From the NCBI GenBank assembly GCA_964014485.1, contig CAXHAT010000008.1, positions 11,892 to 75,891 on the forward strand: a DNA stretch of 64,000 nucleotides. The letters run 5' to 3'. Numbering within the stretch: the first letter of the stretch is position 1; each line of letters opens with the position of its first letter. The DNA comes from an uncultured Deferribacteres bacterium (GTDB lineage: Bacteria; Zhuqueibacterota; Zhuqueibacteria; Zhuqueibacterales; Geothermadaptataceae). A model generated the notes under the pieces. That model did no database searches. It saw nothing but the letters and a program-made list of their open reading frames with translations, and was not told the DNA's origin. Shown here piece after piece: positions 1-64,000 of the stretch. Both the position numbers and the translations under genes were made by a program.

Positions 1-371
1 AAGCTGGCGGGGCGGTCAGGATCAGCGGAATTGGTGAATTGCAGGCTATAAAACGGCAATTGCAAGCTGATCTCAAACCGATCCGTCAGTCCATAGGCCG
101 CGTCCAGAAAAATGGTGGCTGCGCGACTTTCACCGCCGGAAAACGGATCGAACGGCGCGCGATCGCCGGCAGTGGTGCAACCAGCTTCGTGGAACGCCAG
201 CGATAATGCGTCCTGGGCGGAGCAAAAACGACGGTCTGTCGATTGATAAAAAAACGCGGATTTCAACCACAACGTCCCTTTCGGCGTGGTCCAGCCGCCT
301 GCGGAAAGCTCTCGGTGAATTCCAAACACCAGCAAAAAAAGAGAAAATTGCAGTATCGAGGGCCTTTTCAT
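1..371 (-). CDS. Exported protein, possibly outer-membrane beta-barrel; partial, runs off the window edge
   Basis: Not in the ORF track. Manual translation from the ATG at 371 gives MKRPSILQFSLFLLVFGIHRELSAGGWTTPKGTLWLKSAFFY...LDAAYGLTDRFEISLQLPFY, open to base 1. It has a signal peptide and amphipathic beta-strand motifs. Confidence 0.6.
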   Translation of the reverse strand, partial: MKRPSILQFSLFLLVFGIHRELSAGGWTTPKGTLWLKSAFFYQSTDRRFCSAQDALSLAFHEAGCTTAGDRAPFDPFSGGESRAATIFLDAAYGLTDRFEISLQLPFYSLQFTNSADPDRPAS

Positions 372-414
372 TGGATGACCTATGAATAAACGAATAGAAG
401 ATTCTTCGATTGCG

Positions 415-1314
415 TCAAATAAACAAAATTATGGACAAGCCAATTCCATTCATGGCGACAGCGCCGAGAGAAAACGAGCAAAAAATGAGACAGTGTCGGC
501 GGGATTCAGTAATGCGCGTTCGGAGCGTGTCGGCGCAAACTAAGAGAATGAATGGGACAAAAAAAGCTGTCAACGGCTCAAAATACGCTCCGTCGTTATG
601 CAAAATCAGCATCAAAAGAAGCGCGATTGATCCGGCACATATTGCTAACCTTACAGCGCGTTTTTCGCCAAATGCGACGGGAATCGTGCTTTTCCCAATC
701 TGCTCATCCGCCTTTTTATCAGGAATTCCGGTCGTAATCGCTGAGCACAATTGGAGCAGCGAATAGGACGCAAAAAACATGACGGAGTCGAGAGTCATTT
801 GGTTGGTTTGCAAGTAAAATCCTGTCATGGGCAAAATCATTCCGCAGCCAAATACCTGCAAATATTCGCCGCCCCCGCGATAATTGAGCTTGAACGGCGG
901 GAAGCTGTACATTCGAAAAATGAAAATTCCCGCGCAAACAAATCCGAGAATCCAAAACCTGTCGAAATGAACCGCTGCTGAAATGTTCGTAAAAATGAGC
1001 GCGAAAAGCATAAAAACGCTCGCGCGGCGTAATTCTTCCGCCTTAATTTTCCCTTCGATTATTACGCCAGACCCGCCGGAAAAAGGCGTTCTGTTCTTGT
1101 TCGCAGCGTCCGCCCGTCGATCCGCGAAATCATTCGAAAAAATAATGTAAAGCTGGATGAGCACGGCCAGAAAGTTGGAAAAAATGAACTCCTGCCATTC
1201 GAAAACGCCGAGTTCTTTTAACGCCGTCGCCTGCCCGACCCAGAGCGGCAAGCCGACATTGACAAACGCAGGCGGTCGCGCCGCTTTCACCCACGAAAGG
1301 ATGTGATTTTTCAT
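415..1314 (-). CDS. menA: UbiA-family prenyltransferase, MenA-like (1,4-dihydroxy-2-naphthoate prenyltransferase)
   Basis: Polytopic membrane protein with W.KAARP, NDFAD..AD, TPFSGGSG, Y.G.GE and D...D...GK.T motifs. Confidence 0.75.
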   Translation of the reverse strand: MKNHILSWVKAARPPAFVNVGLPLWVGQATALKELGVFEWQEFIFSNFLAVLIQLYIIFSNDFADRRADAANKNRTPFSGGSGVIIEGKIKAEELRRASVFMLFALIFTNISAAVHFDRFWILGFVCAGIFIFRMYSFPPFKLNYRGGGEYLQVFGCGMILPMTGFYLQTNQMTLDSVMFFASYSLLQLCSAITTGIPDKKADEQIGKSTIPVAFGEKRAVRLAICAGSIALLLMLILHNDGAYFEPLTAFFVPFILLVCADTLRTRITESRRHCLIFCSFSLGAVAMNGIGLSIILFI

Positions 1315-1451
1315 TGCTTCGAGCGGGTTAAAAGCTTCGATCTGGAAATGTTTTCAGGGCTGCGCTTTTCGTGATTTTGGGCGCAACCAAGAGACGCCGT
1401 TTCATGTAGTCACTGGCCATAGAACTGAAGCCAGATTGAATTTAAGAGGTT

Positions 1452-2045
1452 TTGAACTTGCGAATCAGTAAAGAAGAATTTCGTCAAAAACCGTTTTATG
1501 TACACCAATTTCTCACAGATGCGCCTTTGCACGACGTTTGGCGGTTTAAGCTGCGGGGTGGGGAAAATAAAACACTGAGAGACTTTAGACATTTGCTTGT
1601 GAGCGAGGGCGCTGAAGGGGCGAACCCGCTTGTTAAAATTTTATTCAGAATTCGCAGGTCAGTGGGCGTGTTGTTGGGGTGGGATGAAAAGTCGGAAGAA
1701 ATGAAAGCGGCCTCATATGTTCACAAGTTGACCGATGAAGTGCGCAAGAAAACGATCACAGAGCCTGGTGCGCAAACCATCGGTCCTTTTGATGCAGTTT
1801 ATGAATTTGAAAATGAAGCGCTGGACGAAGCCGTCAACGCGACGGTGCACAGTTTTTCGCTTATGGCGATGGAGTCAATCGACGACGGCTACCACGTCTA
1901 TTGGGCAATCTATGTCAAAGAAACCGGGTTATTGACGCCAATTTATATGGCGTTCATCGCTCCGTTCAGGCGGTTCATCGTTTATCCTTCCATCATCAAA
2001 AAGTTAGAGCGGAAGTGGATTGAGCAAAATTCCAAGGCGGATTAA
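1452..2045 (+). CDS. DUF2867-like hypothetical protein
   Basis: LFRIR..VG.LLGWD and YMAFIAPFRRFIVYP motifs resemble DUF2867. Confidence 0.6.
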   Translation: MNLRISKEEFRQKPFYVHQFLTDAPLHDVWRFKLRGGENKTLRDFRHLLVSEGAEGANPLVKILFRIRRSVGVLLGWDEKSEEMKAASYVHKLTDEVRKKTITEPGAQTIGPFDAVYEFENEALDEAVNATVHSFSLMAMESIDDGYHVYWAIYVKETGLLTPIYMAFIAPFRRFIVYPSIIKKLERKWIEQNSKAD

Positions 2046-2809
2046 TGGATGTATTTTTTGAAAGCCGGGCCGATCTGTTTTTTTAGTTCCGTCAGGCGAT
2101 TTAAGACCCGCTTGCGCGAGATGCTGATTTCCGGGTGCTCGGCGATTTCTTCCGCCGGCAGGCTGTCGTAAAAATACATTTGGAAAATGCGGCGATCGCG
2201 TTTTTCGTGGAGCTTCCCGCTGAGCATCGAATCAAGACAGCATTCGAGCGCTTCTTTCGTTTCAACCATATCGCGGTCAGCAATCGCGTCACGAGATTCT
2301 AACACGTCTTCGTACTCGATCGCAGCGTCGTCATTTGTTGCGTAGGCCGGACTGCTCATAGAAACTTTTTTGTGTGAAGGAATGCGGCGTTGGGCGCGGC
2401 TGGCGTCGAAGCCCAGGTAGACGGTTCTTGTCGTCACGACTTCGATAAACTTGCTGAAAGATTGTTCCCATTCACCTTTGAAAGTCTTGAGCGGTTCGCA
2501 ATTGTTTTTCACTAATTTTGCATAGACTTCCTGAGCCAGATCTTCGATTTGCGTCAAACCCGCCTTAAAACCGAGACGGCGACAAGTGCGTGCGGCAATG
2601 TAACATATTCGTTTGTGATAGCGCCTTGTAAATTCACGCCAGGCTGCGTGATCATCCGGTCTGCGCGCGATCAAGCGAACGAGGTCTAAATCCTTGAATC
2701 GCTTGAGCATAGCCGCGTTCAAATCTGCTTTGTTCGTTTTGAAATTCTCAGTCGTAAACCAGCCTGTATCTCCCAGGAAATGAATTGCTTGTGTTTGATT
2801 GGAATGCAT
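2042..2809 (-). CDS. ECF-type sigma-70 factor
   Basis: Region 2 (AWREF..RY, EDLAQEVYAKL) and region 4 HTH (RRIFQMYFYDSLPAEEIA); no region 3. Confidence 0.8.
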   Translation of the reverse strand: MHSNQTQAIHFLGDTGWFTTENFKTNKADLNAAMLKRFKDLDLVRLIARRPDDHAAWREFTRRYHKRICYIAARTCRRLGFKAGLTQIEDLAQEVYAKLVKNNCEPLKTFKGEWEQSFSKFIEVVTTRTVYLGFDASRAQRRIPSHKKVSMSSPAYATNDDAAIEYEDVLESRDAIADRDMVETKEALECCLDSMLSGKLHEKRDRRIFQMYFYDSLPAEEIAEHPEISISRKRVLNRLTELKKQIGPAFKKYIH

Positions 2810-3164
2810 TTCTCTTCCTCCAGTTACCCGTTTGTTTTAGCGCCCTTTCTTTGAGAACTCTTCCTGTTCTCGAATCAACTCCCTGTCTCACTTGGCTATA
2901 TTTCAATTTTGACGCCAAAACAACATTCTAAATTATAAGATATTGTTTTTTATAACTTTGAGATGAGTGAGCCGACTGCATTAAAAATCAAAAACTATCA
3001 TTTTTACTAGGTATGAAAAATGATCAAATTGCCGGGTTCTTGTTTATTAAGAACTTAGGATTGAAAAATATTGGCCGTGCCCTTGTTCGGCGCCAGGATT
3101 TTGTAAATTTGGGGGATAATTTTGCCAAAAAGCTTTTGAAACGAGTGCATTTGAGGGAGAAATA

Positions 3165-3197
3165 AAAAAGCCGGGATCGTAGAAACGAGGCCCGGCT
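3165..3197 (-). terminator. Rho-independent terminator after the sigma54 activator gene
   Basis: AGCCGGG...CCCGGCT hairpin with an A-run on the left, which is a U-tract on the minus strand. Confidence 0.65.
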
Positions 3198-3226
3198 CAG
3201 AGGGAGGAGGAGTATTTGAAACGTCT

Positions 3227-4309
3227 TTATCTGTTATTTTTTTTCCATGAGGAGTGGGTGATGTTATGGAATTGAATTTTATAATTCAACGCACGCGGAG
3301 AAACGCCCAACAACTCCGCCGCTTCCTTTTGCACCCAATTTTTTTCTTCCAGCGCCCGCAAGATGGCCTGCTTTTCAATTTCGGTGAGATTGAGCGTGTC
3401 CACCGAAAGCACCTCGTTCTCAGAGTGTTGGCGGCGTTCCGTACCGCCGGCGGCAAAATACTCTTTTCCCGGCAGGGACAGGTCTTGCGGTGAAATATGT
3501 CTGCCTTCGTCGGAAAGGAGCAGGGCGCGCTCAACCATGTTTTTGAGCTCGCGAATGTTGCCCGGCCAGGAATAGTTTTTCAACAAATCCATTGTTTCTT
3601 CAGAAAAACCGGCGCTTTTTTTGCGAATTTCCCGGACAAATTTGTTCATGAAAAAACGAGCGATCAAAGGAATGTCTTCGCGGCGTTTCCGCAGCGGCGG
3701 CACATTGAGCGTGACGACGTTTAAGCGGTAGTACAAATCCGCCCGAAAATTGCCTTTTTCAATTTCGTCCCACAAATCTTTGTTCGTCGCGGCAATCACC
3801 CGGACGTCGGCCTGGATGTCTTTGTTTCCGCCGACGCGCGTGAACGTTTGCTCCTGCAAGGCGCGCAAAATTTTCGCCTGCGTTGAAAGAGCCATGTCGC
3901 CGATTTCGTCTAAAAAGAGCGTTCCATTGTGCGCCTGTTCAAATTTGCCTTCACGCGTCGAGATCGCGCCTGTGAAAGCGCCTCGCTCATGTCCGAAAAG
4001 TTCACTTTCCAACAACTGCTCCGGCAATGCGGCGCAATTGACTTTTATAAAAGACTTTTCGGCGCGATCGCTGATGAACTGCACAAGTCCGGCAATCAGT
4101 TCTTTTCCAGTACCAGTCTCTCCCTGAATCAAAACCGTGGCTTTACTGCGAGCCACTTTTTTGATAAGCTGGTAGATTTCCTTTATTTCCGGACTGCGGC
4201 TTACGATTGGATAATGATAATCAAAGCCGTAGTTTTTACCCCACGAAGAGGTCGGCAACGAATAAATATCGTTTGGCGCGGCCTCTGGCGTCGGTGCGTC
4301 ATTTGGCAT
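3227..4309 (-). CDS. Sigma54-dependent activator (bEBP, AAA+ plus Fis-type HTH) lacking an N-terminal sensor domain
   Basis: Walker A GETGTGKE, ESELFGHERGAFTGA, FLDEIG, WPGNIREL and a C-terminal HTH. Probable start is the ATG at 4309 with a GGGAGA RBS; the ORF is open to 4399. Confidence 0.9.
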   Translation of the reverse strand: MPNDAPTPEAAPNDIYSLPTSSWGKNYGFDYHYPIVSRSPEIKEIYQLIKKVARSKATVLIQGETGTGKELIAGLVQFISDRAEKSFIKVNCAALPEQLLESELFGHERGAFTGAISTREGKFEQAHNGTLFLDEIGDMALSTQAKILRALQEQTFTRVGGNKDIQADVRVIAATNKDLWDEIEKGNFRADLYYRLNVVTLNVPPLRKRREDIPLIARFFMNKFVREIRKKSAGFSEETMDLLKNYSWPGNIRELKNMVERALLLSDEGRHISPQDLSLPGKEYFAAGGTERRQHSENEVLSVDTLNLTEIEKQAILRALEEKNWVQKEAAELLGVSPRALNYKIQFHNITHSSWKKNNR

Positions 4310-4607
4310 AAATTGCTTTCTCTCCCGGTGCAAAGTTTGGTCGTTTTCGCCTGACTCGTCGGAGCCTCGGCGCATTGCAAGCCTCCCTAAACTTACCAAA
4401 TCGAAACTATAGTACCGGCAAGCGCGGATTCCTGCGCGTTAATAAATTTTGGGAATTACAATTTTGAACGGAATGTAAAATCGTTCAGCGCAGCGAATGA
4501 CAAATTTGTCCCATTCAAGGGTTTATTCCGTGGAAGGCTTTAACAATTATGAAAGGCGGGCAAGATATTTTGGGAATTTCAGCAGGAAAATCCCGGATCG
4601 CTGGCGA

Positions 4608-5483
4608 TTAATTTCGATGAAGATTTCGTTCCGATTCTGAAGCTAAGCTTATCATTAACTCATCGGTCGTAACCACGTGCGGAGGAATGAAGATGTTCAT
4701 TTCGCGAAGTTTTTTGGCCATCCGCCAAGCGCGGGGCGGCGCCGTTTGTCTGGAAAAATCTTCAAATAATTGGCTCGCGGCATTCCGATGGACGTCCGCG
4801 AGAATGCGTCCGTCGTCGAATAAAATAATGCGATTAGCGATGGACAGGGCGAAATCCATGTCATGGCTCACAACCATCAAGCCTTTGTCTGATTTGTCGC
4901 GCCAGGATCGGAGTTTCTCGGCCAGGATTCTTTTTGATTGCGCATCGAGACCCGCCAACGGCTCGTCAATCGCCAACATTTGCGGATTGAGTGCAAGTAC
5001 GCCGGCGATTGCCGCTTTTCGCTTCTCGCCCTGACTTAATTCAAAAATTGTTCTTTTCGCGAAAAGCTCATAATCCAGGCTCAGAGCGGCCATTGCATCG
5101 CGCACGCGTTTTTTGACCTCATTTTCGGAAAGACCCAAATTGCGCGGGCCAAAAGCAATGTCTTGCTCAACACTCGAGGCAAAAAGCTGAGATTCCGGCG
5201 ATTGAAACACCAAACCAATATGCTGCCGGAGTTCAGCAAGCGAGAAATCTTTGTCATGAATATTTTGACCGTTGACGGCCACCCTGCCGCGCGACGGCTT
5301 TCCCAGCCCCGTCAATAATTGCAGAAAAGTGGATTTTCCGGCGCCGTTCGCACCAATCACTGCAACGGCTTCGTCAGATTTAAAGGAAAGAGAGACGTTT
5401 TTGAGGACGGGCTGTGCGTCGTCCGACGACCTGTTCTGGTAGCGGAACGAGACGTTTTCAAATTCGATTTTTAACGCATCCAT
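4608..5483 (-). CDS. Energy-coupling-factor transporter ATPase (EcfA/CbiO-like)
   Basis: GANGAGKST, FQSPESQLFA.SVEQDIAFGPRNLG, LSQGEK, IDEP, SHD. Confidence 0.85.
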   Translation of the reverse strand: MDALKIEFENVSFRYQNRSSDDAQPVLKNVSLSFKSDEAVAVIGANGAGKSTFLQLLTGLGKPSRGRVAVNGQNIHDKDFSLAELRQHIGLVFQSPESQLFASSVEQDIAFGPRNLGLSENEVKKRVRDAMAALSLDYELFAKRTIFELSQGEKRKAAIAGVLALNPQMLAIDEPLAGLDAQSKRILAEKLRSWRDKSDKGLMVVSHDMDFALSIANRIILFDDGRILADVHRNAASQLFEDFSRQTAPPRAWRMAKKLREMNIFIPPHVVTTDELMISLASESERNLHRN

Positions 5484-6760
5484 TGCGCTTCAAAATCGCT
5501 TAGATCGATGTTCGATTGAATTACGCCTTTCTTCCGAAATTTCTTGTACGCTGAAAGCGCGAAGAAGTCAGTCATTCCTGCGATGTGGTCGCAAATGAGG
5601 CGCGGTGTGGCTTGAAATTCTTTGCCGTCCGGGTCGGATTTGGATGGATTCGGTAAAAGTTCAGGATTGAGCGCAAAAGCCTGGAAAAGCATTAGCAAGA
5701 CTCCCCGGAGCAAATCATCGGCGTTGTTTACCATGGGGCGGTAAATGATGTTTTGGTAAATGAACTTGTTCAGCGCTTTCTGCAGCGGATCAAGTTCGGG
5801 ACTGAAATCGACGATAAGTCTATCAAAAAATGTAAGTCTTTGCTTCTCTTGATAAAACGCGTCGATTCCTTCGAACGCCGTTTCAATCACGTCGTCGACC
5901 AACAAATTGATCATGCTGCTTGTGAGGCGATTTTGGTAAAAATAAGCGTCGTCGGTGGAATCAAATTCAAAACGGAATTTTCGTTCGGCAAGCTGAACGA
6001 TTTCAAGTTTTCGCACTTCCTGCATTTCCACAAGACCGGCGCGAACCCCGTCTTCCAAATCGTGCGTCCGCTGCGCGATCTCATCGGCGATAGCGACGAT
6101 TTGGCCTTCCAAAGTCGTTGGAGTCTCAAATTCCCAGTGCAGCCCGCGCAAATCCAGGTCGGCGTAATGAATACGTTTTTTTTTCAAGCGCGTGTGCTTG
6201 ATCACGCCTTCCCGCACCGGCGCGGTTAAGTTTAACCCGGGCGTGCGATACTTTTTTTCCAACAAGTCGAGGATTCGAACAGATTGATAATTGTGCTTAA
6301 AACCGCCGCATCTTTTCGAAGGCAAGCCGTCCAAATTGCCGTGCTTGCCTTGCATAATTTCGTCGAGAAGGTACTCGCCCAAATGGCCAAACGGCGTGTG
6401 CCCAAGATCGTGTCCCAAAGCAACGGCTTCGGTCAAATCTTCGTTCAAACCGAGCGCCCGCGCCATCGTTCGAGCGATTTGCGTCACCTCCATCGTGTGC
6501 GTCAGTCGCGTACGATAATGATCGCCAACGTTGGTATGAAAAACTTGTCGCTTGTGTTTAAGCCGACGAAACGCCCGAGAGTGAATAATCCGATCCCGAT
6601 CACGCTGAAACTCGGTTCTGTAAGGGTGGGAAGCTTGCGACCGGGCGCGCAAATCTGCGGCGCTCTCGCTCAAACACGCGTAGCGGGCAAGAGACTTTTT
6701 TTCAAAACTTTGTAAATATTCGCGATCACGGAGCGCGAATACAGGTGACTTTTCAGACAT
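5471..6760 (-). CDS. dgt: dNTP triphosphohydrolase (dGTPase, HD family)
   Basis: RTEFQRDRDRIIHSRAFRRL, RTRLTHT.EV, GHDLGHTPFGH, D.IAGMTD. Start at 6760 or 6784. Confidence 0.92.
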   Translation of the reverse strand: MSEKSPVFALRDREYLQSFEKKSLARYACLSESAADLRARSQASHPYRTEFQRDRDRIIHSRAFRRLKHKRQVFHTNVGDHYRTRLTHTMEVTQIARTMARALGLNEDLTEAVALGHDLGHTPFGHLGEYLLDEIMQGKHGNLDGLPSKRCGGFKHNYQSVRILDLLEKKYRTPGLNLTAPVREGVIKHTRLKKKRIHYADLDLRGLHWEFETPTTLEGQIVAIADEIAQRTHDLEDGVRAGLVEMQEVRKLEIVQLAERKFRFEFDSTDDAYFYQNRLTSSMINLLVDDVIETAFEGIDAFYQEKQRLTFFDRLIVDFSPELDPLQKALNKFIYQNIIYRPMVNNADDLLRGVLLMLFQAFALNPELLPNPSKSDPDGKEFQATPRLICDHIAGMTDFFALSAYKKFRKKGVIQSNIDLSDFEAQWMR

Positions 6761-6887
6761 TGATTTGTTCAGGCGATCAGGCAAAAGTCATTTGGCGAGC
6801 ACGTCAGTATAAAGGCGCGGCAGGATTTTGTTCCAGTTTTTTCGTACCGTTTCCAGAAATGCGGAGCGCCGGGCGTCGCACAGTTGT

Positions 6888-7087
6888 AGAGATTTTCAAA
6901 AAGCTTTGTCCACATTGAAAAACGCTTCGCTTTGAGCAAACTGAAGTTTGAACTACAAACGACGGAGGTTCCGCATTTGCTGTGAGCGTAAAGCGAGAAA
7001 CGTCATTTGTAGTTCAAGTTTTAGCTTGCTGTTAGAGTTTTTGCCGATATTTATCGGGACAATCGGGAAATGTTTTTTAAAATCTCT
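6888..7087. repeat. About 200-bp element with terminal inverted repeats enclosing an inverted GTAG-type REP pair
   Basis: Ends AGAGATTTTCAAAAA / TTTTTTAAAATCTCT. Inner arms AGCAAACTGAAGTTTGAACTACAAA (6935) and TTTGTAGTTCAAGTTTTAGCTTGCT (to 7030). Confidence 0.65.
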
Positions 7088-7204
7088 GCGTCCAGTGGTC
7101 TTGCCATTCTGAAACAACCCGTTCCGCGGGAATGACCTTTGACAACGTTTTTGACTTAAACAATCTCAGATAACCTTTGCTTCTGAGTAACTCTTTTTCG
7201 GAGT

Positions 7205-7324
7205 GGGGCTGTCCAAAATCATAATATTTTGACGACGTCACACAACATGTCGTAGGGGTTCAAAATCTTGAACCCCTACATTTGGCACGTCCTTCATTCG
7301 GAAACCATGCTTTGGGACAACTCC
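7205..7324. mobile_element. About 120-bp MITE-like element, copy 1
   Basis: TIRs GGGGCTGTCC / GGACAACTCC, central palindrome GTAGGGGTTCAAAATCTTGAACCCCTAC, AGT on both flanks. A homologous inverted copy lies at 42590-42711. Confidence 0.7.
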
Positions 7325-7656
7325 AGTGAAGACAAGCAACACTCAAATGCCGAAGCGACTCCCTGATCAAGACTGCAAGCGCGGTTGGTTAGCTGCAAAG
7401 TAACTGGAGAGTCAGAGACTTCAGCGTTTGATTTGGATACTGGTGTGCTCGGCGCGGGTGCTGAACGAAACATTTGCACGGCGGTCTGAAAATATCAAGA
7501 ACACTATTTTAAAAGGAGCGTTGAAAAAATGCTGACAGCGTTTTTTGAAGAAGCGTGCGCGATGATTTCCGTTTGTGATTCCAGTTTTTTCGGCGTATAA
7601 TACACGGTTTCACGCCACGCCAAACCTCTCATACATTGATTTTGAGTGATACATTT

Positions 7657-9465
7657 ATGATGAAAAAAAATCTGGTCATATGTTTTTTTGTTGGCGTTTG
7701 TCAAAGCGTTTTCGCCCAGGAAACGATGCCGGTCAGCGAAGTCAAAATCGGCATGACGGCGACGGCGAAGACTGTCTTTAAAGGCGCGGAAGTCGAAGCC
7801 TTTGATGTTGAAATTGTTGACGTGATGAAAAATTTCTACCCGAAGCGCGACGTGGTGATGGTGCGGCTCAAGGGTGAGAAAGCGACTTTTGCCGGCCCCA
7901 CTTCGGGCATGAGCGGCAGCCCGGTCTACTATGACGGTAAACTGATCGGAGCGCTGGCTTATTCTTGGGGAAGTTTTTTGAAAGATCCTATTATGGGCGT
8001 CACGCCGATTGGCGAAATGCTCGAGATTTTTGAAAAAGAAAATATCCGCGCGTCAGAAGTCGCTTCTGCGGCAAACGCTGAAATTATGCAGCGCTATGTC
8101 AACCTCGTCATGCATTTTGAACCGCATGACTGGCAAGCGTTTTTGCCTCCCGAACCTCTACACAACGCTTCATCAAATACGCTCCCGCTTCCAATCCACT
8201 TGAGTGGATTTTCCGAGAAAATATTTCATTCAGCGCAATCCAATTTGAGCTCGTGGGGGCTGCGGGCCGTGCAGGGCGGAAAAGCGAGCAATGACACGAA
8301 TACCGATGATTTGATTCCCGGCGCCATGCTCGCCGCCGTTATCATTGCCGGCGATTACGACGTTGCCGCGACCGGAACAATTACCTATCGAAAAGGCGAC
8401 AAGCTGCTCGCTTTCGGACATCCGTTTTTTGATCGGGGCCCCATAGAAATGCCGTTGGCCAAGGCAAGCGTCCTGACAACTTTGGCCAGTTCTTTTAGCT
8501 CCACCAAAATGTCGTTGACCGGAGAAATCGTCGGTACGCTGTGGCAAGACCGCACCACCGGCATTATGGGCGAGATCGGGCCGATTCCAGCCATGACAAA
8601 AGTGAAAATGCGCCATGTTTCAGAGCAAGGCGTTGAGACGGATTTCGATTTCGCGGTCACAAAAGATCGGTCAATCGCCTCGCTTGCTCCGCTTTTTCTG
8701 AGGCTTGCCTTGATCAATGGACTCGAGTCGGCGCGGCTTGGCGTGAGCTTAAACACGTTGCGTGTAACGGGAAATGCGTGGGTTTCAAACGGCGACGTTT
8801 TGCCGCTTGACAATCTCTATCCGGGATACCAGCCGCAAGGCTCCTTTTCTTTCCTGAACAGCGTGCTTCACAGCACGGGCGACGTTGCGGCTCGCATGGC
8901 CGCAATCTCAAACAACCCGTTTGAAAAAGTCACTTTCGATTCAGTTTATGTCGAATTTAAATCGGAGCCGGGGCGCAAGACCGCCGAGCTGGAAAAAGCC
9001 TGGGCGAATAAGCGGCGCTTTAAGCCAGGAGACGCAGTCGATGTTTCGTACATCGTGAAGAATTATCACGGAGAGAAAGTTACTCGAAAAGCGAAAATCG
9101 TCATCCCCAAACATGTGCGTGATCGCAGCTTGACTTTGGTAATTGGCGGCGCGAATGCAATGAACGCATTTGAGACGCGGCTGACGCCCAACAAGTTCAA
9201 GTCTGAATCGTTCAGCCGATTAATGGATGTTCTCGCACAAGCTCGGCGGAATGATCGTCTTTATATTCAATTGCGGGCGAGTGACAGAGGCGCGTATGTT
9301 GACGGTTCCTCGCTGCCCAATTTGCCCCCTTCAGTCTACCCGGTGCTCGCACGAACGTCAGACTCCAAGACCAGCCTGACGCGTGACAGGGTTATTCAAG
9401 AAATCGCACTCCCGGTTGATGCTATGATCAGCGGCGTACAATTGATTCGATTGCGTCGCGAGTAA
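7657..9465 (+). CDS. Exported SpoIVB-like (peptidase S55) serine protease
   Basis: Signal peptide; GMSGSPVY..GKLIGA and AFGHPF motifs; C-terminal extension. Confidence 0.8.
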   Translation: MMKKNLVICFFVGVCQSVFAQETMPVSEVKIGMTATAKTVFKGAEVEAFDVEIVDVMKNFYPKRDVVMVRLKGEKATFAGPTSGMSGSPVYYDGKLIGALAYSWGSFLKDPIMGVTPIGEMLEIFEKENIRASEVASAANAEIMQRYVNLVMHFEPHDWQAFLPPEPLHNASSNTLPLPIHLSGFSEKIFHSAQSNLSSWGLRAVQGGKASNDTNTDDLIPGAMLAAVIIAGDYDVAATGTITYRKGDKLLAFGHPFFDRGPIEMPLAKASVLTTLASSFSSTKMSLTGEIVGTLWQDRTTGIMGEIGPIPAMTKVKMRHVSEQGVETDFDFAVTKDRSIASLAPLFLRLALINGLESARLGVSLNTLRVTGNAWVSNGDVLPLDNLYPGYQPQGSFSFLNSVLHSTGDVAARMAAISNNPFEKVTFDSVYVEFKSEPGRKTAELEKAWANKRRFKPGDAVDVSYIVKNYHGEKVTRKAKIVIPKHVRDRSLTLVIGGANAMNAFETRLTPNKFKSESFSRLMDVLAQARRNDRLYIQLRASDRGAYVDGSSLPNLPPSVYPVLARTSDSKTSLTRDRVIQEIALPVDAMISGVQLIRLRRE

Positions 9466-9489
9466 AATAAACGATTATTAAGGCAGTTC

Positions 9490-11634
9490 ATGAAAAAAGC
9501 AGTTTTCTTTGGGGTTGTTTTTACCATCGTCCAGTTTTCCCACGCCCTTGCGTCGGGTCCGGAAGTTAAAAAATATTCCACATTTAAGCACTTTAGCGCC
9601 GGTGAAGCCGAAGGCGTTGCAATTGGTTACGACGGCAGTTTAACGCTTTCGCCGCAATTTGAAATTCTTCAAGAAACCGGCGTTTCGCAGCTTTGGCAAA
9701 TGGCCAAAATAAACAAAGCCTTATTCGTGGGCGGCGGCGATCCCGCAACCTTGATCCGAATTGAAGGGAGCGACACGACGAGCGTATATTCAGGAAAGGA
9801 AGCGGCGGTTTTCGCGTTAGAAGCGGATGCTGACGGAGGCTTGTGGTTTGCGCCTTCTCCTTCCGGCGGCGTGCATCGTTTCAAAAACGGCAAGGCGGAA
9901 AAAATCGCCCATCTTGGCGTCATTTACGTGTGGGACTTGCTGGCCCACGATGACAAAATGCTCGTCGCGACCGGCGAGCCGGGATACATTCTGAGCCTGA
10001 CGCAGGCCGGCGAAATCGACACGTTTTTTGTGAGTGAAGAGACGCACATCCGCGCATTGGCCAAAGATGAGAGCGGAAACATTTATGCTGGCTCGGCGGA
10101 AAACGGGATCATTTACAAATTTGATCGACAAGGGAAACCCTCGGTTCTGTACGATTCGCCGCAAGACGAAATCTTCGAGATTATTCCCGGGGAAAACGGC
10201 GTCATTTGGGCGGCAGGCGCTAAAGAAGGATTTCAGCGACCGCTCACGCTCCCTTCAAGCGCACAACAATCGGGCAGGACGCCTCAGGCAGGAAGCGCCG
10301 GGGCCGGTTCGGGCCAAGGGCAAAGCGCAATGTCGGTCGATCTGCCGCGTCCTTCGCGAAATAACGGCGCGATTTATAAAATTTCGTCACAGGGAACTGC
10401 AAAAAGTATGTGGCCGCGAGACGCCGACCGCGTGCAATCTTTTGCCAGGAAGCAAGGCGGCGGGTTTGTAATTGGCGCGGGCGATGACGGACGCGTTTAT
10501 GAAATGGAAGATGACGGTCGCGTCAATCTTTTGCTCGATACCGATGCTTCTCAAATCACGCAACTTGCAACGATTGACGGCTTGATTTACGGCGTAACGG
10601 CAAATCCGGGCGCTAGCGTCCAAATAAAGCCGGGCGCTGCAAAGTCAGGCGACTATTTATCAAAAGTCTTTGACGCTAAAATTCACACGCGTTGGGGCAG
10701 TCTTTCTTCCGTGCAAAACGGCGGCAAAATCACTTTTTTTACCCGCAGCGGCAACAGCGCGGAGCCTGATAAAACCTGGAGCGATTGGAAAGATTTAAAT
10801 CAGCAGTCTGCAGGCGCGCAGATTCAAGCGCCGGACGCTAGATTCTTACAGTGGAAAGCCGTTCTTCAAACACGCGGCGGATCAGCTCCGAAGCTCACCG
10901 AGGTGCGATTCGGCTATATGCAAAAAAATATCGCTCCGGAGATCAACACAATCACGATCCATGAATTTGGCGTGAGCTTCCCGGACGCGGTTGCGGACGG
11001 CATGAAACGCGAACTCTGGAATCATCGCGGAGGCGTGAATGGAGCTGCGAACGGCAGAAGTTCCGGAAACAGGAAAAAGGTAACCATGCAGGGTTTCCAA
11101 TCTGTGAGCTGGAACGCCGTCGATCAAAATGGCGACGATTTGATTTATGACGTTTTCTACAAGAAAAGGACGGGGGGCGCTTGGCGACCGTTGGTGAGTG
11201 AATTCACGGCGGGAGTCTATTCGTGGGACAGTCGGACGATTGAAGACGGCGAATACATCGTAAAAGTTGTCGCTTCAGACGCGCCTTCAAATCAGGCGAG
11301 CGAAGCCGAAACCGCCGAAAAAACAAGCGAGCCTTTTCGCGTGGATAATACGGCGCCGACGATTACAGGGCTAAAATCAGCCGCTTCAGGCAAGACGACC
11401 ACCGTCACATTCAATGTCACGGATGAAGGCGCTCGTTTGAAAGAAGCCTGGTATGCGATTGACGCGAGTCCCTGGAAAATTTTGTATTCAACGGACGGTA
11501 TTTTAGACGCATTCTCCGAATCATTCAGCATCACTTTCGAAAATCTCGCCGCTGGCGCGCACATGCTGACGATCAAAGTTTTCGACGAAAATGACAACGT
11601 TCGTTTTGCCCATTTGAATTTTGAAGCGAAGTAG
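9490..11634 (+). CDS. Large exported beta-propeller protein with C-terminal Ig/FnIII-like domains
   Basis: Signal peptide; repeated blades (IRALAKDESGNIYAGS, G.IYKI); TRSGNS.EPD.TWSDW; YSWDSR...DGEY.VKVVASD; VDNTAP. Confidence 0.7.
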   Translation: MKKAVFFGVVFTIVQFSHALASGPEVKKYSTFKHFSAGEAEGVAIGYDGSLTLSPQFEILQETGVSQLWQMAKINKALFVGGGDPATLIRIEGSDTTSVYSGKEAAVFALEADADGGLWFAPSPSGGVHRFKNGKAEKIAHLGVIYVWDLLAHDDKMLVATGEPGYILSLTQAGEIDTFFVSEETHIRALAKDESGNIYAGSAENGIIYKFDRQGKPSVLYDSPQDEIFEIIPGENGVIWAAGAKEGFQRPLTLPSSAQQSGRTPQAGSAGAGSGQGQSAMSVDLPRPSRNNGAIYKISSQGTAKSMWPRDADRVQSFARKQGGGFVIGAGDDGRVYEMEDDGRVNLLLDTDASQITQLATIDGLIYGVTANPGASVQIKPGAAKSGDYLSKVFDAKIHTRWGSLSSVQNGGKITFFTRSGNSAEPDKTWSDWKDLNQQSAGAQIQAPDARFLQWKAVLQTRGGSAPKLTEVRFGYMQKNIAPEINTITIHEFGVSFPDAVADGMKRELWNHRGGVNGAANGRSSGNRKKVTMQGFQSVSWNAVDQNGDDLIYDVFYKKRTGGAWRPLVSEFTAGVYSWDSRTIEDGEYIVKVVASDAPSNQASEAETAEKTSEPFRVDNTAPTITGLKSAASGKTTTVTFNVTDEGARLKEAWYAIDASPWKILYSTDGILDAFSESFSITFENLAAGAHMLTIKVFDENDNVRFAHLNFEAK

Positions 11635-11668
11635 ACAAAACTGAAAACTCTTCCAGAAAGCAGAAAAC

Positions 11669-12667
11669 ATGGTCTCCCAAAACCACCTCGACGCCATCCG
11701 CGAAATTATAGATAGTTCACACCAGGTTCTTATCACAACGCACGTAAACCCTGACGGCGACGCCATTGGCTCTGAAATGGCGTTGGCCCGCTATCTTGGG
11801 CAAATCGGCAAAAGCGTCAAGATCATCAATTCCAGCCCAACGCCTTCAGGAATGCGGTTTCTTGACCCCCGCAACGCCATCGAAGTTTTCGACGAAGATC
11901 GACACATCGAAGACGTGACGGCGGCGGACGCAGTGTTCATTCTCGATATCAGCGATTGGGCGCGTTTGCAAGACCTGGGCAAGCTTTTGAAAAAAATGCA
12001 TTATCCCAGAGTGTGTATCGATCATCATCCGGCGCAGAATAAATTCGTCGACATTGACGCGATTTATCCAAAAGCCAGCTCGACGGGCGAGCTGATTTAC
12101 GATTGCCTGAAGGCGTGGGGCGCAAAACTGAACATGCGTATTTGTGAGGCGATGTACACCGCCGTCATGACGGATACCGGCGGCTTTCGGTTTTCAAACA
12201 CCTCGCCGCGCGTGCATGAAATCGCCGCTGATTTTTTGCGCTACAAAGTGTCGCCCAACAACGTCTACGCCGAACTATACGAAAATCAACCAATCGAGCG
12301 CGTTAAATTGATGGGCGAAGTGGCGGGAACGATTGAGACCAGCGCCGACGGTCGCGCCGGCTGGGTCTACGTGACGCAGGACATGCTGCGCAAAACCGGC
12401 GCAACGTTAAAAGACACAGACGGATTCTCCGATTTGCCGCGAACGATTGAAGGCATTGAAGTGGCGCTTTTTTTCGCCGAATTGGAAGACCCCAAAGTCA
12501 AGGTCAGCTTTCGTTCAAAAGGCCGCGTCGTCATCAACGAAGTCGCCAGAAAATTTGACGGCGGCGGGCATAAATTTGCGGCCGGGGCGACGATTAAGGG
12601 CAAACTGCCAGACGTGATGGAAAGCGTTATTCGCGAAATAACGAATCTTCTCAATCCTGCCGGTTAA
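11669..12667 (+). CDS. nrnA: DHH-DHHA1 phosphoesterase (nanoRNase / pAp phosphatase)
   Basis: HVNPDGDAIGS, IDHH, TDTGGF, SFRS, GGGH..AAG. Confidence 0.88.
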   Translation: MVSQNHLDAIREIIDSSHQVLITTHVNPDGDAIGSEMALARYLGQIGKSVKIINSSPTPSGMRFLDPRNAIEVFDEDRHIEDVTAADAVFILDISDWARLQDLGKLLKKMHYPRVCIDHHPAQNKFVDIDAIYPKASSTGELIYDCLKAWGAKLNMRICEAMYTAVMTDTGGFRFSNTSPRVHEIAADFLRYKVSPNNVYAELYENQPIERVKLMGEVAGTIETSADGRAGWVYVTQDMLRKTGATLKDTDGFSDLPRTIEGIEVALFFAELEDPKVKVSFRSKGRVVINEVARKFDGGGHKFAAGATIKGKLPDVMESVIREITNLLNPAG

Positions 12668-12716
12668 CATGCGTGATTTTTTACCCAAATAACTTCACTG
12701 ACACTTTGTTCCGACC

Positions 12717-13892
12717 ATGAAAAATCAGGTAAGCAGCATCGTTTCGGAATTTGCGCCCAAGTTGATTGAGATTCGACGGCGCCTGCATGAGATTCCGGAA
12801 TTGGGAAACCAGGAACACAAAACAACGGCGCTTATCGCTGCGCAACTTGCGGAAGCCGGATTGACGCTCCGTCCCGATATTGAAGGAACCGGGGTTATTG
12901 CGGAAATCGAAGGCGCTGATGAAAAGATCGTTGGTTTGCGGGTGGACATCGACGCGCTCCCCATCGAGGAATTGACCGGCGTTTCTTACGCATCGAAAAA
13001 CAACGGCCTTATGCACGCCTGCGGGCATGACGTTCATACGACTGTGGGCATTGGCGTCGCCCATGTGCTCAAAGCTCTCGCTGAGAAACCGCCGTGGACG
13101 GTGCGGTTGCTTTTCCAGCCCGCCGAAGAGTTGCAGCCGGGCGGTTCCGTCGGCTTTATCAAGCAAGGCGCGTTACGAAATATGTCCGCTATTTTTGGCG
13201 TTCACGTCGATCCCGGAATAGAAGTCGGCAACATCGGCCTGAAGTACGGCCCGCACCTGGCTTCGGTCGATGTATTTGAAATCGAAATTTTCGGCAAAGG
13301 CGGACACGCCGCACACCCGCACTTGGCGGTCGATTCGATTTATATTGCGGCGAAAGCGGTGACGGCCTTACAAAGCATCCCCGCCAGAAACATTGACCCT
13401 GTAAAACCGGCGGTTTTGACAGTCACTTCCATTCACGGCGGCAGAGCCAAAAACATCATCCCTGAAAGCGTCAAGCTGGCGGGAACGATTCGCACTTTGG
13501 ACAACGGCGTGCGCGCCGAAATCCCCGAATTGATGAAACGCGTGCTCGCCGGCGTGACACAGGCGTTTGGCGGCGACTTCACTATTGAGCTGACGCGCGG
13601 TTCTTCGGTTTTGGTTAACGACAAAGTTTGTACACAAGTGTTCCAAAAAGCTGCGACAGAGCTTTTGGGCGAAAAACATGTTCAAATTATACAAGTTCCC
13701 CGAATGGGATCCGAAGATTTTGCCAATTATCTCGACCACATTCCCGGCGCGATGATGCGCCTGGGCGTCAGCTCCAGTGCAGAAACTTCTCACTCTCTCC
13801 ACTCCCCATATTTCAATATTGACGAAAGCGCGATTCCGATCGGCGTTGAAGTTTTGGTGCGCACGCTCCTGGACTACATGAAAGTCGGTTAA
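12717..13892 (+). CDS. M20D amidohydrolase
   Basis: RRRLHEIPELG, RVDIDALP, MHACGHD, FQPAEE, GGHAAHPH, GSEDF. Confidence 0.9.
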   Translation: MKNQVSSIVSEFAPKLIEIRRRLHEIPELGNQEHKTTALIAAQLAEAGLTLRPDIEGTGVIAEIEGADEKIVGLRVDIDALPIEELTGVSYASKNNGLMHACGHDVHTTVGIGVAHVLKALAEKPPWTVRLLFQPAEELQPGGSVGFIKQGALRNMSAIFGVHVDPGIEVGNIGLKYGPHLASVDVFEIEIFGKGGHAAHPHLAVDSIYIAAKAVTALQSIPARNIDPVKPAVLTVTSIHGGRAKNIIPESVKLAGTIRTLDNGVRAEIPELMKRVLAGVTQAFGGDFTIELTRGSSVLVNDKVCTQVFQKAATELLGEKHVQIIQVPRMGSEDFANYLDHIPGAMMRLGVSSSAETSHSLHSPYFNIDESAIPIGVEVLVRTLLDYMKVG

Positions 13893-14068
13893 AAAATGAC
13901 ATTATTTTAAAGCCTTTACAACGTTCAGTGCGCGTATAGTATAAAATGCGACAAGTCCGGCTTCTGAACCGGCGCCGCATGGCCGAAAGGCGCAAACCGC
14001 ACATCGACGGATTGAACGGTTAAATGCCGGATACGGAACGTGCTGAATCAACTCGACTTTTACACCCC

Positions 14069-14782
14069 ATGTCACAAAACAAGAACCAACTTGAACTGGA
14101 TGAGCTGAAGAACCTTGTCTTCAGGATTTCTCACAGCTTGAAGTCTCCGCTTGCCTCCAGCGAAGGCTTACTGGATATTCTTGAAAGCGAGTTGGCGGAT
14201 CAGCTTTCCGAAGATCAAAAAAAATATATTGCCGGCGTTCGGACGAATATAAGGCTGGTGAATCGCATGGGGGAAGATTTGGTGGAATTTTGCCGCGTCG
14301 GCGAAGCCAGATCGGCCTACTCCGAATGTTCATTACAAGAAATTGTGACCGCCCTCACCGAAACAGTCAATTTTTCTTACCCTCAGAAATCAATTGCCTG
14401 GAAAATTCCGCGGCAACTTCCAAACGTCTATTGCGATAGTGGCGACTTGGCGACCGTTTTTGAAAATTTGTTGAACAACGCGGCAAAATACAGCCGCCCT
14501 GAAAATCAATGCATTGTAGAAATAGAATTTCAAGAACTGCCCCGGTTTTACGCATTTCATGTTCGCGACAATGGAATTGGCGTTAGCCCGAGCGAGAAAG
14601 AAAATGCTTTTGAACTTTTTCATCGCGGGAGCAATGTTGGCCAAATTGAAGGCACAGGATTGGGATTGGCCATTTGTTCTCGAATCATCAAGAAATACGG
14701 CGGATTCATGTCGCTTAAACCGCGACGAAAGTATGGCGTCTCCGTTTCCTTTACCCTGCCCAAAGCTTCAGCCGCATCTTAA
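14069..14782 (+). CDS. Sensor-less histidine kinase (HisKA plus HATPase)
   Basis: H-box ISHSLKSPL, N-box NLLNNAAKY, DNGIG, GTGLGL; no TM or sensor region. Start at 14069 or 14024. Confidence 0.85.
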   Translation: MSQNKNQLELDELKNLVFRISHSLKSPLASSEGLLDILESELADQLSEDQKKYIAGVRTNIRLVNRMGEDLVEFCRVGEARSAYSECSLQEIVTALTETVNFSYPQKSIAWKIPRQLPNVYCDSGDLATVFENLLNNAAKYSRPENQCIVEIEFQELPRFYAFHVRDNGIGVSPSEKENAFELFHRGSNVGQIEGTGLGLAICSRIIKKYGGFMSLKPRRKYGVSVSFTLPKASAAS

Positions 14783-15121
14783 GAAATCGCTGATTTCTCG
14801 CCTCGTAGAATAACTTTCTCACTGTTCCCTGCAGCAGCGGACGAATACCAACCGCCTGATTTTTTACCTTACCTCGCCGCCTGATTTCTGCATTCCGCAC
14901 GGATGAACCTATTTTACATGATGATGATCAAAAAAATCGCCAGGCAAGGACGCTTTTTCGGCGGTAAATGATCTGCCCCTGCGCTGTGTATCGCAACACC
15001 CTTTGAAACCTTGGGTTAACGTCTTCTGTGAGAGACGTCCGTTTTAGCGAGAAACTCAGCGCCGCCTTGCCTGCTTTAATTCTATAACCGCTTATTTAAA
15101 CGATAAAAGACAGGTGAAATA

Positions 15122-15580
15122 ATGAAAAAAGTATTTTTCATCGCTGCGGCGTTTTTGTTCTCCTGCAAAGGGCCAAACGGCGTGCAGGAAATTACGATTC
15201 TCGCGAACGAAATGGAAAGAACGGCCGGAACAAGAATTATTGACGAAGGCGTCCTGGTTCACGGCTCAGGAGTGACTTCTGAAGACGGTGTGACCGTTAA
15301 AATCCCGTTTCGCGATTTCAGCGTTTCCGGGCGTTTTAAGAATTCGAACAAAGGCCAAACCGAAGCGCCGATGTTAAAAGTTTTCATTCAAGGCCAGGAA
15401 GTGACTTCACAATCTGTACAGGATTCTGAATTCGTAGACTATAATTTGGGGTCGTATAGCGACGCAGGCGACTTTTTGACGCTCATTCTGGCAAACGACG
15501 GCACCGTACGCGATAGCACCAATACAATTATCGCAGACGTAAACGTGACCATACAGAGCTTGACCTTCAAAATCAATTGA
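15122..15580 (+). CDS. Hypothetical lipoprotein, beta-rich
   Basis: Lipobox FLFS-C; AGGTG RBS; beta-strand-rich mature part. Confidence 0.65.
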   Translation: MKKVFFIAAAFLFSCKGPNGVQEITILANEMERTAGTRIIDEGVLVHGSGVTSEDGVTVKIPFRDFSVSGRFKNSNKGQTEAPMLKVFIQGQEVTSQSVQDSEFVDYNLGSYSDAGDFLTLILANDGTVRDSTNTIIADVNVTIQSLTFKIN

Positions 15581-15622
15581 CGGGTCAATCTTCGAAATTG
15601 CAGAAAATCTCAATTTGAGAGT

Positions 15623-15658
15623 AAACCCCGTTTGCCTGAAAAAGCGACGGGGTTTTTT
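15623..15658 (+). terminator. Rho-independent terminator
   Basis: AAACCCCGT...ACGGGGTTTTTT. Confidence 0.7.
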
Positions 15659-15730
15659 ATTGCATCCGAATTCCAATACCGCTACTTTTTGACATTACTG
15701 AAACATCCGCACACGCTTCAGGAATGTCCT

Positions 15731-16816
15731 ATGAAAATCGCGTTTCTCGATAGTTTTTACGGCGGTTCGCACAAGAACTTCCTCGATGGTCTCATTAAGT
15801 ACAGCAAGCACGAAATTAAGCCGTTCGTGTTGCCCGCCCGATTTTGGAAATGGCGCATGCGCAGTTCCGCCATGTATTTCGCCGATCAATTTTCAAAAGA
15901 ATTCAGAAAATTCGATCTCGTCGTCTCGACCGACATGATGAATCTGGCGGAATTTAAAGCGCTTTCCGGCTATTCCGGCCCGACGATTCACTTCCTGCAC
16001 GAAAATCAGCTCACCTACCCGCTTCCTGGCCACGATACTTACGAACTGCATTTTGGCTTCATTAACATGGCATCGGCAATGGCGGCGGATCTGAACCTAT
16101 TCAACTCCAATTTCCAATACAGAGAATTTTTTCAGGAACTGCCGAATCTTATCAATCGCATTCCTGAGTTTTTCCCGATTGACGCAGCGGAAAAGATTCG
16201 CAACAAAAGCCGCGTCATTTATATGGGCTGTGATTTTACACATTTCAAAAACGCGAAGTCGCCCAAAAACAAAACGCCCATCATTCTGTGGAGCCACCGC
16301 TGGGAATTTGATAAGCAGCCGCACGTTTTTTTTAAAGCGCTTTACACGCTTGCCGAACAAGGCGTTGATTTCAAATTGATTATTCTTGGAGAGAATTTTC
16401 AAATTCACCCCAAGGAGTTTCTCGAAGCGCGCGAACGACTTTCAGATCGCATCATTCGCTACGGTTTTGTTGAAAGCAAAGAAGACTATGCCCACTATCT
16501 CAATTTGGCCGATATTTCTCTTTCAACCGCGAAGCAGGAAAACTTTGGTTTTGCCATTGCTGAAGCCATGTATTGCAAGACGATCCCTCTGCTGCCCAAC
16601 CGCTTATCCTACCCCGAACTTCTTGAACCGCGTTTCCACGACCGATTCCTTTACAATGACGACATCGAACTCGTCACAAAGCTCCGGGAATTGCTGAACG
16701 ATTATCGATCCTACGATGACGTGCGGCGCGAACTATCGGATTCCATTGCCCGATTCACCTGGGAAAACCGCATCGACGATTTTGACAAGACATTTGAAGA
16801 AGTCGCCGCAAAGTAA
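15731..16816 (+). CDS. DUF3524 / GT-B glycosyltransferase, GTDC1 (QTMAN)-like
   Basis: FYGGSHK, LPARFWKWRMR, HENQLTYP, W.HRWEFDK, E.FG.AIAEA, P.RLSYPE. Start at ATG 15731. Confidence 0.85.
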   Translation: MKIAFLDSFYGGSHKNFLDGLIKYSKHEIKPFVLPARFWKWRMRSSAMYFADQFSKEFRKFDLVVSTDMMNLAEFKALSGYSGPTIHFLHENQLTYPLPGHDTYELHFGFINMASAMAADLNLFNSNFQYREFFQELPNLINRIPEFFPIDAAEKIRNKSRVIYMGCDFTHFKNAKSPKNKTPIILWSHRWEFDKQPHVFFKALYTLAEQGVDFKLIILGENFQIHPKEFLEARERLSDRIIRYGFVESKEDYAHYLNLADISLSTAKQENFGFAIAEAMYCKTIPLLPNRLSYPELLEPRFHDRFLYNDDIELVTKLRELLNDYRSYDDVRRELSDSIARFTWENRIDDFDKTFEEVAAK

Positions 16817-16819
16817 AAT

Positions 16820-16900
16820 TTGGAACAACGGAATAGCGGATTAATGGAATGTTGGAACCTCGTTTTCATCAATCCAATATTCCACGAATCCAGCAACCCA
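16820..16900. repeat. Palindromic element built from roughly 8-bp TGGAnTnn units, copy 1
   Basis: TGGAACAA CGGAATAG CGGATTAA TGGAATGT TGGA followed by complementary TCCA units; related copy at 27764-27906. Confidence 0.6.
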
Positions 16901-16986
16901 TTTTCCGTTGCCTGCTCGCACTTGTGCCTGAACGCCTGTATTTTGTAACACAAATGTCACGCAATCAAATTGAGAGAACATATACA

Positions 16987-17877
16987 ATGACACGTCAAAA
17001 GAAATTTCTTTTGTTCCTGGCCGCGCCTTGGCTTTTGCTTGTGCAGTCCGGGTGCGATATTGATCACGGCCTGGCTCCGATCACGACAAAAATTCGCGGC
17101 AAGGTCGAATTCTCCGGCCCGGCTCCGTTGGGAAATGTTTCGGAAGTTCGAGTCGCCGCCGCCAAAATTTTTCCGCCTGTTAATCTCACATCTGATCTTC
17201 TCTACAGCAATCAACTCGAAATTAATCGCGACACTTCGCGGACAGATTCTTATATCATCGACTTTGAGATTTCAGCCACGGAAGGAGAGTATCCGGCGGT
17301 TGGCGTGCTCTGGCGCGAGGGCGGCAAGTCGTGGGAGATCACCAATATTCTCGGACTTTACACTGATCTCGGCAGCTTGGGCCCGAAGCCCATAACCGTA
17401 ACAGCGGAAGGACAAAGCGAAGAAATTCTTATTCCGGCGGATTGGGGACTCTCGCACCGCACGGCTTTTATTGAGGGTGACATCCATTTCAAGGGCGAAT
17501 GGCCGGCGGACACGGAATTGCTCGCCGCCGCCAGCTTCCCGATTATTCCGAATCCAGACAATCCATTCGATTTTCTCACGCTGCAATCGCTCAACATCGC
17601 CATTCCGACCTTCGTTGACGGACCGATTCCGTACCGTCTGCGCGTTCCCGTGGGCACGCACAAATTTATCTCCGTTTTCTACAAAGGCCGCAGCGGCGGG
17701 CTGTTTGACATCCGCGCCGTTGGCTTCCATAGCTGCCCGGACGATTCCACCATGCCGCGCGCCGTCACCGTCGGACACGAAGAAACTGCTTCGGACATCG
17801 ACATTATCGTCGATCTTGAAAGTTTGCCTGCCGGGGCAAGATATTCGCTTGAAGGCGGAGAATGCGGCAGTCAATGA
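16987..17877 (+). CDS. Lipoprotein with two tandem beta-sandwich repeats, upstream of a TonB-dependent receptor
   Basis: Lipobox QSG-C-DIDHGLAP; internal repeat IRGKVEFSG / IEGDIHFKG. Confidence 0.65.
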   Translation: MTRQKKFLLFLAAPWLLLVQSGCDIDHGLAPITTKIRGKVEFSGPAPLGNVSEVRVAAAKIFPPVNLTSDLLYSNQLEINRDTSRTDSYIIDFEISATEGEYPAVGVLWREGGKSWEITNILGLYTDLGSLGPKPITVTAEGQSEEILIPADWGLSHRTAFIEGDIHFKGEWPADTELLAAASFPIIPNPDNPFDFLTLQSLNIAIPTFVDGPIPYRLRVPVGTHKFISVFYKGRSGGLFDIRAVGFHSCPDDSTMPRAVTVGHEETASDIDIIVDLESLPAGARYSLEGGECGSQ

Positions 17878-18021
17878 CAAATCAGTTTTTTCTCTGGATA
17901 CGCTATTTCAGTATGATAATTTGAGGTTTTTAGCAAAGCAAGAATTCGGCGGAACAATTTCAGCAAAAATCGTTTTGCCGCCTAATTGTTCTGCCAAAGA
18001 AATAGACTAAAGGCTATAAAA

Positions 18022-20283
18022 ATGAATTTTGGAAAAATCAGCTCTTTGAAAGGCGTTCTCGCCTTTTTGATTTTAATCCCATCCCTTGCGCTCGCCCAAC
18101 CTACCGGCACATTGCGCGGGAAGGTGGTCGACGCCAAGACGGATGAGACTTTGCCCGGCGCAAACATCGTCATCGACGGCACTTATCGCGGCACGGCTGC
18201 GAACGGCAAGGGCGAATTCAGAATCCCCGGGCTCGAGTCAGGCGGCTATGATCTGCGCGTCAGTTTCATCGGTTATGAAACTAAAATCGCGGAGATTTTT
18301 ATCTATCCGGATTCGTCCCACAATGTCAACATTGCGCTTGAGCCGGGCGCGTTGCAAATGGGCGAAGTTATGGTGACGGCTTCGCGGCAAGTAGAAGAAG
18401 TATCGCAAACCACGGTCAGCGCCAGCGTGCTTACGAGTGAAGCCGCGATGATCCGAAACTCCTTGCGGCTCGACCAGGCGCTGGAAAGCGTGCCCGGCGT
18501 TAATCTCATGGCCGAAAACGTCAACATTCGCAACAGCACCGGCTATACGCGCGGACTCGGCAGCCGCGTGCTCATTCTGCTCGACGGCGTGCCCGTACTC
18601 ATCAGCGATTTCGGCAATATGAATTGGGACATTCTGCCGGTGACGGACATTTCGCGCGTTGAAGTGCTCAAGGGCCCGGCCTCCGCAATCTACGGCTCGT
18701 TCGCTCTTGGCGGCGTGATGAATGTCATTACTCACAGGCCGACATACGACGGCAAATTTTCCATCCGAACTACTGCCGGGCTATACGACAAACCTTACTA
18801 CAAAGAATGGGAATGGACGGATCGCACGCTGAATTTTAACCGCACGGACGTCAGCTACTCGAAGCAAGTCGGCAAATTCGGTTTCCGCTTTGCCGCAGGA
18901 CGGCACTACTCGACGGGCGACCGGGTCAATCGCCATTTCACGCGTTGGAACGGCTCAGGCAAAATTATTTTCACGCCAAATCGAAAATCCGAGCTCACGA
19001 TGTGGGGTTCATACGCCCGCGATCGTCGGGGCGAGTTCGTCTGGTCGAGCTTCGACAATCCCTATCTCGTCGACCCTGAATTTGAGGACTTTTCGCTTTC
19101 GCTCGACGCTTATTCGTTTTACACGCTTTATCGTCACAAATTCAGCAACGTTTTCGAAGTCAACGCGCGCGTTTCCTATGTGCGGCAATTGACCGGCAAT
19201 CAATTCAAAGTCGAGGGTGATTTTCAACCGGCGCAAGGGCCGGGCGCGAATGTTTATTTTCAGATTAGGCCGCACCGCACACTCGACTGGACGACGGGCG
19301 TTGATTATAAATTTGACTACGCCGAGCAACGGCATTTTGGCAAACACACGGCGTACACGCTGTCGCCTTATTTCCAGCAAGTCTGGCAGCCGAACGAGCG
19401 TTTCAAACTGACCGTGGGCGCGCGCTACGATTATTACAATCTCCTGCCCGCCCCCGAAATTCAAGATCAGTTTTTCAAGGCCAAACCAATCATCAACCCG
19501 CTGCCGGACGGCCAAACCGAAGATCATTTTAGTCCGCAAATCGGTGCGAGCTACCGCTTTTTTGACAACACTGTTTTTCACATGGCCTTCGGCACGGGCA
19601 TACGCATCCCGTCCCTTGCCGAGCGTTTCATGAGCTTCACTATTCCCATCGAATTTCGCGGCAACTCGAATCTTGTCACTGAAAATTCACAATCCGTGGA
19701 GGCGGGAATACGTCAGGATATTGGCGGGGCGGTGCATTTTGAAGTTACGGCGTTTTCAAATACTTACGAAAATCTCATCGAGCCGGTTTACGTCGCGGAC
19801 ATCAGCAGCTTTTTTGCCACGCTGATCAACATTCAGCAAGCGCGCATCAACGGCGTTGAGTTTGGCGCGAAATTTAGCTTTTTTGATAATATTTTTGCGC
19901 TCAAAGGCTCGACCACTTTCACCGATCCGATCATCCAGTTGCGCGGCGATCACCCCGGCATTCAATTGCCGTTTGAAACCGGTGATTATTTGAGTTACCG
20001 TCCCAAACTCATCGCCTACGTTTCGCCGGAACTCAATCTCGGCCCGGTGCAATTGGCAGCGGACTTCAGCTACGCCTCCAAGCTCGACCGCGTGCAAGTA
20101 CAAGTTTTCAAAGACGATCCCCGCGTGGCGAAAAAGCAGCTCGATGTACGCGCTTCCTGGCGCATCAGCAATTTGATGATCCAAGCCATCGTGCGTAACG
20201 TCTTGCACTACAATTATACCCTGATCGAGCGCAATTACAACGAAGTCAGAAACGCCGCGCTTGCGTTAAGGTGGGATTATTAA
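18022..20283 (+). CDS. TonB-dependent outer-membrane receptor
   Basis: N-terminal carboxypeptidase-regulatory-like domain (GKVVDAKTDETLPGANI), plug (ILLDGVP, RVEVLKGPASAIYGS.ALGGVMNVIT), barrel ending in an aromatic residue. Confidence 0.92.
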   Translation: MNFGKISSLKGVLAFLILIPSLALAQPTGTLRGKVVDAKTDETLPGANIVIDGTYRGTAANGKGEFRIPGLESGGYDLRVSFIGYETKIAEIFIYPDSSHNVNIALEPGALQMGEVMVTASRQVEEVSQTTVSASVLTSEAAMIRNSLRLDQALESVPGVNLMAENVNIRNSTGYTRGLGSRVLILLDGVPVLISDFGNMNWDILPVTDISRVEVLKGPASAIYGSFALGGVMNVITHRPTYDGKFSIRTTAGLYDKPYYKEWEWTDRTLNFNRTDVSYSKQVGKFGFRFAAGRHYSTGDRVNRHFTRWNGSGKIIFTPNRKSELTMWGSYARDRRGEFVWSSFDNPYLVDPEFEDFSLSLDAYSFYTLYRHKFSNVFEVNARVSYVRQLTGNQFKVEGDFQPAQGPGANVYFQIRPHRTLDWTTGVDYKFDYAEQRHFGKHTAYTLSPYFQQVWQPNERFKLTVGARYDYYNLLPAPEIQDQFFKAKPIINPLPDGQTEDHFSPQIGASYRFFDNTVFHMAFGTGIRIPSLAERFMSFTIPIEFRGNSNLVTENSQSVEAGIRQDIGGAVHFEVTAFSNTYENLIEPVYVADISSFFATLINIQQARINGVEFGAKFSFFDNIFALKGSTTFTDPIIQLRGDHPGIQLPFETGDYLSYRPKLIAYVSPELNLGPVQLAADFSYASKLDRVQVQVFKDDPRVAKKQLDVRASWRISNLMIQAIVRNVLHYNYTLIERNYNEVRNAALALRWDY

Positions 20284-20294
20284 CGACTTGTCAA

Positions 20295-20329
20295 TGAAAG
20301 GAACTCGCAACTGTTAGTGAGTTCCTTTC
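20295..20329. terminator. Hairpin between convergent genes, probable terminator
   Basis: GAAAGGAACTCGC...GTGAGTTCCTTTC. Confidence 0.55.
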
Positions 20330-20405
20330 GAAGTTCTCCCCGAGAAATGGCCGCCGGTTTCGTCGTGGCTCTTCCCAAATTTACACCTACGAGCGTTTTT
20401 TCGGA

Positions 20406-21827
20406 TTATTTGAGAAAAACCATCGAGCGTACGGATGAGTAAGCGCCGACGGTAATTCTATAAAAGTACAACCCGCTTGTAAAACCTGCTGCGTTCCAGC
20501 GCGCCGTGTGACGCCCGGCTTCGAAACGGTCGTTGGCGATAACCGCGACTCTTTTGCCACGCAAATCATATAATTCTATGATGACGTTCGCAGCATCGGG
20601 CACATCGAACGGAATAAGAGTGCTCTGGTTGAAAGGGTTGGGGTAATTTTGATGGAGTCTAAACTCACTCGGCAAACTCTCGCGTTCGTCCTGCGAAACG
20701 GAAGTTGTAAGAAAAGTTTTAGCCGCCTTAAACAGGGCTGGGGCGATGATATAGACGCTGTCAAAATCGTCCTGGTTGACCAAAACGCTGACGCTGATCC
20801 CGGTTGCAGGCGAGTAGGCGATGATCGATCTGAGCCCGGGCAATGAGCCAGTGTGTCCCCAGAGTTCTTCTCCCTCAAAATTAAATCGCATGGTTCCCAG
20901 GCCGTAGCCCGTCCATAATGGATAGTAGGAAACCGGCGTGACTTCCCTTAATTCGGCAAGTGAGGCGGCGTTCAGAACTTTACCGCCGTGGAGTGCTTCG
21001 GCCCAGTTTGCCAGGTCGGTTGCCGTAGAAATGACGCCCCAGCTCGAATACGGGTTCGCGCCGATCTGTTCACTCAAATCATCGACTTTGCCGTCCCCGT
21101 CACGATCCAGCCAATAATGCACTATTTTGCCGGTAACTTCTTCAACAGCCGGGAAAAATGAATTTTCGAGTTCAAGCGGCTCGAAGAAACGATTCCGTAT
21201 TTGCTCCGAAAAGGTTGAGTCTGCGGCAGTGTCGCTGATCATCTCTAACAAAATGTAGTTGGTGTTTGAATACTCAAACCTTGCTCCGGGAGTAAAAACC
21301 GGAGACCTGACAAAATTTTCCAATATTTCTTCCTGCGACCATTTTCTGGCCGGATCGTTCCAGAGCGAGTCCCAAAAAGCCGAATTGTTGGTGTAATTGT
21401 AGACGCCGCTGGTATGAGAAAGCAATTGCCGTATCGTGATGTTGGAATTGACATAGGGGAGCTTCGCCAGCCACCGGTGCAATGAATCTTGCAGCGCAAG
21501 CCGTCCTTCTTCGGCGAGTTTTAGAATGAGGGCCGCTTTGAACGTTTTTGAAATGCTCGCAATCGTAAACCGCATGTCCGGTTTGAGAATTTCGAAAGGC
21601 GATGTGGTGGAAACGCCCGCGGCCCCGGCCCATAGACCTTGCCCCGGCAGAATCACGGCGGCCGATACGCCCATCACATCTTGTTTAAAGCGTTCCCGAT
21701 GAATGGTCGTTTGCAAAGTTTGGGCAAGTTGCGGGTCAAAATGTTCGCCGCTCTGTTTTGCAAGGCTAACCTCGATTAAGAGAAAAAGCTTCGCTGCCAA
21801 GAGAAATGAAAAAACGCCTGGTTTCAT
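20406..21827 (-). CDS. Secreted serine hydrolase (beta-lactamase / D-Ala-D-Ala carboxypeptidase family) with secretion C-terminal sorting domain
   Basis: Signal peptide, SxxK (SISK), LLSHTSG, YSNTNY, GHTG; C-terminal LHQNYPNPFN...SGLYFYRI. Confidence 0.88.
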   Translation of the reverse strand: MKPGVFSFLLAAKLFLLIEVSLAKQSGEHFDPQLAQTLQTTIHRERFKQDVMGVSAAVILPGQGLWAGAAGVSTTSPFEILKPDMRFTIASISKTFKAALILKLAEEGRLALQDSLHRWLAKLPYVNSNITIRQLLSHTSGVYNYTNNSAFWDSLWNDPARKWSQEEILENFVRSPVFTPGARFEYSNTNYILLEMISDTAADSTFSEQIRNRFFEPLELENSFFPAVEEVTGKIVHYWLDRDGDGKVDDLSEQIGANPYSSWGVISTATDLANWAEALHGGKVLNAASLAELREVTPVSYYPLWTGYGLGTMRFNFEGEELWGHTGSLPGLRSIIAYSPATGISVSVLVNQDDFDSVYIIAPALFKAAKTFLTTSVSQDERESLPSEFRLHQNYPNPFNQSTLIPFDVPDAANVIIELYDLRGKRVAVIANDRFEAGRHTARWNAAGFTSGLYFYRITVGAYSSVRSMVFLK

Positions 21828-21830
21828 GGT

Positions 21831-22391
21831 TTATACTTTATTTTGCACTGTGGCGTAAAACTGGCGGGCATAATCCGTTCGCGGATCATAGTCGATGCTG
21901 GTTGCGAACACGTCACGCACTTTCTGGTAGAAGTTCTTTTCAGACGTGCGAATTTTGCGAACGCGCTCGACGAGTTCATCAAAGTAATTGGTTTGCCGTC
22001 CTTCCAATCGCTCGTCGTCCACGACAAAACCTTTGACAATGTATTCACGCAGCGTCTTGGTCGCCCAAATGCGAAACTGCGTACCGCGATGCGATTTCAC
22101 ACGATAGCCGACGGAGATGATCACATCGAGATTGTAGAAGCTGGTGTTGTACCGCTTCCCATCGGCGGCAGTTGTCCGGAATTTCCGGATAACTGAATTT
22201 TCTTCGAGTTCCCCTTCCCTAAAAATGTTTTTAATGTGCTCGTTGATTGTGCGAACGTTCTTTTGAAACAGTTCAGCCATTTGCTTCTGCGTCAGCCAAA
22301 CGGTTTCGTCGTTGAGAACGACTTGAAGGCCGGTTTTGCCGTCTTCGGTTGTGTAGAGAATAAGCTTGCTTTCCGAGCGAGTTGCAGTCAT
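21831..22391 (-). pseudogene. RhuM-family (virulence RhuM-like) protein, apparently C-terminally truncated
   Basis: ETVWLTQKQMAELF, YNLDVIISVGYRVKSHRGTQFRIWAT, IRTSEK.FYQKV. It stops at ATVQNKV, where family members normally continue. Confidence 0.7.
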
Positions 22392-22543
22392 GGTTCGCGC
22401 CCCCCTTCATTTGTGTTGAGAATGAAAATTTGAATTGTGATAATGTCGCTGTCGGGCGGGTTTCCCGATTGTTTGACAAACAACATCGGAAAATTTCGAG
22501 GAGATTACAAATGAAAAAGCGATTCGTGCGTTGCCGTTTTCGC

Positions 22544-24049
22544 TTAGAAACCGAGCAAGTCTTTTATGAAGGCAAAGCGCGAGCTTTTGACCAGGAGGGC
22601 GAAGGCGACGAGCAGGCTCAACCCCAAAATGTACTCAAACGTGACGACCTTTAAGAAACTCCCGCCGCCGAATAATCCGCTGTAGCCAGCGTTTGACCAG
22701 TCTTTTTTCCACCGGATGCCGAGCAGGACGGAGAAGCTGAAATAGATGGAATGCCAAATTCTTTCCAAGCCGCTGATGTGCGCAGACAGCTTTGTAAAAT
22801 CCACCATGTTGGCCTTAAAAAACGGACGATTCTTTACGCTGAGCGAGACGGTTTTGCCTTTTGTTTCCTTCAGATCGTCTTTGATGTTTTCCGGCAGATC
22901 TGCATTGACGATGAGCGCGACGACGGCGTAGTATTTGAAGTGCCACAAGACGGCGAACAACAGCGCGATTGGCAGAACGATAAACAGAGCGAACCGCCAA
23001 GCTTGATACCCCCAGCCAAAGAACCAGCCGTAGAGAATCCAATGCCATTCCTTTAATATCGCCCTGCGCTGCCAGGCAAGTTCGTACATAACCGCATCGG
23101 CGGAAGCATTGTTTCTCTGGGCGAGAAAATTGTCTCGGAGTTTGTGATAGGTGATTTCTATTTTGCGGTAATGGTCCGTATTCTCAGAAGGCGGATTCCA
23201 AAAAGCGATTCGCAAAGAATCTTTTGCCTTAAATTGATCCCAATAGAACTGAAGCTTGCTCTCAGGATAAATGAAAGATTCATCCAGATAAATAAAGTTG
23301 ACGCTATCGAAATTAGTTTGTCTTAAATCCACTCCCTCCGCAAATGTTGCACTGACGAGATTAACCGTGCCGCTAAATCGGGCTTGAGAGAACTCTGCTG
23401 TGCTGTTGAATCGGGCTTCTCTCAAGTTAATCGTGCTGTTGAATTGGGTACCGCTAAAATCAACTGTACTATTGAATTCGGCTTTGTAAAAGTCAGCAAT
23501 ACCGTTGAATTGGGCTTCGGAGAAATGAGATATGCTGTCGAATAGGGCTTGGCGGAAGGATACCGTACTTTTAAATTGGGCACCGCTGAATCCAGCCGTA
23601 CTGTTGAATTGTGTTCCTTGAAAGTAAGTCGTACCGTCGAATTGCGCTTGGTAGAAGCCGGCCGTACCGTCGAATTTGGTCTGAGAGAAGTATGCTGTGC
23701 TATCGAATTGGGCACTATAGAAGTCGGCCATACTGCCGAATTTGGTTTCGAAGAAGTAGGCATCACTGTTGAATTCGGCGATGAAGAATTCAGCCGTGCT
23801 ACTAAATTGAGCTCCCATAAATTCAGCGATGTTGCTAAATTGAGCTCTGAAAAAATAAACTGTGCTGTCGAATTTAGAACGGCTAAAGCGCGCTTCGGAA
23901 AAATTCAACGGCATTCGCGTCATCCATGCTTCATGCCGAGTAGTGTCCGGTATGCCGCCATATGGCCATGTTGTCGGGTTTTCCTCTTGCCCGAGAGCGG
24001 TTGTGCAGGCGAGAAGCACGATGAACGAAGTTTTGCAAACTGAACTCAC
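22544..24049 (-). CDS. Pentapeptide-repeat membrane protein with 11-aa periodic repeats
   Basis: Signal peptide, about 17 repeats of the AQFNSTAxFxx type, then C-terminal hydrophobic helices. Confidence 0.8.
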   Translation of the reverse strand: MSSVCKTSFIVLLACTTALGQEENPTTWPYGGIPDTTRHEAWMTRMPLNFSEARFSRSKFDSTVYFFRAQFSNIAEFMGAQFSSTAEFFIAEFNSDAYFFETKFGSMADFYSAQFDSTAYFSQTKFDGTAGFYQAQFDGTTYFQGTQFNSTAGFSGAQFKSTVSFRQALFDSISHFSEAQFNGIADFYKAEFNSTVDFSGTQFNSTINLREARFNSTAEFSQARFSGTVNLVSATFAEGVDLRQTNFDSVNFIYLDESFIYPESKLQFYWDQFKAKDSLRIAFWNPPSENTDHYRKIEITYHKLRDNFLAQRNNASADAVMYELAWQRRAILKEWHWILYGWFFGWGYQAWRFALFIVLPIALLFAVLWHFKYYAVVALIVNADLPENIKDDLKETKGKTVSLSVKNRPFFKANMVDFTKLSAHISGLERIWHSIYFSFSVLLGIRWKKDWSNAGYSGLFGGGSFLKVVTFEYILGLSLLVAFALLVKSSRFAFIKDLLGF

Positions 24050-24391
24050 GTTGACCTTTTCAAATATTCTTCAAATCTGCTAAAACACGCATAAGCAGCA
24101 CTCGGAACAACAACCACCGATTTAGTACCAAAACGGGGCGTTTTTCCCGCAAGCCGGTTTACGAAGTAGCAAACGCCTTACCTGCTCGTTCCTATGTGTG
24201 TGTGTCTTCTGCAAAGGGCTTGGTAAAAAAAGCAGCGCTACAAACGAAGGAAGAGATCAAGATGATTTGCCGTAAGTGCCGGGATATTGGCGCAGTTTCA
24301 GATTATGGGGTAAGGAGACTCGTTTTTGCTCGGGGAAGGAAATCAGCAAATTAGCGGGGATTCAGTTTTAATCTCAAGAACACAACACCCG

Positions 24392-24458
24392 GTCATTCCT
24401 GCGCAGGCAGGAATCCAGAACGCGCGGAAGACTGGACTCCCGCCTTCGCGGGAGTGAC
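24392..24458. repeat. GTCATTCC...GTGAC palindromic repeat (dRS3/RPE-like)
   Basis: GTCATTCCTGCGCAGGCAGGAATCCAG...CTGGACTCCCGCCTTCGCGGGAGTGAC. Confidence 0.7.
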
Positions 24459-24532
24459 ATGGCTGAACGGAATTTGAAGAATCGTCCCGGAAAATCTGTG
24501 AATCCGTTTTCCGAGACGATTATTTCAAGCTT

Positions 24533-27500
24533 TTAACTGGCGGGTTCGCTGCCGCGTAGCATTGCCGGTTGGTCGATGGGGGCGAGTTCGCCGGTTGGCT
24601 GTTCTTTGCGCAGGTAGAGCGAGAACAGTTTCATGAAGTAGATGCGCAGGTCGTCGAAGATAGTGTAAAGGAACGGCACGGCGACGAGGGAGAGAATGGT
24701 CGAGGTGAGCAGGCCGCCGATGATGGTGCGTCCCATCGGCGCGTAGGGGATGCCGATCATTGCTGCGTTGCCGACGGCCATCGGGATGAGGCCGCCGATG
24801 GTGGTGAAGGCCGTCATCAAAATCGGGCGGAAACGCTGCTTGCCGCCTTCAATGATGGCGTCAAAGCGGCTGTAGCCTTCCTTGCGCAAACGATTGATCA
24901 AGTCGATCAAAACAATGCCGTTGTTGACCACAATTCCCACCAGAATCACCATGCCGAGACGACTCATGAAATCGATGGGCGTGCCGCTCAAGTACATCAG
25001 CCAGAACGCGCCGACAAAGGCGAACGGAATCGAAAACAGAATCGACAGCGGCAGAATCCACGATTCGAACAGGATGCCCATGATCAGGTAAACGAAAGTG
25101 ATCGAAAGAATCATGGCGAAGAAGATCGCATCGTTGCGCTCCTGCTGCATGTTAAAGCTGCGGCCCTTGCCCCAAGTGTAACCGTAAGGCATTTCAAAGC
25201 TGGCCATGGCAAGATCGACTTTTTCCTGCAAGGCGCTTTTGTTGTCCTCGGTGGAGTTGGCCTTGATCGACAGGAACGTTTTGCCGTTCTCGCGCCGAAT
25301 TTCGCCCACGCCCTTGGTGATGGTAAATGACGCGACGGCGTCCAGCGGGACTTCCTTCCCGGCGCTGGTGAAGAAAGTCATGTTTTTGAGCTGAGTCAAA
25401 TTCTTGCGGTCCGACTCGCGCAATTGAATTTGCACGTCGATTTCCTTGTCCTCGGCGTAGTACTTCGGCAGCGGGATGCCGCGCACGGCGTATTGCACGG
25501 TGCCGGAAATCATCTGCGGCGAGATGCCGTATTTTTTCGCCTGCTCACGCTTGATCGTCAGGTGGATTTCGTCTTTGCCCTTCTCGCGGTCGGTCTCGAT
25601 GCTGACAATCTCTTCAACCCTGCTCAAGCGGCGCTCAACTTCTTTGGAAAGATCGACCAGCGTACCGGTATCATCGCCGTAGAGCGTAATTTCGATGGAC
25701 GAATCGTCTCGGCCGCTGCGTCGCCAGCGGGTGCGAATATCAACGCCGGCGAATTTCGGCAGGCGTTCGTTCAAATCTTCGACAACTTCATCGCGCGGCA
25801 TAACGCCGTCCGGCAAAACGCCGAATTTCTTGAGAATATTATCGTACACGACTTCGAACCACTCTTTCTTCGGCGGCGGGGTGAGGAAGACGCGCATTTG
25901 TCCCCAGGTGGCGCTGTAGCGCGAGTTAATGGTGCGAATGCCGTACGCTTCTTTTTTGGCCCAGACCGTGTCTTCGACGGCTTGAAAGAGCTTTTCCGTA
26001 TCGTCGAGCGCATAGTTGTCCGGCAGTTCAAAAAACAGGCGGATGTCGTTGATGTTGCCTTCCGAATCGTCGGTGGATTTGGCGTTGCTGGCAGCGAACT
26101 GCATCGAAGCGATGACGCCGATGAGAATGAGAAAAGTCCACATGCGGTTGCCCATCGTCCATCGCAGCATCCCCTGGTAAAAATTGTTCGAGCGAACGAT
26201 GATCCTGGGCTCTTCCACCTTTCGCTTGCTGACGATTTTCGTGGCGGCCAGCGGAATGAAAATCATGGCGATAATGAGAGAAGCGACCAGTGAAACGATC
26301 ACTGGGAGGCCAAGCCGCAGCATGAAAAATTTGGCGTCGCTTTCGTCGTTCATCAAAATCATCGGCAGGAAAACAACGACGGTGGTCAGCGTCGCCATGG
26401 TGATCGCGAGGCCGACTTCGCTGGCGCCGAACAGCCCGGCTTTCTTATCGTTCAGCCCCTGCGCGCGACGGCGGTAGATGTTTTCCAAAACCACAATCGA
26501 GTTATCGACGACCATGCCGATGGAAATCATCAGGCCCATCATGGTGATCAGATTCAGGCTCCAGCCGGAGAAGTAGATTACGATCAACGTGATGAGCAAA
26601 GACAGCGGGATTGCGACGTTGACGATCAGCGTCATGCGGAAACGGCGCAGGAAAAAGAACAGGATGAGAAACGCGAAAACGCCGCCCCAGAGCGCTGCGT
26701 TTTGCAGGTTCGAAACCGACTCGACGATCCAGTCGCCCTGGTTGAACAGAATGTCCATTTTGAAATTGGCAAGGCGCGGATCCTGGCCGTATTCATTGAC
26801 GAAAAGATCGTTGACGCGCTGGCAAATTTCGACGGTGTTGGCTTCCGATTCTTTGAAAATGCCCACGCCGACCGCCGGGCTGCCGTCGATTTTGTTGCGC
26901 CAACGTCGCTCCGGCACGTCGTACTTGACCTCGGCGACGTCCTTCAAACGAATGTTTGCGCCTTTGATTGGCAGATTTTGGATTTGATCCAGCGTTTTGA
27001 ATTTGCCCTGGGAGCGCACGTAAATTTCCCGCCCGCCTTCCGTGACATTGCCGCTGGAAACGGCAAAATTGTCATCACGCAGATTTTGAATCACTTCAAA
27101 AAGATTGATTTTGTGCGCCTTGACCAGGTCCTGGTTGATGTGAATCAAGATCGATTTTTCATCCGCGCCCCAAACCTCGACTTTTGCAATGCCGTCGACG
27201 CGTTCGAGCGGTTTTTTGACGTACTGCTCGATCATCAGGTAAGCGTCTTCCATCGGCTCTTTTTCGGCAAAGGAAACCCAGAGAATCGGCTCGTCGTCGT
27301 TGCTCCATTTTTCGATGTAAATGCGCTCGAAATCGTCCGGCAGTTCGGTTTTGACGCGCTCCATGCGGTCGCGCACATTCGCGTAGGCGACCTTCATATC
27401 CGCGCCGTTGGCGAACTCGATAAACGCCCACATGCCGTTTCCGTGACTGGTGGTTTGCACGCGACGCACGCCGCTTACCGTGCGCAATTGCTCTTCAATC

Positions 27501-27712
27501 GGCTTGGTGATTTGCTCTTCAATTTCTTGCGGATTGGAATTTGAGTAAGGCGCCGAGACGAACAGGAAATTCGGCGTAAAACCGGAGGGCATGAGTTCGG
27601 TCGGCGTTTGTTTAAAAGCGATAAAGCCGACGACGAGCATCGCGCAGAGAATCATGATCACCGTTACGGGACGGTTGATCGCAAAGCGGGGGAGCAAGCT
27701 GGATTTTTCCAT
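24533..27712 (-). CDS. RND efflux permease (AcrB/AcrD/AcrF family), subunit 2
   Basis: FAINRPVTV, GMVVDNSIVVLENI, GIVVNNGIVLID, RFRPILMTAFTTI. Confidence 0.93.
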   Translation of the reverse strand: MEKSSLLPRFAINRPVTVIMILCAMLVVGFIAFKQTPTELMPSGFTPNFLFVSAPYSNSNPQEIEEQITKPIEEQLRTVSGVRRVQTTSHGNGMWAFIEFANGADMKVAYANVRDRMERVKTELPDDFERIYIEKWSNDDEPILWVSFAEKEPMEDAYLMIEQYVKKPLERVDGIAKVEVWGADEKSILIHINQDLVKAHKINLFEVIQNLRDDNFAVSSGNVTEGGREIYVRSQGKFKTLDQIQNLPIKGANIRLKDVAEVKYDVPERRWRNKIDGSPAVGVGIFKESEANTVEICQRVNDLFVNEYGQDPRLANFKMDILFNQGDWIVESVSNLQNAALWGGVFAFLILFFFLRRFRMTLIVNVAIPLSLLITLIVIYFSGWSLNLITMMGLMISIGMVVDNSIVVLENIYRRRAQGLNDKKAGLFGASEVGLAITMATLTTVVVFLPMILMNDESDAKFFMLRLGLPVIVSLVASLIIAMIFIPLAATKIVSKRKVEEPRIIVRSNNFYQGMLRWTMGNRMWTFLILIGVIASMQFAASNAKSTDDSEGNINDIRLFFELPDNYALDDTEKLFQAVEDTVWAKKEAYGIRTINSRYSATWGQMRVFLTPPPKKEWFEVVYDNILKKFGVLPDGVMPRDEVVEDLNERLPKFAGVDIRTRWRRSGRDDSSIEITLYGDDTGTLVDLSKEVERRLSRVEEIVSIETDREKGKDEIHLTIKREQAKKYGISPQMISGTVQYAVRGIPLPKYYAEDKEIDVQIQLRESDRKNLTQLKNMTFFTSAGKEVPLDAVASFTITKGVGEIRRENGKTFLSIKANSTEDNKSALQEKVDLAMASFEMPYGYTWGKGRSFNMQQERNDAIFFAMILSITFVYLIMGILFESWILPLSILFSIPFAFVGAFWLMYLSGTPIDFMSRLGMVILVGIVVNNGIVLIDLINRLRKEGYSRFDAIIEGGKQRFRPILMTAFTTIGGLIPMAVGNAAMIGIPYAPMGRTIIGGLLTSTILSLVAVPFLYTIFDDLRIYFMKLFSLYLRKEQPTGELAPIDQPAMLRGSEPAS

Positions 27713-27763
27713 GGGGTCACCTGGTCAAGGTTTCTGTAATACTCTCTTCTCTCAAACGGGAAT

Positions 27764-27906
27764 TGGAGTGATGGAATAGTGGAGTTTTGGATTGATGGAT
27801 TTTCAGGATGCGGAGCATCCAGTGGTTCCCCTCCCCGGAGGGGAATAATGCGCGCTTCGCGCGGGCTTCCATCAATCCACTAATCCAACATTCCAAAACT
27901 CCATTC
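27764..27906. repeat. TGGAnTnn-unit palindromic element, copy 2, between the RND genes
   Basis: TGGAGTGA TGGAATAG TGGAGTTT TGGATTGA TGGA ... TCCATCAA TCCACTAA TCCAACAT TCCAAAAC TCCA. Confidence 0.7.
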
Positions 27907-27908
27907 TT

Positions 27909-30900
27909 TCAACTCTTCCGATCCACAAGACTGTAAACCGTCGGGATGACGACGAGGGTCAGGATTGTGGCGGTGAGCAGGCCGAAAATTACCGTAATCG
28001 CCATCGGCGTGCGAATTTCAGCGCCGTCGCCGAAGCCAATGGCCATGGGCAGCAGGCCGAGAACCGTGGTCGATGTGGTCATCAAAATCGGGCGCAGACG
28101 CACGCGGCCCGCTTCGACGATGGCCTGCATTTTTTCCATGCCGCGATCGCGCAATTGGTTGATGTAATCGACCAGTACAATCGCGTTGTTAACCACAATG
28201 CCCGCCAGCATGATCATGCCGAGAAAGACGACAATGCTGAGCGGAATATTCAAAATATAGAGAAACGCGACCACGCCAATGATCGCCAGCGGTATCGTAA
28301 AAATGATGATAAACGGATGCACCAGCGACTCGAATTGCGAGGCCATCACGATGTAAACCAGGAAAATAGCCAGCGCCAAAGCCAGCGTTAAACTGTTCAT
28401 CGAAGTTTCCATTTCCTTGTTCTGTCCCGCGAGCGTGTAAGTGAAACCTTGCGGCAGATTGGTTTCGCTCATGAGCGTGTGGATGTCGTTGCTCACGCTG
28501 CGCAAGTCACGCCCGCCGCCGATGTTGGCGGTGATGAGCGCCGTGCGTTGTTGGTCAACGCGGCGAATTTCCGACGGGCCTTCATTGACGCGCAATTCAG
28601 CAACCGCTGAAAGCGGGATCGGCTTGGGCGAACCTGGATTAACGATCAAACGGCCAAGATTTTCGATGCTCTGCCGGTCTTGTTCGCGCAACTGCACGAG
28701 CACGTCGATGCGGCGATCTTGCTGTTTGAATTCCGTCGCGACGTCGCCGCGAACCTTGTTGCGGATGATGGACGCTACGTCGCGCACGTTCAGACCGTAG
28801 AGCGCGAGACGTTGACGATTGTAAAGGATTTGCACTTCCGGATTGCCCGCCTGCATACTCGATTTTACGTCGAACAAGCCGGGGATTTGCTGCAACTCTT
28901 CCTCGAGTCGTTGCGCGGTTTGCTTGAGCACGGCCAAATTGTAACCGTGGATTTCAAGCTCGATGGGCGTTTTGAAGCTGAATAAAACCGGGAGCGCAAT
29001 TTTCCATTGGATGCCGGAATAGTCGCCCATTTGTTCACGAATCGCGGTGATCAAAGCGTCTTCGTCAACGTCAGTCTGATCGCGATCCACCATGACGGTC
29101 AATTTTGCGGTATGCTCGCCTTCTTCGCTGGTGGAGCTGGCGCTTTTGTCCGTGCCGGAAACCGCCGCTATCATGCCAACTCCGGCCATTTGCTGCACTT
29201 CATTCTGGATTTCGCCGATGCGCGAATCCGTGCGTTCCACCGGCGTGCCGACCGGCATGGAAACTTCAACGTTAAATTCGCCTTGATTAACTTCGGGAAT
29301 CAATTCGCTTCCCAAACGCGGCCAAATGACAAAAACGGAGAAAATGAAGAGCGCCGCCATGCCGCCGAGCACCGCACTGCGATTTTGCAACGCACTGCCA
29401 AGAAGTTTTGGATAAGCTTTTTCGATTGCGCCAATAACAACATTGAAAACGGCAAAAACCAGAGCCGCCGGAACCGTGAATAATAGTTGCAATTGCAGCC
29501 AGGCAAATTTCAGCAGCAGCATCACCGAAGTGATGACCAAATGAAAAACACGGAAACTCGCTTCAAGTAAAAGATAGATAAAGAATTTGACGATGTAGAG
29601 CGTGAAAACGATAGGCGCGAAAATCGCTTTGAAGATTTTCTTGATGATCGAGCTTTCGGAAAACGCAGTCTTAAATTTTCTGAAATCGTTGTAGCACTCG
29701 CTCAGTGATTGGAAAGATAAGAATGTCGGCCAGAGGTTTTGAATGAATTTGAAATTCCAAATCGCGGAAGTGTTTTGTGAGTAGCCGCCGAATTTTTCAG
29801 AGATATTGAATTTGACCAGTCGCACAAGCTTGCCGAGGCCGAGAACAGGCGTGAGTATTAAAAGAATCGGCAGGCTAAAGAGCTTTAAAAGGGCGATGAC
29901 AAATCCGCCCAGCGCTTGCAAAATTTTGAAAGCGAAAAGGCCGAAATTCAACACAAACGCCCAGGTGCCTTTGCCCAATCGTGAAAACAGGCTCAAGTCG
30001 TTGGATTTATCGAAGGCTGCGTTGACGTGTTTCTCGCTCGAGAACGAAAAGACGCTGCCTTGCATCACGTCTTTCAGTGCCGCGCCGCCGGAGAATGATT
30101 TGAGGCTGCGGGAAGAAAGCATGGGAATCAGAAACAATGCAACGGCAAGCGAGGCGAAAAGTGAGAAAACAACCGTGAGCGCCATGTCGCCAAAAATCTG
30201 CCCGGCCACGCCTTCGACGAAAACGATGGGGAAAAATACCGCGACCGTTGTGAGCGTCGAGGCGAAAACCGCGCTGCCGACCTCGCTGACCCCGCGCATT
30301 GTCGCTTGAATTAAACCGTCGCCTTCTTCACGGCAACGGGCAATGCTTTCCAGGACGACGATTGAGTTATCGACGAGCATGCCGATGCCAAGCGCGAGAC
30401 CGCCGAGGGACATGATGTTGAGCGACACGTCGAAAATTTTCATCGGCGCGAAGGTCGCGACAATGGAGATCGGGATGGCAATGCCGATAATGAGCGTCGC
30501 AGTGAAATTGCGCAGAAAAACGAACAGAACGATGACGGCCAGCAATCCGCCGACGACTGCGGTTGTTTTAACGTCCGCGATGGAATTTTCGATGAAGACG
30601 GATTGGTCGGAGAGTTTGACGATATTCATGCCGTCCGGCAATTCATAGGCGATGAAATTCGTCATCATGCGCGTATTGGCGACGCCGTTGCCGCCGGAAC
30701 TGCCATTCGTCGATTCCGCGGAGCCGTTGGTCATCTCATGCGATTTCGTCGTGTCTTCTTTCTGCGATTTCATATTGGCGACGAAAGCCTGCTGTTCCGG
30801 CGTGCCGAAAATCCGGTCGGTCACGCGATGTGCGATTTCAACAATGTTCGCGTCCGCTTCTTTGAAAATTTCGATCTCGACGCTTTCCTGACCGTCGATG

Positions 30901-31811
30901 CGGGTGATGATCTCACGTTCACGATTTGTGCGCGAAACGTTTGCAACGTCTTTGATTTTGATTTCGCGATTGTTCCAGGTTCCGATCACGACTTCGCGAA
31001 TTTCAGGAACGGTCTTGAATTCGTTGAGCGTGCGGACGAGGTATTCGGTTTGTCCTTCCTTAAGATTGCCCCCTGCGAGATTGACATTCTCCTGCGCCAA
31101 GCGATTCTTGACCTGCTGAATATCGATGCCGATCAGGGTTAGTTGCTGCTCGTTCAGTTCAACACGAATTTCTTCTTCCAAACCGCCCTTAACTTTCACC
31201 GCCGCTACGCCCGGCAGCGTTTCAAGTTTACGTTTAATGTCTTCTTCGGCAATGTAGCGCGTTCGGAAGAGTCCGGAAGCGTCAGGTGCGCCGTAGAGTC
31301 CGACGCGAATGATGGGATCGAGGGTTGGATCGTAGCGGAGAATGAGCGGACGTTCCGCGTCGTCGGGTAGGAAGACCTGGTCAAGCTTTTCGCGAACGTC
31401 GGCGGTCGCCTGGTTCATGTCCGCGTCCCAGGTAAATTCTAGCTTAACGTCCGATTGTCCCGCTTTGGAAACCGAGCTGATGCTGACGAGCTTATTGACC
31501 ACGCCCAGCGCTTGTTCGACGGGGCGGGAAATCGTGGTTTCGATTTCTTCGGGCGCGGTTCCGGTGTATTCGGTGCGCACGGTCAGCGACGGGTAAGTGA
31601 TGTCCGGCATCAAATTTAGCGGCAGTTGCGCGTAGGAAATCCAGCCGAACACAACCACGCCGATGACGACCATCAAAATGCCGACGGGCTTGGTGGTGGT
31701 AAACTTGAAGAACTCACCGCTTCTGCTTGTTGGCGTCAGTGTGGCGTCCTGTTGTTCTTGTAAATCTTTCTCAGCCGCTTGTTGCAGCGCTTTTTTATCT
31801 TGATCTTGCAT
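27909..31811 (-). CDS. RND efflux permease, subunit 1, with large insertions (1300 aa)
   Basis: LPLNLMPDITYP, GMLVDNSIVVLESI, GIVVNNAIVLVD, RLRPILMTT. Confidence 0.93.
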   Translation of the reverse strand: MQDQDKKALQQAAEKDLQEQQDATLTPTSRSGEFFKFTTTKPVGILMVVIGVVVFGWISYAQLPLNLMPDITYPSLTVRTEYTGTAPEEIETTISRPVEQALGVVNKLVSISSVSKAGQSDVKLEFTWDADMNQATADVREKLDQVFLPDDAERPLILRYDPTLDPIIRVGLYGAPDASGLFRTRYIAEEDIKRKLETLPGVAAVKVKGGLEEEIRVELNEQQLTLIGIDIQQVKNRLAQENVNLAGGNLKEGQTEYLVRTLNEFKTVPEIREVVIGTWNNREIKIKDVANVSRTNREREIITRIDGQESVEIEIFKEADANIVEIAHRVTDRIFGTPEQQAFVANMKSQKEDTTKSHEMTNGSAESTNGSSGGNGVANTRMMTNFIAYELPDGMNIVKLSDQSVFIENSIADVKTTAVVGGLLAVIVLFVFLRNFTATLIIGIAIPISIVATFAPMKIFDVSLNIMSLGGLALGIGMLVDNSIVVLESIARCREEGDGLIQATMRGVSEVGSAVFASTLTTVAVFFPIVFVEGVAGQIFGDMALTVVFSLFASLAVALFLIPMLSSRSLKSFSGGAALKDVMQGSVFSFSSEKHVNAAFDKSNDLSLFSRLGKGTWAFVLNFGLFAFKILQALGGFVIALLKLFSLPILLILTPVLGLGKLVRLVKFNISEKFGGYSQNTSAIWNFKFIQNLWPTFLSFQSLSECYNDFRKFKTAFSESSIIKKIFKAIFAPIVFTLYIVKFFIYLLLEASFRVFHLVITSVMLLLKFAWLQLQLLFTVPAALVFAVFNVVIGAIEKAYPKLLGSALQNRSAVLGGMAALFIFSVFVIWPRLGSELIPEVNQGEFNVEVSMPVGTPVERTDSRIGEIQNEVQQMAGVGMIAAVSGTDKSASSTSEEGEHTAKLTVMVDRDQTDVDEDALITAIREQMGDYSGIQWKIALPVLFSFKTPIELEIHGYNLAVLKQTAQRLEEELQQIPGLFDVKSSMQAGNPEVQILYNRQRLALYGLNVRDVASIIRNKVRGDVATEFKQQDRRIDVLVQLREQDRQSIENLGRLIVNPGSPKPIPLSAVAELRVNEGPSEIRRVDQQRTALITANIGGGRDLRSVSNDIHTLMSETNLPQGFTYTLAGQNKEMETSMNSLTLALALAIFLVYIVMASQFESLVHPFIIIFTIPLAIIGVVAFLYILNIPLSIVVFLGMIMLAGIVVNNAIVLVDYINQLRDRGMEKMQAIVEAGRVRLRPILMTTSTTVLGLLPMAIGFGDGAEIRTPMAITVIFGLLTATILTLVVIPTVYSLVDRKS

Positions 31812-31914
31812 TTTTTCTCTTCCACTCAGCTTATTGGCAATCGAGAATCGTTATTTCAATTCATCTCGCAGGTAGAATCTTCGACAGCTTGGTCAATCAG
31901 TCTCCGATGTCGAA

Positions 31915-32102
31915 GACCCCAAGGGGGTCGAATGTAATAGCGAAGGGCAACGCCCTGGAAAAACGATTCCTAAAAAGTGTTATTCAAGCCCTGAAAGGGC
32001 GAGATAATTTTGTGTGTCGCCCTTACAGGGCTTGAGGAAACGTGATGCGCTATTTAAACCCAGGGCGTTGCCCTGGGCTATTATGTTTTGCTCCGTTGGA
32101 GC
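31915..32102. repeat. REPIN-like composite palindromic element (GCCCTGAAAGGGC family)
   Basis: Nested inverted arms AGGGCAACGCCCTGG / CCAGGGCGTTGCCCT and CAAGCCCTGAAAGGGCGA / TCGCCCTTACAGGGCTTG. Confidence 0.7.
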
Positions 32103-32157
32103 ATTTTTCTGTTTTGGGAATTCGAAGTTGTTGGGGAAATCTTTGTAAGAATCGATG

Positions 32158-32199
32158 CGCGGACGTAACGCAGACATCCTTGTCTGCGTTACGTCCGCG
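32158..32199. repeat. Perfect 19-bp stem hairpin, REP-like
   Basis: CGCGGACGTAACGCAGACA-TCCT-TGTCTGCGTTACGTCCGCG. Confidence 0.75.
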
Positions 32200-32227
32200 G
32201 CGGCTCTGGAGAAAACTTGTTTTGCCG

Positions 32228-33337
32228 TTATCTTTCAGCGACGATTTTTACTTTGGACTGATCCTTTAAACCGGCTTGACCAACCATGATGATTTTGTCA
32301 CCGGCTTCAATGTCCGAGAGCGCTTCGATGTTTTGATAGTCTTGAAAACCAGCGTTGAGCAGAACTTTTGATGCAATGCCATCTCGCACGACAAAGACGA
32401 ACATTTTTTCGTTTTCATAAACCAGAGCGGATTTCGAGATGAGCGCGGCGTTTTTGTGCGTCTCGGTGATAATATGCGCATTGACGAACATGCCCGGACG
32501 CAGTTGGCCTTTCTGGTTTTTCACGCCAACCGTGACTTTAAACGTACCGCTTTGCGGATCGACCACCGGGCTGACGCGCTTGATCCAGCCGGTAAATTCT
32601 TTGCCGCCGAGATTGTCGGAAGTCAAAAACGCTTTCTGGTTTTTCTTGATCCGGCCAATTTCTTTCTCCGGCGCGTGAACGACTGCGATCATTTCCTGGG
32701 TATTAACAACGGAAAACAATTTGTCGGAAGGCTGGATGCGGTCGCCGGGGCGTACGAGACGTTCGCCAATAACGCCGTTGATCGGCGCTTCGATTTGGGT
32801 GTATTTCAAGTTGAGTTGCGCTTTTTCCCATTCGATCTTGGCGTTTTGCATCGTATACTTGGCTTGTTCGAATTCTTCCTTGCTCAGAAGCTTTTTGTCG
32901 AACATTGACTGGGCGCGGTCATAAGCGTTTTTCTGCTGCTCGAAGCTAACGCGAGCGCTTTGCTCGTTCAGCTCATGCTCATCAGCTTCAAGAGCGACAA
33001 GGCTTTGACCTTTACGAACGTAATCGCCTTCCTCGGCGTTCAATTTTTCAACGATGCCCTGAACGCGGGAAAAAACGTCAGCCATTTTTTCGGTTTCGAG
33101 ATTTGAACTGAGAAGAATGTAGGAGGAGATGTCGCCGCTTTGGACTTGGGCGACTTCGACGGGAACGGATTCATCTTTTTTCTTTTTATCGGGGAGATCG
33201 CTGGAAGACTTTTCTTCGGTTTGTTTGTTCTCGCTGGCGTCGTCCTTGTTTTTGGCGTTGGTTTCGCCGCAGTGAATTTGCAGAAAGCTGAGTCCTAGAA
33301 TGAGCAGAACTGCCGGCAGTGAAATATACTTTTTCAT
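32228..33337 (-). CDS. RND membrane fusion protein (periplasmic adaptor), lipoprotein
   Basis: Lipobox-like IH-C; VPVEV, lipoyl halves GIVEKL..EEGDYVRKGQ and IEAPINGVI, LRPGMFV. Confidence 0.92.
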   Translation of the reverse strand: MKKYISLPAVLLILGLSFLQIHCGETNAKNKDDASENKQTEEKSSSDLPDKKKKDESVPVEVAQVQSGDISSYILLSSNLETEKMADVFSRVQGIVEKLNAEEGDYVRKGQSLVALEADEHELNEQSARVSFEQQKNAYDRAQSMFDKKLLSKEEFEQAKYTMQNAKIEWEKAQLNLKYTQIEAPINGVIGERLVRPGDRIQPSDKLFSVVNTQEMIAVVHAPEKEIGRIKKNQKAFLTSDNLGGKEFTGWIKRVSPVVDPQSGTFKVTVGVKNQKGQLRPGMFVNAHIITETHKNAALISKSALVYENEKMFVFVVRDGIASKVLLNAGFQDYQNIEALSDIEAGDKIIMVGQAGLKDQSKVKIVAER

Positions 33338-33810
33338 GATCCCTTCCTCAAAATAGCTTGAAATTCTTGATCGCTTGGCTAGATGTTTTCTCTCGTACCG
33401 CCGCTAACTACGGGCGAAATTTGGAAAATGTTTCTCTCTAAAATCAATCAGGCGCTTTTTGTTAATAAGACGATTAAACATAAACAAAAGTCGCTCGACT
33501 TCTGACAAGTTCACGGGCTGAATTAAATATACGGGAATCCAATCGGGATGAGTAAGGCAAGGGGAGATTGAGCAAAATTTCACAATCTATGCGAGGCAAA
33601 ATAACGGCGGGACGTTTTTAAGTTTTGAGACGGCTCCACTCATGAAAAATCAATTTGTCCGGAACCTCGCACGATATGAGCAATAATTGCTATAATGCTT
33701 CGTCTCCGTTTAGCGGATATAACAAGTACATTTAAAGCGATTTTCAAAATGAAGAAAAATGGGCGTTTTTTAAACCCGACCTGCAACCTGAACGTCAGTG
33801 ACTTCCAGCT

Positions 33811-34335
33811 ATGAGAAAACTTGGTCTGACCTTCCTGCTGTTTATCCTCGCAGCGGCGTGCAACGACATCGACGATATGGCCGGACAGCCGTATTTTTTT
33901 GATTTCGAAACAGCGGCGGAAATGGAACGCTTCTCCTGGCGCTGCCAAACGCTTTTTGAACGCACGCGAGATTTCGCCACGAACGGCGAGTACGGTCTGA
34001 AGCTGGAGTTTTTTCCCAGCAAGTATCCCGCACTTAAAACCAGTCGTTTTCAGCCTGACTGGACTATTTTTTCAAGTTTACACTTCGATGTTTTTAACCC
34101 CGAAAAAGATACTTTGCGACTTGATTTCAAAATCAAGGATGCGGACGATCGTCAACACTATGAATTTCTGAAAATCCCGCCTGGACAAGAGCATGTCGCC
34201 CTGCCGTTATCCGCCCTCGCTTACGACAATCAAAATCGCAAACTGGACTTTAGCCGGATTCGCTCCGTAACCGTTTACATTCTCCAGCCGAAACAAAAGC
34301 ACACGCTCTATTTTGATTATTTTCATTTGAAATGA
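33811..34335 (+). CDS. Hypothetical lipoprotein, jelly-roll / CBM-like
   Basis: Lipobox LAAA-C; FFDFE, DWT.FSSL.FDVFNP, LYFDYF.L patterns. Confidence 0.65.
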   Translation: MRKLGLTFLLFILAAACNDIDDMAGQPYFFDFETAAEMERFSWRCQTLFERTRDFATNGEYGLKLEFFPSKYPALKTSRFQPDWTIFSSLHFDVFNPEKDTLRLDFKIKDADDRQHYEFLKIPPGQEHVALPLSALAYDNQNRKLDFSRIRSVTVYILQPKQKHTLYFDYFHLK

Positions 34336-34615
34336 ACTCTCGACGAAATTGCTGTGCGAAACCCGGAGAGTCGTCTGATTCGCGTTATAAATTTTCCTGA
34401 ATATTCGCTCTGCACAACCGACCTTTAACCGTATAAAAGAATACCGCCGTAACGGATGCGGCTGATGCTCGCTTTTTTACGCCCCGAAATATCAACATGC
34501 TCAACGGATTCGAGTTTGGCAGACCTCGATTTTCCGGGCTTTATCGATGCATCATTTTTCCCGGGATCGGAACCGCAACAGGAAGTATTTGCACGACAAC
34601 TCGGCAGGAGCAGAC

Positions 34616-35809
34616 ATGGGTATTTTCGACTTTCAACGCATCGACCGCCTTCCCCCGTACGTTTTCACCATCGTCAAACAATACAAAGACCAAACCGAGG
34701 CGCACGGCAAGCGCGTGCTGGATTTCGGCATGGGCAATCCCGATCAGCCGCCGCCCCCGCACATTATCGACAAGTTGGTGGAAGTCACTCAAAAGCCGGA
34801 CGTGCATCGTTACTCGGTTTCGCACGGCGTGGATGATTTGAGAAGCGCATTGTGCCGCTGGTACCAGAGAAAATATGACGTAACGCTTGATCCTGAGCAG
34901 GAAGCTATCGTCACCATCGGTTCAAAAGAAGGGCTCTCGCACCTTGCGCTGGCCATCATCAATCCCGGAGATCTGGTTTTTAGCCCAAGCCCGGCCTATC
35001 CGATTCATCATTACGCGCCCATCATTTCCGGTGGATTGGTTCATCACATTCCCGTCGGCCCCAAGGAAGATTTTCTGGACAATGTGAAGCAGGCGTTTAA
35101 AAAGGCTTCGCCGCGGCCCAAAATCATCTTCTTGAACTTTCCACACAACCCGACCGCCGCTTGCGTGGAACTGGATTTTTACCGGGACATCGTTGAATTT
35201 GCACTGGAACAAGATATTCTTTTGGTTAATGATTTAGCTTATTCCGAGGTCGCATTTGACGGCTACGTGCCGCCGTCCATTTTGCAAATTCCCGGTGCAA
35301 AAGACATTGCGGTTGAATTTTACAGCATGTCGAAAACATACAACATGCCCGGGTGGCGCGTCGGTTTCTGCGCCGGCAACGCCAAAGTTGTTGCAGCGCT
35401 GCGCAGAATGAAAAGTTATTTGGATTACGGTATGCCGCAGCCGGTGCAAATCGCCGCCGCCGCCGCACTGAACGGCCCGCAGTCGTGCGTAGACGATATT
35501 CGCGATTTGTACCAAAAACGCCGCGATCAATTATGCGACGGTTTGAATAGCGTCGGTTGGGCGGTGGAACGCCCCAGAGCGACGATGTTTGTCTGGGCGG
35601 AAATACCGGAAGAATTTAAGGCAATAGGGTCGCTAAAGTTTAGCAAGTATCTGATTGAAGAAGCGGGCGTGGCGCTTTCACCGGGGATCGGTTTTGGCGA
35701 TTTTGGCGACGAATATGTGCGCATCAGCCTGCTCGGTTCAGAAGTGGAAATTGCGGAAGCCGTGGATAATATTGGCGGGGCGTTGAATCGACGGGCAGTA
35801 GCGGCGTAA
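34616..35809 (+). CDS. alaC: Class I/II PLP aminotransferase, AlaC-like
   Basis: F.RIDRLPPYVF, DFGMGNPD, GSKEG, NFPHNPT, SMSKTYNMPGWRVG, SYLDYG; AGGAG RBS. Confidence 0.7.
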   Translation: MGIFDFQRIDRLPPYVFTIVKQYKDQTEAHGKRVLDFGMGNPDQPPPPHIIDKLVEVTQKPDVHRYSVSHGVDDLRSALCRWYQRKYDVTLDPEQEAIVTIGSKEGLSHLALAIINPGDLVFSPSPAYPIHHYAPIISGGLVHHIPVGPKEDFLDNVKQAFKKASPRPKIIFLNFPHNPTAACVELDFYRDIVEFALEQDILLVNDLAYSEVAFDGYVPPSILQIPGAKDIAVEFYSMSKTYNMPGWRVGFCAGNAKVVAALRRMKSYLDYGMPQPVQIAAAAALNGPQSCVDDIRDLYQKRRDQLCDGLNSVGWAVERPRATMFVWAEIPEEFKAIGSLKFSKYLIEEAGVALSPGIGFGDFGDEYVRISLLGSEVEIAEAVDNIGGALNRRAVAA

Positions 35810-35830
35810 GGCAAATTTGACGAGAGCGGT

Positions 35831-35850
35831 GGAAAAAGGCGGCCTTTTTT
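35831..35850. terminator. Bidirectional terminator-like hairpin
   Basis: GAAAAAGGCGGCCTTTTTT between convergent alaC-like and dapF. Confidence 0.5.
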
Positions 35851-35855
35851 CAGCC

Positions 35856-36656
35856 TCAAAAATTGGCGAAAGCTTCTCCCGTAAACGGCTGCGAGACCGT
35901 CCCTTGCAATCGCGGTCGGTCTGTTTCAGCGTCGATCGAGATGACCAGTTCTCCGCCGGGCGGGTAAAGCATGACGGGAAATTCTACTTTTTTGCATTCG
36001 GCGCTGATATATGCGGAAGCGACGGCGCCCGTGCCGCACGCCAGCGTTTCAGCGTTAACGCCGCGCTCATAAGTACGAATTTTGAGCGTTCTTTCGTCAA
36101 CGATTTCGATGAAATTGACATTGGTTCCATGCGGGGCGAAAAAGGCGTGTTTGCAATAATGCTTGCCGATTTTCTCGACGTTTACGGCCGCCAGGTTTTG
36201 TGAGAAAATCACATAATGCGGCACGCCGACCCAACAAAATCCTCCTTCTTCAAAATCGCTGTGTTCTAACGCTCCCGGCAAAATCGTCGTCTTTTTTGGT
36301 TTGTGCATCAAGAGCGAAACGACGTCTCCGGCGACTGAAGCTTCGTAGACGTCATCGCAAACTTCAAAACGACAGTTTTCCGGCGCGAGTTTATTGTGCA
36401 CGGCAAACCAGGCTGAAGCGCGCGCGCCGTTACCGCACATTTCCGCTTCTGCGCCGTCCGCGTTGAAATAGCGCATCCGAAAATCAGTTTTTTCGCTCGG
36501 CTCCAAAATCAAAATTCCGTCTGCGCCGACGCCCTTTTGGCGATGGCAAAGATGTTCCAAAAATGTCTGGTCATAGTCCTTGGCGGGCGATGCGACATGG
36601 TCGAAGAGAATGAAGTCGTTGCCGGTCGCGGAAAGTTTTGCAAAGTGAACTTTCAT
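35856..36656 (-). CDS. dapF: Diaminopimelate epimerase
   Basis: GNDF, GVGADG, NADG.EAEMCGNGAR, GVPH, NVNF, RTYERGV..ETLACGTG. Confidence 0.95.
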   Translation of the reverse strand: MKVHFAKLSATGNDFILFDHVASPAKDYDQTFLEHLCHRQKGVGADGILILEPSEKTDFRMRYFNADGAEAEMCGNGARASAWFAVHNKLAPENCRFEVCDDVYEASVAGDVVSLLMHKPKKTTILPGALEHSDFEEGGFCWVGVPHYVIFSQNLAAVNVEKIGKHYCKHAFFAPHGTNVNFIEIVDERTLKIRTYERGVNAETLACGTGAVASAYISAECKKVEFPVMLYPPGGELVISIDAETDRPRLQGTVSQPFTGEAFANF

Positions 36657-39001
36657 GGCTTTTCGTTTTTAAGCCAGCCTAAAACATCGGCGGTTTCGAT
36701 GACAAACCCCCAGCCTCCGCCGCCGTTTTCAACTTTTAAAAGCAATTCGTTTTTTCCTTCACGCACCAAGCCGACGAACATGTCGCTTGCCGGAGAAACC
36801 CCGCGATGCGTGTGATTTCGATGCACTTCTTCGCCGTTCAGCCATACGGCGACGCCGTCATCGCTGCCGAGCATAAACAGCATTTTTCCAGTCTCGCGAC
36901 TTTCAAATTCGGTCGTTGCGTAGGCGTTCACTTTTTCGTGCTTACCAAATATTTCAACGAAATCCACGATTCCGTCTTCGGGCGCTTGCACCGTTCGCCA
37001 CTGAATTTCCCGGCTGCTCGCGGCGCCGGGTTCAGGCGGTGCGACAACGTCTAACCCGTGGTTTTCAGGGAAAGGAAACGGCCCGGCGACGCGCCATTCG
37101 CGCAAAAATTCGTTGGTCGTCAAATTTCGAAATGCAGCGCGGACATAGCGATGATCGTTGATGTGCTCAGCATGTTTCAAAGCCTTGCGCCAACGGGAAT
37201 TGTCACCGGCATTGACTTGCGCCACGGCAATCGCTGTTTTTTCCAAAGGCTGTGCCGCGCTGCGCAGGGCGGCGGCCAGGATTGTCTGCGTTTCATCGCC
37301 CGGCGTTTCGCTGAGTTGGTTGTAAATAAACAAGCGGCGGTCGAGGCTGACCTGCGGCAAGAGCGCCGAGAAGAGCTCCTGACGATTGGGGATGTCGTTT
37401 TGCGCCAAATAACTGACGGCGAATCTTTTAAGCTCGGAATCGTCGCCAAGCTCTTCGATAAAATTATCCGGTTGGTCGTGCAATCGCCGGACGATGGCGC
37501 CGGCGCGCTCCATGATCGAAGTGAATTCGCCGTCGCGGTCGGCGTCGACCCAAATCGGATTGGTAAAAGCCAGCGGCGTGATCGGAACCGGAGCGTCGTG
37601 GACGAGCGGCGCCATCGATTCGTTGCCGGTCGCGACGACGACGTACCATGTGTCAACTTTCGGCCTCAGGGTGACGGTTTTCCTGAAACGCACCGGGCGT
37701 TCCGACGATTGAACGGCGAAGGATTTTACGACCTTGCCGTTGCCGATAATTTGGACAGTGTCGCAATCGACCCAGTGCGGCGCCTGGACGCGAATGCGCA
37801 AATTAACAGCGCCGTTTTTTAAGGAAATCTGGCCGCCAATCGGGACGTTTTTATCAGCGACGGCTTCAATGTACAAGCCTCGACTGACCGAAACATTGCG
37901 TTCACGAATGCTTTCAACAAGTTCAGCTTCGTCAATTTTTGAAGGATCGTCTGTTGAACTTGCAACGTAAGTCCTGGGCGTTCCGGCCAGAATGTTCATC
38001 AAGCTGTGGCTGTCTGAATTGCCGACGCCGGCGAACCGTCGCCCGCTGTTGAGCATGTTAAACCAATCCTGCTTAACGGAAATCGGATTGCCTTCTTCCT
38101 CGATCCATCCCAGCCCGCGATTTTCATTCAAAATCTCATACGCGTCGAACGCCCAGCTCCAATCTTCTTGATCGGAAAAAGCGAATTCCTGATCGAAATT
38201 GAGAATGGTAAAATAATCGCCGCTCGGCCAGCGCGGATGGTTCACTTGAATTATCGAGGCAGGCGCTTCGTTTTTGATGTTTTTGAACAATTCGCGTCCG
38301 TCCGTAACGGAACTTTTTGTCGGCTCCGATCCGCGAGGGAGGGGAAAGGCGTTGAAATGCCCGATGGGGGTCGAAATTTCGTTGCCGATTGAGGCGGCCA
38401 TCAAATCGGTGAGATCAAGCTCGCGCCGCACCGTGTCATAATCCGTCACGTGATTGTGATCCGTAGCAACAGCCCACTCCAAGCCTTCGCCAATGCAGGA
38501 AATGAGTCTTTCTTGAACCGACGCGTCGCCGTGCCCGGAAAAGGTGAGCGTGTGCAAGTGCAAGTCGCCGGAAATGTAGCCCGGCGTTTCGACTTCTTTG
38601 CGAATGTATGCGGTGAGAGAATGCTTACTCTCCGCCGAAATCTCGATTTCACGTTTATCCGCTGAGTATTCCGTCCCGCGCCCCGCCCAAATCGTGTACT
38701 TGCCGGGCGGCACGGAAATTTCTCCTCTGCCGTCCGCAGTATAAACCGTGCTTTGGCGGCTGGCGATGTTGCCGAAAGACGCTACGCCAAGATCAAACGT
38801 AGTGTCGGCTTGCAGAAAAACAAGCTTTCCCGGCGTGTAGGCGCCGGATTCGGCGTCTCGAATTTCGAAGGAAAAGTTCGGGTCAACGACGGGCGTATTG
38901 GGTGTGTTAAGGCGGGGTTTTAGCGCAAATCCCGTAAAGATGAGTAGGGAAATTACGACGGACAATGCACGTAATTTGCGATTTTTCCGAAAACCGCTCA
39001 T
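36653..39001 (-). CDS. Exported PHP-family (CehA/McbA-like) metallohydrolase with helical and PA14-like C-terminal domains
   Basis: GDLHLHT, ATDHN, GNEIST..GHFN, NHP, GNSDSH; C-terminal W.VAGPF...GSDDGVAVWLNG...NELLLKV. Confidence 0.8.
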   Translation of the reverse strand: MSGFRKNRKLRALSVVISLLIFTGFALKPRLNTPNTPVVDPNFSFEIRDAESGAYTPGKLVFLQADTTFDLGVASFGNIASRQSTVYTADGRGEISVPPGKYTIWAGRGTEYSADKREIEISAESKHSLTAYIRKEVETPGYISGDLHLHTLTFSGHGDASVQERLISCIGEGLEWAVATDHNHVTDYDTVRRELDLTDLMAASIGNEISTPIGHFNAFPLPRGSEPTKSSVTDGRELFKNIKNEAPASIIQVNHPRWPSGDYFTILNFDQEFAFSDQEDWSWAFDAYEILNENRGLGWIEEEGNPISVKQDWFNMLNSGRRFAGVGNSDSHSLMNILAGTPRTYVASSTDDPSKIDEAELVESIRERNVSVSRGLYIEAVADKNVPIGGQISLKNGAVNLRIRVQAPHWVDCDTVQIIGNGKVVKSFAVQSSERPVRFRKTVTLRPKVDTWYVVVATGNESMAPLVHDAPVPITPLAFTNPIWVDADRDGEFTSIMERAGAIVRRLHDQPDNFIEELGDDSELKRFAVSYLAQNDIPNRQELFSALLPQVSLDRRLFIYNQLSETPGDETQTILAAALRSAAQPLEKTAIAVAQVNAGDNSRWRKALKHAEHINDHRYVRAAFRNLTTNEFLREWRVAGPFPFPENHGLDVVAPPEPGAASSREIQWRTVQAPEDGIVDFVEIFGKHEKVNAYATTEFESRETGKMLFMLGSDDGVAVWLNGEEVHRNHTHRGVSPASDMFVGLVREGKNELLLKVENGGGGWGFVIETADVLGWLKNEKP

Positions 39002-39066
39002 TATCTCTCCTCCTTCCAAGAAAACAAGAACGCTGTAGAGATAATGAAGCCGCAGGCCAATTCCTA

Positions 39067-41097
39067 CTACTTCGACACCGGTTGTTCGCTCTCCAGAACG
39101 CGCGCCAGTTCGCCAATATTGATCGGCTTGGCGACGAAATCGTCCATCCCGGCTTTGAAGCAGTTCGCAACGTCTTCTTTCATGACCGCCGCCGTCATCG
39201 CGATTATTCTTGGCTGGAAATATGAAGGGAATTCGCGCCGAATTTGGCGGGTGGCTGCGAGACCGTCCATTTCGGGCATTTGCACGTCCATGAACACAAG
39301 ATCGTAGCGTTCTTTTCTCAGCGCTTTGAGTGCAAGAGCGCCGTTTCCGACAATCTCAGCATGGTAGCCAAAGCGCTTTAGCATGTATTGCACGACTTGC
39401 TGGTTGACAGGGTTATCTTCCGCGACCAGCACCTTCAAAGGGTTTTGGGAAGCAAGTTCAGAATCAAAATCGACCGTATTTCTGAGCGGATCTGAAATAG
39501 TTTTCGAGTCTTGGGAAGCCTTGACTGCGCGAATGGTGAAATAGAAAGTAGAGCCTAGGTGAAGCTCGCTCTCCACCCAGATTTTGCCGCCCATGAGTTC
39601 ACATAAACGACGACAGATGGCAAGCCCAAGTCCTGTACCGCCGTATTTTCGCGTGGTTGAAGCGTCGAGTTGGCTGAACGGCAAGAACAGGTTTTTCCGC
39701 TTCTCCCACGGCACTCCGACGCCGGTGTCTTTTACCGCAAACAACAATTCTGAACCCGGCTTATTCTCCTTCACGGAGATATTGATGCGCCCGTTTGGCG
39801 TGAACTTGATGGCGTTGGAAAGCAAATTGATAAGAATTTGCCGCAATCGCGTTTCATCGCCCAGGATGATCTCAGGAGCGTTTTCATTTAAATGAAAATC
39901 GAGTTGCAGGTTCTTGGAAGAAACGTCGAGGGCAAAGAGATCCAGGACTTCTTCGATGCAGCGCTTCAGACTGATCGGCTGGTGCTCTAACTCCAGTTTG
40001 CCCGATTCAATTTTTGAAAAGTCGAGAATATCGTTGATAATATTGAGCAATGCATTGCCGCTGTTGCGGATTGTACTGACGAGGTTTCGCTGTTCGGAGT
40101 TGAGGTCGGTTCCAATCAACAAGTCGGTCATCCCGATAACGCCGTTCATCGGCGTTCGAATTTCATGGCTCATGTTAGCGAGGAATTCGCTTTTCGCCCG
40201 GGTGGCTTCCTCAGCGCGAGTTCGGTCGGCAAACTCCTGATTGAGTTCTTTTTCAAGCAATTTTGATTTGTACGTCGCCGTGATCAGACGGGAAAAGAAC
40301 CTGAAAAACGCCAATTCGTATTCGCTGAATCTGCTTTCGATGTAGCGATTTGAGATAATGATCACGCACTTCTTTTCATCCAAAGTGATGGGGATGATAA
40401 GTTCGGATTGGCGCTGACTGAGGTCGGACGGGAATTTCAACTTCTGGATGATTTTTGTCCTGTGCGCCGAAACGCCTTCTTGAGCCATCATCTCCCATAT
40501 TTTGCCGCCGTCGGGGCTTTCTTCCTCGCAAAACATGGCGGCGCCGGAATAGTGAAAAACGCCTTTGAGGAAAAAGCCAACGATGAGTTTGGGAAGCTGG
40601 TCAATCTCGGTTTTTGGAATCTCAATTGCGCTCAACGTCAATAACTCGGTCAGTGCGTCAATTGTCCATTGGGTATAAGTGCGCAGATCACTGCGAAGTT
40701 TTTGGTGTAAAAATTCCCATTGACTCGTGAAACGCTCAATGTCGGCGTGATAGCGTTCAATATCAATCCGTTGCTTCTGATTTTGTCGGTACTGGTCGTG
40801 CAACGCTTTGATGACTTTGAGCAGCGAGAGCGTGACCTCGTGAATGTGGGGCAGCATCTGCGGAGGCGTGGTCAAAACTTGCAGGAGCGGCCCTTTCCAT
40901 TCTGTGGAATACGCGTCTCCTTTTTGAATAACGACCCCGGCGATTTTTTCAAACAAGTCACCGAAGTTCTGTTCAAATTCGTCCGCGTCTCGTACAAAAA
41001 CGGCAAATATGCCGCGACGAATATCGCGCTTCTCGATAGTTTCTTTGTAAACGAACGGCGGCGGCGCTTCTATTGTCGAATAGAAGGCGAAGTTCAT
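39067..41097 (-). CDS. Cytoplasmic hybrid histidine kinase / response regulator
   Basis: KSEFLANMSHEIRTPMNG, NLLSNAIKFT, GGTGLGL, receiver VAEDNPVNQ...FMDVQMPEMDG. Confidence 0.93.
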   Translation of the reverse strand: MNFAFYSTIEAPPPFVYKETIEKRDIRRGIFAVFVRDADEFEQNFGDLFEKIAGVVIQKGDAYSTEWKGPLLQVLTTPPQMLPHIHEVTLSLLKVIKALHDQYRQNQKQRIDIERYHADIERFTSQWEFLHQKLRSDLRTYTQWTIDALTELLTLSAIEIPKTEIDQLPKLIVGFFLKGVFHYSGAAMFCEEESPDGGKIWEMMAQEGVSAHRTKIIQKLKFPSDLSQRQSELIIPITLDEKKCVIIISNRYIESRFSEYELAFFRFFSRLITATYKSKLLEKELNQEFADRTRAEEATRAKSEFLANMSHEIRTPMNGVIGMTDLLIGTDLNSEQRNLVSTIRNSGNALLNIINDILDFSKIESGKLELEHQPISLKRCIEEVLDLFALDVSSKNLQLDFHLNENAPEIILGDETRLRQILINLLSNAIKFTPNGRINISVKENKPGSELLFAVKDTGVGVPWEKRKNLFLPFSQLDASTTRKYGGTGLGLAICRRLCELMGGKIWVESELHLGSTFYFTIRAVKASQDSKTISDPLRNTVDFDSELASQNPLKVLVAEDNPVNQQVVQYMLKRFGYHAEIVGNGALALKALRKERYDLVFMDVQMPEMDGLAATRQIRREFPSYFQPRIIAMTAAVMKEDVANCFKAGMDDFVAKPINIGELARVLESEQPVSK

Positions 41098-42248
41098 TTG
41101 CTCCCACCTAAGAGAAGAATGATGAAAGTGACGTTGTGAAAGTAGGTGCCCGTGTAGGTGCCGTCTTCATTTTTGTGCGGCGCTATTTCGCCGAAGCTGG
41201 GCAGACCCAGCAATGGCAGCGTCGGCTTCAGCTCGGAAGACGTGCGTTCAAGTTCTTCTTTCGTGCGTTCACCCAAGACCCATTTCCGGCCGGCGCAGCT
41301 GATGATCAAAGCCGCTGAAGGATCAAAATCGAGTTCCGGCAAACCTTGCAGCGCTTCGGAGACCCCGCCTAAGACTTCTTCCCGCGTTGCCGTACAAACG
41401 CGCACCGGGGTGCCTTCTTCTACGCTGCCGAAATAAGTCAAGGAACCGTCCTCATCCATTTTGAAAGGCGTTCTCATCACATAGGTTTCGCATTCCGGCT
41501 GCTGGTAGGCGGCCATCGATAACGTGGTGATGTCCACTTCGGAAGGCGGCTTCCCGAATTGTTTGTGAATGAAATCGACCGTTGACATGCCGTCTATTTT
41601 GAAAATTCGGTTGCCTTCGGCTTCTTCTACAGTTGCAATTTCACCAACAGGCGCCCAGCCGCTGGCAAGGTTCATGGCAAACTGAACGTCGCCGGAAAGT
41701 GCCAAAATGCCGATAGCGTCTTCATGCATGCGGCCGTTGACAAGCACAATTCCGTGCTGGAAATGTCTGTCGTCCCCGGTCAGGCCGCCGACGCACGGGG
41801 CGGAAAATTCGGTCCGTATGCCCGCCGTCATTTTGGCGCCGTCCCCGGACATTCCAGCCATAACAAAAGCCAGTTTGATCTCATCGGCGGCTGCATTCTT
41901 GATCTTTTGGGCGCAGGCTTGCCCGGTTCTGAAAGAATCTTCAGCCAAACCGGCTTCGACGTCCACCGTCCACTCAACTTTGCCTTGGCTGTTGAATGCG
42001 AGTGCGCCGACCCCAACGTTTTCCACGCGATCCGATTCATAATAGCCGTCGCCGGTGCCGCCAAAAATAATGACGTCTTTGTTTCCAAGCTCATCATAAA
42101 TGCCTTCATAAAGCTCGGAAAAGTCGGCGTAATTGACTGACGCGAACATAATAATCGCTTCCGGCTTAATATCTTTGAAAGCCTGGCCAATTTCCATCCC
42201 GGCTTCATAAGGGTCGATATTTGACGTACTAAAGGACTTGGTTTTCAT
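41094..42248 (-). CDS. Stand-alone FIST-domain protein (FIST_N plus FIST_C)
   Basis: IFGGTG.G, GGLTGDD, SGW.PVG, ISCAGR, GLPSFGEI, FHNVT; 4-bp overlap with the kinase gene. Confidence 0.88.
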   Translation of the reverse strand: MKTKSFSTSNIDPYEAGMEIGQAFKDIKPEAIIMFASVNYADFSELYEGIYDELGNKDVIIFGGTGDGYYESDRVENVGVGALAFNSQGKVEWTVDVEAGLAEDSFRTGQACAQKIKNAAADEIKLAFVMAGMSGDGAKMTAGIRTEFSAPCVGGLTGDDRHFQHGIVLVNGRMHEDAIGILALSGDVQFAMNLASGWAPVGEIATVEEAEGNRIFKIDGMSTVDFIHKQFGKPPSEVDITTLSMAAYQQPECETYVMRTPFKMDEDGSLTYFGSVEEGTPVRVCTATREEVLGGVSEALQGLPELDFDPSAALIISCAGRKWVLGERTKEELERTSSELKPTLPLLGLPSFGEIAPHKNEDGTYTGTYFHNVTFIILLLGGSK

Positions 42249-42554
42249 CGCTTTACCGTTGGTTAAATGGTCGATATAAGAGGATTCGGCGTATTGGGGA
42301 AAGTTGTTTTCTGCGTACATAAGAAATTTACCCGCAGATAAAGCTTTAGCGGAAAGCCAATTGGCGAGAAGCGTAAGGGGGAAGTTTTTTTGAGAGAAGG
42401 TGTGCGATTTTTGAGGCTTTGTTCGAAACTAACCAAAAAGGCGGGACGGCACTCCAAAATTTGAACGCGCCAGCCGCAAAACTTAAATCTTATTCACTGA
42501 TGTTACGCGCTCGCGTACTGATATGACGTTCGATGTAAACGTTGTTCTAAAAAG

Positions 42555-42775
42555 CTCATTCCCAATCTCCTGATTGGGAATGCACTTTTGGGGGCTGTCC
42601 AAGAACATGGTCTCTGAATGCAAGGCATACAATATGTCGTAGGGGTTCAAGATTTTGAACCCCTGCATGTGGTATAGTACATCAAAAATATTATGTTCTG
42701 AGACAACCCCCAATAGAAGATTCGAAACTGGAGTTTCTCGATCAACATCTTTCCCAAACCGAAGTTTGGGAAAAC
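42555..42775. repeat. REPIN-like TTCCCAA...TTGGGAA element interrupted by a MITE
   Basis: CATTCCCAATCTCCTGATTGGGAATG, then GAAACTGGAGTTTC and TTTCCCAAACCGAAGTTTGGGAAA on the far side of the MITE. Confidence 0.6.
42590..42711. mobile_element. About 120-bp MITE-like element, copy 2, inverted relative to copy 1
   Basis: TIRs GGGGGCTGTCC / AGACAACCCCC; central GTAGGGGTTCAAGATTTTGAACCCCTGC; its reverse complement aligns by eye with 7205-7324. Confidence 0.7.
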
Positions 42776-42882
42776 CCCGTGGGGCCGTTTCAAGATAAAA
42801 TGGCGCTTGTACACGGAGACGAGAATGACATAAAAGCAATGTCTTGGTTGAATCGCTCCTTTGTGTGCGGGCGTAACATCAA

Positions 42883-45285
42883 TTACTCATACTTCAAAAT
42901 CTCAACCGGATTTGCGAGGGATGCTTTGATCGCCTGATATCCCATCGTTAAAACGGCGATCAACAAAGCGGCGGCGCCGGAGGCCAGCAGGAGCCACGCT
43001 TCGATTTCAATACGAAACGAAAAACTTTGCAGCCACAAGTCCATCAAGTACCATGCAATTGGCCATGCGAGAAGCATCGCGAAGACGACCAGAACAACAT
43101 ATTCGCGCGCCAGAAGTAACACAAGTCCGGGCGACGAAGCGCCCAACGTTTTGCGGACGCCGATTTCTTTGGTGCGTCTTTCAGCGGAAAACGCCGAAAG
43201 TCCGAGCAAGCCAAGGCAAGCGATCACAATAGCGATCAAGGTGAAGTCGCCGAACATCTTGCCGAACTGTTCCTGATTCTTGTAAAGATTGTCAAAATCC
43301 TGATCAAGGAACGAGTAGACAAACGGCCAGTCCGGCGTGAGTTCGTTCCATTTACGGCGAAGTTCCGCGACCGCGCTTTGAACGTCCTGCGTCTCGATTC
43401 GCGCCATCATTGTTGCGATGTTCGACGGATCGAGGTGTAAAACCAGCGGCTGCATGAACACCTGCATCGGCTGAAAATGGAAATTCTTGACCACGCCAAT
43501 GACGATGCCGCTTTTTTGCCCCGCCCAAACGATGCGTTGGCCAAGCGCTTCCTGCGGCGATGTCCATCCAAGATCCTGGATCGCTTTTTCATTTAAAACG
43601 AATGCTTCCTCAAGATCGGAAGGAAATTGGCGAGAGAAATTTCTTCCGGCGAGCAATTCGATTTCTAAAGCGGGGATAAAATCATGTTCGACATAGAGAA
43701 ATTTCATGGAAACGCGCTCTTCGGGTGCAGCGCCTTCCTTGCCGACGCTCGTTCCGGTTGCGCCGGCGCCAGGGGGGCGATTTGCAAAAGTAACGTCGCT
43801 GATTCCCGGGATGGTTAACAGTTGATTTTTGACGGCTTCTTGTTTTTCGATCAATCCCTGGTCGCGCAACGGCACGACGAGCACTTGTTGGTCGTTGAAT
43901 CCTAAGTCCTTGTTTTTCATATACTGCAGTTGCAGGTAAACCACAGCGGTTCCGACAATAAGAACAATGGATACGGCGAACTGCAAGATGACCAAAACTT
44001 GCCGGAAGCGCAACGGCGTCCGTTTCACTTGCGAAACTTCCAGTTTACCTTTGATGGTTTCAACAGGCTTGAAGGCCGAAAGAAAAAATGCGGGGTAGCT
44101 GCCTGAAATGACGCCTGCGAGCAGGGCGGTTAGAGCAACACTGACAAGTAGAAAAACGTTTTCAAAATAGTTGAATTGCAGCGAACGTTCGAAAACGCTG
44201 TTAAATCGCGGCAGGAACATTTCAACCAAGAACAACGCCAGAATGAGGGCGAAACCGGCAAGCACAAGAGACTCGCCCAAAAATTGACGAACAAGCTGTC
44301 GACGTTCCGCGCCAATGACTTTGCGCAAGCCGACCTCTTTTGCGCGCATCGTTGAACGTGCGGTAGACAGGTTCATAAAATTGAAGCAGGCAATAAGCAA
44401 AACCATGACCGCAATTGACGAGAAAATATAAACATACGTCATGTTGCTGCCGGCTTGAATTTCGTTCCCTTGCGGGTAAAGATGAATGTCAGTGACAGGT
44501 TGCAGCCACGGTCTGAGTTTAATGCCGTGCGGCTCTAACATTTGCGTGGTGTAAGCGTCGATGAAATCCGGGAGTTTGGCCTCAACTTGCGATTTGTCGG
44601 TATTTTCGCGCAGCAGAACGTAGGTCACAAACGGATTGAACATCCAACTTTGCAATTGCTGGCCGAACTGCGGTTCAAGGCTGGAAAAAGAGCCGAGAAA
44701 ATCAAAGTGCAAGTGCGCGTTTGGGGGAACGTCATGCATCACGCCGGTAATTTTGAAGTCGTCGCGATTTTCAATGCGCAGGGTTTTTCCCACTGGGTCT
44801 TCATCCCCGAAATATTTTTTGGCGGTAGATTCAGTCAGCACGACTGAAAACGGATCGTTTAACGCCGTCTGCGGATCGCCTGTGAGAAACGGAAAAGAGA
44901 ATGTTTTAAATATGTCCGCGTCGGCGTAGAAGAATCGATTTTCGTAAAAGCGTCGATCTTCAAAACCTACCATAATGTCGGTGAACGGCTGGTGGAACCG
45001 AACGGCGCGTTCAACTTCCGGAATTTCTTTCAAAAGGGCGGGAGCGACCGGCGCCCCCGAAAGCGCGTTTGAGAATTCACCGTTTGGCGAGACAAAATTT
45101 ATGTTGAAGCGGTAGAGCCGCTGCGCCTTTTGGTGAAAATTGTCGTAGCTTAGTTCTTCCCGCACAAAAAGCATGATGATAAAGCAGCAAGCCATGCCTG
45201 TCGCCAATCCGACGATGTTTATGAAAGAATAGCCTTTGTGTTTGCTAATATTGCGCAAGGCGATTTTGACGTAGTTTTTAAACAT
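42883..45285 (-). CDS. MacB/FtsX-type ABC transporter permease, duplicated architecture
   Basis: MFKNYVKIALRN..KHKGYSFINI.GL, RAKEVGLRKV.GA, RTKEIGVRK.LGA, ANPVE.LKYE. Confidence 0.92.
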   Translation of the reverse strand: MFKNYVKIALRNISKHKGYSFINIVGLATGMACCFIIMLFVREELSYDNFHQKAQRLYRFNINFVSPNGEFSNALSGAPVAPALLKEIPEVERAVRFHQPFTDIMVGFEDRRFYENRFFYADADIFKTFSFPFLTGDPQTALNDPFSVVLTESTAKKYFGDEDPVGKTLRIENRDDFKITGVMHDVPPNAHLHFDFLGSFSSLEPQFGQQLQSWMFNPFVTYVLLRENTDKSQVEAKLPDFIDAYTTQMLEPHGIKLRPWLQPVTDIHLYPQGNEIQAGSNMTYVYIFSSIAVMVLLIACFNFMNLSTARSTMRAKEVGLRKVIGAERRQLVRQFLGESLVLAGFALILALFLVEMFLPRFNSVFERSLQFNYFENVFLLVSVALTALLAGVISGSYPAFFLSAFKPVETIKGKLEVSQVKRTPLRFRQVLVILQFAVSIVLIVGTAVVYLQLQYMKNKDLGFNDQQVLVVPLRDQGLIEKQEAVKNQLLTIPGISDVTFANRPPGAGATGTSVGKEGAAPEERVSMKFLYVEHDFIPALEIELLAGRNFSRQFPSDLEEAFVLNEKAIQDLGWTSPQEALGQRIVWAGQKSGIVIGVVKNFHFQPMQVFMQPLVLHLDPSNIATMMARIETQDVQSAVAELRRKWNELTPDWPFVYSFLDQDFDNLYKNQEQFGKMFGDFTLIAIVIACLGLLGLSAFSAERRTKEIGVRKTLGASSPGLVLLLAREYVVLVVFAMLLAWPIAWYLMDLWLQSFSFRIEIEAWLLLASGAAALLIAVLTMGYQAIKASLANPVEILKYE

Positions 45286-45627
45286 GATTCCTCGCTGTGA
45301 AAATACGGAATTCATCGTTTTGGATGATGTGTCAATTTTTTCAAGAAAAGAACTGGATTCAATTCTTGTACCAGAGCAAACATGAGCGAATATAAGAGCA
45401 GTGCGAAACAAAATTTGAGCAAGAATATACGATTACTAAACATGAGCGTTCGAATATGAACGCTCATATTTTGAAGATAGCGATGTTGGTTTTGTTCACT
45501 GTCTATTCTGGTAACCACTATCTCGTTTGTATATAATTGATTCAAGCCGTTATTTTATTATTTTCATGTTCTCATGACGAATCCGATGCCTGATTCGACT
45601 CCAAACTGGAATTATTGTTTTTGACCT

Positions 45628-46410
45628 GTGAAAAAGTTTTTTTCTTTAAAAAATGATGGACTCAGCCGATTTTTAATCCAGGTCGCGCTGCCCTTAATAT
45701 CCATTTCTATCTCCCTCTCGGGGCTCTATTTTGGCCTTTCAGCAAATGAGTTTATTATTTCAATCGCTTTCGGGTTTTCCGGTTTGGTTGGTTTTTTCGT
45801 TTACCACCAGCTTAGGAATATCAACAAGGGCTGCGCGAATCCGTATTTGGCCGCTAAGTTGGATGAAATCGAAATCACGGTATTTTCAAACCGGCGGGAA
45901 ATCCATCGCAAATTAACTTTGGTTTCGACCAAAAAGCGCAAAATAAAGTCATATCTTTTCAGACTCTATTTTACGAATAAAGACGAACACGCAGATGCAG
46001 TATGTATTTCAGGAAACGGTCGGCTTACTCGCACGCCGCCTGTGGATCAAAACGGATGGCATGATTGTCAATTTGATTTTTTCTCGCCTTTCAGGAATCA
46101 AGGAGATGAGAGGAAGGTTGAGTTCAGATATACGATGGATGAGAAAGTCGGCAAGGCAGATCTCCATCATTTTATTTCTTATAACAATTTCAATAAATGT
46201 GAAGAAGTTCGATTTAAACTGGTTTTCGATATCAGAGTAAAGCTGCCAAAAGACGTTTATTTATACTTGCACGACGCAGATGAGCAGAACCCTGCTCTCT
46301 CAAAAACAAGAATAAAGCTGAATGGGATTAACCGCACTTATAGTATAGTCCGAAAGCCCGCACTTGAGCAGCAGCGGCGGTATTCTATACAATGGGTTTT
46401 GAAACCTTAG
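45628..46410 (+). CDS. Hypothetical protein with two N-terminal TM helices and a beta-rich soluble domain
   Basis: 260-aa ORF in an AT-rich segment with no competing long ORF. Confidence 0.6.
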   Translation: MKKFFSLKNDGLSRFLIQVALPLISISISLSGLYFGLSANEFIISIAFGFSGLVGFFVYHQLRNINKGCANPYLAAKLDEIEITVFSNRREIHRKLTLVSTKKRKIKSYLFRLYFTNKDEHADAVCISGNGRLTRTPPVDQNGWHDCQFDFFSPFRNQGDERKVEFRYTMDEKVGKADLHHFISYNNFNKCEEVRFKLVFDIRVKLPKDVYLYLHDADEQNPALSKTRIKLNGINRTYSIVRKPALEQQRRYSIQWVLKP

Positions 46411-46570
46411 GTTCTGCAATCTTGGTAAACGTGCTCCATTTTCTGGCGGAAGAAGTGGGATTTATAATTCAGAAAAATGGATTTGTTATTACTTGAAACA
46501 CTGATATTTTTGGAGAAGAAAATGAGTGAAGAATAAAGAACCCTGGTCTTTGTCAACAAATTTAATTTAT

Positions 46571-46615
46571 CTCAAATCCCCGCCTGATTTGAAGAGTATA
46601 TTGCCGGGGATTTGA
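46571..46615. terminator. Hairpin, possible terminator
   Basis: CTCAAATCCCCG...CGGGGATTTGAG. Confidence 0.45.
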
Positions 46616-47044
46616 GGTGGAATAATAGAATCAAGTCAAGAACTGCGAAAAACGTCTGATTTGTTTATCCGAATTTCGATTGAAGCTTAATCCTCTCCCA
46701 TGAATATTTTCCCCCTTGTTCGTCCTGAATTTATGGCGCGGCCAAAAGCAACGCTTACACTTTTGACGGCCTCCAGTTTTACAGTAAACGATTGAGTAGC
46801 AACTATAGAGCGTTTATGTTGCTATAGCTTGAATTGCTGTGAGATAGTGTCAGGAGAAAAAAGACAAAAAGCAATAAGTAAGTTAAAAAGCTATTGACTT
46901 TTATCAAGATGCTTAATAATTATACACTAATTCAATTCGAAACCCGCCATGGGGGTAAATCTCAGCTTTCGAACGCGTTTCAACAATTCAGAATTTTCTG
47001 CAAACATCTGGACAATCCCCTTTTCAAGGCAAAAGGAGTGTCTT

Positions 47045-47257
47045 ATGCGCGAAAAACAGGCAATTTATATTTCTCGTTTTCTATTATCCGTCTCAATATT
47101 GCTTACTTTTACAGCCTTTTTTTTCGATAAAGCCGTGATTTTTGTCGCGGCTCTGGTTGTCATATTCTATTTGGCTATTTTTGCATATACATCGAAACGA
47201 ATATTTCCGACAGTAAAGCTATTCTTTATAAAACTTTTTTTGCCGACGGCCCATTGA
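47045..47257 (+). CDS. Possible small membrane protein
   Basis: AAGGAG RBS before ATG 47045; about 70 aa with two hydrophobic helices. Confidence 0.45.
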   Translation: MREKQAIYISRFLLSVSILLTFTAFFFDKAVIFVAALVVIFYLAIFAYTSKRIFPTVKLFFIKLFLPTAH

Positions 47258-47336
47258 ACAAATCGGTTGATTTTTTGCGTCGTATCCTTAAATTACCCCG
47301 CTCGAGATTTGACCGATCTAAAATGGAGAACACACA

Positions 47337-47537
47337 ATGGCGAAAGCAACTTCTTTTCAAGCAAAAATAGCGAAAGGTTCTTCGCAACGTTCAGCGAAAA
47401 TGTGCCCCAAGTGCGGAGAAGCGTTACAAGCGGTAAAATTCGTGACTTCAGAGCGTTCGGAAGTAAAAAGCTCCTGGAAATTCAACCAGCGCTTCATCGA
47501 AGTTTGCAAGTGTAATGAACAAGAAGTCTATTCCTAA
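47337..47537 (+). CDS. Small basic Zn-ribbon protein, possibly related to DUF4295 / bL38
   Basis: GGAG RBS; MAKA.SF..K start; CPKC...CKC; Lys-rich. Confidence 0.6.
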   Translation: MAKATSFQAKIAKGSSQRSAKMCPKCGEALQAVKFVTSERSEVKSSWKFNQRFIEVCKCNEQEVYS

Positions 47538-47565
47538 ACTCGGTTCCCTCTAATGAGGTCATAAT

Positions 47566-47838
47566 TTGGTATTAGGACGTGTTATCGGAACTGTCTGGGC
47601 GACGCGAAAAGACGAAAGCCTGACGGGGATGAAATTGCAAATTGTTCGCCCTGTGGATCTGGATTATTCGGAGAAGCAGGGCTTTCTTATTGCCGTTGAC
47701 GTTGTCGGCGCTGGCGTTGGTGAAAAAGTGATTGTCGTTCAGGGAAGTTCTGCGCGACAAACGGATTTGACGACTCAAAAACCAGTCGACGCCGCCATCA
47801 TTGCCATCATCGATAAACTTGACGTTGAGAAAGCCTGA
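47566..47838 (+). CDS. Bacterial microcompartment vertex protein (BMC-P, EutN/CcmL)
   Basis: LGRVIGTVWATRKDESL.G.KL, AVD.VGAGVGE.V...GSSAR, PVDAAI.AIID. Confidence 0.92.
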   Translation: MVLGRVIGTVWATRKDESLTGMKLQIVRPVDLDYSEKQGFLIAVDVVGAGVGEKVIVVQGSSARQTDLTTQKPVDAAIIAIIDKLDVEKA

Positions 47839-48116
47839 TGTATTTGGCGAAAGTCATTGGTACGATCTGGGCGACTCAAAAATACGCGTCGTTGGAAGGC
47901 GCGACAATGCAATTGATTCAACCGCTCAAAGCCGATGAAACCAAGGAAGGCGGTCCCATCGTCGCTATAGACACTATTGGGGCGGGCGCCGGAGAGACGG
48001 TTGTTTACATCACTGCGCGCGAAGCGGTGATTCCGTACCCCGTCGAAATGGCGCCGATTGACGCTTCGATCATCGGCATTGTTGACAACATAGACGTTTA
48101 CGACCAGACAACATGA
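47838..48116 (+). CDS. Second, divergent BMC-P (EutN/CcmL)
   Basis: MYLAKVIGTIWATQK, AIDTIGAGAGE.V....AREA, PIDASIIGIVD. Confidence 0.9.
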   Translation: MYLAKVIGTIWATQKYASLEGATMQLIQPLKADETKEGGPIVAIDTIGAGAGETVVYITAREAVIPYPVEMAPIDASIIGIVDNIDVYDQTT

Positions 48117-48715
48117 AAATCCTTCTCGCCACAAAGAACAAAGATAAAGTTCGGGAGATTCGCGCCGCCCTTTCCGGTTTGAACATCGAAGTATTAAGCG
48201 CCGCGGACATGCCGGAGTTGCCGGACGTGGAAGAAGACGCGCCGACGCTCGAAGGGAACGCACTCAAAAAAGCCGAAACGATTTTTAAAATAACCCAAAT
48301 CCCCTGCGTCGCTGATGACACGGGCTTGGAAGTCGAAGCTTTAAACGGTGCGCCGGGCGTTTTTTCAGCGCGCTACAGCGGGCCCAATGCGACTTATCAA
48401 GACAATGTGAATAAACTTTTACACGAAATGCGGGACGTCCCAAGCGACAACCGAAAAGCCAGATTCCGGACTGTGATGGCTTATACCAGCGAGTCCGGCA
48501 GTCAGACAGTGGAGGGCGTTTGCGACGGACGCATTACAACAGCGCAACGCGGCAATAACGGCTTTGGGTACGACCCGGTTTTTGAAGTGGGGAAGACCGG
48601 TAAAACGCTCGCCGAAATGCCGCTTGAAGAAAAAAATAAGATCAGTCATCGCGGGCGTGCAATTCGCGAAATCGTCAGTCTTTTTGAGCAGGAATTGGGT
48701 GGAAATAAATCTTGA
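48113..48715 (+). CDS. rdgB: Non-canonical purine NTP pyrophosphatase (Ham1/RdgB)
   Basis: LATKNKDK, ADDTGLEV.ALNGAPGVFSARY, GFGYDPVF, KNKISHRGRA. Confidence 0.93.
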   Translation: MKILLATKNKDKVREIRAALSGLNIEVLSAADMPELPDVEEDAPTLEGNALKKAETIFKITQIPCVADDTGLEVEALNGAPGVFSARYSGPNATYQDNVNKLLHEMRDVPSDNRKARFRTVMAYTSESGSQTVEGVCDGRITTAQRGNNGFGYDPVFEVGKTGKTLAEMPLEEKNKISHRGRAIREIVSLFEQELGGNKS

Positions 48716-48740
48716 CATTCAGTACCCCAGCGGTTATATT
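48712..48740 (+). promoter_or_regulatory. Sigma70 promoter of the tRNA cluster
   Basis: TTGACA-N17-TATATT. Confidence 0.7.
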
Positions 48741-48775
48741 TCGCGTCTCATTTTTAAGGCGGTAAGCCTAAATAT

Positions 48776-48849
48776 CGGGGCATAGCGCAGTCCGGCAGCG
48801 CATCTGCTTTGGGAGCAGAGGGTCGCAGGTTCAAATCCTGCTGCCCCGA
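48776..48849 (+). tRNA. tRNA-Pro(TGG)
   Basis: Acceptor CGGGGCA/TGCCCCG; anticodon arm TCTGC-TT-TGG-GA-GCAGA; GTTCAAATC T-loop. Confidence 0.95.
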
Positions 48850-48886
48850 CTTTGGTTTCAAGGAAATTGCCTTGAAGCTGGGACTT

Positions 48887-48960
48887 GCGCCAGTAGCTCA
48901 ACCGGATAGAGCAACGGCCTTCTAAGCCGTAGGTTGGGGGTTCGATTCCCTCCTGGCGTA
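48887..48960 (+). tRNA. tRNA-Arg(TCT)
   Basis: Acceptor GCGCCAG/CTGGCGT; anticodon arm ACGGC-CT-TCT-AA-GCCGT. Confidence 0.95.
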
Positions 48961-48988
48961 CTCAGCAAAACGTTACGTTTTCTGATAT

Positions 48989-49067
48989 GGTGGGCGTAGC
49001 TCAGTTTGGTTAGAGCACCTGGTTGTGGCCCAGGAGGTCACGGGTTCAAGTCCCGTCGTTCACCCCA
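48989..49067 (+). tRNA. tRNA-His(GTG)
   Basis: G-1, acceptor GTGGGCG/CGTTCAC, C discriminator, encoded CCA; anticodon arm CCTGG-TT-GTG-GC-CCAGG. Confidence 0.95.
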
Positions 49068-49086
49068 AATTTTTGAATAAAAAGTC

Positions 49087-49115
49087 TTGCTTTTTTTGAG
49101 CATCGTCGCTATAAT
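49087..49115 (+). promoter_or_regulatory. Sigma70 promoter for tRNA-Glu
   Basis: TTGCTT-N17-TATAAT. Confidence 0.65.
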
Positions 49116-49131
49116 TGCGATCTCATTTTAT

Positions 49132-49203
49132 GGCCCCTTCGTCTAGTGGTTAGGACTCAGGACTTTCATTCCTGCAACAGGGGTTCGAACCCCCTAGGGG
49201 TCA
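49132..49203 (+). tRNA. tRNA-Glu(TTC)
   Basis: Acceptor GGCCCCT/AGGGGTC; anticodon arm CAGGA-CT-TTC-AT-TCCTG. Confidence 0.95.
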
Positions 49204-49210
49204 TAAAATT

Positions 49211-49243
49211 AAGCCGTGCAGGCATTGCTTGCGCGGCTTTTTT
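49211..49243 (+). terminator. Rho-independent terminator after the tRNAs
   Basis: AAGCCGTGCAGGC-ATT-GCTTGCGCGGCTTTTTT. Confidence 0.75.
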
Positions 49244-49345
49244 ATTTTGGTAAAAAAGTTTGTGATAAAGCGTTTTTACAGCCTTATATCTTTGCATAGA
49301 TTATTGCTTCGGACGGAGGAATCAATAGCAAAGCGGGAGAACAAA

Positions 49346-50959
49346 ATGAGGCAAAACGCTTTTATTCGAACGGTCGGCTTGACGATTTTGGGGGTCGTGC
49401 TAATCGGGGGGAACGCATGCTTTTCCGGCGAAAAAACAGACAAAAAACGCTTCCGCTTTGAAATTTCCTTTCCCGCTTCTGTCAGCAAAACGCCGCTAAC
49501 GGGCAGGATGTTTTTGATCTTCTCTCATCAAGATAGCATTGAACCGCGGCTTCAGGTTGGCAGATACGGCCCGCAGCTTTTCGGCGTCGATTTCGAGGAA
49601 GTCTCACCCGGCGAACCTGTCGTTATCGACGAAACGACGTTGGGCTACCCCTACGAAAGCCTTCGCGATCTTCCCGCGCGTGAATATAAAATCCAGGCGG
49701 TGCTGAACAAATATTCCAAATTCGAACGCGCCGACGGCCACGTGCTCTGGATGCACGATGATCAATGGGAAGGACAGAATTGGCGGCGGTCGCCTGGAAA
49801 TGTTTACAGCGACGTCCAAACGATCAATCTAGGGGCTTCCAAGAAAGTCGCTCTGAGCATCGAAACGTCGCACGTGATTCCTGCGATCAAGACGCCGAAG
49901 GACTCGAAATGGGTCAAAAGCTTCAAGATCAAGAGCAAATTATTAAGCGAATTTTGGGGCAGCCCCGTCTATCTCGGCGCGACCGTCCTTTTGCCGAAAA
50001 ACTACTCCGAAAATCCTGATCGCCAATACCCGACGGTTTACGAACACGGCCATTTTTCATTGCGTCCCCCATTTCGTTTTGGCCGGGACAGCACGCTTAC
50101 TCGCGCCTGGACTGCCGGGGAAACGCCGGAACTCGTTGTCGTCACCATCCAGCATCCAACTCCTTATTTTGATGATTCTTATGCCGTTAATTCGGTCAAC
50201 AACGGTCCTTACGGCGACGCCATTCATCAGGAACTCATCCCGGAAATCGAGCGACGTTTTCGCGTCATTCCGGAGAGTTACGCTCGCGTTTTAACCGGAG
50301 GCTCAACGGGAGGTTGGGAGGCCTTCGCTCTACAAGTTTTCTACCCGAATTTTTATGGCGGGACATGGGCGTTTGCGCCAGATCCGCTCGATTTTCGCAA
50401 TGTCGAAGGGATCAATATTTACAAAGACAAGAATGCGTTTTATAAGGAACACGAGTGGTACCGCGTGCCGATAGCGAATACGCGCATTCACCCAACCGGG
50501 GAAGTGCGATTAACCTCGCGGCAACGAAATTTGATGGAATTGGTGCATGGCACGAAAGGCCGCTCCGGCCAGCAGCTTGACATTTGGAGCGCTGTGTTTG
50601 GGCCGGTTGGCGAAGACGGATATTTCAAGCCGCTTTTCAATAAACGCACTGGGGAAATTGATCCCGCGGTCGCGGATTATTGGAAGGAAAACTACGACCT
50701 GCGCTACCATCTCGAAAAGAACTGGAGCGAACTCGGCCCCAAACTCATTGGGAAACTGCACGTCATCGCCGGGCACATGGACAATTTTTACTTGAACGTC
50801 GGTGTGTATCACATGGAAGAATTTCTCGAGAGCACGACAAACCCGTATTACGCAGGTTCATTTACTTACGGCCCCAAAGGCGGGCATGGCTGGCGGCCGT
50901 GGACGCGCCCGGAATTATTAGATAGGGTGCATCAGCACATTCTCAAAAACACACCTTAA
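49346..50959 (+). CDS. Exported alpha/beta-hydrolase (putative esterase)
   Basis: Signal/lipoprotein-like N-terminus; ATVLLP, NNGPYGDA, nucleophile elbow GGSTGGW, terminal GHGW. Confidence 0.8.
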   Translation: MRQNAFIRTVGLTILGVVLIGGNACFSGEKTDKKRFRFEISFPASVSKTPLTGRMFLIFSHQDSIEPRLQVGRYGPQLFGVDFEEVSPGEPVVIDETTLGYPYESLRDLPAREYKIQAVLNKYSKFERADGHVLWMHDDQWEGQNWRRSPGNVYSDVQTINLGASKKVALSIETSHVIPAIKTPKDSKWVKSFKIKSKLLSEFWGSPVYLGATVLLPKNYSENPDRQYPTVYEHGHFSLRPPFRFGRDSTLTRAWTAGETPELVVVTIQHPTPYFDDSYAVNSVNNGPYGDAIHQELIPEIERRFRVIPESYARVLTGGSTGGWEAFALQVFYPNFYGGTWAFAPDPLDFRNVEGINIYKDKNAFYKEHEWYRVPIANTRIHPTGEVRLTSRQRNLMELVHGTKGRSGQQLDIWSAVFGPVGEDGYFKPLFNKRTGEIDPAVADYWKENYDLRYHLEKNWSELGPKLIGKLHVIAGHMDNFYLNVGVYHMEEFLESTTNPYYAGSFTYGPKGGHGWRPWTRPELLDRVHQHILKNTP

Positions 50960-51123
50960 AACCGCAAAACCGCCGCGCTCGTACGAGCCAAGCCGTTCTT
51001 TTGGCAGAGCTTCGTTCGGCGCAATCCGCTTGCTGAAACAGAGAATCACCGTATATTTCCACCCTTGTTTTAAAGGAAAAGCACATTCCAGCGCTTCAAG
51101 TTTTTGGAGCGCATGAACCTAAG

Positions 51124-51852
51124 ATGGAACTGACCATGTTGAAAAGCACCGCCTGCTATTTGATTGTAATCGCCTCGATCTTGACACTTGGCTGTCAACA
51201 AGAGCAGCCGCAACCGGAGCCGAAACAGGAAATCCCACCGACGGCGCATCCGAACTCCGCCGATTGGGACGATCTTTTTAACGCCGACCTCTCTAACGCC
51301 CAATACCCTGAAGGCATTTGGACTTTTGAAGAAGGCGTTTTAACAGCCACTGAAGATCAGAATATTTGGACAAGCAAAGATTACGACAATTTCATTGTCG
51401 ATCTCGAGTTCAAAACCGACAACGGCACCAACAGCGGGGTTGCCGTATACTGCACCGACATAAACGACTGGCCTTCCAATTCCGTCGAAGTGCAAATCAC
51501 GGACGATTTTGCCGAGCAGTGGGCGAACGCGCCGAAAACAATGCAATGCGGCGCCTTTTTTGGTCACAAGCCCGCCAGCAAGAGCCTTGTTAAAAAGCCC
51601 GGCGAATGGAACCGTTACACGATTACCTGCAAAGACAACATGATTTACGTCATGCTGAACGGCGAGCAGATCAACGAAATGGACATGACGTTGTGGACGG
51701 ACGCCAAAACCAACCCTGACGGCAGTGAGATTCCTTCACACTTGAGCAAGCCCGTTGCCGAACTGCCCACGCACGGGCGCATCGGTCTGCAAGGTAAACA
51801 TGCAGGAGCGCCGGTCTATTTTAGAAATTTGAAGATTAAGGTGATTGAGTAA
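51124..51852 (+). CDS. DUF1080 (3-keto-glycoside hydrolase/hydratase-like) lipoprotein
   Basis: Lipobox TLG-C; Y.NF..DLEFK, NSGV, EVQI.D, PGEWN, G.IGLQGKH...VYFRNLKI. Confidence 0.88.
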   Translation: MELTMLKSTACYLIVIASILTLGCQQEQPQPEPKQEIPPTAHPNSADWDDLFNADLSNAQYPEGIWTFEEGVLTATEDQNIWTSKDYDNFIVDLEFKTDNGTNSGVAVYCTDINDWPSNSVEVQITDDFAEQWANAPKTMQCGAFFGHKPASKSLVKKPGEWNRYTITCKDNMIYVMLNGEQINEMDMTLWTDAKTNPDGSEIPSHLSKPVAELPTHGRIGLQGKHAGAPVYFRNLKIKVIE

Positions 51853-51857
51853 ACTGA

Positions 51858-51881
51858 AGAGACGCGATGCATCGTGTCTCT
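51858..51881. repeat. Degenerate REP copy (AGAGACGCGATGCATCG family)
   Basis: AGAGACGCGATGCATCGTGTCTCT; matches 54912-54939. Confidence 0.7.
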
Positions 51882-51902
51882 ATCAACTTGCGGAGGGAGA
51901 AG

Positions 51903-53138
51903 ATGAAAAAGACGTTTTATTTTTTGGCCCTGGTTGCTGCTGCGTTTTTTATGAGCTGTGAGCCTGTAAGTGAACAAGCTGCATTAAGCCTCGAAGATTA
52001 TGCGGCGGTTCATGATCGCATTTTGACCGTTGACACACACATCGACTGGCCTTCACGGCAACTGCGTTCCCCGGATTTTGACCCGGGAAAACGCTATGAG
52101 CCGGGCGGCATGCAAAGCGGGCAATGGGATCTGGTTCGGATGAAAGAAGGCGGACTTGACGCAACCTTTATGTCAATCTACACCGGCCAACGCGAGCGTT
52201 CGCCGGAAGGTGATGAGGGTGCAAAGCAGCATGCACTCCAACTCATCGAAATCACCAACAAAATGGTCGCCGACTACCCTGATTTAGCGGAAATTGCCTT
52301 AACGGCGGACGATGCGTATCGAATTGAGAAAGCGGGAAAACGCGCTATTTTTATGGGCATGGAGAACGGCTGGCCGATTGGCAAGGACATTAAAAATGTT
52401 GAGATGTTTTACAATTTAGGCGTGCGCTACGTCACGCTTTCGCATTCAAGAAATAATGACATCGCCGATTCTTCTACCGATGATGAACTGGAGTGGGGCG
52501 GACTGAGTCCGTTCGGCGAAGAAGTGGTTCGCGAAATGAACCGCCTCGGCATGTTGGTCGATATTTCTCATGTGCATGACTCAACTTTTTACGACGTTAT
52601 GCGCATCACGAAAGCGCCCGTCGTTGCTTCACATTCCAGCGCCCGCGCCATGTGCGACCATCCGCGCAACATGAACGATGACCTGCTGCGCCTGGTCAAG
52701 GAAAACAACGGCGTGGTGCAGCTTTGTCTTTTGGGCAATTACATCAAACAGTTCCCGCCGAACGAGGAACGCGACGCGTTGCGACGAAAAGTGCGTTCAA
52801 ATTTTCGTCGATACGGCAGCGGCGAAATGAGCGACGAGGAAAAAGCGGAGTTTGAACAAAATCTGAGCGATCTCCGCAACAAATTCCCGCGCGCCTCGCT
52901 TAGCGACGCCGTTGACCACATCGACCACATGGTCAAAGTCATGGGAATTGATCATATCGGCATTGGTTCCGATTTTGACGGCGGCGGCGGCTTGGCGAAT
53001 ATTGATGACGTGAGCGAAATGCCGAATATTACCAAGGAATTGATCGCGCGCGGCTATAGCGAAGAAGATATTCGCAAAATTTGGGGCGGGAATCTGATGC
53101 GTGTGATGCGGGACGCGATGAAAGTTGCTGAGAAATAA
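51903..53138 (+). CDS. Membrane dipeptidase (peptidase M19) lipoprotein
   Basis: Lipobox FMS-C; DTHID, GMENG, EMNRLGMLVDISH, ASHS, GSDFDGG. Confidence 0.9.
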   Translation: MKKTFYFLALVAAAFFMSCEPVSEQAALSLEDYAAVHDRILTVDTHIDWPSRQLRSPDFDPGKRYEPGGMQSGQWDLVRMKEGGLDATFMSIYTGQRERSPEGDEGAKQHALQLIEITNKMVADYPDLAEIALTADDAYRIEKAGKRAIFMGMENGWPIGKDIKNVEMFYNLGVRYVTLSHSRNNDIADSSTDDELEWGGLSPFGEEVVREMNRLGMLVDISHVHDSTFYDVMRITKAPVVASHSSARAMCDHPRNMNDDLLRLVKENNGVVQLCLLGNYIKQFPPNEERDALRRKVRSNFRRYGSGEMSDEEKAEFEQNLSDLRNKFPRASLSDAVDHIDHMVKVMGIDHIGIGSDFDGGGGLANIDDVSEMPNITKELIARGYSEEDIRKIWGGNLMRVMRDAMKVAEK

Positions 53139-53184
53139 GAGAACAAAAGTTTTGCCTGAAAGCTGATACGACATCTTCATAGCT

Positions 53185-53964
53185 ATGCGCCTCTCCAACA
53201 AATCCATTGTCATCATTGGCGGTACAAGCGGGATCGGGCTGGCGGCGGCGCAAGCTTTTGTTGCTGAAGGTGCGAAAGTCGTGGCGTTAGGGCGGGATGA
53301 CGAATATTTGAGCGAAGCCGTAAAGTTTTTAAACGATCAAGGGCGCGTCCTGTCGGGAGATGCAACGAATCCGGAATCATCAAAAAAAGCGATTGCTTTG
53401 GCTCAGTCAACTTTCGGGGGCTTTGACGGACTTTATCACGTCGCCGGAGGCAGCGGCAGGTCTTTTGGCGATGGGGCGTTGCATGAGGTGACTGACGAAG
53501 GCTTGGAAAAAACGCTCTCGTTGAACTTCAATTCGCTGGTTTATTCAAACCGCGCCGCGCTTCAGGCTTGGTTGAAAAAGGGCCAGTCCGGCGTTATCTT
53601 GAATCTTGCTTCAGTGCTCGCGTTTTCTCCGTCTCCGAAATACTTTTCTACGCATATTTACGCTGCGGCAAAAGCGGCGATTATCGGCCTCACCACATCC
53701 GCCGCCGCGTATTATGCCGGCAAAAATATCAGGATAAATGCCTTGGCTCCGGGGCTTGTCGAGACGCCGATGGCGCAGCGCGCCGCCCAAAATCAGGAAA
53801 TCATGAAATTCACCAAATCCAAACAACCTTTGGACGGCGGACGCATCGGCGCAGCGACAGACCTTGTCGGCGCAGCAACTTTTTTCATGTCCGAAGAAGC
53901 AAAATTTATTACTGGACAAGTGCTTGGCGTCGACGGCGGCTGGTCTATCAGCGAAGGCGTTTAA
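53185..53964 (+). CDS. Classical SDR oxidoreductase
   Basis: GGTSGIG, YAAAK, NALAPG.VETPM, ITGQ.L.VDGG. Confidence 0.92.
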   Translation: MRLSNKSIVIIGGTSGIGLAAAQAFVAEGAKVVALGRDDEYLSEAVKFLNDQGRVLSGDATNPESSKKAIALAQSTFGGFDGLYHVAGGSGRSFGDGALHEVTDEGLEKTLSLNFNSLVYSNRAALQAWLKKGQSGVILNLASVLAFSPSPKYFSTHIYAAAKAAIIGLTTSAAAYYAGKNIRINALAPGLVETPMAQRAAQNQEIMKFTKSKQPLDGGRIGAATDLVGAATFFMSEEAKFITGQVLGVDGGWSISEGV

Positions 53965-53995
53965 ACATCAATTCAGAGGGAAGGCAATTTAAGAA

Positions 53996-54889
53996 ATGAG
54001 TTATGCAATCGGCGTCGATCTTGGCGGAACGCGCATCAAATTGATCGTTGTTTCTCCTGACGGCGCGGTGATCACGAAAAAAATCGACCAGACGGCTGAT
54101 GTTGGCGACGCTTCCTGGGCTGACAAAATCAAAAAGATGATTTCGGAAGCGGAGCGGGAACAAGGCAAAACCGCCGGTGCGGTCGGGCTCGCGGCGCCCG
54201 GGCTTGCAGCGCGAAATTTTCGCTCAATCATCTCAATGCCCGGTCGCCTTGAAGGACTTGAGCATCTGGATTGGACGGAATTTTTAGGACGGGAAAAAAT
54301 TTCAACGATGTTGAATGACGCTCACGCCGCTCTTATTGGCGAACATTGGCTGGGAGCCGCTCGAAATTATGATGATGCTATTTTGTTAACGCTTGGAACG
54401 GGCGTCGGCGGCGCGATTCTTTCAAACGGAAAATTAATGACGGGCCACATTGGACGCGCTGGACATCTTGGACACATTTGTTTGGACAAATCAGGCGAGC
54501 CGGACAATGTAAATACGCCCGGCAGCATCGAAAGCATGATTGGAGAGCATTCCATCCCTCAGCGAACGCGCGGCCTGTTTCCTTCTTCCAAGAAGCTTGT
54601 TGAAGCGCATCTCGCCGGTCATAAAAGAGCGACGGAAATCTGGCTGGAATCCGTTCACGCGCTTGCTTGCGCAATAACTTCATTTGTGAATATTCTTGAT
54701 CCGGAAGCAGTGATTGTCGGCGGCGGAATCGCACAAGCTGATGATGCGCTGTTCAAGCCACTGGCAAAATATATGGGTGAAATGGAATGGCGCCCGGATG
54801 GACACAAGGTCAAAATCCTGCCTGCTGAACTGAATGATTGGGCTGGGGCGTTTGGAGCGGCGCGATTCGCGATGACGTTTGAGCAATGA
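53996..54889 (+). CDS. ROK-family sugar kinase
   Basis: GVDLGGT, NDAHAA..GE, TLGTGVGG, AGHLGH, GGGIA; no HTH. Confidence 0.9.
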   Translation: MSYAIGVDLGGTRIKLIVVSPDGAVITKKIDQTADVGDASWADKIKKMISEAEREQGKTAGAVGLAAPGLAARNFRSIISMPGRLEGLEHLDWTEFLGREKISTMLNDAHAALIGEHWLGAARNYDDAILLTLGTGVGGAILSNGKLMTGHIGRAGHLGHICLDKSGEPDNVNTPGSIESMIGEHSIPQRTRGLFPSSKKLVEAHLAGHKRATEIWLESVHALACAITSFVNILDPEAVIVGGGIAQADDALFKPLAKYMGEMEWRPDGHKVKILPAELNDWAGAFGAARFAMTFEQ

Positions 54890-54911
54890 TTTGTTTAAAT
54901 TGTACGGCATG

Positions 54912-54939
54912 GTAGAGACGCGATGCATCGCGTCTCTAC
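54912..54939. repeat. Perfect 28-bp GTAG-type REP palindrome
   Basis: GTAGAGACGCGATGCATCGCGTCTCTAC. Confidence 0.8.
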
Positions 54940-54962
54940 AAATCTCTTTGCAACGAAAAATT

Positions 54963-55757
54963 ATGATTGAAAAAAAACCAACGTTCAACTATTTGGACAA
55001 GTGCCGAAGCCTTCTGCGCGCCGTTGAACGCCAAACGTCGAAAATTGAAAAGGCTGCGGATTGGTTTGCCGAGACCATCCTCGCCGACCGCATGGTGCAT
55101 CTTTTCGGCTCCGGGCACAGCCGCATTATGGTCGAAGAAATGTGGCCGCGCTACGGTTCATTCCCGGGATTTAATCCCATCGTTGAACTGTCGTTGACTT
55201 TCCATAATCCGGTCGTTGGCGCGAATGGCCAGCGTCAGGCGATGTTCATTGAAAATGTCAGCGGACTAGCCGCCCGGATTCTGCGAAATTTCGATTTGTC
55301 AAAGCAAGACTCCGCTTTGGTCATCTCGTCTAGCGGCTGCAACATTGTTCCGGTTGAAATGGCGGAAGAATTCAAAAAGCGTCAGATTAAAGTCGTTGCC
55401 ATTGTCACCGCAAAACACGCTGAAGTTAGTTCAAGCAAACACCCTTCAGGCAAAAAACTGGCGGATTTCGCTGACTTGGTCATTGATACAGGAGCCCCTG
55501 CCGGTGACGCAATGGTCAAAATCGACGATCTCGAGTCGCCCGTATCGCCTGGCTCAACCATTGGCGGCTGCATGATTGTCAATGCGCTCAAAGCCGAAAT
55601 TGCACAGAGACTAACAGCAGCAGGCGCTCCTCCAAAAGTTCTTACTGCGGCATGTCTTGTTGGCGCTGAAAAATCTACTAAACTCTTTGAATCGGCCTAC
55701 GACGAGCATGCGTATCGCGTGAGCAAGCTCTACGCAGGCTTCGGCCAGGAACGCTAA
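54963..55757 (+). CDS. SIS-domain phosphosugar-binding / isomerase protein
   Basis: VHLFGSGHS, ISSSG.N.VPVEMA, L.D.ADLVIDT..P.GDA, P.ST. Confidence 0.85.
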   Translation: MIEKKPTFNYLDKCRSLLRAVERQTSKIEKAADWFAETILADRMVHLFGSGHSRIMVEEMWPRYGSFPGFNPIVELSLTFHNPVVGANGQRQAMFIENVSGLAARILRNFDLSKQDSALVISSSGCNIVPVEMAEEFKKRQIKVVAIVTAKHAEVSSSKHPSGKKLADFADLVIDTGAPAGDAMVKIDDLESPVSPGSTIGGCMIVNALKAEIAQRLTAAGAPPKVLTAACLVGAEKSTKLFESAYDEHAYRVSKLYAGFGQER

Positions 55758-55807
55758 CACAGCAGGAAAAGAAAGCTTCGGTTGCCAATGTGTTTGCGAT
55801 CTTTTCG

Positions 55808-55910
55808 AAAAGTAACTTGGGAGTCAAATGCTTCAGCGTTTGTTTGGGCTGTTTTCAGTCACGAACGATGAATAAATCATCGCACTCTAACCAAAGGTTA
55901 CTCGGAAGCG
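55808..55910. repeat. Degenerate repeat related to 7179-7431
   Basis: AAAGTAACTTGGGAGTCAAATGCTTCAGCGTTTG vs AAAGTAACTGGAGAGTCAGAGACTTCAGCGTTTG (about 7397); GTTACTCGGAAGC vs the reverse complement of GCTTCTGAGTAAC (about 7179). Confidence 0.5.
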
Positions 55911-55953
55911 CTGCTCGTACCTAAAAATTCCCAACCCCAAAACTACTTTTGAT

Positions 55954-56985
55954 ATGAATTCCACTCCCATTAGAACGACCGTCGTCGGTAGTTACTCCAT
56001 GCCAGGCTGGCTGGAATTTGCTAGCCAAAATCTAAATCAATTCGGCAAAAAAGATATTGAAGAAATGCAGGATGACGCTGTCATAGCAGCAGTCCATGAT
56101 CAAGTTGCCGCAGGCCTCGACGTGATCACGGACGGCGAGCAAACGCGCCTGGATTTCAACTTGTCATTTTATGGATTTTTGGAAGGCACTGAGTTGGAGT
56201 CCGAGAGTCCGCGCAAATGGGGGCCTCCGGCGCACGATCAACGGGGGAAACACAAAATCATCGGCGAAATCGCAGCGCCGCGCGGGCTTGGCGTTGTTGA
56301 AGAATTCGAAAGACTCAAACGCTTGGCGCCGTCAGGCCCGACCTTGAAAGCCAGCGTTCCCGGCCCGTTTACCATGACCGGCAGGTTTTTGCCGAACGCG
56401 CAATATCCGGATCGTTACGCCATGACGGAAGCGCTCATCCCCATCGTTCAAAAAGAGTTGGAAAGTCTCGTCGCGGCGGGATGTCAGGAATTGACGGTCG
56501 ACGAGCCTTCGATGAGCTGCTACGCCTGGAAAGAAGACACAAAGCGATTTGTCGATATTTTCAATCGCACCGTTGAGCCTGTCGTTGGCAAATGTCGTCT
56601 GTCGACGCATCTCTGCTTTGGTAATTACAAAGGCCATCCGGTCGGCTACAGACGAATCTCGCCGATGCTGCCGGATTTTCTTGATTTCAAGGTAGACGAG
56701 ATTCACGTTGAAATGGCGAATCGCGAATTCACAGAGATTGAGTTGATCGCGGAATTCGCCAAACGGATGGATGTCGCCGTCGGCGTCGTGGACGTCAAAA
56801 GTTATTACATCGAATCCGTCGACGATATTGTCGCGCGAATCAAGTTGTGTCTGGAGCATGTTTCGCCGGAAAAACTCTCAGTGGCCCCGGACTGCGGCCT
56901 GAGTCAGACCGCGCGCTGGGCGGCGAAGAAGAAGCTGCATAACATGGTCGCAGGAGCCCAAAAAGTGCGTAGTGAGCTGCAATGA
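55954..56985 (+). CDS. Single-barrel MetE-like (cobalamin-independent methionine synthase II family) Zn enzyme
   Basis: TTVVGSY, GLDVITDGE.TR, PGPFT, VDEP; Zn ligands HLC, E (IHVEM) and PDCG. Confidence 0.85.
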   Translation: MNSTPIRTTVVGSYSMPGWLEFASQNLNQFGKKDIEEMQDDAVIAAVHDQVAAGLDVITDGEQTRLDFNLSFYGFLEGTELESESPRKWGPPAHDQRGKHKIIGEIAAPRGLGVVEEFERLKRLAPSGPTLKASVPGPFTMTGRFLPNAQYPDRYAMTEALIPIVQKELESLVAAGCQELTVDEPSMSCYAWKEDTKRFVDIFNRTVEPVVGKCRLSTHLCFGNYKGHPVGYRRISPMLPDFLDFKVDEIHVEMANREFTEIELIAEFAKRMDVAVGVVDVKSYYIESVDDIVARIKLCLEHVSPEKLSVAPDCGLSQTARWAAKKKLHNMVAGAQKVRSELQ

Positions 56986-57027
56986 TGAACGCCGTTCTGA
57001 TGCAAGCGGTGCCATGAAATCAATTCC

Positions 57028-58362
57028 TTAAACGAATTGGTTAATTAAGCACTCAAACAACTCTTGTTTCCCGCTCCTTTGTTTTGGTTCGCCGTTTTTC
57101 ATGGCGTAATCCCGTAAATCTTCCAGAGAAAGATTCCCCGCTTCGAATTCCGCTCCGGTCCCGGAATCATAAGAAGCATAACGCTCCGTGCGCCAATGAC
57201 GATAATCCGAGTTTTCCAAAATATCATTGGCGATCAGGAGCGCTCTTGCGAACGCGTCCATGCCGCCGATGTGAGCGATAAATATGTCCTCAAGATCGGT
57301 TGAATTGCGCCGCGTCTTGGCGTCAAAATTCACCCCGCCAGTTTTGAACCCGCCCGCTTCGAGAATGACGAGCATCGTCTCGGTCAATTCGTACAAATCC
57401 ATCGGAAACTGATCCGTATCCCAACCGTTTTGATAATCGCCTCGGTTCGCGTCGATGCTGCCCATCACGCCCGCGTTCGCTGCAACTTGCAGCTCGTGCT
57501 GCATGGTGTGACTGGCTAGCGTGGCGTGGTTGACCTCAATGTTGAGTTGAAAATCGCCCAATAAATCGAATTCTCGCAAAAAGCCAATCGTCGTCGCGGC
57601 GTCAAAATCGTACTGATGCTTCATCGGCTCCATCGGTTTTGGCTCAATCAGAAACGTGCCTTTAAATCCGTTCTTACGAGCGTAATCTTTTGCCATGTGA
57701 AAGAATCGCGCGATGTGCTCTTGTTCGCGCTTCATGTCGGTGTTCAGAAGCGACATGTAGCCTTCGCGTCCGCCCCAGAAAACGTAATTCTCACCGCCAA
57801 GCGCGATGGTCGCATCTAAAGCGTTTTTCACCTGCGTTCCGGCGTGGCACAAAACATGAAAATCCGGGTTGCTTGCCGCGCCGTTCATATAGCGGATATT
57901 GGAAAAAACATTGGCCGTTCCCCAAAGAAGTTTGACTCCCGAAGCCGCCTGCTTTTCTTTTGCATACTCCACGATGGCGTGCAAACGTTTCTCGGACTCT
58001 GTGATGGAGTCCGCTTCATCGACCAGATCATAATCATGGAAGCAGTAAAACGGAACGCCCAACTTTGTGATAAATTCAAATGCAGCGTCCATTTTGTCGC
58101 GGGCGCGCTCAACCGCATTGCTTTTTGACATCCAGGGGAAGGATTTTGTCCCCCCTCCAAAAGGATCTGCGCCGTCATTACAGAACGTGTGCCAATAACA
58201 AACGGCGAACCGAAAATGGTCGCGCATTGTCTTGCCCGCCACAACGCGATTTTCGTCGTAAAATTTAAATGCCAGCGGGTCTCGCGACTCTTTGCCTGCA
58301 AATTGGATTTTTGAGATGTTGGGGAAAAACGCTTTATCGCCGGTGGTGACGGATGTGCTCAT
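57028..58362 (-). CDS. xylA: Xylose isomerase (class II)
   Basis: [60 protein letters not shown]. Confidence 0.96.
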
Positions 58363-58464
58363 CGCAGAGCTCCTTTTTTGATAGAAACGAATGGAATTTT
58401 GGAGAAACAGGATTCACTACCTGACACTTTTTACAGGCATCTGAAGCTGGCGAACAAGGCCGGA

Positions 58465-58559
58465 TTTGTCATGCTGTAAGCATCTTTTTTGATCCAATCC
58501 TTGAACTTTTGGGCATGATTTATATTGGGCGATAACAAAGATTCCTTCAGAATGACAAA
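58465..58559. repeat. Degenerate GTCAT...GAATGAC element
   Basis: TTTGTCATGCTG...CAGAATGACAAA. Confidence 0.45.
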
Positions 58560-58731
58560 ACGAGGCCTTTCGACGACTCGAAAATGAAGTTTATAAAAAG
58601 TGTCAGGTAGAGAGGAAACACGATAATTGCGACCGGCATAAATTCAAAAAAGATTCGAACGCGGCTGGCGTCAAACTTGTTTAGTCGGGAGTGCAATTGT
58701 TTCCGAAGAATGATAACGAAAGGAATTCGAC

Positions 58732-59088
58732 ATGAAATCATTCACACAAAAACTGACTCTACGATTTTTGTTCGTGCTGGCTGCTTTGGCGTTTCTTGCT
58801 TTTTCGAGCGAGAATGAGAGTAGTCTTGTTCAAATTTCAGGCGAAATTCGCCCAGTGGAATGGAACTCCGATCATGAAGTGCTCACCATCGCCATCGTCC
58901 GTCCGCTTGAAAACGCTGACGATGATGAAATTGACGAGGAAGAATTTGTGATTGAAAACGACGAAATCGGCGGCAAGCTGTTTTCAGAAATCGGCAGCCG
59001 CATTGACGCAAGCGGCGAAATCTATCTGGACGTCGACGGTGAAAAGGTCATCCGGATTAAGTCATACACGTTGAACGGCGAACGCTAA
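58732..59088 (+). CDS. Small acidic exported protein, possibly OB-fold
   Basis: AAGGA RBS, signal peptide, beta-rich acidic mature domain. Confidence 0.6.
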   Translation: MKSFTQKLTLRFLFVLAALAFLAFSSENESSLVQISGEIRPVEWNSDHEVLTIAIVRPLENADDDEIDEEEFVIENDEIGGKLFSEIGSRIDASGEIYLDVDGEKVIRIKSYTLNGER

Positions 59089-59364
59089 AGAGCCCATTGC
59101 CTTTCTTCTAACGCCTCCCCCCTAACTTTCGGTTAATCGTTTGATTAGTCGATCATTTCATACATAAAAAGTTTGAGCAACGAGACGACGACGCTTCTTG
59201 ATTCCCGAGAGCGCCGTCGTTTTGTTATTCGCTACGGGATTTTCCGCCAGCCTCCCAGCATTCCTTAAAATAGTATTTTTAGAATAGCGTGACAATTTGA
59301 TAATCCTTATTTTCTTTCTAACAATGTGGAGAACCGCTTTTATCAAGCATAAAGGAATCGAGTC

Positions 59365-59634
59365 GTGATTTCACAAAATGACAAGGCGAAAATTCTGGAT
59401 ATTGCCGAAAAATATCATGCTAAAAAAGTCATTCTTTTTGGATCAAGCAGCGATCCTTTGAAAGAAAGTAGTGATATCGACTTGGCTGTTGAAGGGATCC
59501 CTCATGCAGAATTTTTTAAATTTTACAGTGACTTGATCTTTAGCCTCTCAAAGCCAGTCGATCTTGTCGATTTAACCAGAAATAACCGTTTCAACAAGAT
59601 CGTTGCTGAAGAAGGACTTGTGTTGTATGGCTGA
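59365..59634 (+). CDS. Minimal nucleotidyltransferase antitoxin (MntA-like)
   Basis: LFGS...SDIDLAV, PVDLVD. Confidence 0.85.
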   Translation: MISQNDKAKILDIAEKYHAKKVILFGSSSDPLKESSDIDLAVEGIPHAEFFKFYSDLIFSLSKPVDLVDLTRNNRFNKIVAEEGLVLYG

Positions 59635-60055
59635 TTTGCGCGCGAAAGTGGAAGCCGAGTATGAACAAATTGAACTAGTGCTTAAAGAGACGCCGACCCG
59701 CGTTGAACTGCCAAATTTATCAATTTTGGAATTGGCTGGAGTAGCAACACTTCTACACAACTTCTATAATGGCGTCGAAAACATTCTAAAACAAATTTTC
59801 ATTGCGCATGAGATTCCTTTGCCGGTTGGAGCATCCTGGCATAGAGATTTGTTAAATAATGCCTTCGATAACAGCGTAATTACCATCGAGACTCAAAACA
59901 GTTTAAGAGAATTTCTTGCCTTTCGTCACTTTTTTACCCACGCATACGCTTTGGATTTATATCCGGAAAGAATGGAGCCTCTGGTAGAAAGGTGTGAAGA
60001 AGTGTACATATCTTTTCGGAGCGAAATCGACAGCTTACTCAAAAATCGAAGATAA
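59627..60055 (+). CDS. HEPN ribonuclease toxin (HepT-like)
   Basis: LHNFYNGVE, WHRDLL, RX4HXY motif FRHFFTHAY; overlaps the MNT gene by 8 nt. Confidence 0.85.
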   Translation: MADLRAKVEAEYEQIELVLKETPTRVELPNLSILELAGVATLLHNFYNGVENILKQIFIAHEIPLPVGASWHRDLLNNAFDNSVITIETQNSLREFLAFRHFFTHAYALDLYPERMEPLVERCEEVYISFRSEIDSLLKNRR

Positions 60056-60826
60056 ATGTTACTAGACCTCATAGACACCCACGCCCATTTGCAATGGCAT
60101 AAATTTGATGACGACCGCGACGAAGTCATCGCCCGGGCCGCTGATGCAGGCGTGACCAAAATCGTCACGTTGGCGACTGATTTGGCTTCGAGTCGCCGCG
60201 TTTTGGAATTGGCCGAACAATACGAGATGGTTTACGCTGCAGTTGGCATTCATCCGACAGATGCGGCGCAGGCGGGAGTGAACGATTTGAACGAAATCCA
60301 AAAACTCGCCGCGCATCCAAAAGTCGTTGCCATCGGCGAAACCGGGATGGATTTTTATTGGGACAAAACCACCGGCGAAATACAGGAAAAAAGCTTTATC
60401 CGACAAATGGAAATGTCGGTTGAATTGAATTTACCGGTCGTCGTGCATAACCGCGACGCGGGCGCGGCGATTCTTTCCGCGCTGGCGAAAGTCCCGGATT
60501 TGCCGCTAAAAGGCGTTTTTCACTGCTTTGGCGAAGATTTGGTTTACGCCCAAAAAGTGATGGATCGCGGATTTTATATTTCTTTCACTGGAAACCTGAC
60601 TTACAAAAAAAGTGCGCTGCCCGAAATCGCCGGGCGGATTCCGCTGGATAAATTGCTTTTGGAAACCGATAGTCCTTTCCTGCCGCCGGTTCCAAAGCGC
60701 GGCAAGCGAAACGAACCGGCATTCGTCAAGTACATCGCGGAGAAACACGCCGAAATTCGCGGATGCTCGTTTGAAGACATTGCGCGTATAACTTCAAGTA
60801 ATGCGAGTCAACTGTTCAAGTTTTAG
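60056..60826 (+). CDS. tatD: TatD-family nuclease
   Basis: IDTHAH, GIHP, AIGETGMD, VHNRDA, FHCF, LETDSPFL.P, NEP. Confidence 0.93.
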   Translation: MLLDLIDTHAHLQWHKFDDDRDEVIARAADAGVTKIVTLATDLASSRRVLELAEQYEMVYAAVGIHPTDAAQAGVNDLNEIQKLAAHPKVVAIGETGMDFYWDKTTGEIQEKSFIRQMEMSVELNLPVVVHNRDAGAAILSALAKVPDLPLKGVFHCFGEDLVYAQKVMDRGFYISFTGNLTYKKSALPEIAGRIPLDKLLLETDSPFLPPVPKRGKRNEPAFVKYIAEKHAEIRGCSFEDIARITSSNASQLFKF

Positions 60827-60919
60827 AAGGAGTTCTTTTCACTCAACCATTCAAACTATGGAACCTCCGAGTAGCCAGTTGCGAGAAAGCGGCGGGATGT
60901 ACAAGTCTAAGCAGTTCTT

Positions 60920-60985
60920 GTCATTCAGGATGGATCTACTTGGCCCAATTCAAAGGTTAGGCCAAATAGATTCATCCTGAATGAC
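60920..60985. repeat. GTCATTC...GAATGAC palindromic element
   Basis: GTCATTCAGGATGGATCTA...TAGATTCATCCTGAATGAC. Confidence 0.7.
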
Positions 60986-61153
60986 CAATTAGTGAACGCC
61001 AAAGTGTTTCCATTTTTCCGCTAGTCAAGTCCTCGCTTTTCGCACGCCAATACAAAAATCAAAGAATCATCCTTTTTTCGTTTCACCTTTGCCTGAGTGC
61101 GTTTTGCGTATTTTTTTGCGCAGCCGGGCAATCTCTTTTTATTCGGTCATGCC

Positions 61154-61981
61154 GTGTTAGACCAATTGCAACAATTCCAGGCGCGTAAGGCGCTTGGACA
61201 AAACTTTCTGTTCGATGAAAACATCGTGCGCAAAATCGTCGCTGCGATTGCGCCGAGTCGGCAAGATTTTATCATTGAAGTCGGGCCGGGATTTGGCGCG
61301 TTAACGAAGTTTTTGCTGGAATCAAATTGCCGATACTTGGGAGTTGAAGTGGATAGCAGGCTTGTCCCGGAGCTCGAAGCAAAATTTGGCGAAAAGGAAA
61401 ATTTTACACTCAAAAATGAGGACTTTCTCAAGCTTGATCTCGGCGAAATCGCAAATCGAAACGACCGGGTAAGGATCATAGGCAACATTCCGTATCACAT
61501 CACCAGCCAAATCATTTTTAACGCTTTGGAAGCTCGCGGCGTGGTTAAGGATTTGGTTCTGATGATTCAAAGGGAAGTCGCGGATCGCATTGTCGCCGGA
61601 TCGGGAAACAAGACTTACGGCATTCTCTCGGTCGTCAGTCAGACATTTTCAACGCCGGAAATTCTGTTCAAAGTTTCTCGCAACGTCTTTATCCCAAAGC
61701 CGGATATTGAATCTGCGGTTGTGCGCTGGGATTTTTCCAGACCGTCGGCGAAATTGCCTGAGAACGACGACTTTTTCCGCAACGTTGTGCGAACGGTTTT
61801 TAATCACCGGCGGAAAACGTTGGCGAATACTCTGAAAAAATTTGTTGATCCGGCGCAATTTGGGCAGACGACCGGTTTGGATTTAAGAAGAAGGCCCGAA
61901 GAATTGACTGTTGAAGAACATGTTGAACTTAGCAATAAACTCATCCGCTTCAGGAAGGAACACCAGAGCAGGAGTCGATAA
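61154..61981 (+). CDS. rsmA: 16S rRNA m6,2A dimethyltransferase (KsgA)
   Basis: KALGQNFL.D, EVGPG.GALT, GNIPYHIT, MIQREVADR, RRKTL.N, RRPEEL. Start codon uncertain (GTG at 61154 or 61097). Confidence 0.93.
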   Translation: MLDQLQQFQARKALGQNFLFDENIVRKIVAAIAPSRQDFIIEVGPGFGALTKFLLESNCRYLGVEVDSRLVPELEAKFGEKENFTLKNEDFLKLDLGEIANRNDRVRIIGNIPYHITSQIIFNALEARGVVKDLVLMIQREVADRIVAGSGNKTYGILSVVSQTFSTPEILFKVSRNVFIPKPDIESAVVRWDFSRPSAKLPENDDFFRNVVRTVFNHRRKTLANTLKKFVDPAQFGQTTGLDLRRRPEELTVEEHVELSNKLIRFRKEHQSRSR

Positions 61982-61983
61982 AT

Positions 61984-63366
61984 ATGCACATTGAAGAACA
62001 GGATTTACACGAGTTGCTGGATGATCTCGGCTTTCTCATCGCCGAACGCCAGGACGCGAAACTGCGCAATATCATGCTCAGCATGCACCCTTCGGATATT
62101 GCCGAGCTTGTCGAACAGCTTGATAAAGATGAAGATCGCAGTTATTTGTTTAACTTATTGGACGCCGAGCGCGCCTCCGAAGCGATTCTTGAACTCGACG
62201 ACGTCACGAGAGAATCCGTCATCGAAGACATGGGCAATCGCCGCCTGTCCGAGCTTGTCGATGAGATGGCTTCCGATGACGCCGCGGACATCGTTTCGGA
62301 ACTGGACGAAGAAGATCAGGAAGAAATCCTTCAGCGCGTTGAAGACGAAGACGAACGCGAAGTTCGGCAGTTGCTTGAACACCGGGAAGACTCCGCCGGC
62401 GGGATTATGGCGCTGGAGATTGTCTCCGTCGCTCAGGAAAGCACGGTGGATCAGGCGATTGCAGAGATTCGCAACAAAGCGGATGAAATCGACGAGATTT
62501 TTTATGTTTATGTCGTGGATGACGACGGCAAATTGATCGGGCTGGTCAATGTCAAAGATTTGATTTTATCACGCGGCAAACGCCAGTTGCGAGAGATCAT
62601 GAGCGAAGATTTTGTCGCCGTCCCGGTGAAAATGGATCAGGAAGAAGTGGCGAACATCGCGCGCAAGTACGACCTGGTTTCCGTGCCGGTCGTCGATGAT
62701 CACGACCGTTTGCTCGGGCGCATCACTATCGACGATATCGTTGACGTGATGGAAGAAGAAGCGACGGAAGATTTTCACAAAATGGCCGGTCTAACGGATG
62801 AGGAGGAGGCGCGAGAAACATCGACGTACAAAATCGTTCGGACGCGGATTCCCTGGCTGGTTTGGGGCCTCGTCGGCGGACTGATCGGCGCCGGATTGAT
62901 GTCGCAGTACGAACATGCGCTGGAAAGAAAATTGATGTTGACTTATTTTGTGCCGGTGATCATGGCAATGGCGGGCAATATTGGCATCCAAAGTTCGGCT
63001 ATCGTTGTTCGCGGCCTGGCAACCGGAGAAATTGTTTATAACGACATTTTCAAACGATGTTGGCGCGAGATCAAGGTTGCGTTGCTAAACGGATTGATTT
63101 TGGCGATTTTGCTGTTCATCGTCGTGGCCGTAGGTTGGTATCACAAAGATCCGCAGCCTTTCACGGTTGGGTTTGTAATTGGCGCTTCCCTGCTGCTCGT
63201 TATCGTCGTCGCAGGCGCGATTGGCACGACGGTACCGATGATTTTGCGAAAAATGAATATCGATCCGGCGCTGGCGACCGGGCCTTTCATCACGACTTCA
63301 AACGACATCATCGGGTTGTTTATTTACCTGTCAATCGGGACATATTTTATTTTGGATGCTTTATAA
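61984..63366 (+). CDS. mgtE: Magnesium transporter MgtE
   Basis: HPSDIAE, CBS pair, GRITIDD, GNIGIQS, DPALATGPFITTSND. Confidence 0.95.
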   Translation: MHIEEQDLHELLDDLGFLIAERQDAKLRNIMLSMHPSDIAELVEQLDKDEDRSYLFNLLDAERASEAILELDDVTRESVIEDMGNRRLSELVDEMASDDAADIVSELDEEDQEEILQRVEDEDEREVRQLLEHREDSAGGIMALEIVSVAQESTVDQAIAEIRNKADEIDEIFYVYVVDDDGKLIGLVNVKDLILSRGKRQLREIMSEDFVAVPVKMDQEEVANIARKYDLVSVPVVDDHDRLLGRITIDDIVDVMEEEATEDFHKMAGLTDEEEARETSTYKIVRTRIPWLVWGLVGGLIGAGLMSQYEHALERKLMLTYFVPVIMAMAGNIGIQSSAIVVRGLATGEIVYNDIFKRCWREIKVALLNGLILAILLFIVVAVGWYHKDPQPFTVGFVIGASLLLVIVVAGAIGTTVPMILRKMNIDPALATGPFITTSNDIIGLFIYLSIGTYFILDAL

Positions 63367-63386
63367 TCGATGTGTGAGCGGAGAAT

Positions 63387-63917
63387 TTACTCCGTCTCTT
63401 TGAGCTTCTGCCTGATTGTGTCGGCTTGGATGTTGTAGTTGATTTTCGCTAGCGTGCGAGGAACGTTCCAGTCGAGTTGTTTTTGTTCCAGTTCTGCTCG
63501 TTTCAAGCGCTGGAATTCTTTGAGTAAATAGAGTTTGAACTCAGCGCTGAGCCACGAAGCGAATTCGAAGGCGATGTCTTGATGGGCGAAGGTTCCGCCG
63601 TATCTGCCGGAACTAACGGTCATGCCGATTGCATTGGTGGTCTCAATCCATTTTTTGGGTGAGAGAACGAAATAATTGTTTCCGGCCTCGTTTCTAAACC
63701 GGTCGAATTCGACCGGTTTAAAGTTTTCATTATTCAACTTTTCCCATAATCCGAGAAAATCGATAGTGCTTCTGGATCGAAGCCAGTTTTTGATAACGTC
63801 ATATGGAGCGTCCTTATTTTTATATTTTGCAATATCCGTTAGCGACAAATAATCTTTTTTCTCTTTGTCAATGATCGTGATCTCCGTGCCTTGAACATCG
63901 ATTTTTTGTTTATTCAT
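63387..63917 (-). CDS. KilA-N (APSES-like) DNA-binding protein, probably C-terminally truncated
   Basis: DYLSLTDIAK, NWLR.R.T..FLG.WE, GRYGGTFAH.DIAFEFASW.S.EFKLYL.KEFQRLK; ends shortly after RTLAKINY. Confidence 0.8.
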   Translation of the reverse strand: MNKQKIDVQGTEITIIDKEKKDYLSLTDIAKYKNKDAPYDVIKNWLRSRSTIDFLGLWEKLNNENFKPVEFDRFRNEAGNNYFVLSPKKWIETTNAIGMTVSSGRYGGTFAHQDIAFEFASWLSAEFKLYLLKEFQRLKRAELEQKQLDWNVPRTLAKINYNIQADTIRQKLKETE

Positions 63918-64000
63918 ATCGATACCCCCAACCCGGACAAGCCGAAACCAATCAGAAGCGATCATTCAATCTCATGACTTAACGCAGAGATGCAAAGGTC

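Follow-up and report, generated by a model that had tools for sequence, protein, structure and literature searches.

The locus considered here raises the question of what a MetE-like zinc enzyme does in the company of a sugar kinase and a sugar-phosphate enzyme. It lies in a 64,000-nucleotide stretch of bacterial DNA (the window, analysed whole), and comparison with other bacteria indicates that its four genes probably belong to a widespread, previously undescribed pathway of sugar breakdown. The pathway consists of a trunk (SDR, kinase and NagS-like SIS) and one of two branches: branch A is the MetE-like protein with a metallo-beta-lactamase (MBL), and branch B is an unrelated PF12831 flavoenzyme with a phosphotriesterase-family (PTE) hydrolase. 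Full-text literature searches that reach few subscription papers turned up no account of these genes together. The features of the locus are as follows.

53185-53964, + strand: SDR (PF13561, 176 bits), trunk gene
53996-54889, + strand: ROK sugar kinase (PF00480), trunk gene
54912-54939, no strand: 28-nt perfect palindrome in the ROK-SIS gap
54963-55757, + strand: SIS_2/UPF0309 sugar-phosphate enzyme (PF13580, PRK02947), trunk gene
55792-55918, no strand: dispersed intergenic repeat within the 196-nt SIS-MetE spacer
55954-56985, + strand: single-barrel MetE-like zinc enzyme (Meth_synt_2, PF01717; 343 aa), branch A gene
57028-58362, - strand: xylA, xylose isomerase (TIGR02630, above cut-off), convergent neighbour

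The locus

The four ORFs are intact and co-oriented on the + strand, as an earlier note on this DNA had it, and are separated by gaps of 31 (SDR-ROK), 73 (ROK-SIS) and 196 nt (SIS-MetE); the longest SIS reading frame starts at a TTG at 54879. The repeats that the same note placed in these gaps are there. The palindrome has 41 exact copies genome-wide, so that it is far from operon-specific and is presumably a REP-like repeat (a degenerate second copy lies at 51856-51883 of the window); the spacer repeat has more than 30 BLAST matches on other contigs of the genome. Scans for promoters and terminators yield about what chance would (11 against 7.6 +/- 3.3 expected, and 20 against 16.5 +/- 4.4, respectively). 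The only Rfam matches in the window at gathering score are four tRNAs, none being to a riboswitch or leader RNA, and there are no met genes near the MetE-like gene; both absences had been read correctly from the letters. The convergent placement of xylA had also been pointed out and stands, but the gene is encountered in none of 80 MetE-anchored loci and is therefore outside the conserved unit. The upstream esterase and M19 dipeptidase are likewise rejected as members (0 of the 80 loci), as is DUF1080 (distant matches alone, at 3 loci).

SIS and MetE-like genes adjoin one another beyond chance. SIS is encoded at 61 of the 80 MetE-anchored loci (47 of the 56 that have 3.5 kb upstream) and MetE-like at 46 of 80 SIS-anchored loci (34 of the 43 that have 1.5 kb downstream); an SDR orthologue is present in 17/17 pathway genomes and in 0/10 control genomes. 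The earlier note had made co-conservation of MetE-like with SIS, SDR and ROK a test of its idea, and the test comes out in its favour. The pathway occurs in about eight phyla.

A profile of 251 genomes from one Bacteroidota order shows how the parts are combined (in a class-wide sample, 2 SIS carriers in 301 genomes are too few for a profile). SIS is found in 16 genomes and MetE-like in 14, of which 13 have SIS; MBL is found in 13, all within the 14 with MetE-like; the flavoenzyme is found in 6, all with SIS, and PTE in 5, all within those 6. Neither hydrolase is ever seen in these genomes without its own partner. All 16 SIS genomes are accounted for by MetE-like and MBL (10), flavoenzyme and PTE (3) or both pairs (3), and the 3 that have no MetE-like gene all have the flavoenzyme and PTE. 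The branch swap rests on these three genomes (chance 20/560 = 0.036, with kin not independent), two of which are fragmented assemblies. One genome (G577) has MetE-like, MBL and SDR, with no SIS or ROK match.

The MetE-like protein

The MetE-like protein scores 99 bits against PF01717 (cut-off 21), and its predicted model (pLDDT 93.6) is one barrel, with 3RPD as the best Foldseek match (TM 0.84). The zinc ligands described in the earlier note, H219, C221, E253 and C314, are all present; the first three are found in 136/136 aligned rows and C314 in 133. This His-X-Cys, Glu, Cys zinc site and the fold match place the protein in the PF01717 superfamily. S13 (135/136 rows), E62 and D183 (136/136 each) align with Ser22, Glu73 and Asp188 of 3RPD, which are its homocysteine-binding residues (PMC7857596). 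By its residues the protein would thus pass for a homocysteine-using methionine synthase: its likely acceptor is homocysteine and its product would still be methionine. The same S, E and D are also retained in unrelated uncharacterised barrels (L216, L217 and the C19 paralogue) and may therefore be the ancestral state. An invariant basic loop (R87, H94, D95, R97, K226 and R321) appears suited to an anionic second substrate.

Judged by identity and tree position, the protein is a distinct, highly conserved subfamily: its members are 67-80% identical between phyla and 22-32% identical to MesD, split-MetE and EtnE references, outside all of which the tree places them. MetH is above cut-off in this genome and is present in 46/50 MetE-like carriers tested, so that routine methionine synthesis should not need the MetE-like protein. 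Thus the claim that it is not engaged in ordinary methionine synthesis holds as regards routine supply, but methionine, given the kept homocysteine residues, is still its likely product. Single-barrel relatives of MetE number at least 8000 at E <= 0.001 (8000/8000 scored candidates); thousands of them carry a methionine synthase annotation. In the ESM Atlas the matches are confined to Meth_synt_2 and FAD_oxidored clusters, whose names are automatic. This genome has a second MetE-like gene, which adjoins genes for an RraA-like aldolase, an SDR and UxuA. Equating the C19 paralogue cluster with the RraA/UxuA genes of L193 was rejected (28-43% identity only, non-orthologous).

Among known systems, the core methionine synthases MesA-D, and MesD (3RPD) especially, share with it a single catalytic barrel, four zinc ligands and three homocysteine residues (PMC7857596). 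It stands apart from MesD, as foreseen, by 23-28% identity and by its position outside the MesD references in the tree; also unlike MesD, it keeps company with a sugar kinase, SIS and hydrolase, and a flavoenzyme can take its place. Its identity to the MesD that lies next to DUF1852 (L214) is 28%, against a MesD criterion of at least about 55%, and it scores 121 bits against PRK09121 (cut-off 392). MesX (PF08908) has no match in this 97% complete genome, in a search that is also silent in control genomes, and is not seen among the neighbours scanned beside the MetE-like gene. Against PRK00957, which we take to stand for MesA, the score is 95 bits (cut-off 258); MesA is confined to methanogens, whereas MetE-like carriers are bacteria of several phyla. 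The Wood-Ljungdahl corrinoid iron-sulfur protein CoFeSP (PF03599), the mark of MesB and MesC, is not found in this genome, the control being above cut-off in two methanogens. The split-MetE model PRK04326 gives 220 bits (cut-off 406), identity to the haloarchaeal catalytic subunit is 32%, and no folate-binding partner half recurs beside MetE-like in 80 loci.

EtnE, the epoxyalkane:coenzyme M transferase on a plasmid of Nocardioides JS614 (L213; presumed to be this enzyme from the adjoining alkene monooxygenase genes), is, like the MetE-like protein, a single MetE barrel in catabolism that keeps its zinc ligands. It is 28% identical, has N and K for the homocysteine-site Ser and Glu, and forms a long branch outside the MetE-like clade in a quick tree; its context is alkene monooxygenase, whereas no monooxygenase or CoM genes adjoin MetE-like. 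Betaine:homocysteine methyltransferase (Bmt/BHMT) and MmuM (PMC12366255) transfer methyl directly from a nutrient to homocysteine with no folate or cobalamin, much as is proposed below; they derive from MetH rather than MetE, and take the methyl from N- or S-methyl onium compounds, where the proposal has a sugar derivative.

The trunk enzymes

The SIS protein scores 273 bits against PRK02947 (cut-off 135), and its only PDB matches are 3cvj and 9eol (98 bits to the latter). The latter is NagS, the Streptomyces GlcNAc-6-phosphate dehydratase (9EOL; PMC12680351), of the same UPF0309/SIS_2 family; to go by these matches the SIS protein is a distant, single-domain SIS_2/UPF0309 relative of it. Equivalents of the essential NagS residues H53, R64, E94 and D179 are found in 162/162 SIS rows. 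Where NagS has S91, in contrast, these rows have M or L; N228 is kept in just 15/162, and the neighbouring genes are different. NagS is recognised by S91 and N228, at least 58% identity and a dmdR1 neighbour (PMC12680351); the SIS protein lacks the residue pair, that identity and dmdR1. Three 26-36% identical homologues from outside Streptomycetaceae have little or no NagS activity (PMC12680351). NagS being a dehydratase, elimination is as likely a reaction for the SIS protein as isomerisation.

In the ROK kinase, HxGH replaces the usual ExGH (H157 and H160 in 73/73 rows) and the CxCGxxGC zinc motif is missing. The same HxGH is found in the solved N-acetylmannosamine kinases 2aa4, 6jdc and 6jdb, which are non-significant short-query matches; the motif is the sole feature in common with NanK, whose model, PRK05082, gives 113 bits (cut-off 283). 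A PF25270 ketohexokinase-family gene stands in place of ROK at 3/80 loci. The SDR scores under every specific NCBIfam cut-off shown, and searches of the PDB and NCBIfam for its specificity return generic matches only.

Two branches

The MBL of this genome is encoded outside the window, on contig C420 (G000:C420:1808-2641). It is a fifth member of the unit, overlooked in the earlier reading, as was the flavoenzyme branch. The arrangement SDR-(ROK)-SIS-flavoenzyme-PTE is found on three annotated plasmids, where neither MetE-like nor MBL is encoded in the region shown. Among named proteins, those closest to either hydrolase are sugar-phosphate lactonases, at a distance that puts neither of them inside the NCBIfam family concerned: for MBL, the MBL-fold UlaG (PRK11709, only 54-65 of 306 bits) and for PTE, the PTE-family phospho-furanose lactonase (3pnz, 3msr; NF045706, 176 of 630 bits). 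Structural search with the flavoenzyme gives a best TM of about 0.45 and a best Z of 19.6 at 4.2 A, FixC-like; it has no close solved structure, and a demethylase role for it is therefore a guess. MnmG, which would speak for a GidA/TrmFO-like function (folate-linked methylene chemistry), comes only at rank 43 of the wide search, level with many flavoproteins. In a quick SIS tree (which leaves out 33 loci with neither branch gene and rows of fewer than 220 aligned residues) sequences from both branches mingle, with 6 changes for the flavoenzyme label; a single origin of the flavoenzyme arrangement may be compatible with it. Both branches are carried together in 3/16 genomes and at 7/21 flavoenzyme loci, and they may consequently serve two related substrates, not one.

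Other neighbours are sporadic. At L047, a URO-D-like gene, a corrinoid protein and an MtaA-like gene (HxC..C) are inserted between ROK and SIS, and the genome with this cassette has corrinoid genes on two further contigs; the same URO-D-like gene immediately precedes SIS at L148, L150 and L186. A GbcA-like Rieske gene follows ROK at L164, and PurU lies between SIS and MetE-like at L058. These corrinoid, Rieske and PurU genes occur at 1 to 4 of about 190 loci. No transporter or glycoside hydrolase that might hint at the substrate is conserved beside the genes at the loci examined.

A proposed pathway and its alternatives

Gene content, co-occurrence, the two-branch pattern and the kept active-site residues are what was observed, and the swap suggests that both enzyme pairs remove the same group, most likely methyl, from a sugar. 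Our tentative proposal, to which we give a little less than even credence, is that the MetE-like protein methylates homocysteine at the expense of a methylated (amino)sugar phosphate and that the flavoenzyme removes the methyl oxidatively. The setting would be cytoplasmic catabolism of a methylated sugar or amino sugar; each reaction and its place in the sequence of steps is conjecture on our part, as are methyl as the group removed and the nature of the substrate. The dehydrogenases (SDR and, in many cases, a Gfo/Idh/MocA protein) would generate, together with the kinase, a phosphorylated sugar. The SIS enzyme, NagS-like, would open its ring and then isomerise it or eliminate the group at C3. 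The zinc-bound homocysteine thiolate of MetE-like would take methyl from an activated intermediate, yielding methionine with no folate or cobalamin; it counts against the scheme that O-methyl ethers, when not activated, donate methyl poorly. MBL would hydrolyse the resulting lactone or amide, whose product would enter central metabolism. Elsewhere the flavoenzyme and PTE would have the corresponding role, presumably demethylating oxidatively. Of the options for the MetE-like enzyme in the earlier note, demethylation gains indirect support from the L047 corrinoid cassette, the L164 Rieske gene and PurU at L058. That the barrel is, in full, a folate- and cobalamin-free, oxygen-independent sugar demethylase, passing methyl to methionine and freely exchanged for the flavoenzyme, is possible and somewhat more doubtful.

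The same pathway might run with no methyl transfer. The amino-acid site would then bind a 2-amino sugar acid or a conjugate of cysteine or homocysteine with a sugar, zinc would promote elimination, hydration, thiol addition or C-S cleavage, and the flavoenzyme would reach the same product by redox. There are hints of amino sugars in the NagS-like SIS and the NanK-like HxGH, in a NagB/AgaI-like deaminase between ROK and SIS (L164, L167, L176) and in a KDPG aldolase (L069, L159); the basic loop and the company of the genome's second MetE-like gene also suit this scheme. We nevertheless think it rather unlikely: zinc and homocysteine residues are all retained together, the characterised members known to us all alkylate a thiol, and the corrinoid cassette inside L047 is left unexplained. 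An oxidoreductase, a kinase and an SIS protein are also the usual layout of FrlD/FrlB-type deglycation or opine catabolism. A deglycation trunk of kinase and SIS could split a sugar conjugate and set free a methylated amine or amino acid, with MetE-like or the flavin enzyme acting on the freed part and not on the sugar; the exchange of the kinase for a PfkB-type ketohexokinase-family gene and the Rieske and corrinoid neighbours, which score best, below cut-off, against glycine-betaine models, would agree with that. This is made improbable by the single-domain SIS_2/UPF0309 nature of the SIS protein, whose only PDB matches are NagS and 3cvj, and by the resemblance of both hydrolases to sugar-phosphate lactonases.

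Could MetE-like be an ordinary core methionine synthase, methylated by a corrinoid protein or MesX-like partner and merely travelling with sugar genes? Its catalytic and homocysteine residues are all kept, and MesD co-occurs with MetH in 75% of MesD genomes (PMC7857596), so that the presence of MetH alone does not exclude it. However, an SIS orthologue is present in 13/14 MetE-like carriers as against 3/237 non-carriers, even where the genes are far apart, and with CoFeSP unmatched in this genome, no MesX beside the gene at the loci examined and neither met genes nor a riboswitch nearby, there is little to recommend it. We give least credence of all to the genes' building a small molecule (a modified sugar, thio-sugar or osmolyte) rather than degrading one. 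No transporter is conserved, as that would have it, and GalE precedes SIS in some loci, but these are confined to one marine Verrucomicrobia clade; many loci begin with GntR/UTRA or GntR-LacI regulators, and the neighbours are mainly catabolic (aldolase, deaminase, Gfo, AP_endonuc_2).

Implications

Since the MetE-like subfamily is tied to sugar catabolism, the methionine synthase label is probably wrong for it. Bacterial removal of methyl groups from sugars is, to our knowledge, known for few cases. Thiol-dependent demethylation, if that is what the MetE-like protein does, would be a new solution and would connect the supply of methionine with the turnover of polysaccharides in soil and water; a single substrate would provide the MetE-like subfamily, this UPF0309 clade and this flavoenzyme clade with their first function. 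If instead no methyl is transferred, a MetE fold with new chemistry would also be of note. In either case, two unrelated enzyme pairs that replace one another provide a direct handle for testing in cultured Bacteroidota that have either branch.

The gene set and its neighbourhoods

The cluster consists, as the earlier note had claimed, of four co-oriented ORFs, which are intact and have gaps of 31, 73 and 196 nt between them; convergent xylA follows. The window covers positions 11892-75891 of contig C8, in a genome that is 97% complete:

53185-53964 (+), SDR
53996-54889 (+), ROK kinase
54963-55757 (+), NagS-like SIS protein
55954-56985 (+), MetE-like protein
57028-58362 (-), xylA

Pfam and NCBIfam place the four products in the SDR, ROK, SIS_2 (PRK02947 above cut-off) and Meth_synt_2 families. 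The repeats that had been noticed between the genes are genome-wide ones: the ROK-SIS gap holds a 28-nt palindrome (54912-54939; 41 exact copies genome-wide and 89 near ones), another, degenerate copy of which lies at 51856-51883, and the SIS-MetE gap holds a dispersed intergenic repeat (55792-55918; >30 matches in the genome) without an Rfam match. The only Rfam matches in the window are four tRNAs, in agreement with the absence of a riboswitch near the MetE-like gene. At 47566-48116 lie two neighbouring small ORFs that we take to resemble EutN/CcmL microcompartment vertex proteins; no shell operon was seen adjoining them.

The MetE-like gene proved to be co-conserved with the three trunk genes: 80 MetE-like-anchored loci contain SIS in 61, a metallo-beta-lactamase (MBL) gene in 60, SDR in 39 and ROK in 22, together with a PF12831 flavoenzyme in 5, a phosphotriesterase-family hydrolase (PTE) in 6 and a ketohexokinase-family gene replacing ROK in 3. 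Many of these contigs are short; among loci with 3.5 kb of upstream sequence SIS is present in 47 of 56, and among those with 1.5 kb on the downstream side MBL is present in 52 of 66. Anchoring 80 metagenome loci on SIS instead finds MetE-like in 46, ROK in 45, MBL in 32, SDR in 31 and the flavoenzyme in 7; where there is downstream room (n=43), MetE-like or the flavoenzyme is present in 36 and neither in 7. The convergent position of xylA stands, but its membership in a conserved unit does not: xylA, and likewise the esterase and dipeptidase of the window, recur in 0/80 loci and are rejected. Elsewhere in the window's genome, orthologues of MBL (contig C420, 59% identity) and Gfo (contig C26, 71%) were found, and none of the flavoenzyme or PTE. 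The MetE-like gene is patchy, occurring in 9 of 167 genomes of its own phylum.

Gene order varies. A marine Verrucomicrobia clade has galE-SIS-MetE-like-MBL without an adjoining kinase or SDR (loci L038, L043, L046, L049, L055, L060, L062, L066, L076). Acidobacteriota have two Gfo, SIS, SDR, MetE-like and MBL (L051, L053, L057, L061, L064, L071, L072, L075, L079, L080, L013), with SIS only ~40% identical whereas MetE-like stays ~70% identical. Where MBL has moved away, the gene directly upstream of MetE-like encodes one of two distinct kinds of GNAT acetyltransferase (L184, L198, L199, L201, L202, L204, L205).

Two branches, probably exchangeable

Three annotated plasmids, of Spirosoma, Haliscomenobacter and Persicobacter, carry SDR-(ROK)-SIS-flavoenzyme-PTE, with MetE-like and MBL absent from the plasmid region. 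Among 251 genomes from one Bacteroidota order, an SIS orthologue is found in 16, MetE-like in 14 (13 of them also with SIS), MBL in 13, all MetE-like carriers, the flavoenzyme in 6, all with SIS, and PTE in 5, all flavoenzyme carriers. SDR is present in 17/17 pathway genomes and ROK in all 16 SIS genomes, each in 0/10 control genomes, and the linkage persists when the genes sit far apart or on separate contigs. The exceptions are G577 (lacking SIS and ROK), G545 (lacking MBL) and G647 (lacking PTE). The 16 SIS genomes divide into ten with MetE-like only, three with the flavoenzyme only and three with both. Exchange rests on three genomes (20/560 = 0.036), two of them fragmented, and related genomes do not count as independent cases. 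A quick tree built from 132 SIS rows has the flavoenzyme-type proteins scattered among the MetE-type ones, with 6 changes, of which well-supported branches force only 1; the trunk is therefore one family.

The MetE-like protein

The predicted model (pLDDT 93.6) is a single barrel, as had been read from the sequence, and its top structural match is 3RPD, the MesD structure (TM 0.84, 23% identity). The zinc ligands hold almost throughout the subfamily: H219, C221 and E253 in 136/136 aligned members, C314 in 133/136. S13, E62 and D183 align with the homocysteine-binding residues of 3RPD that passages of PMC7857596 name. They are kept in 135, 136 and 136 of the 136 members, respectively, and the homocysteine-site residues are also present in three other uncharacterised barrels of the same alignment. 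A control barrel beside the Nocardioides JS614 alkene monooxygenase, which we take to be EtnE, carries Asn and Lys in place of the Ser and Glu, and the site is on that account somewhat informative.

A homocysteine site on a MetE fold is what ordinary methionine synthesis would call for, and we nevertheless consider that role very improbable. The protein reaches the cut-off of none of the eight NCBIfam models for methionine synthases. The subfamily is tight (67-80% identity across Bacteroidota, Calditrichota, Planctomycetota, Verrucomicrobiota, Acidobacteriota, Chloroflexota and Abditibacteriota), with nearest relatives beyond it at <=45%; the protein is 28% identical to MesD, 32% to a haloarchaeal split-MetE subunit and 28% to EtnE, and a quick tree puts the subfamily on a separate branch, outside these references. 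Membership in MesA, MesD, split MetE or EtnE is excluded by the tests run. From MesB/MesC it is set apart by genome context alone, CoFeSP having no match in the window's genome; MesX has none there either, with control genomes equally silent. The genome encodes a full MetH, which is above cut-off in 46 of 50 carriers taken from the 80 loci, a weak argument by itself since MesD also often co-occurs with MetH, according to passages of PMC7857596.

Clues to chemistry

Solved structures matching the SIS protein are 3cvj and NagS only. Passages of PMC12680351 report that NagS dehydrates GlcNAc-6P and ManNAc-6P, requiring H53, R64, E94 and D179, and that distant homologues do so little or not at all. 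Equivalents of these four residues are invariant in 162/162 SIS rows, whereas S91 and N228 are not retained: SIS has the NagS catalytic core but probably acts on a different substrate. All 73 of 73 kinase rows show HxGH, a motif shared with three solved N-acetylmannosamine kinases, although the kinase scores under the cut-off for NanK. In three loci the stretch from ROK to SIS includes a gene for a NagB/AgaI-like deaminase; a KDPG aldolase is encoded close by in two loci, and RpiB in one. The nearest relatives of MBL and PTE are sugar-phosphate lactonases, with scores below cut-off. Structure comparisons gave no close solved relative of the flavoenzyme, whose clade (L139:2369-3739, family P0271) is 70-80% conserved with several invariant Cys and His.

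A second MetE-like barrel on contig C19 of the window's genome (L083:2597-7944; 27% identical) is encoded alongside an RraA-like aldolase, an SDR and UxuA-family proteins, with a divergent AraC regulator; here too, an enzyme of the MetE fold is found among sugar-acid genes.

Proposed demethylation

Betaine methyltransferases and amine oxidases both remove methyl groups, and methyl removal would be the one obvious job that a zinc-thiolate transferase and a flavoenzyme could share. Methyl-handling genes inside the operons are independent hints of it. In an Opitutaceae operon (L047, L220) mutually overlapping URO-D-like, corrinoid protein and MtaA-like (HxC..C) genes lie between ROK and SIS; this insert (L047:1000-3901; genome G035, contig C239) amounts to a cobalamin methyltransferase cassette of three parts within a sugar operon. 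The corresponding URO-D-like gene directly precedes SIS in three further loci. L164 has a GbcA-like Rieske gene after ROK, and L058 has PurU in the interval from SIS to MetE-like. These placements are few and could be chance insertions; nuclease, GNAT and 23S-IVP genes are inserted at the same places.

Our best model, a tentative one, is that the MetE-like protein would transfer a methyl group from a putative methylated substrate to homocysteine. In one concrete but purely speculative version, SIS would dehydrate a 2-O- or N-methyl aldose phosphate, and oxidation to an unsaturated lactone would make its methyl group available for transfer. Once the methyl group had been removed and the lactone opened, a 2-keto-3-deoxy acid phosphate would pass to an aldolase. 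The MetE-like protein is proposed to work like betaine:homocysteine methyltransferase or EtnE, set in a sugar pathway. Passages of PMC12366255 cover direct methyl donors, and full-text searching found no description of this gene set. The SDR-ROK-SIS-MetE-like pathway is real, conserved and undescribed, and ordinary methionine synthesis is an unlikely role for its MetE-like subfamily.
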